NCBI GenBank assembly: GCA_000004695.1
Contig: CM000152.2
Location: forward strand, 5,344,001-5,408,000
DNA from: Dictyostelium discoideum
Lineage: Eukaryota
DNA: 64,000 nt
Reading direction: 5' to 3'
The position numbers and the translations under genes were made by a program. The notes beneath the pieces were generated by a model. That model was not told the origin of the DNA. It did no database searches and saw nothing but the letters and a program-made list of their open reading frames with translations. Positions 1 through 64,000 of the stretch are shown here, piece after piece; the stretch's first letter is position 1, and each line of letters begins with the position of its first letter.

Positions 1-10791: not shown

Positions 10792-13409
10792 GAATTTTGA
10801 TTCGATTGATTTTTAAATGATAAATGTTTTGAAATTTCTAAAAATTGATCAAGATTTGAATATTCAAAAATTCTATTTATAATTGCTTGATCTAATTGAA
10901 TTAATGGTGAACCCTCTTTGTGAGTTGATTTTAAATATTCTACCAAATAATTTGGTGAGCCAAAATGAAGGAATAACGCTTGACACTTTTCAAATGTATC
11001 AAATGATGTAACCATTTTCTCTGCACTATAATAATATTGATATTTGAAGTTAATAAACAATTGATCGATAGTACCATTATCAGGATCCAATGTTAAACCA
11101 ATTCTATTTTTACAAGAGTATAAAATTAATTCTTTATATTCTTTAAAAAAGTAATTCATTACTTGATATCTAGTTTGATCCAACAATGAATAAACAATTG
11201 AAAATGGTAATTTCAATTGAAATTTAATAATTTGTAAAACTAAATAAATAATAATTTCATTTGAATAATCATTATTAATTAAAGATTTTGTAAATTTTTT
11301 TAAAATATAGTGATTATTTAATAAAACAATTTTTTCTAATATTGATTTTTTTGATGATGAACAACAACCCAAAGGAGGTGAATTTGGTAATGATGATGAA
11401 GTTGTAGTAGATATATTTGAATTATTATTATTATTATTATTTGAATTTAAATTATTATTATTTAAAGTTAAAATTAATAAATCCATTGAAAAATAATCAT
11501 TTGATTCATAAATATTTAAAATAAAAGATCTAAATAAAAATGATTGAATTCTAAATTTTTCCAAATGTGATATTGATTTAAAATTTATTGATTGATATAA
11601 TTGAATTGTTTCATTAAATGTCATTGATGATAAATTTAAGTCATTAAAAAATTTTCTTTTACATTGATTTGTAAGAATTTGATTTATATCATTATTACAA
11701 ATTTGATTAAAAATATTTATTTTATCTTGATTTGATTTACTTGTGATTGTATTTGATTTTCTAGTTTTAATATCTTCAATTTTTTTAGTTCTAAATTTTA
11801 ATAATAAATTAATCTTTTCCATTGAAACCCTTGTTAATAGAAAGCAAAATGTTTCATTTCTTTCAGAGTTTATTTCTTTTTGAAATTTTATTTTAAAATC
11901 TTGAACATTCTCCAATAGTGATTCGATAGTTTCAATTGGATAATAGATGAACAATAATTTTACAATGTAACAATGAACGTCATATAGTGATGTAAATCTT
12001 TTTAGGAATTGAATTACTTGATCAGTTGGTACGATTATTGATAATGGTTCGATAACTGATTCTTTGTTTAAAAAGTGTAATGATATATTACTCTCTATAA
12101 CATACTCCAATGCCATTAAATTGAAATGTCTAATAGTTTCAACATAAAAGAAAATTTGCATATCATTATATAAAGTTTTATATTGATCACCAATGATTGA
12201 TATGGTTCTACTGAATTTAAGATAATGTATAATTCTATCGACTTGGTTTTGTTTGAAAAAGTAATCTATAAAGAATGGGAAATACTTATGTTCATATCCA
12301 GATTTATATTTCTCTAGTAACTCTTCGATTGTTAATCTTCTATTTAAAAGTTCATTCTTTTTTGGTACAGTATCCAATACCAAACATTTTAAATTATCCA
12401 CATCATATTTGAATGGGAAAACATAATGAAATGGTTTATCATATGAACAACCTTCATTGGCAGAATAATAAACTAAAGGTATTCTCTCGGATGATAATTT
12501 ATCCAAAACATTCATTAAAATATTGTAATGATTAATTTGTGGATACTTTTTAATTAACATTTCTAAATTTACTTCTAATTCTTGTTCAATATATTTTAAC
12601 ATTTTCTCTGGATCATTTGATTTACATGCATTTTGAATTAATAATTCTTCATTATAACCTGTTGATGGTATTGGTTTCTTGATTTTACTTGATAATAATG
12701 ATGATGATGATGTTGTTGTTGTTGATGAATTAATATATGAATCAACTTGATTATGTATAAATTGAACAAAATCTAGAACTTGAAAATTCATTGATATAAT
12801 TGCATTGTCAACAATTTCTTTATCAGATATTATATCAATTACACCACCAATTGAATTATAATTTATTATACCGATAACACCTCCATTATTTGTATGCCAT
12901 TTATAATACATTTTTAAACTTTCAATTGGTGCTCCAACTAAACATACTCTAATATCATCCATTTGAAGTTTATAATTAATATATAATCTTTCCAAAATAT
13001 TTAAATATTTATTTGATTGATAAAGTTTGGAAATTGATAAACTAGTAATATCCAATGGATAATGTGACTCTATCTTATCGGACAAAAGGTTCAATGCATT
13101 CTTTGAGATCATAATATCAATTGAAACTAAATTTTCAAATTTCATTCTATTACCCAAATATAATTCATCTCTATTTTTAAATACTAATGGTTTATCTAAA
13201 ACTCTGAATATTATATTTCTAAGATATAAATTTCTCCAAATTTTCCAAAATGATTTCTCCCCAATATTAAATCCAATATTAAGTTTTTTATTATTCTGAT
13301 GTTGTTGTCCCTCTTCACCATTATCTTGACCATTATCATTTCTTTTTCTTTTTTTATTTAACGGGTTCTCTCCATTAAAAAAGGTTTTTATTGTTTTTGT
13401 TGTTAACAT
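9948..13409 (-). CDS. hypothetical low-complexity protein, 1153 aa, single exon
   Basis: A long uninterrupted ORF with poly-N/T/S tracts and Dictyostelium-like codon usage; no recognisable catalytic motif. Confidence 0.55.
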
Positions 13410-14418
13410 TGTTCTTTTTTATTTTTTTTATTTATTTTATTTTTTTTTTTTTAAAAAAAAAATAAAAAAATATTAAAATAAAAAATGTAATATATATATT
13501 TAAATAAATAATATTTTCTTTTTACTTTTTTTTGATTATTTTTTTTTGATTATTTATTACTTTTTTTTTTTATTTACAATGAATAAAATATTGAAAAAAA
13601 AAAAAAAAAAAAAAGAAGAGAGATTTTTTTATTGTTTTTCTAAAAAGTATAGTGATAATTTATTTTGAATATATGTTTTGTTGGTATTCAAGTAATGCTT
13701 TAATAAAAATAAAAAAATAAAAAATAAAAAATAATAAAAAAAATAAAAAATTTTAGGTGGTTTTTTAAGGAATTATTATTATTAAAAATATTATTTATTT
13801 TTTTTTTTTTTTTTAATTGAAAATAATAAAATAAAATAAAAAATAAAATAAAATAAAATTTTTTTAATTTTAAAAAATTAAAATAAAAACAAATAATAAT
13901 AATAATAATAATAATAGATTATAAGATTATATATTTTTATATTTTTATTAAAAATATTAATTCGTATGTATGTATTATTTTCTCTATAATAGTTTATTTG
14001 TCAAATTTGTGCTTGTGTGTGGGTTTGTGTGTATTTATTATACTATACAAAGGGTTTTTTTAAAAGAAAAAAAACAAATAATAATTAAAAAATTAAATAA
14101 ATAAATAATTTTTGATATTTATAGTATTTTAATACATTAAATATTAATTTTTTAAAAAATTTAATAAAAAAAAATAATAATAAATTAAAATTGTTGATTA
14201 TAGGAGTCTTTGATTCATATAAAAAAACATAATGTGGGGATATACTCTTTAAAAATGGTAATTAATTTTAATAAAATATCAAATTAATTTTTATTTTTTT
14301 AATTTTTAAAAAAAAAAAAAAAATCTTCTTTCTTCCCACACAAAATAAAAAAATAAAAAAACAAATATTTAAATAATTAATTTATTTTTATTATTGACAC
14401 ACTTTATATATATATATA

Positions 14419-14453
<35 letters not shown>

Positions 14454-14456
14454 AAT

Positions 14457-15449
14457 TTAGGACATAATAACTAATGTTAAAACAAAGAATGTTACAATAA
14501 TTAATGTAGGTAAGATTGAATTACCGGTAGAACTATCTTTTGAACCAGTTGTTGAGGAAGTAGTACCAGTTGAACTGCCTGCAGTTGAAGTTTCAACACC
14601 ACCTGGATTCAATACAGTAGAATCGGTTTGTAATGAATCATTATCACTTTCTTCGGAATCATTTGGTGAGGGTGATGAAGATGGTGATGATGATGGTGAT
14701 GATGAAGCTGTATCAGTGGAGCTAGAATTGGAATTTGTAGAATCTGATGAGGAGATTGGACCGACAGTTGGAGGAACATCACTTGAACCATTTGGATTTG
14801 TACCACCACCAGAGTTTGGAGTATTTGAAGAACCGGTATAAAGCAATTGGGAACGACTAACTGGTTGTTGTGCTCCTTCGGTAAATGTTGCAACGGTTAT
14901 GTAAAATTGTTCATTGGCATAATTTGACTTTTCAGATGTAATATCAATTAAAGTTTGCCCAATATAAAAACTTGTTGGTGAATTGGGTGCAACAGCTTGT
15001 GAACCACCTCCGACAAATTTGGTTGAAGTTAAAACAGTTGAAGAATCAAATGGCAATGTTAATTTCAATTGACCACCATCAGTATTTGGTGCAGATGGAC
15101 CTAGTAATTTTACTTGTGAAACGTCAGTACCATCAATACCAGTCAATGAAATACTATAACTAAATTTATATCCACCATCAACTCTTGCTATTATTAAATC
15201 TGCAGAACCTTTAACTGAATTGGTTTTACTATTTGTTAAAGCACTTGTACCAAATGTACCTTTAAAAGTATATTTTTCAGTATCTAAAAATTAAAAATAA
15301 AAAAAAATAAAAAATTAATAATTATTATCTTAATTTTAATTTAAATCTTAATATATTTTTAAATTCTTACCATCTGAGAATGCCACATTATAAAATGAAA
15401 ATAAAATAATTAATATCTTAAAAATTGATAAAGTATTTTTAAATTTCAT
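14457..15449 (-). CDS. secreted Ser/Thr/Pro-rich cell-surface glycoprotein with a C-terminal hydrophobic tail (probable GPI anchor); exons 15371..15449 and 14457..15283
   Basis: Exon 1 (minus strand) encodes MKFKNTLSIFKILIILFSFYNVAFSD, a signal peptide, and ends at a GTAAGA donor (phase 1). The acceptor is tttttcag at 15284-15285, and exon 2 encodes a globular N-terminal domain. This is followed by a PT/S-rich stalk (SSSPSSSPSSSPSPNDSEESD...) and ends GNSILPTLIIVTFFVLTLVIMS*. Confidence 0.65.
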
Positions 15450-16202
15450 TTTAGGTATTATATTTATAATTTTAATTATTTTTAATATTAATTTTTTTTT
15501 TTTTTTTTTTTTTAATTAATTTTTTTTTTTTTTTTTTTTTTTTAAGGAAATAATTTAATGTGAATGTATATGTATAGCAATAATAAATAAATAAATAATT
15601 TTTTTTTTTGTTTTTTTTTTTTTTTAAGTATTAAATGAAAAAAAAAAAAAAAAGAAATCTTAAGGTTTATAAAAAAAAAAAAAAAATAAAAAAATAAAAA
15701 ATAAAAAATAAAAAAAAAATAAAAAAAAATTAAATGTTAATTAATTAAAACGTTTTAAAAAGGTCTTTTTAAAATCATCTTATCAAAAGGGACTCTTCAA
15801 TATTAATTTTCAAAAAAAAAAAAATAAAAATAAAAAAAAAATAACGAACTAAAATCTTTTTGGAAAGCCTTTTTGAGATATTGAGGGTTTTTACATGAAA
15901 ATTGAAGAAGTTGGGAAAATAACATATGTATTACGGCGAATCAATGTTTTTAAATTAAATAAAAAAATTTTTTAAAAGAAAACTTAATTAATTTTAAAAC
16001 CAAAAAAAAAAAAAAAATAGTAAATTAAATACTTTTAACTGGATATTATTATGAATTTCATATGACGCAACCATTTGGAATACAGTTTTTTTTTTTTTCT
16101 TTCTTTCTTTCTTTCTTTCTTTAATTATGTTATATTACTTTTTTTTTTTTTTTTTTTTTTTCTTATAATTTTATAATATATTGTTATTATATTATAGCCA
16201 TT

Positions 16203-16272
16203 ATTTTTTATTTTATTTTATTTTATTTTATTTTATTTTATTTTATTTTATTTTATTTTATTTTATTTTATT
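16203..16272 (+). repeat. (ATTTT)n pentanucleotide microsatellite, about 14 units, intergenic
   Basis: Direct read. Confidence 0.9.
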
Positions 16273-16302
16273 ATTATTGATAATTAAATTCCAATGATAG
16301 AA

Positions 16303-16340
<38 letters not shown>

Positions 16341-16344
<4 letters not shown>

Positions 16345-16655
16345 TCTTTTAATATATTAATTTTTATATCCATTGTATAAATATATTTTTCATTATTTCC
16401 ATTTGAAGTATTTAAATTTGATACAGTTTGTTTATGAGTACCAATTAAAGATATAGCATCGTCTATATTATTGGATGAATTATTATTTTTAACAATATTT
16501 AAATTATATTCGGATATAATTTCTACAGAATTATTGAATTCATCCTCAAAATGAGAAGAACCATACAATTGAATTGAGTTATCTTTTAATACACCACCAC
16601 AAACCAATGGTGGACCTCCCATTTGTAAATATAATTTAACAGCTCCTCCAAACAT
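16341..16655 (-). CDS. hypothetical small protein (104 aa); function unknown (no identifiable family)
   Basis: The ORF is MFGGAVKLYLQMGGPPLVCGGVLKDNSIQLYGS... The upstream frame stays open into the AT-rich flank, so an additional upstream exon cannot be excluded. Confidence 0.3.
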
Positions 16656-16867
16656 TAAACAATATTTAATTTCCCCTAAATCTATAAAAAATAAAAATAA
16701 AAATAAAAATACAAATAAAAATAAAAATAAAAATAAAAATAAAAAAACAAAAAAATAAAAAATAAAAATTATAAATTAATTAAATAAATAAAATAAAAAA
16801 AAATTAAAAATTAATAAACTACATTTTAAAAAATTTCTTAATTATAGTAGTTTTTTTATAAATATAC

Positions 16868-16926
<59 letters not shown>

Positions 16927-16931
<5 letters not shown>

Positions 16932-17121
16932 AATATTTATACATACTTGCAATAATATATTCATCTTGATCCATAATTTTTGATTTTAATAAATTCATTT
17001 CATCATAATAATTCTTTTCAGCAGTTTTAAAAATTTCCTCTGAAATATTTTCACCCATTATTTTATTATTTTTAAAACCAAGTGAATGAACATTATATTG
17101 AGTCCATGGTTGTATAAATGG

Positions 17122-17159
<38 letters not shown>

Positions 17160-17915
17160 CTTGGTTGATGTTGTTGTTATTATTATTATTTAATAATTCA
17201 TATATCTTTTTATAAGGGAAAAATTCATGTGAATAATAGGGTTCAGCATTTAATTGTTCAAAGATTTGTGGTGAAATCATTTTACCATATTTGATCATAT
17301 CTTGCCAACGTGATAAATGTGGTGATATTAAAAAACATTGTATTATCATTTTCTCTGATAATGTATTGATATCTCTATTGTTTATAATATCATCCATTAA
17401 TGGTATAACTTTATCAATTAAATATCTACTATGTAAACAAATGATTAATTGTTGAATTTCAATTGCTTCTTTCTCTTGTTTATTCTCTATATTTTTAATA
17501 TCTAAAAATGTCCAAATTTTATTTAATTCTTTTTTACCTAATGTCTATAAAAATATATATATATAAATATATTAGAAAATTCTATAAATTGGAAAAATAA
17601 TAATATAATAATAATAATAATATTTACATTTGGTGAAGAATTTGTTATACCTAGATATTTCCATAAAAAACTACTTGATAATAATCTTTGATTGTTATTT
17701 AACTCTTTTGGGTCACAATTTAATAATTCATCTTTAAATTCTTCAATTGATTTTGGTACTTTAGATAGAATTTCTAGTTTTTTAATCTCTGCTAAATTAT
17801 TTGAAATATTTGACTCACTTAAATCGATATTTTTTTTATTTGTAGTTGTAGTAGTAGTATTATTATTATTATTATTTAAAGTTGAATAGAATTTATTTTT
17901 ATTTTCAAATGAAAA

Positions 17916-17963
<48 letters not shown>

Positions 17964-18074
17964 TCCAAAACTAGTTAAAGTACCCCTACAATAAGTGGTT
18001 TGGTGGTGTGATTGAAATCTTATTAAATTTCTATATATGTTATTTCTTGTGAAAATAGAAACTTTTTTAAACAT
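16927..18074 (-). CDS. hypothetical protein with an N-terminal mitochondrial-presequence-like segment; exons 17628..18074 and 16927..17544
   Basis: Exon 1 begins MFKKVSIFTRNNIYRNLIRFQSHHQ (basic and hydroxylated, no acidic residues), contains poly-N, and ends ...NSSPN at a GTAAAT donor. The acceptor is ttatag, and exon 2 begins TLGKKELNKIW..., in frame with ORF 16927..17397. Confidence 0.55.
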
Positions 18075-18208
18075 TCTAAAAAGGCTATTTCATCCAATAA
18101 GAGATGCGATTCACAAAAAAGCAAAAAAATTTCTTTTTCTATTTTTTTTTATTTTTTATTTTTTAATTTTTATTTATTTTTTTTTAATTTAAAATTGCTC
18201 AACAATAG

Positions 18209-18239
<31 letters not shown>

Positions 18240-18722
18240 TTGACACACACAATTCAAAAAAAGGTATCATTTCTTTATTTAACTATTTCTTTTTGTAAAT
18301 AACACATTCAAAAAAAAAAAAAAATAAAAAAAAAAAATAAAAAATAAATAAAAAAAAATAAAAAAAAATAAAAAAAAAAAATTAAAATTAAAATTAAAAA
18401 ACAAATAGTGGTTTCCTTTTATAGCCCAAATTTTTCTTTTTTCTTTTTTTTTTTTTTTTTTTTATTTAAATAAATTATTTAATTCATATTCAATTAAATG
18501 TTTTAAAAATAATTAAATTAAATTAAATTAAAAAAAAAAAAAAAAAAAATATATATATAAATTTTAAAATCAGAAATTATTTTTGTTTTTTTTATTTTTT
18601 TATTCACTAATAATTAATCAACACAGTAATACTATAAAAAATATAATTTTAAAAAATTAAATTTTAAAATAATAATATTTTAAAAAAAAATAAAAATAAA
18701 AATAAAAAATAAAAAAAAAAAA

Positions 18723-19052
18723 ATGAAAAACTATAATTTTATATTAATTAGTCTTTTTATAATATTTTTCATAATATTAAATATATCAAGCAATAATAAT
18801 AATTTTACAAATGCTGAAGAAATGACAGGAATAAATGATATAATAAATAGACGTTACCAAGAGTATATGGAAAATAGAACACCAAATGAACAACAACAAC
18901 AACAACAACAACAACAAAATAATAATAATCCTCCACAACACATAGATCCTTTAGTTGGTAACCCCTGTAATCATGACCAAATAATGCAAGGAAGAATTTC
19001 AAAATTAAAAGAAAAATTAAAAAAAGATCAACAAAATCAACAACAAAATTAA
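18723..19052 (+). CDS. small secreted Gln/Asn-rich protein (109 aa) with a signal peptide
   Basis: It starts with the hydrophobic MKNYNFILISLFIIFFIILNIS; the ORF is short and may not be a real gene. Confidence 0.3.
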   Translation: MKNYNFILISLFIIFFIILNISSNNNNFTNAEEMTGINDIINRRYQEYMENRTPNEQQQQQQQQQNNNNPPQHIDPLVGNPCNHDQIMQGRISKLKEKLKKDQQNQQQN

Positions 19053-19273
19053 AATGAAAAATTAAAAAAAAAAATAAACAAAACCAACAAAAAAACTAAA
19101 ATAATATTAATAAAATAAAACTTGTACATATTTAAATTATTTCAACACTGTTTTTTTTTTTTTTTTTTTTAAAGTATCGATATGTTATTATTTTTATTTT
19201 TTTTTTATTTATATTTTTGTTTTTTTTTTTTTTTTTTTTTTTTTTTATATATATTTTTTTTCGATTTTGAAGT

Positions 19274-20995
19274 TTAAATGTCATTTATATCAACAATGTT
19301 TGAATTTTTTGAATTAAAATTTCTCATTCTAATACGATCAGCAGATTTTTTACAACACCATTCTTCTTCACAATCGTCAACACAATTTTGAATACAAAAG
19401 TTTGGATCAGAAGTGGCACCACCAGTGAAAGAATTAATTGGTAAGAATTCTGGTTGAATTGAAGTTGAGTGAATACCTTCTTTGTGGAAAATTTTTCTTA
19501 ATTTGGAAGCGATTGATTGGAATTCTCTACCTTGTTCAATACCGACATGGACTGAAGCGATGGTCATACCATCAACCAATTGCCAAACGTGAAGATCATG
19601 CTGACTAACGACACCTTCAACTTTTGCGATCTTGTAACGAATTGAATCCAAATCGATATCATCCGGTACCTTTTGTAATAAAATCATTGAACATCTCTTC
19701 ACCAATGGTGCTGATGTGGCTGCGATCATAATAACAATAATCAATGAAACTGCTGGATCAATATATTCTGTCCATTTACCATGGGTGAAATGAATAACTG
19801 CACCGGTAATCAATACGAATAACGATGAGATTGCATCACCCAAAAAGTGAAGGAAAACACCAAACATATTTAAATCCATTCCCAAACATGTACCACTTGA
19901 TTTCTTTTTCTTTTTCTTTTTCTCTACACCATCATGTGAATGACCATGTTTTTCTTTCTTTTTCTCTACACCACCATCATGTGAATGACCATGGCCATGC
20001 TTTTCTTTCTTTTTCTCTGAACCACCATGTGAATGACCATGATTTTCCTCTGAATGATCATGATGACCTTCGTGATCATGGTCATGCTCATCATTAATAT
20101 TTATACCTTCAGCAGCACCACCACCATGTGAATGACTGTGACCATGTTTCTTTTCTTTCTTCTTTTCACCACCATGTGAATGACCATGACTCTCTTCGGA
20201 ATGGTCATGGTGATCGTGGTCGTCATGATTATGTTCTTCGCTATTAATACCTACAGCAGTGGTAGCGGTACTATGTGAATGGCCATGACCATGTTTTTCT
20301 TTCTTTTTCTCTTTGTCTGCACCATCATGTGAATGGCCATGCTTTTCTTTCTTTTTCTCTTTCTCAGCACCATGTGAATGACCACCACCTCCGCCATGTG
20401 AATGACCACCACCACCGTGTGAATGAGCATGAGACATACCAGTACATGCAAATACTATAGTACCTAAAATATTAATTGCTAAACCAGAACCTGCAACAAT
20501 CATAAAGATTAGACCACTTTCCATTGGCTCAGGTCTGATGAAACGTGGAATTGCCTCCAATGCAACATAAAGACTCATCGATAGTAAAAAGCAACCGTTT
20601 GTTAAACCACCTAAGATTTCAGCACGTGCCCAACCATAAGACATGAAATTATCAGAGTCTCTCTTTGCTGCTTTTTGTGCCCACCATGCAATAACTAATG
20701 AAACTACATCTGATAAATTGTGAAATCCATCCGATAACAATGTTAATGATCCAACATATAATGCTGCCCCTAATTCAACAATAACATATAACAATGTCAA
20801 TGTACCAATAGAAATAAATGCAATTGATTTACTTAATGGTTCTTTCTCTAAATCTTTTTGTTTCTTTGTATCTTTACTAATTAAATTTTCATTATAATCA
20901 TAATTATTATTATTATAATAATTATAATCATCATCATCATCATCATAATCATTGTCATCAATTATATTATTATTATTATTATTTTTATTATACAT
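19274..20995 (-). CDS. cation diffusion facilitator (CDF/ZnT, SLC30-like) zinc transporter with a very long tandemly repeated His-rich cytosolic loop
   Basis: TM2 carries [10 protein letters not shown] (an HxxxD metal site) and TM5 carries HFLGDAISS. The C-terminal cytoplasmic domain includes [18 protein letters not shown]. The central loop is built of repeats of HGHSHDG(A/V)[11 protein letters not shown]. Confidence 0.85.
19860..20420 (-). repeat. tandem coding repeats (about 60-130 bp units) encoding the His-rich loop of the CDF transporter
   Basis: Visible on the plus strand as recurring catgtgaatgaccatg...ttttctttctttttctc units. Confidence 0.8.
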
Positions 20996-21298
20996 TTTGT
21001 ATTATTATTATTATTATTATTATAGTATTATAATTATTTATTATTATTTATATTTATATTTTATTATTCCATATATTAATTATTAATTATTTTAATTTGA
21101 AAAAATAAAAAAAAAAAAAAAAAAACAATATTAATAAGAGGTATTAAAATAAAAAGATTTTTTGGAAAAAAAAAATAAATAAAAATTAAAATATAAAAAT
21201 AAAAAAAAACAATGATCCGTTTATTTATATGATTCAAATAAAAAAACTGCAAACGGGAGGGTTGTTTTTTGTTTTTTGGTTTTTTTTTTTTTTTTTTT

Positions 21299-21348
<50 letters not shown>

Positions 21349-21646
21349 AACAAAATAAAATTAAAAAAAATAGTTTAATAATTAACAATTGTTTAATTTG
21401 GTATAAAAAGAAGGAACGATGTGATTTGTTAAGTGGAAGTGAAGTGTTTTTTTTTTAAAAAATATAAATTTGTTTTTTTTTTTATTTTTTTTTATTTTAC
21501 CCTAACAACGACGAAGTTTCTGAACTGGCCATTTATTTTATCTTATCAAACACTTTTCTACTTTTTTTTTTTTTTTTTTTAGTTTTTAGTTTTTAGTTTT
21601 TATAGTATATAAATAATAATACAAAGATAAGTTTTATGAAAGATGT

Positions 21647-21688
<42 letters not shown>

Positions 21689-21710
21689 TGTGAAAATAAA
21701 NNNNNNNNNN

Positions 21711-21800
21711 NNNNNNNNNNNNNNNNNNNNNNNNNNNNNNNNNNNNNNNNNNNNNNNNNNNNNNNNNNNNNNNNNNNNNNNNNNNNNNNNNNNNNNNNNN
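21711..21800. other. assembly gap (run of 90 N)
   Basis: Literal n characters flanked by poly-T. Confidence 0.95.
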
Positions 21801-22356
21801 AATAATAATTTTTTTTTTATTTTTTTTTTTATTTTTTTTTTATTTTTTTTATTTTTTTAATTTTTTTAATTTATTTATTTATTTATTTATTTATTTATTA
21901 ATTATTTCATTTTTATAAATTACAAAAAAAAAAAAATAAATAAAATAAAAATATGTCATCAATTTCTTTTTTATTTTTGTTTTTATTTTATTTTATTTTT
22001 TTTTTTTTTTTGACCATCTATTTTTAGTTTTTTACTTTTTTATTTTTTTATTTTTTATTTTTTTTTTTTTGTCCAAAAAAAGAAGATGAACTTATTTAAA
22101 GTATTTAATTGTTTAATTTTTTTTTTAAAAAAAAAATGGGTAGACTAAATTTAGAAAAAAAAAAAATAAACCCAATTATTAATGGTAATATAATATACAA
22201 AAAAATAAAATAATAAATAAAATCATTTTATCACTTTTTTTTTTTTCACTTTTTTTATTTTTTTTTTTCCAAAAAAACGAGTCATTTTTTCAATTTTTTT
22301 TTTTTAAAAATTTCACAAAAAAAGACGAAGAAAGAATTTTTTTTTTTTTTTATTAA

Positions 22357-22387
<31 letters not shown>

Positions 22388-22390
22388 TAA

Positions 22391-24196
<1,806 letters not shown>

Positions 24197-24451
24197 AAAA
24201 AATAATAATAATAATAATAATAATAATAGTAATAATTTATTGTAGAAAAAAATAATAATAATAATAATAATAATAAAATAATAAAAACAAACAAATAAAT
24301 AAAACAAATTATTTCTTTTTTTCTACAATATTTTTTTTTTTTTATTTTATTTTGTATTTATCTTATATTTCCTTAACAAAATTATTATTATTACTAAAAG
24401 TTTTTGATTTTAAAATTTTTTAAATATATAAATGATTGGCATTTAAATAAT

Positions 24452-24825
24452 TTAGATTTTATCTTTTGGTAATTGGTAGATTGGATCAGCATTGGTTTCT
24501 TTGGCATATGCTAAAGTTTTAGCTCTCCATTCTTTGTTATGAGTTGGGTATTCACCTATTTATATATATATGTAATAAATTTATATTTAATTAGTGATGT
24601 TTTTTTATATTAAAAACATAAAAAAAAAAAAAAATTTATATATTTACGTTTGTTGGATCTTGTTTTGGCAAAGAAGAGGCCACTAACAGTAAGGGTAGCA
24701 ACAACACCAATTAAAGTGATGTAACCTTTTGGTGTACCGTAACCCTCTAATTTGTACATGTTGTATGGGTAGCCTTTGAAGCCTTTTGGATATCTGAGAT
24801 TGTATGATTCGTTACCAGTGGACAT
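24452..24825 (-). CDS. small single-pass membrane protein (about 93 aa), possibly a mitochondrial respiratory-complex accessory subunit; exons 24648..24825 and 24452..24555
   Basis: Exon 1 encodes MSTGNESYNLRYPKGFKGYPYNMYKLEGYGTPKGYITLIGVVATLTVSGLFFAKTRSNK, with one TM helix, and ends at a GTAAAT donor (phase 1). The acceptor is ataaatag, and exon 2 encodes REYPTHNKEWRAKTLAYAKETNADPIYQLPKDKI*. Confidence 0.45.
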
Positions 24826-24840
24826 TCTAAAATTATAATT

Positions 24841-24963
<123 letters not shown>

Positions 24964-25529
24964 GAATAGTTAGTTATTTGATTAATTTAAATTTAAATTT
25001 CATTTTTTTTTTTTTTTTTTTTTTCACTGTTCACCACCAAAAAAAAAAATTGATGATAGTGTATAATCAAATATTTTTGTTTTTTTTTTTTTTTTTTCTA
25101 AATATAACCAACACATAAAAATAGTGAAAATCTTAATCACTTAATCACTTTTTACTTTTATTTTATTTAATATAATGTGCGTTGGTCCTAACTGACATTC
25201 CAGTTTTTTTTTTTTTATAATTTTTTGCGTTGAAACTTACTTGTTGTGTGTATGAAAAAAAGTAATATGAGTTGAAAAAAAAAAAAATTAAAAAATTATA
25301 AAAAAAAATCAAAAAAAAAAAAAAAAAAATTCCAATTTTTTTATTTTTTTTTTTATTTTTTTTTATATATATTTTATTTTATTTTGTTTTGTTTTCACAA
25401 ATCACTTTTTTCATCGTTTTTTTTTTTTTTTTCACAAAATTTCTTTTAAATTTTTCTTTCGTTTTTGAAATCTTTTTGTTTTTTTTTATTTTATTTTTTT
25501 TATAGATATAAATTTATTTAATTATTCAT

Positions 25530-25564
<35 letters not shown>

Positions 25565-25693
25565 TTTCAATTTATTGTTTTGTAATAAATCCAATTTTCC
25601 AAAGATTTGACAAATAAAAAAAAATAAAAATTAAAAAAATAAAAAAAAAAAATAAAAATAAAAATAAAGTAAACAATTTTATTTTTACAAATA

Positions 25694-28796
<3,103 letters not shown>

Positions 28797-28933
28797 AAAA
28801 AAAAAACGGATATATATATAAATTATAAAAAATAAAATTATTATCTTTTTTTTTTTTTTTTTTTATATATATACCAATCTTTTAAGATTGAAATAATTAT
28901 TTTATTTTATTTTATTTTATTTTTTTTTTTTTT

Positions 28934-31689
28934 TTATCTATATTCTCTTACTAAAAATCTTAAGAAAACATAAGCTAATAATAAATAACCAACAATCATA
29001 CCAAGCAAAACATACATATCAGTGAATAATCTATTTGGATTTGCACCAATAGTTGAAAGGAATTCTAAACCATCAGCATAAGTGGGTCTTGTGTTTGGAG
29101 GATTATATTCAATCCAAAGACCATTGAATTCATTGACAACAGGAATTTCCAAACCATATGACATAAAACTAATCCAAACCAAACCAATTAAATACTTGGG
29201 AATTGAACTTCTTGCCAAAAGGAAACCATCAAATAATAAAAATACAAAGAGTAACAAGATTGACACCATATTTGCAGTACCAAACGTTGGAGAGATTGTA
29301 CTGATTGCCATACACATTGATGAGGCCACTGTACTTGTTAACACCAAAGAGATGAGGAAATAGATGAAATGGAGGATACCAGGACGTAAACCAATCATAT
29401 AATAACAAATTGAACCCAAAATAATTGGTGGTATAACTCTCATTGGAATGATATCGGTTACTACTTTGGCTAAAAAGTATGCTGATGTTCTATAGAAACC
29501 ATTGGCTCTTTCACGAATGAAAATGATACGGTCATTGTAGAAAAGATCTAATGATGTAATACTTCCAAATGAGAGTAAAGCAGTCATGAAAAACATTGCA
29601 CCAAATCTATTTTGACAACCTGGTTCAAGATTGGCTGGTAATTTCCAAAAGAGATAACCTAATGTTAACCCAACAAAAATATGTACAAAGTAAGTGGTAC
29701 GCAAAAGGAAAGGATTTCTCATATAATTTAATAAAGAACGACGGCAAACTACAAAAAATTGTGTCCAAAATGATGTTGCATATTCTTCAACTTTACCAAT
29801 TTTAATATGACTTGCTAATGGTTCACCTTGATTACCAACTACAATAATTGGACTTGCTTCTTCAATATCTTCAACATCATCATCATTATTTTTATTATTA
29901 TTATCATTATTCTTTACTTTATTATTATTATTATTATTATTAATATTATCACTTGCTAATAAATGATCTCTTTCATCACTATCACTATCACTATCATTAT
30001 TATCAATTGATGGACCATTAATACCATATATATGACGATGATGATGATGATGTTGTTGATGATGAATATTTTGATTATGTGGATTATTAATGATACGATG
30101 ATGATTTAAATTAATATCACTATTATTACTATTTGAAGATAAAGCTGGTGAAGTAGATTGATAAAATGGTGAAGCAACACGAGAATCAACATAGGTTGAA
30201 TTAAATCTTTGACAATTTTTATCGGTGACCATTGAAATGATGAAATCTGCAGGATTTTTAAGATGCATTCTATAGTTTTGTTGTTCAAATTCAGTCATAC
30301 CAGCAATTTTCTGTTTAATGAAATAGTTTACAGAGTCCTCTCTTTTACCAGAGAAATAAGGATTACCTTGATGTAAGAGGATCAAATTATCAAATTGTTC
30401 AAAGAGTTCAGCGGAAGGTTGATGAATTGAAAAGATGATAGTACGTTGACCCTTTGTTGAATTGTTTGCCAATTGTTTAAGTTTAGTGATTAACTCTGAA
30501 GCGGAATGACTATCAAGACCAGATGTTGGTTCATCGATGAATAGAATACTTGGATCAACTATTAATTCGGTTGCGATCGATAGTCTTCTACGTTCACCAC
30601 CAGAGATACCTCTCTTCTCTGAGGTACCAATTGGGTTATCGGCCACACGAGTTAAGCCCAACTCCTCCAATACACTTGCGACACGTTGTTGTTTGATTTC
30701 CAATGACATATTCTCTGGAAGTTTTAAAAGGGCAGCAAACATCAAATGTTCACGACATGTTAAAGTACCAATTTGAATATCATCTTGAGTGACATAACCA
30801 GAGATTCTCTTAAAGTTTTTACCAACGGGTGCACCATTGATCAATACTTTACCATCGATGTTACCAACGTTCTTTCTACCCGATAGAATATCCAATAAAC
30901 TTGTTTTACCCGAACCCGATAAACCCATCAATGCTGTCAATTGACCGGGTGGACAAACACCATTGACATTATCTAAAATTTGTTTTCTCTTTACATCCTT
31001 ACCAAAGAATCCACTACGTTCATTAACGTAGCAACTAATATTATGAAAACTTAATTCACAAACTAAATGTGTATCTTCTTTAAAGTTTTTACGATCTTCT
31101 TGAAGTGAGAATATTAAAAAGATTGCACCAATCAATAGAGTCAACCCAATGAATCCAACACCTGACCCAACATAAATGTATAGGAAACTCATTGATGCCA
31201 CTGGTACCGGATAAATGGGTGGTGGTGTTGGTGCACCCGTTGCAACATCAATACATTCACCCGACATACATTGTAATGGAATGGCTGGTAACATTTGATT
31301 GATTGTATATTGTGAGAAAAGACAATTGCTAGTTCCATCTGGATTCGTTTGTGCTCCACATTCAAATGTTGCCTCACCTGTAACTGCACTAATTAAACCA
31401 TCCAATATGAATCCACAATAGGTAGTACAATTACAAACACTATTTTGACATACAATCGATTGATTTTGACCTGGTAAAATAGTACGATCACATTCTGTAA
31501 ATGAACAATTAAAATATAATGGTGATCCATGAATTCTATAATATAAATTCATTGAACAAACTCCTGTTTGTGTATTATAATTTCCACCTGGAAATTGACA
31601 ATCAATTGATGCTGATGCTGTTGAATTATTTAAATCACCATTAACTTCTGCACCTATTAAATTAAAATAAATAATTATTAATTTTTAAT

Positions 31690-31733
<44 letters not shown>

Positions 31734-32503
31734 AAAAACTTACTTGTTACAACACAGCTATAACTTTTTTCAAAATAAGTATAAGGTGAAGAATTACATT
31801 CAAAAGATGAAGAGTAATTACCTGTTAATGCTTGACAACCCTCATTATTTAAACAAACTGTACATTCTAAACCAGCTTGACCAGGTGGACAAACACATGA
31901 TCTTGGTGTTGGATAATTGTAAATTGGTGGACAATATCTACCACCATTACAATTCATTTTATCCCAATTATGTTGTGGATCTACATTCTCTGAACAATCA
32001 TCACCAATGAAAAAATAATTGCAAATACAAGTGGACGAGGTCTCATTGCATTGTCCTTGACCCCAATAGGAATGACAATCATTTGGACATGTTGTTGTTG
32101 GTGTATTATTGAAATTGGTGGCTTCACATGTTTGACCATACCAATAGTTTTGTGCAGATCCTGAACTTATTGCATTTTCACTTCCAAATACTATCATCTC
32201 TATCTTTTGTTCTTTATCATAATCGTAATAATAATCATCACCTCTCATTATCGTTACTGCTTCTGCTGTTGCTGCTGGAACCTCTGTCCAATCGGAATAC
32301 ATATTTGGGTCATCTTTTACTAATTGTTTGGTTTTATACTCTTTTTCAAGTTGATGTTCTCTAAATAATGCATGATTAAAATTTTCATCTAAAAATTGTT
32401 GTGCTGTTTTACAATTATTACCATTGATAAACAATAATAATAATAATAATATTGATTTTAAAATTGAATTGAATCGAATTTCATTATTTTTAAATATTAT
32501 CAT
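28934..32503 (-). CDS. ABC transporter G-family half-transporter (NBD-TMD) with an unusual N-terminal extension: signal peptide, Cys-rich EGF-like ectodomain and an extra TM helix before the NBD; exons 31744..32503 and 28934..31653
   Basis: Exon 1 (minus) begins MIIFKNNEIRFNSILKSILLLLLLFINGNNC (signal peptide), carries many Cys (CPNDCHSYWGQGQCNETSSTCICNYFFIGDDCSENV...) and ends ...SCVVT at a GTAAGT donor (phase 1). The acceptor is aatttaatag, and exon 2 has more Cys-rich sequence plus a TM helix (MSFLYIYVGSGVGFIGLTLLIGAIFLIF). The NBD shows Walker A GLSGSGKTS, signature LSGGERRRLSIA and Walker B ILFIDEPTSGLD. Six C-terminal TM helices follow. Confidence 0.85.
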
Positions 32504-32624
32504 TTTTTAATAATAATTATTATTAATTGTTTAAATTTATTTATCTATCTTTTTATCTTATTTTTATATTATTTGTTTATTTTATTTTATTTTTTTTTTT
32601 GGAATTTTTAAATTGAAAATAAAT

Positions 32625-32663
<39 letters not shown>

Positions 32664-33274
32664 AAAAAAAAACCTTAAAACGTAGGTTTTTTTATTTTTT
32701 TTTTTATTTTTTTTATTTTTTTTATTTTTTTATTTTTTTTTTTTTTTTATTATTTTTTTAATTTGCCATGAAAAAAAAAATAATTAAAAAATTTAAAATG
32801 AAAAAAAATAAAATAAAATAATAAAAAAAAAATAAATATAAAAAAATTAATAAAAAAAAAAAAAGGGTGTGTTTAAACAAAAGATATTAATAAATAAAAT
32901 AAAAAGTAAATAAAAATGAATGATCAAATATTTTTTTTAAAAGATATTTTAAGATTATCTTTATTTGTCTTTGATTTAGTTAAAACTTTTTTTTTATTTT
33001 TTACTTTTTGAAAATTTTTTTTTTTTTTTTTTTTTTTTAGTATTTACTTTTTTTATTTATTTATTTTTTTATTTTATTTTATTTTTTTATTTTTTTTTTT
33101 TTATTATCATTTTCATTAATTTAATACTGTCATTGAAATCTGAAAAAAATCAGATTTGCGGATCTCATTTTTAAAAACCAATTGGCTGAAATCGACTCCA
33201 ACGGTTCTTTTTTTATGTGTTCTATTTTAAACTCTGAAAATATCTGAAATTTTATTCTTTTTTTTTATTTTTTT

Positions 33275-33337
<63 letters not shown>

Positions 33338-33612
33338 TTTTTTGTTATTTGAAAAAAAAAAAATATAGAAAAAAAAAAAAATAAAAGGAAAAATTTTTTT
33401 ATTTTTTTATTTAAACCACTTACTGTGTTCTCTAATACACAAATACTTTTGTATATTTTACTATTTTCTTTTTATCTGAACATATTCAATACTTATATAT
33501 AAAAATAAAATAAAGTAAAATAAAATAAAAAAAAAAAATAAAAAAAAATAAAAAAAATAAAATAAAATAAAGTGAAATAAAATAAAATAAAAATAAAATA
33601 AAAATAAAATAA

Positions 33613-33642
<30 letters not shown>

Positions 33643-33646
<4 letters not shown>

Positions 33647-35529
33647 TTCTGATGATGGATATTAAAATTATGTCGGCATTTTCAATTTTATTTTTATCTT
33701 TGATGGTGTCGAATGAATTTTTAGAATTTTTAGCAAATACGGTTTATGCAGCTATATTATTTATTATAATTTTATTCTTTTATCAAAATCGACAACATTT
33801 TTTTACAACTTCATCATCATCAAAAGATAGTTTAACTTCAACAACAACAACAACAACAACAACCTCAATAACATCATCATTAATACAACAACAACAAGAA
33901 AAAGAACAACAACAACAACTAGAACAACAACAACAACAACAATCAATTAAATTAATAACTAAAGAAATAACAATTGAAAATGATAGTGAAAAGAATACAA
34001 GTACAACAACATCGATTATTACAAAAGAACAATCACCGGGTTCAGTAAGATTAATTCAAAATTATTCAGCATCACAACAATCTGAATTAACAAATACAAC
34101 TATTAAACAATTACAACAAAAGAATCAAGAATTACAAGAACAAATTAATAATCAAATTGAGAAATCAAGAAAGGATCAATTGAAATATTTCAATAGTAAT
34201 AATAAATCACAAAGTGAAATTAAAGAGCAAATTGAAAAGATTATTAAATTAACAGAAAAGAATGATGATTTGTTAAACTCTATAGTGATATTGAATTCAA
34301 CAATCGATGGTAATAGAATAAAGATGCAAGAGATTACAAAGGATCGTGATTCAATCTACTCTAGTGAACAAAAACTATTATCCAGATTAACAGCATTTGA
34401 AAAGAAAGAGAAAGAATATCAAGATAATGAAAAACAATTACAAAAGAAATTATCCGACCAAAAAGATCAATACTCTACACTAAAGAAAGAATTTGATGAA
34501 AAAGTAAAGAAATCTAATAAACTTGAAAATTCAATTCAATCTTTAGAATCTCAAATTCAAAAATTATTACAAAAACAAGAAAAAGAAAAACAAAAATTAG
34601 AAAAAGATAAAGAAAGAGAAAGATCATCATCATTTTCATCAGATATATCATCATCATCAACAACATCAACAACAGCATCAACATTTTTATCAAGTTCTCC
34701 ATCAAAATCAATACCAATACCAATTCCAATTAAAACATCAAATGCCATTAGTGATTTAAAGAGAAATAATAGTAATGATAGTGTTAATGGACTAATTGGA
34801 AATGGTAATTCATCAGTTTCACCACCATCATCATCCTATCTTAGAGAATCATCTGATGATTCTGATAATCAAAGTTCATCCTCACCATCGGAACCAAAAT
34901 TCAAATCATTATTTAATAAAGTTAAATCAGAATCTAGTAAAATTGTAAATAAGGCACAGAAAGGTATAAATAAACATTTAGGTTCAGATTTCTTTACACC
35001 AGCAAATACTACAACATCCACAACAACAACAACATCAACAACATCAACATCAACAACAACTCCTATAACTTCGGCATCAGCAACTGCAGCAGCTATATCA
35101 TCTTCATCAATTATTACTTCACCTACAACTAATACAACCAATGATATATTATCATCTTCATCCTCTTCATCTTCATCATCCTCATCATTATTAACAACTA
35201 ATGCAATATTATCGCCACCAGTTGGTAATGAACAACAAATGGAAGTAATCAATGATAAAACTGAAGTTAATCAATCACCAGTTAAACCATTAATATTTTT
35301 CGATGATTTAGGTAATGATAAATTATTAGATTCAACAACCGAAGAACAAATTCAATCAAAAATGACAATTTCACCAAGAGATAAAGATAGAATTTTAATT
35401 GATAAAGAACAATCATTATCAGATTTATTCATTAATAGTAAAGAAAATATAAGTAATATAAGTGTATCAAATTTAGATAATTTTTTAAAAACCAATAATA
35501 ATAATAATAAAAATAATATAGAAGAATCA

Positions 35530-35609
<80 letters not shown>

Positions 35610-36519
35610 TGATAATAAAGAAGTTAATTCAAAATTAGAATTTTCAATAAAAGATGAAGAGAATAAAATAGGATTAAGAAGAGCAAAGAAGAAATTATCA
35701 CCAGGTTGTTCAACAATGATGGAGGATGTATCAATTGCTATTTATCCATTCTTAAAGGAAAAGAAATTGAGCAATTGTTCAAACATTGGTTTATTTGGTG
35801 TTTTTGATGGACATGCAGGTAGAGGTGCAGCAGATTCTGCTTCAAAATTATTCCCGAAAGAAATTGAAAAATTATTAGAAAGTGGCAATTATAGTTTAAC
35901 TGAACAAGATGATGGTGGTGATAATAATCATAATCAATCGAAACTATTGAATGATTTATTCTCAAATGTCGATAATAAAATGAAAGATCACGAATATGAA
36001 GGTTGCACAGCTACACTCGCATTAATATGGAGTGATGGCGAAGAACAACAACAACAACAACAACGTTATTTACAAGTTGGTAATGTTGGTGATTCATCTG
36101 CTTTCCTTTGTAGAGGTAATGAATCAATTGAATTAACATTTGATCATAAAGCAAATGATCCATCAGAGAAACAAAGAATTAAAGATCAAGGTATACCCGT
36201 TAGTGATAATCAAACTAGAATCAATGGTGTTGCGGTTAGTAGATCTTTAGGTAATCATTTCATAAAGGAACAAAATATTGGTATGATTTCAACACCTCAT
36301 ATCTCAAATCGTTATCTTTTAACCCCTCAAGATAAATTTGTCATCATTGCATCCGATGGTCTTTGGGATGTAATCAATGGTAAAGATGCCATCGAAAAGG
36401 TTTCCTCTTTATATGATCAAGGTGCTACCGCTGATTCAATGGCATCTTGTTTATTAGAAACTGCTATTCAATCTTCATTATGTAAAGATAATGTAACAGT
36501 AATAATTGTAAAGTTATAA
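33643..36519 (+). CDS. membrane-anchored protein phosphatase 2C (PPM family) with an N-terminal TM segment, a long coiled-coil/Ser-Thr-rich region and a C-terminal PP2C catalytic domain
   Basis: The N-terminus MVLMMDIKIMSAFSILFLSLMV...AAILFIIILFFY is hydrophobic. A KE-rich heptad-like region follows (QIQKLLQKQEKEKQKLEKDKERE). The C-terminus carries the PP2C motifs FGVFDGHAGRGAA, VGNVGDSSAF, SRSLGNHF and IIASDGLWDVI. Confidence 0.8.
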
Positions 36520-36750
36520 AAAAAAAAAAAAAAAATAAAAAAAAAAAAAAAATAAATATAAAAAAAAAAAAAAAAATTAAAAAATAAAAAAAAAAAAAAT
36601 AAAACTTAGAATAGAAACCTAAAAACCTTAAAAAAAATTTATTATATTGTTTTTTTAATGTGCAGGCCTGTTTTTTTTTTTTTAAATTTTGAAGTAAATC
36701 TTTTAGTTTTGAAAAATATTTGCAAAGAATTGGAGAAATTCTTTGATTGG

Positions 36751-36795
<45 letters not shown>

Positions 36796-36860
36796 TGTTG
36801 ATCACTTCATTGATTTTTAAGTCTTGTACAAAAATTTTCAGAGAAATGTTATTTTTATAA

Positions 36861-36891
<31 letters not shown>

Positions 36892-37000
36892 AAGAAACAA
36901 ATCAACTTTTTTTTTTTTTTAACCTCTATTGTAAAATACAACCTCAAAGGATCCTGTGGTTAAAGTTTTATTTATTTTTTGTTTTTATTTACTTATTTGT

Positions 37001-37047
<47 letters not shown>

Positions 37048-37149
37048 TTAATTTTTTTTTTCTATTAATAAATAAAAAAAAAAAAAATCTAAAACTAAAA
37101 ATAAAAATAAAAAAATCTAAAATCAAAAATAAAAAAAAAAAAAAAAAAA

Positions 37150-39925
37150 ATGAAAATTTTTAAAAAAGCAATATTTTTAATAATTTTTGTTTTATTAAAT
37201 TTAATTAATTTAATTAAAGGACAGGGCGGACTTACATTCTTTTCAGGTGGTAATTTTAATTTATTAGGACTTTTACCATCAAATACAATTATTGCAATTA
37301 ATGTTCCTAATGTTCAATGTATTTCAAATGATCAACTTTCAATTGAAGGTATTGAAGTTGGATATGGTGGTTCAACAAATATTACTCTAGATATTTTGGC
37401 ACCAATTACTCTTAGAAATGATTTGGATATCAATTTTAATAATACTGTTTATTTTAATATCCCACCTGGTGGATTGGGAATTATGGATGATCATGTTGAT
37501 GTTTCAAGTATTAATTTAAATCAACAAACTTCAAAAATGATTAATATGGGTTCAATGTCTGGTAAAAATAGTTCAATTTCAATTAAAGGTGGTTATTTAA
37601 ATAATAAAAGTAAATTAAATATGAAATCAATTTTAAACACAGGAGGATCATTTATAACAGATAGTTCATCTCAAACGAGTCTTGCAAATTTTCAATCTGT
37701 TGGTGGAGATAATTTTATCCAAGGTGAAATTATATTTGCATCAAGTGATGATGCATATGCTCTTTCATTATCAACTCAATCTCATTCAACACTTTATAAT
37801 GCTCAAGCATCATCATCATTAAAAAATTTTAAAATTTCAACAGCATCAACTTTTAATATGGAATCATCTTATTTCTCTATGAATAGAATCGATCAAGATC
37901 AAGGTTCAATTAGTTTACAAGATCAATCAACAATTTCATTATCATCAAAATCTGGATTAGATTTATTTAATTTTGGTCTTGTAATTAAAGATTCAACAGC
38001 TTTAAATGTTTCAAGTTCAACTATAACAACTGATTCAAATTTTAGAGTACTTTCAACTGCAAATTTATTATTAAAAGAAGAATCATCATTAATCTCCTCA
38101 TCACCAATGTTAATAAGAAATTTCGCAACTGTTAATATAAATTCAAAATCAAATGTTGAAAGTAAAATTTTATACATTTCAGAAGAATCAAATGTAAATG
38201 TAGATGATTCAATTTTAACAGTTGGTTATTCAAGTAATGATCGTGGGGGTAGTAGTAGCAGTTCATCTGATTCATCATCGACAACACCAACACCATCAAA
38301 TCCTGGTATAATTATTAAATCATCAATACAATCATTAACTTCATCATCATTAGGTGTTAGTAATTTTATGGGATTATCTGATAAATCTATTTTATCAATT
38401 AATAATTCATCAAAATTAAATGTAAAGGGTTTATTTGCATTATTAAATGAAACAACAATGTCTGTTGATTCATCATCAGTTTTAATTGAAAAAACATTAT
38501 ATTCATTTAATAATAGTACTATTGGTTCATTTAATTCAACATTTAATATTAGCGATACTTTTGATGTTAATGATGATTCAAAATTTAAATTTATTGATTC
38601 AAATTTATTAATTGAAGGTTCATTTAAAATTAATTCTGATAAAAAAGTATCAAGACAATTTATAAACTCAGACGTTAAAGTTGATGGTAAATTTTTAAAT
38701 TTTGGTACAATTCAATTTAATGCTTCAAGATTTGATTTAAATAGAAATTTCACATCAGTTGGTTTAGTTAATAGTATTGGTTCAAATATTAAAGTTAAGA
38801 ATGGTCAATTTAATGTTTTAGGTTATTATATTGGTGAAAGTGATGAAATTAATTTAACAAATGGTCAAATGCAAATTGGACCAAAAAGTAATTTTAAATG
38901 TTCTGGTTGCTCAATTACTTCAATTGGTAATATTAGACAAGCTAAATCTTCCACTTTAAAATTATTTGATTCAACATTTAATAATAATGGTGTTGGTATA
39001 GTTGAAATTAGTGGTGATATTACATTGGATGAAACTAGTAAACTCTTTAATTCAGGTCTGGTGAATTCATTCTTCAAGCCAATATAAATTTAGAACAACA
39101 AACATCAGCAATCATTGAAAATAATGGACATTTAAAATCATTGATAATGGTGAAGAGAATAATAATAATAATACTTATTTAAATGTAAATTTCGAAAATA
39201 GAGGTGATTTATCAGTTAGTAAAAATTCAGTGTTCCAAAAATTAAATCAATACAATGGTGCAATTTTATCATTAATTAATAATGTAGAAATTCATTCAAA
39301 CTCAACAATTGATTTACAAGGTGGTTCAATTGTTGGTATGGGTTTATTAAATACAACTATTAATAATCAAGCTGGTACAATTGGTAATAATAATATTACA
39401 AAACTTGATATCACCGGAAACTATACTCAAGGTATTGGTGGTACAATTATAGTAACAATTGATAGTATTAATGAATTGTCAACATTTAATATTCAAGAAA
39501 GTGTTAATATACTTGGTGGTAATTTAATAATTAGATTAAATAAACAAATGGTTGAAGATAAATCAAATCAAGGTCAACCAATGTCAGTTATGACTTCAAA
39601 TCAAGAAATGAATGCAAGTTTTAATAGTATTCAATTCAAAACTTATGATCCTTCAAGTGGTGAAGAAACTGACCAAAATGATGATTGTAGATATCAAACA
39701 AAACAAACAAAATCTACTCTTGCTGTATTATTAGGTAGTGATTGTGATACTGCTACAAATGATGAAAGAGGTTTGACAACACCTCAAATCATTGGTATTG
39801 CATTTGCAGGATTTGGTGTCATTTTAGTTGCTTCGTTAATTACAACATATGTTGTTTTCCAAAAATATAGATACAGTGAAAATAGTATAAAATTAAAGAA
39901 ATGGGTATTAAAATTTAAAGCTTAA
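37150..39925 (+). CDS. large secreted Ser-rich repetitive protein with a C-terminal TM anchor (adhesin-like); the reading frame is broken twice (ORF 37150..39087, about 90 bp in an alternative frame, then ORF 39230..39925), so it is either frameshifted by sequence error or a pseudogene
   Basis: It begins with a signal peptide, MKIFKKAIFLIIFVLLNLINLIKGQ. The C-terminus has a TM helix, IIGIAFAGFGVILVASLITTYVVF, plus a short tail. Between 39051 and 39140 the frame changes twice, each time at an A-run (caagcc and ttaaaatc). Adding one A at each site gives a continuous, repeat-consistent ...FFKANINLEQQTSAIIENNGHLKIIDNGEENNNNNTYLNVNFENRGDLSVSKNSVFQKLNQYNG... Confidence 0.5.
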
Positions 39926-40174
39926 TTAATTATATATATATTTATTTTTAAAAAAAAAATTGATTTATTTCAATTATCTTGCGACAACCAACTATTTATA
40001 TATATTTTTTTTATATATACATTTATAAAAAAATAAAAAAAAAATAAAAAGAAAATAAAAATTATTTATATTTAAAAAAATGTTTTATAAAAGTTTAATC
40101 ATTTTTGTTTTTTTTTATTTTCCAAATTATATAATTTTATTTTATTTATTTGAGTTTTTTAATAAAATCATATT

Positions 40175-40618
40175 TTAGAGCTGCATGTTTACATTAATGC
40201 AGGCAATTTCATCATTTGCTTGATCAGTTAAAACAAAATTTCCAGAATATTTACCACGAGGAGCATTATCTGGAATTGCTATATCTACAGAATGAGTATA
40301 ATCTCCTGGTTGTATAGGACAAGGAAATGGATTATCAGATGAACAAATTGGCTTAGTTTCTCTAATAATTGTAATAATACCAAATTTAATTTGAATGTTT
40401 ACATCTCCACCAGATATTGTATCCTTTAATTCACCAGATGCATAAATTGAAACTGTTTGACCTCTTACTGGTGGATCTGGTGAAATTGTTACATTTTTTA
40501 TTTGAAATGTATCTGTTGATTTGCCACAACTTTTCCATATATCTTTGAACATTTTAGCTTCTGCTGCAATTAATAAAATTAAAATTGAAAAAATGAATAA
40601 TAATAATTTTTGTTTCAT
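40175..40618 (-). CDS. ML-domain (MD-2-related lipid-recognition, NPC2 / phosphatidylglycerol-phosphatidylinositol transfer protein-like) secreted protein, 147 aa
   Basis: It has a signal peptide, then W(K/S)xCG...F.I..V.I.PDPPV(R/K)G...I..SG.L...; conserved Cys pairs, a size of about 145 aa and an ...IACI...*  ending typical of the E1_DerP2_DerF2 / NPC2 fold. Confidence 0.75.
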
Positions 40619-41032
40619 TTTTATTTTTTATTAATTTTTATTTGTTATATATATACTTATTATTTATTACTATTGTTATTAAATAATGAATGTAAATATT
40701 AATAAAAAAAAAAAAAAAAAAAAAAAAAAATGATAATGCGATTTAAAAAAAAAAAAAAAAAAAAATTATTATTAAAAAAAAAAAAAAAAATAATCAAAAT
40801 TAAATTTGTTGGTGTGTATTAAGTGTGGGTTCAAATTATAAAAAATTAAAAAACATATTTTTTTTGAATAAAACACAAAAAAATACAAACACAAAATCAC
40901 CACTTTTTCTATTTTTAGTTTTCTATTTTCAGTTTTTTTTTTATTTTTATTTTTTTTATTTTTAAACATTATCCAAAAAAGCAATTTCTGTAAAGAGTAT
41001 TAACCAGTGATATCATGATTTGATTTTTTTTT

Positions 41033-41461
41033 TTAAAGGGTTAATGTAACATCTATGCAAGCAATTTCTGATGATTCTTGGTCAGTTACACTAACATGGC
41101 CCGTGTACTTGCCATTTGGAGCAGCTTCAGGAATTGTAAAATTTATAGTGTGAGAATATTCACCTTCTTTAATTGGACATTTATATGGTGAGCCAGGTAA
41201 AGTACAAATGTCTTTCTTTTCATTTATTAAAGTTATTAATCCAAATTTAACAAGTATTGCAACTTGTCCACTTGTCAAATTTTCACCTAATACTCCAGAA
41301 CCTGAAATTGTAATTAATTTTCCTTTTACTGGTGGGTCTGGAACTATTGAAACAGATGTAATCTTAAATTTTTCATTTGGGCCACAATTAGACCAAATAT
41401 CGCCAAATGATGTTGATGTCAATAAAATTAATAAAATTGATAAGTATAAATAAAATTTCAT
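41033..41461 (-). CDS. ML-domain (NPC2-like) secreted protein, 142 aa; tandem paralog of 40175..40618
   Basis: MKFYLYLSILLILLTSTSFGDIWSNCGPNEKFKITSVSIVPDPPVKGKLITISGSG... is collinear with the downstream copy (about 40% identity, same Cys positions). Confidence 0.75.
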   Translation of the reverse strand: MKFYLYLSILLILLTSTSFGDIWSNCGPNEKFKITSVSIVPDPPVKGKLITISGSGVLGENLTSGQVAILVKFGLITLINEKKDICTLPGSPYKCPIKEGEYSHTINFTIPEAAPNGKYTGHVSVTDQESSEIACIDVTLTL

Positions 41462-41529
41462 TTTTAAAATTGTAAATTTTTTACAACCAAAAAAAAAACC
41501 AAAAAAAAGTATTCTAAATAATATTTATA

Positions 41530-41585
<56 letters not shown>

Positions 41586-41811
41586 CAAAAATTAAAATAA
41601 TAAAAAATAAATTACTTTATAAGGATAAAAGATTTTTTTAAAAATTTAAAAAAAAAAATAAAATCTACTGTTTAACCTTTATCAGTTTTCAGATAAAAGT
41701 GTTTTTTTTGTCTTTTAACTTTTTTTTTTTTTTTTTTTTTTCATTGATTTTAAACAATTACTTTGGCAATTAAATTAAATACTCTTTTTGGAGTATCTCT
41801 AAGAACTGATT

Positions 41812-41844
<33 letters not shown>

Positions 41845-41903
41845 TTTGGGAATAACTTAGAGATAACCAAGAAACATCTTTTAAAGGATAATTTCAAACA
41901 ATA

Positions 41904-59342: not shown

Positions 59343-60710
59343 ATCGTCATCTAAATCTATTACTATTTCATTTTTATTACCACTATTACCACCAACCATA
59401 TCATCATTATCATCTAATACAATTGATGAATTAAAATCAACACCTTTTTGTGATTGTTTTTTAGTTGGTGTATTTTTTATTATATCATCAATAACACCAC
59501 CACCACCACCACCACTACCAATTTCTTTAAAATCATCTTCGTCATCTGCTTCTTTTTCTAAAAGTGCTTCATCTTCATCACCATCTTCTACTAGTTCCTC
59601 TTGATCCTCTTCTTCTAATTCTTCTTCATATTCATCTTCATCACTATTATCTGATATTTTATTTAAATCTTCAATTTCATTTAAATCATCTAAATCATCA
59701 TTATTATTATTATCACTATCATTTTCTAAATCTATAAATTCATCATCTTCATTACCAATCTCGGGATCAGTATTTAAAAATGATATATCTCTTTTAATTT
59801 GTTTATTATTTCTTTCCAAGTAATCTTTTGCCATAGCTAATGCTTTTAAAAAACTACCACCACTACGATTTCTAAATGAAGCTTTCAATGTTGATGGTAT
59901 TTGTGTATTATCCAATCCCATAACTTCATTCATTTTTTTACCCCATTCATAATCATTTAAATGTTTTGTTCTAATTTCAAGTTCATTTCTAATTACTAAC
60001 CTTGGTTTGATTGGTTTAACTGTTGTTTCTTCTGTTTTTGATGCTATCACTTTTATATTTAATATTGAATTTGATTTTGTTGGTGATATTAATGATGATG
60101 ATGAATTTGTAATTGAATAATCAACCTCTTGTGTAGGCTGGTCCTCTTCCTCTTGGTCAATATTGATCTCTTTTTTTTCATTTATTATTATACATTCTTC
60201 TTCTTTTGATTTTTTATTTTTTACTTTTTTATTGTTTTTCTTTTTAATTTCTTTTTTTGGTTGGTAATCTTCATTATCTGTAGAATCTACTGATATTACA
60301 TTTGATATTGGTGGTGTTGTTGTTGTTGAGGTTGTTGTGGAATTGGTGGAAGTGATTGAAGTTGAAGTTGATGGTGTATCTTTTTTTTCAGATTCTATTT
60401 CATTAGTTGAATCATTTAATCCTGTTTTTGTGGGTTTTAATTCTGATACTTCTTCATTGATTTTAATTGTATTACTACTACTATTGATATCACTTTTATC
60501 TTCTTTTTTTATTTTTTTTACAGTTTTTTTTTTATTGTCGTTTAAAAGTGTCTCTAAATTAATGTCTAATGGTTTACTTCTTCTTGAAGAATTTCCAATA
60601 TTTTCATATGTTCTTTTATATACATTTTCTTGAGGGTTTTTAGATTTTATTGGTTCATCTACTTTTTCTACTTCATCTTTAACTTTTTCAATAATATTAT
60701 TATCCACCAT
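55711..60710 (-). CDS. SNF2-family DNA-dependent ATPase of the RAD5/HLTF type with an embedded C3HC4 RING finger (about 1640 aa); exons 56857..60710 and 55711..56779
   Basis: Exon 1 holds the SNF2_N motifs: DEMGLGKT (motif I), LIICPPSLVSQWKSEI, DESQ (DExx box, VIIDESQVCK), LSGTPISN, LLRREK and ...ILKNYAT, then a GTATGT donor (phase 2). The acceptor is ttttttag, and exon 2 begins VLALLLRLRQCCDHFHLI. A RING finger follows (CNSCKDIAVNPVKNHCGHDFCLDCFEDL...CPEC), then helicase-C motifs ([44 protein letters not shown]). The N-terminal half is acidic/poly-N/poly-T low complexity. Confidence 0.85.
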
Positions 60711-61786
60711 GCCTTTTTTTTTCTTTTTCTTTAAAACATGTATGCAGTTAAAAATTTATAGAAATAAATAAAACTTGTGGATGGCTTTTTTTTATTTTTT
60801 TTTTTTTTATTTTTTTTTTTTTTAAGTTATTCCAAATTTTTAAAGGGGAAAAAAAAAAAAAAAAAAAAAAAAATAAATAAATTAAAAATTTTTGATTTTT
60901 TCCCAAAATTAAAAGATTTCTTAGTGTTTTTAAAAATATCCAAACAATTAAATTTTTGATTAATTTGTGAATTTCTCAAAAATTAATTTTATTTATTTTT
61001 ATTTATTTTTTATCTTGTTTGGGGTTTCATAAAAAAAAAAAAAAATAAAACAAAAAAAAAAAAAAAAAAAAAAATAAAAATAAAAATAAAAATAAAAAAA
61101 AAAAAAAAAATAAATATAAAAAAAAAATAACAAATAAATAAAAACAAATATCATACCTTAAAATTAATTTTTAATCATAAAGAATCAAAATATTACCAGT
61201 GTAACTATATTATTTTTTAACGCCACAAATCTCACAATTAATTTTCAAATAATTTTTTTTTTTTTTTTGTTTTTTTTTTTTTTTTTTTTTTGTTTTTTTT
61301 TTTCAGAAAGTGACATTCGGAATGACAAAAAAAAGCGTCACTTTTATTTTACATAATTTTATTATAAGACCGAAAACAAAATAATAATATAACCATTGCA
61401 TTTAATATAACCATTATTACCATTATCATATGGATATAGACTATAAAATATAACCACCCGTTACCTTTAATATATAACCTCATTAATCATTTTTAAGGTA
61501 ATTAAACAAAGATCTTTAGAATTTTATAATAATTCTTAAATACGTCATAAAAAATGAAATAATCTATTTTTAAAATATAAAATGATATTATGGTTAGATA
61601 GTTATAAAACATTTTTCAAAATAAAAAATAAATAAAAAAAAAAAAACTAAACATTTTTTTTTTTAAAAAAACTATTTAAACATTGTTTTAAAAAATCATT
61701 TTAAATATTAATATTCATAAATCAAAAAAAACAAACAAAACAAAACAAAACAAACCAAAAAAAAAAAAAAAAACCAAAACAAAAAA

Positions 61787-63437
61787 ATGAAGATTTTAAT
61801 AACTTTATTATTAATATCATTTTTTATTAATTTTATTAAATCAGAATCAAAAATTTTAAAAAATTACGTTGAAAAAAAAGATAGTCATTATAAATGGAGT
61901 TTAAATGAAACATATGAAACAAATTTTAATTCAAAAATTTATATTCTTGAATTAACTTCTCAACAATGGATGAAGGATCATAGTGATAATAGTATTTGGA
62001 AACATTGGTTAACTATTTGTGTACCAAATGATTATTTGAATAAAAATAATAATAATGTTGGTCATATGCATATTACAGATGGTATAAATCAAAATTGGGC
62101 AACACCAACATTACAATCTCTAAATAAATTTAGTATGGATATTTGCAACCAAACATCAGCAATCACTTCAACTCTATATCAAGTCCCAAATCAATTCATT
62201 ACATTTGAAAATGACGGTATCCCAAGACAAGAAGATGACATAGTTGCATACACTTGGCGTAAGTATATAGATACTCAAGATTCAAATTGGGTTAGTTTAT
62301 TACCACAAACCAAAGCTGCTACCTCTGCAATGACTGCAATTCAAGAATTTGGAAAACAGAAATCATTCTACACGATTGAAAAATTCGTTGTTTCAGGTGC
62401 AAGTAAAAGAGGTTGGACCACTTATGGTATCGCAATGGTTGGTGATAAAAGATTAGCCGCTGCTATTCCAATGGTAATTGGTGTACCAAATTTAGTAAAA
62501 GGTATTAAAGAACAGTTCACCAGTTATGGCAATTGGTCATGGGCTCTTGATTCTTACCAAAATCAAGGTATTCCATCATTTTTCGATACAAAATATTTCA
62601 AAGTTGTCACAGATATTGTTGATCCTCTAAATTATTTAGATGTTATGAAAAGTATACCAAAATTTATTATTCTCACAGTTCATGATGAATTCTTTTTACC
62701 GTAAGTTTTTTTTAAATATATATTTTTTTATTATTATTATTAAAATAACTTTAAGTTATTAATACCATTTTTTTTTTTTTTTTTTTTTTTTTTTCAAAAG
62801 TGATTCAACTAAATACTTTTTTAATCAAATTAAAGGTGAAAAAAGATTAGGTATTTATCAAACTAATCATGGAGTTTCAAATTTTCAAGGTGTTTCAACT
62901 GAAGTTTCGAAATATTTTAAATTAATATCAAATAATCAAGTACGTCCTGAATTATCATGGAATATCGTTTACTCAAGTGATAACAATTCTGCTACAATTA
63001 ATATGAAAGTTGTTAAAGGTGGTACACCAAGTAAAGTAGTTGCATATTCAGTGGATACATTATCAAAAACCAAAAGAGATTTTAGAATGTTTACCTGCTT
63101 CTCTGATACTTGTTATCAAAATTACACAGGATTATGGAAAACTTATCCAATCGATTTAACAAATGATAATTCTTATTCATTCAGTTTATCAAGACCAGCT
63201 AATGGTGGATGGACTGCATTTTATTTTGAAGTAGAATTTGAAAATGCCAATGGTGATAATATCGCTCATATCAATACTGAATTGGCAATCGTACCAAATC
63301 AATATCCATTCTCACCATGTACTAAAGAAATTTGTGCTTCAGGCGTACCAGAATGGGTTCCTAATTCTTCAAGTATTTTATCAATCAACTCTATTTTAAT
63401 TTTATTAATTTCATTATTTAAATTTTTACTATTTTAA
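61787..63437 (+). CDS. PhoPQ-activated pathogenicity-related protein (PqaA) family secreted protein; exons 61787..62700 and 62801..63437
   Basis: It has a signal peptide, MKILITLLLISFFINFIKS. A conserved core VSGASKRGWTTYGIAMVGDKRLAAAIPMV follows. A GTAAGT donor at 62701 (phase 2) and the acceptor caaaag at 62799-62800 give CC|T = Pro and restore the frame of ORF 63003..63437. It ends in a hydrophobic tail, ILILLISLFKFLLF*. Confidence 0.8.
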
Positions 63438-63534
63438 AATTTTAAAATAATAATAATAGTAATAATAATAACAATAAAATAAAAATCAATTTTATTTTTT
63501 ATAAACAAATACAGTGTATCTTTTTTTCATTCAT

Positions 63535-63581
<47 letters not shown>

Positions 63582-63840
63582 TATATTTTTTTTTTTTTTA
63601 TATATTTATTTATTTAATACAATATCCGGGAATTTCCTAAAAATTTATTAAAACAATTGTTGATAAACCCCAAATGCTGAAACATTTTCAATAATTGATT
63701 GTTCTAAAAAAAATAAAAAAATAATAAATAAAAAACAAGTACCTTAGTATTTTGAATATTAAATAATCAAATAATTGCTAGTGTAATTATATTATTTTAT
63801 AATCCAATAAATCTCGCCAATAGCTTTGTCTTTTTTTTTG

Positions 63841-64000
63841 GTATTTTGAAGTAGAATTTGAAAATGCTAATGGTGATAATATCGCTCATATCAATACCGA
63901 ATTGGCAATCGTACCCAATCAAAATCCATTCACACCATGTACTAAAGAAATTTGTGCTTCAGGCGTACCAGAATGGATTCATAATTCTTTAAGTATTTTA
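63841..64000 (+). other. partial near-identical duplicate (about 93% identity over 160 bp) of the last-exon segment 63221..63378 of the PqaA-like gene, extending past the window end; a tandem paralog or a gene fragment
   Basis: The block gtattttgaagtagaatttgaaaatgc(t/c)aatggtgataatatcgctcatatcaatac... is found at both places. The differences mix synonymous (gcc/gct, cca/ccc) and non-synonymous (tat/aat, tca/aca, gtt/att) changes. Confidence 0.5.

Follow-up and report, generated by a model that had tools for sequence, protein, structure and literature searches.

Two bases very probably missing from the AX4 reference sequence interrupt a gene for a predicted beta-helix membrane protein of Dictyostelium discoideum

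The locus and its reading frames

The analysed window comprises 64,000 nucleotides of chromosome 3 of D. discoideum AX4 and is very AT-rich, with a GC content of about 0.10-0.35 per kb. Poly-N and poly-Q coding stretches occur in the window, as is usual for Dictyostelium, and an N gap mentioned in the first-pass annotation was found at 21701..21800 (100 N). The gene under study, DDB_G0282131, is located on the + strand and has a length of 2,776 nt as deposited. The following features were assigned to the gene and its interruption:

37150..39925, + strand: whole gene DDB_G0282131, a single exon encoding 925 aa after restoring 2 bases
38996..39203, + strand: GT..AG "intron" of the public model, 208 nt, very probably an annotation artefact that skips 70 codons
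39057..39058, + strand: frame error 1, with 1 base absent between these positions; A in 7/7 orthologous loci
39058..39127, + strand: out-of-frame stretch of 70 nt, read in frame 0 and encoding (T)GEFILQANINLEQQTSAIIENNG (three-frame translation and orthologue alignment)
39127..39128, + strand: frame error 2, with 1 base absent between these positions; T in 7/7 orthologous loci

Both ORFs described in the first-pass annotation are present. The upstream ORF 37150..39087 (645 aa, frame 1) was recovered by ORF listing and three-frame translation, and the downstream ORF 39230..39925 (231 aa, frame 2), which starts with GTG, is also encoded on the + strand. According to the three-frame translation, frame 1 reaches a stop codon at 39085-39087, the open stretch of frame 0 extends from about 39053 to 39180, and frame 2 is open from about 39123/39124 on. 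The third frame is open throughout the gap between the ORFs. A single frameshift from frame 1 directly to frame 2 is impossible because frame 1 has already ended by 39085-39087, while frame 2 is still closed up to about 39123; given these limits, with frame 0 as the bridge, two +1 corrections are needed for the join.

Two such corrections had been proposed, namely CAAGCC to CAAAGCC at 39075 and TTAAAATC to TTAAAAATC at 39132. With both edits introduced, the ORFs are indeed joined to a single ORF of 925 aa. In a protein search, this repaired ORF returned Dictyostelium proteins alone, including P0003, the 855-aa AX4 model of DDB_G0282131, and the annotated D. discoideum protein P0001 (925 aa), to which it showed 99% identity at 100% coverage. 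As the joined ORF matches a real protein of the same length, the join is not a chance effect. The proposal of one gene carrying two +1 frame errors was thereby upheld, but neither the positions of the errors nor their suggested mechanism were.

Comparison with orthologous loci and the origin of the missing bases

For localization of the lesions, seven orthologous loci spanning five species-level lineages were aligned, i.e. L001, two further strains of the D. discoideum clade, two D. citrinum loci, D. dimigraforme and D. firmibasis. The window gene and its orthologues have the same neighborhood, with a PP2C gene upstream and ML-domain (E1_DerP2_DerF2) genes downstream. Apart from P0001, the orthologues have 72-94% protein identity to the query (BLASTP), while the D. 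purpureum orthologue P0009 was found by profile match alone (E 3e-170). A comparison with related dictyostelids had been suggested as a check on the interruption; in this comparison, all seven loci proved to be uninterrupted and to carry both bases, including those of D. cf. discoideum, D. citrinum, D. dimigraforme and D. firmibasis, and relative to them one A and one T are absent from the window.

At the first site, the window reads GGT^CTGGTG, whereas the other loci read GGT-A-[CG]NGG (GGTACTG in L001). At the second site, ATGG^ACATTT in the window stands against ATGG-T-AC[AG]TTT in the other loci (GGTACA in L001). The reference letters without the bases are GGTCTGGTG at 39057 and ATGGACATTT at 39127; with the bases restored, they read GGTACTGG and ATGGTACAT, respectively. 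Within 39040-39140, the two allele states can be separated by the k-mer pairs TTCAGGTACTGGTG versus TTCAGGTCTGGTG and AATAATGGTACATTT versus AATAATGGACATTT. The true sites are thus ~20 and ~7 nt upstream of positions 39078 and 39134, where the lesions had been placed. Slippage in A-runs, which had been assumed as their cause, was not borne out, since neither missing base lies within a homopolymer. The A-runs at 39075-39080 and 39132-39139 are the same in all close relatives according to the locus alignments. Editing of the A-runs was rejected as the mechanism; it restores the ORF, yet the relatives differ from the window elsewhere. The bridging peptide had also been given incorrectly in part: 9 residues differ, the true sequence being ...NSGTGEFILQANINLEQQTSAIIENNGTFKIIDNGEE... 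instead of ...NSGLVNSFFKANINLEQQTSAIIENNGHLKIIDNGEE.... Across the gap, complete orthologues read ...NSG(T/S)G(E/N)FILQANIN...ENNGTF... in the protein alignment, compared with ...NSGLVNSFFKANIN...ENNGHL... in the earlier version.

The closest of the seven loci, L001 (D. discoideum, GCA_054883475.1), is 99.3% identical to the window over 31089..45953, and long A or T runs that differ in length account for most of the discrepancies in this region. The 2,776-nt gene itself shows 0 mismatches, and two 1-nt gaps are the sole differences. The L001 gene (6001..8778; ACTFIT_011710, encoding P0001) therefore has the same DNA as the window gene except for 2 bases, and it forms one uninterrupted ORF of 925 aa. 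AX2 and AX4 are both descended from isolate NC4. L001 belongs to a genome set sequenced by Nanopore and Illumina (Holland et al., PMC12745789), and since the laboratory strain AX2-214 is the only one in this set near-identical to AX4, L001 is probably AX2-214. The coverage of AX2-214 was 79x versus 8x for the AX4 reference (PMC12745789).

Further differences between the window and L001 were assigned with L008 (D. cf. discoideum) as outgroup. Besides isolated window-private differences at 32662 and 32766, two clusters were found:

33394-33501: patch A, 9 substitutions in ~110 nt, with the window as the outlier at every site (L008 as outgroup)
45405-45505: patch B, ~9 extra single bases and 1 substitution in ~100 nt, with the window as the outlier throughout

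Patch B introduces a premature end into a very large gene on the minus strand, the frame of which is open in L001. Both patches look like local low-quality Sanger sequence, such clusters being typical of poor base calling and unlike mutation. Differences at 33326 and 36736-36760 appear to be private to L001, which is thus not error-free either.

The first-pass annotation had offered sequencing errors or a recent pseudogene as explanations. Both alternatives were apt, and the evidence clearly favors sequencing error because the near-identical strain and all seven loci have both bases and because private error patches lie nearby. As expected of a reference error, the difference is private to one assembly, and errors cluster in that assembly, with patches A and B both within 15 kb. 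Very probably, the interruption is not a biological feature but results from two errors in the AX4 reference, and we infer that the bases were lost in base calling or assembly and not by mutation in AX4. In that case, the 8x Sanger assembly would have dropped the A after 39057 and the T after 39127, 70 nt apart, and each lost base would shift the frame by one, so that two ORFs appear in place of one. The true locus would be an intact single-exon gene of 2,778 nt encoding 925 aa.

Resequenced AX4-derived lines had 1,916 differences from the reference in common, which were ascribed by the authors to reference errors, differences of the ancestor or mutations that occurred before the experiment (PMC3466296). 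Several searches gave no additional information on the locus. The exact products of the 645-aa and 231-aa ORFs had no record in public read assemblies, which is neutral either way, and an exact-product look-up for the 855-aa AX4 model also gave no record. No paper on DDB_G0282131 or citing the assembly accessions was found by full-text search, and the gene is not mentioned in the supplements of a D. discoideum transcriptome paper (PMC5282741).

The strongest competing explanation takes the two 1-nt deletions to be real, having arisen in the AX3/AX4 lineage after its split from the AX2 line, which would make the gene a very recent AX4 pseudogene; we regard this as improbable. The deposited reference does carry both deletions, and cells in axenic culture might do without a surface protein. 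Moreover, AX4 has a long history of axenic culture and its ancestor AX3 was mutagenised, which counts in favor of real mutations; nitrosoguanidine, on the other hand, mainly causes G:C to A:T transitions and not single-base deletions, which counts against them. Two independent deletions outside homopolymers, 70 nt apart, would be required in a gene of 2,776 nt that is otherwise unchanged, and as their net shift is -2, the second cannot have compensated for the first. Nor is there any of the relaxed constraint or further decay expected of a pseudogene: 0 substitutions separate the gene from L001, and the orthologues have a dN/dS of 0.19-0.29. In addition, the mutation rate of D. discoideum is extremely low (2.9e-11 per site per generation; PMC3466296), and the ~9 inserted bases in 100 nt of the nearby patch B fit no mutational process. 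More broadly, it is unlikely that the deletions are real in AX3/AX4 and that a conserved dictyostelid protein, a putative beta-helix surface protein, was either inactivated in the course of domestication or saved in the form of an 855-aa isoform through the cryptic splice 38996..39203. If this were true, AX4 would be a natural null or hypomorph for this family relative to AX2.

The 208-nt segment annotated as an intron

In the public model, exon 1 (37150..38995) and exon 2 (39204..39925) are separated by the 208-nt segment 38996..39203, and the translation of the window spliced in this way is exactly P0003, which identifies the window as the AX4 reference. Relative to the 925-aa protein, P0003 comes from the same locus but lacks 70 residues (616-685), which every complete orthologue has in conserved form. 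The statement of the first-pass annotation that no GT..AG intron fits the gap was wrong, as there are 27 GT..AG pairs whose removal yields a single ORF, the pair of the public model among them. A real intron as the explanation of the gap was nevertheless rejected after this enumeration on the basis of composition and coding constraint.

It is very unlikely that 38996..39203 is a genuine intron or "exitron" and that the AX4 product is an 855-aa protein with three rungs of the predicted beta-helix missing, and the corollary that the frameshifts sit in spliced-out RNA and are of no consequence is given the same very low probability. GT..AG borders do exist, the splice gives a single ORF, and removal of the equivalent segment in intact orthologues, which comprises 210 nt and is a multiple of 3, would keep the frame. 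With 27 pairs able to restore the frame, however, one fitting pair means little. Introns of Dictyostelium are far more AT-rich than its exons, and 38996..39203 does not have such a composition: its GC content of 25.5% matches that of the flanking exons (24.7% and 26.9%) and greatly exceeds the 8-12% of the intergenic flanks. The absence of coding constraint expected of an intron was not observed either. The equivalent segment is open in 7/7 orthologous loci, and its sole length change among the orthologues is a 6-nt indel that is in frame. The dN/dS of the 70 skipped codons is 0.23-0.25 versus 0.19-0.29 for the whole gene, which indicates the same level of purifying selection, and in an alignment of 95 codons around the segment the variable columns are biased toward the third position (25/12/45 for codon positions 1/2/3). 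Finally, the gene is annotated as a single exon in all six other complete genomes.

Because of its exon-like GC content, its openness in the orthologues, its dN/dS and its codon-position bias, the segment 38996..39203 is coding sequence. Since it is coding and the other genomes are annotated with a single exon, the AX4 intron is very probably an artefact of the gene predictor stepping over two frameshifts. Under the preferred explanation by two reference errors, the automatic model would have bridged the damage via an invented intron and would thereby have removed 70 genuine codons, corresponding to about three beta-helix rungs in the structure model.

Recoding, i.e. restoration of the frame by two programmed +1 ribosomal frameshifts or by insertional RNA editing, is barely conceivable: its sole support is a frame layout in which two +1 events yield the full protein, whereas the near-identical strain and all relatives have both bases in their DNA, neither site has a slippery or homopolymer context, and we know of no such recoding for Dictyostelium nuclear genes.

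The public DDB_G0282131 model (855 aa, one intron) is hence most likely wrong and should give way to one exon of 2,778 nt that codes for 925 aa. The value of this result is practical, for curation, and conceptually it is unsurprising. At least one more error patch, which harms the neighboring very large gene, lies within the same 15-kb region of the AX4 reference, and AX4 gene models are worth checking against newer long-read assemblies. Fields touched by such corrections are knock-out design, proteomics databases and the comparative genomics of dictyostelid surface proteins.

The encoded protein and its relatives

The product of the repaired gene is predicted to be a type I membrane protein of 925 aa with a beta-helix ectodomain. 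It is rich in Ser (14.7%) and Asn (11.6%) and contains 22 N-glycosylation sequons. The following parts can be distinguished:

37150..37221, + strand: signal peptide with a predicted cleavage position, residues 1-24, MKIFKKAIFLIIFVLLNLINLIKG (hydrophobic, with KD>1.6 windows spanning 1-21)
37222..38229, + strand: predicted N-terminal beta-helix ectodomain, residues 25-360
38230..38364, + strand: Ser/Thr/Pro-rich disordered linker, residues 361-405, ...GGSSSSSSDSSSTTPTPSNPG... (pLDDT <50)
38365..39757, + strand: predicted C-terminal beta-helix ectodomain and Cys-containing stalk, residues 406-870, holding both frame errors
39788..39859, + strand: single TM helix, residues 881-904, IIGIAFAGFGVILVASLITTYVVF (KD>1.6 windows 885-905; predicted helix 878-908)
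39860..39925, + strand: cytoplasmic tail of 21 aa, QKYRYSENSIKLKKWVLKFKA, and stop codon; strongly conserved

An AlphaFold2 model was built on six orthologues. Its mean pLDDT of 63.8 is mediocre overall, with values >90 at residues of about 290-360 and from about 410 to 570-600. The model begins with a helix at residues 2-23 followed by beta structure. It is all-beta, with short strands stacked in rungs, and this solenoid superposes on solved beta-helices, which points to a right-handed parallel beta-helix fold. The predicted strands run on through the stretch 616-685 that is removed by the AX4 model (617-664). Indels among the orthologues fall into the linker 361-405, the length of which differs among species, and most positions of the tail are invariant across eight orthologues. 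The protein had been described as repetitive, which applies only loosely, in the sense of degenerate beta-helix rungs: self-BLAST detected no internal repeats in the protein, and the search for tandem DNA repeats (TRF) gave trivial low-scoring arrays at most.

Searches with P0001 gave no Pfam match at E<=0.1, with sub-threshold noise alone (e.g. Scm3, Podoplanin), and a family-profile sequence search against solved structures (PDB) gave nothing at E<=1. A profile search against 1.84 billion representatives yielded 42 relatives. Those with names are all dictyostelid and originate from D. purpureum, Tieghemostelium, Polysphondylium and Cavenderia or are D. citrinum paralogues. The family is uncharacterised and has so far been named from dictyostelids alone. 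DDB_G0282131 is a conserved, uncharacterised gene for a membrane-anchored protein with a predicted beta-helix and no Pfam family.

Among its known counterparts are members of a dictyostelid paralogue family annotated as "putative transmembrane protein", such as KYQ96735 of Tieghemostelium lacteum, DFA_08396 of Cavenderia fasciculata and CYY_009640 of Polysphondylium violaceum. With about 800-1,040 aa they are similar in length to the DDB_G0282131 product, and they are matched by the profile with E values of 1e-47 to 1e-10 over 500-600 residues at the C-terminal end, with the TM region included. These proteins, which are distantly related as paralogues or orthologues, have no Pfam domains, and no function can be transferred from them.

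On the level of the predicted fold, the D. discoideum protein resembles passengers of bacterial type V autotransporters and two-partner-secretion adhesins. The passengers compared were Hap (3syj), pertactin (2iou), Vag8 (7akv), UpaB (6bea), EtpA (8vba), Ag43 (7koh/7kob) and TibA (4q1q); the structural alignments had 6-13% identity, with no detectable sequence homology. Autotransporter domains and passenger repeats (PMP, PATR and similar) gave no Pfam match. The beta-helix fold is also common to lyases, glycosidases and phage tailspikes, and the structural scores for enzymatic beta-helices and tailspikes were almost equal to those for the adhesin passengers. The anchors differ: autotransporters have a beta-barrel translocator, while the C-terminus of the D. 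discoideum protein consists of the TM helix 881-904 and the 21-aa cytoplasmic tail. As it has this eukaryotic TM anchor instead of a beta-barrel, the protein is not an autotransporter, and this identity is ruled out. The earlier description as adhesin-like can be kept as a fold-level analogy only. From this analogy we infer that the product may be a surface adhesin or binding protein, and adhesion and particle binding are reasonable candidate functions.

Dense difference patches in the AX4 reference

For the comparison of the window with the near-identical orthologous locus L001 (D. discoideum GCA_054883475.1, inferred to be AX2-214), the D. cf. discoideum locus L008 was used as outgroup. Two patches were distinguished:

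Window 33394-33501: substitution patch, intergenic, upstream of the PP2C-domain gene at 33643..36519
Window 45405-45505 (L001 14239-14330), minus strand: dense difference patch within the coding region of one very large gene

The intergenic patch carries 9 substitutions in about 110 nt relative to L001, for the most part A/T transversions, and by the outgroup all 9 are private to the window. It looks like a low-quality reference stretch. In the coding patch, the AX4 window has about 9 additional single bases and 1 substitution compared with L001, and L008 sides with L001 at all sites. The window frame of the very large gene runs into a stop (after ...NFILRFL), while about 25 further codons are open in L001. 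This is probably another reference error patch, affecting the AX4 model of this gene.

Assembly gap and upstream homopolymers

Window 21701-21800: assembly gap of 100 N within a stretch with a GC content of about 0.10
Window 36750-36792, 36862-36894, 36990-37050 and 37128-37149: A/T-run segments, intergenic, upstream of DDB_G0282131

The intergenic DNA upstream of DDB_G0282131 includes a (TTTA)n array as well as poly-A and poly-T tracts of great length. Here, homopolymer lengths lie 2-15 bases apart between the AX4 reference and L001, and either assembly may be wrong.

Orthologue start in a D. discoideum-clade strain

L002 2768-3100 (GCA_054859355.1): scrambled start of the DDB_G0282131 orthologue ACTFIW_005898

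The first ~330 nt of ACTFIW_005898 are scrambled patchwise with stops in all three frames, thereby giving the annotated 838-aa protein a late start and a made-up N-terminus. The scrambling is either a fault of the assembly or a real defect at the 5′ end of the gene in this strain.

Gene neighbourhood

Window 33643..36519, plus strand: upstream neighbour, long Ser/Thr/Asn/Gln-rich protein
Window 40175..40618, minus strand: downstream neighbour, small secreted ML-domain (E1_DerP2_DerF2) protein
L008 14183-14945 (= L003 7183-7945), D. cf. discoideum: DDE_Tnp_1_7 transposase-domain gene (Pfam PF13843)

In D. cf. discoideum, the transposase-domain gene is located downstream of the orthologue between the two ML-domain genes; at the corresponding position of L001 it is absent from the gene calls. 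The gene order around DDB_G0282131 is kept in every species examined: the D. firmibasis counterpart of the upstream neighbour has a Pfam PP2C match, and one or two small secreted ML-domain proteins are encoded downstream of the orthologues.
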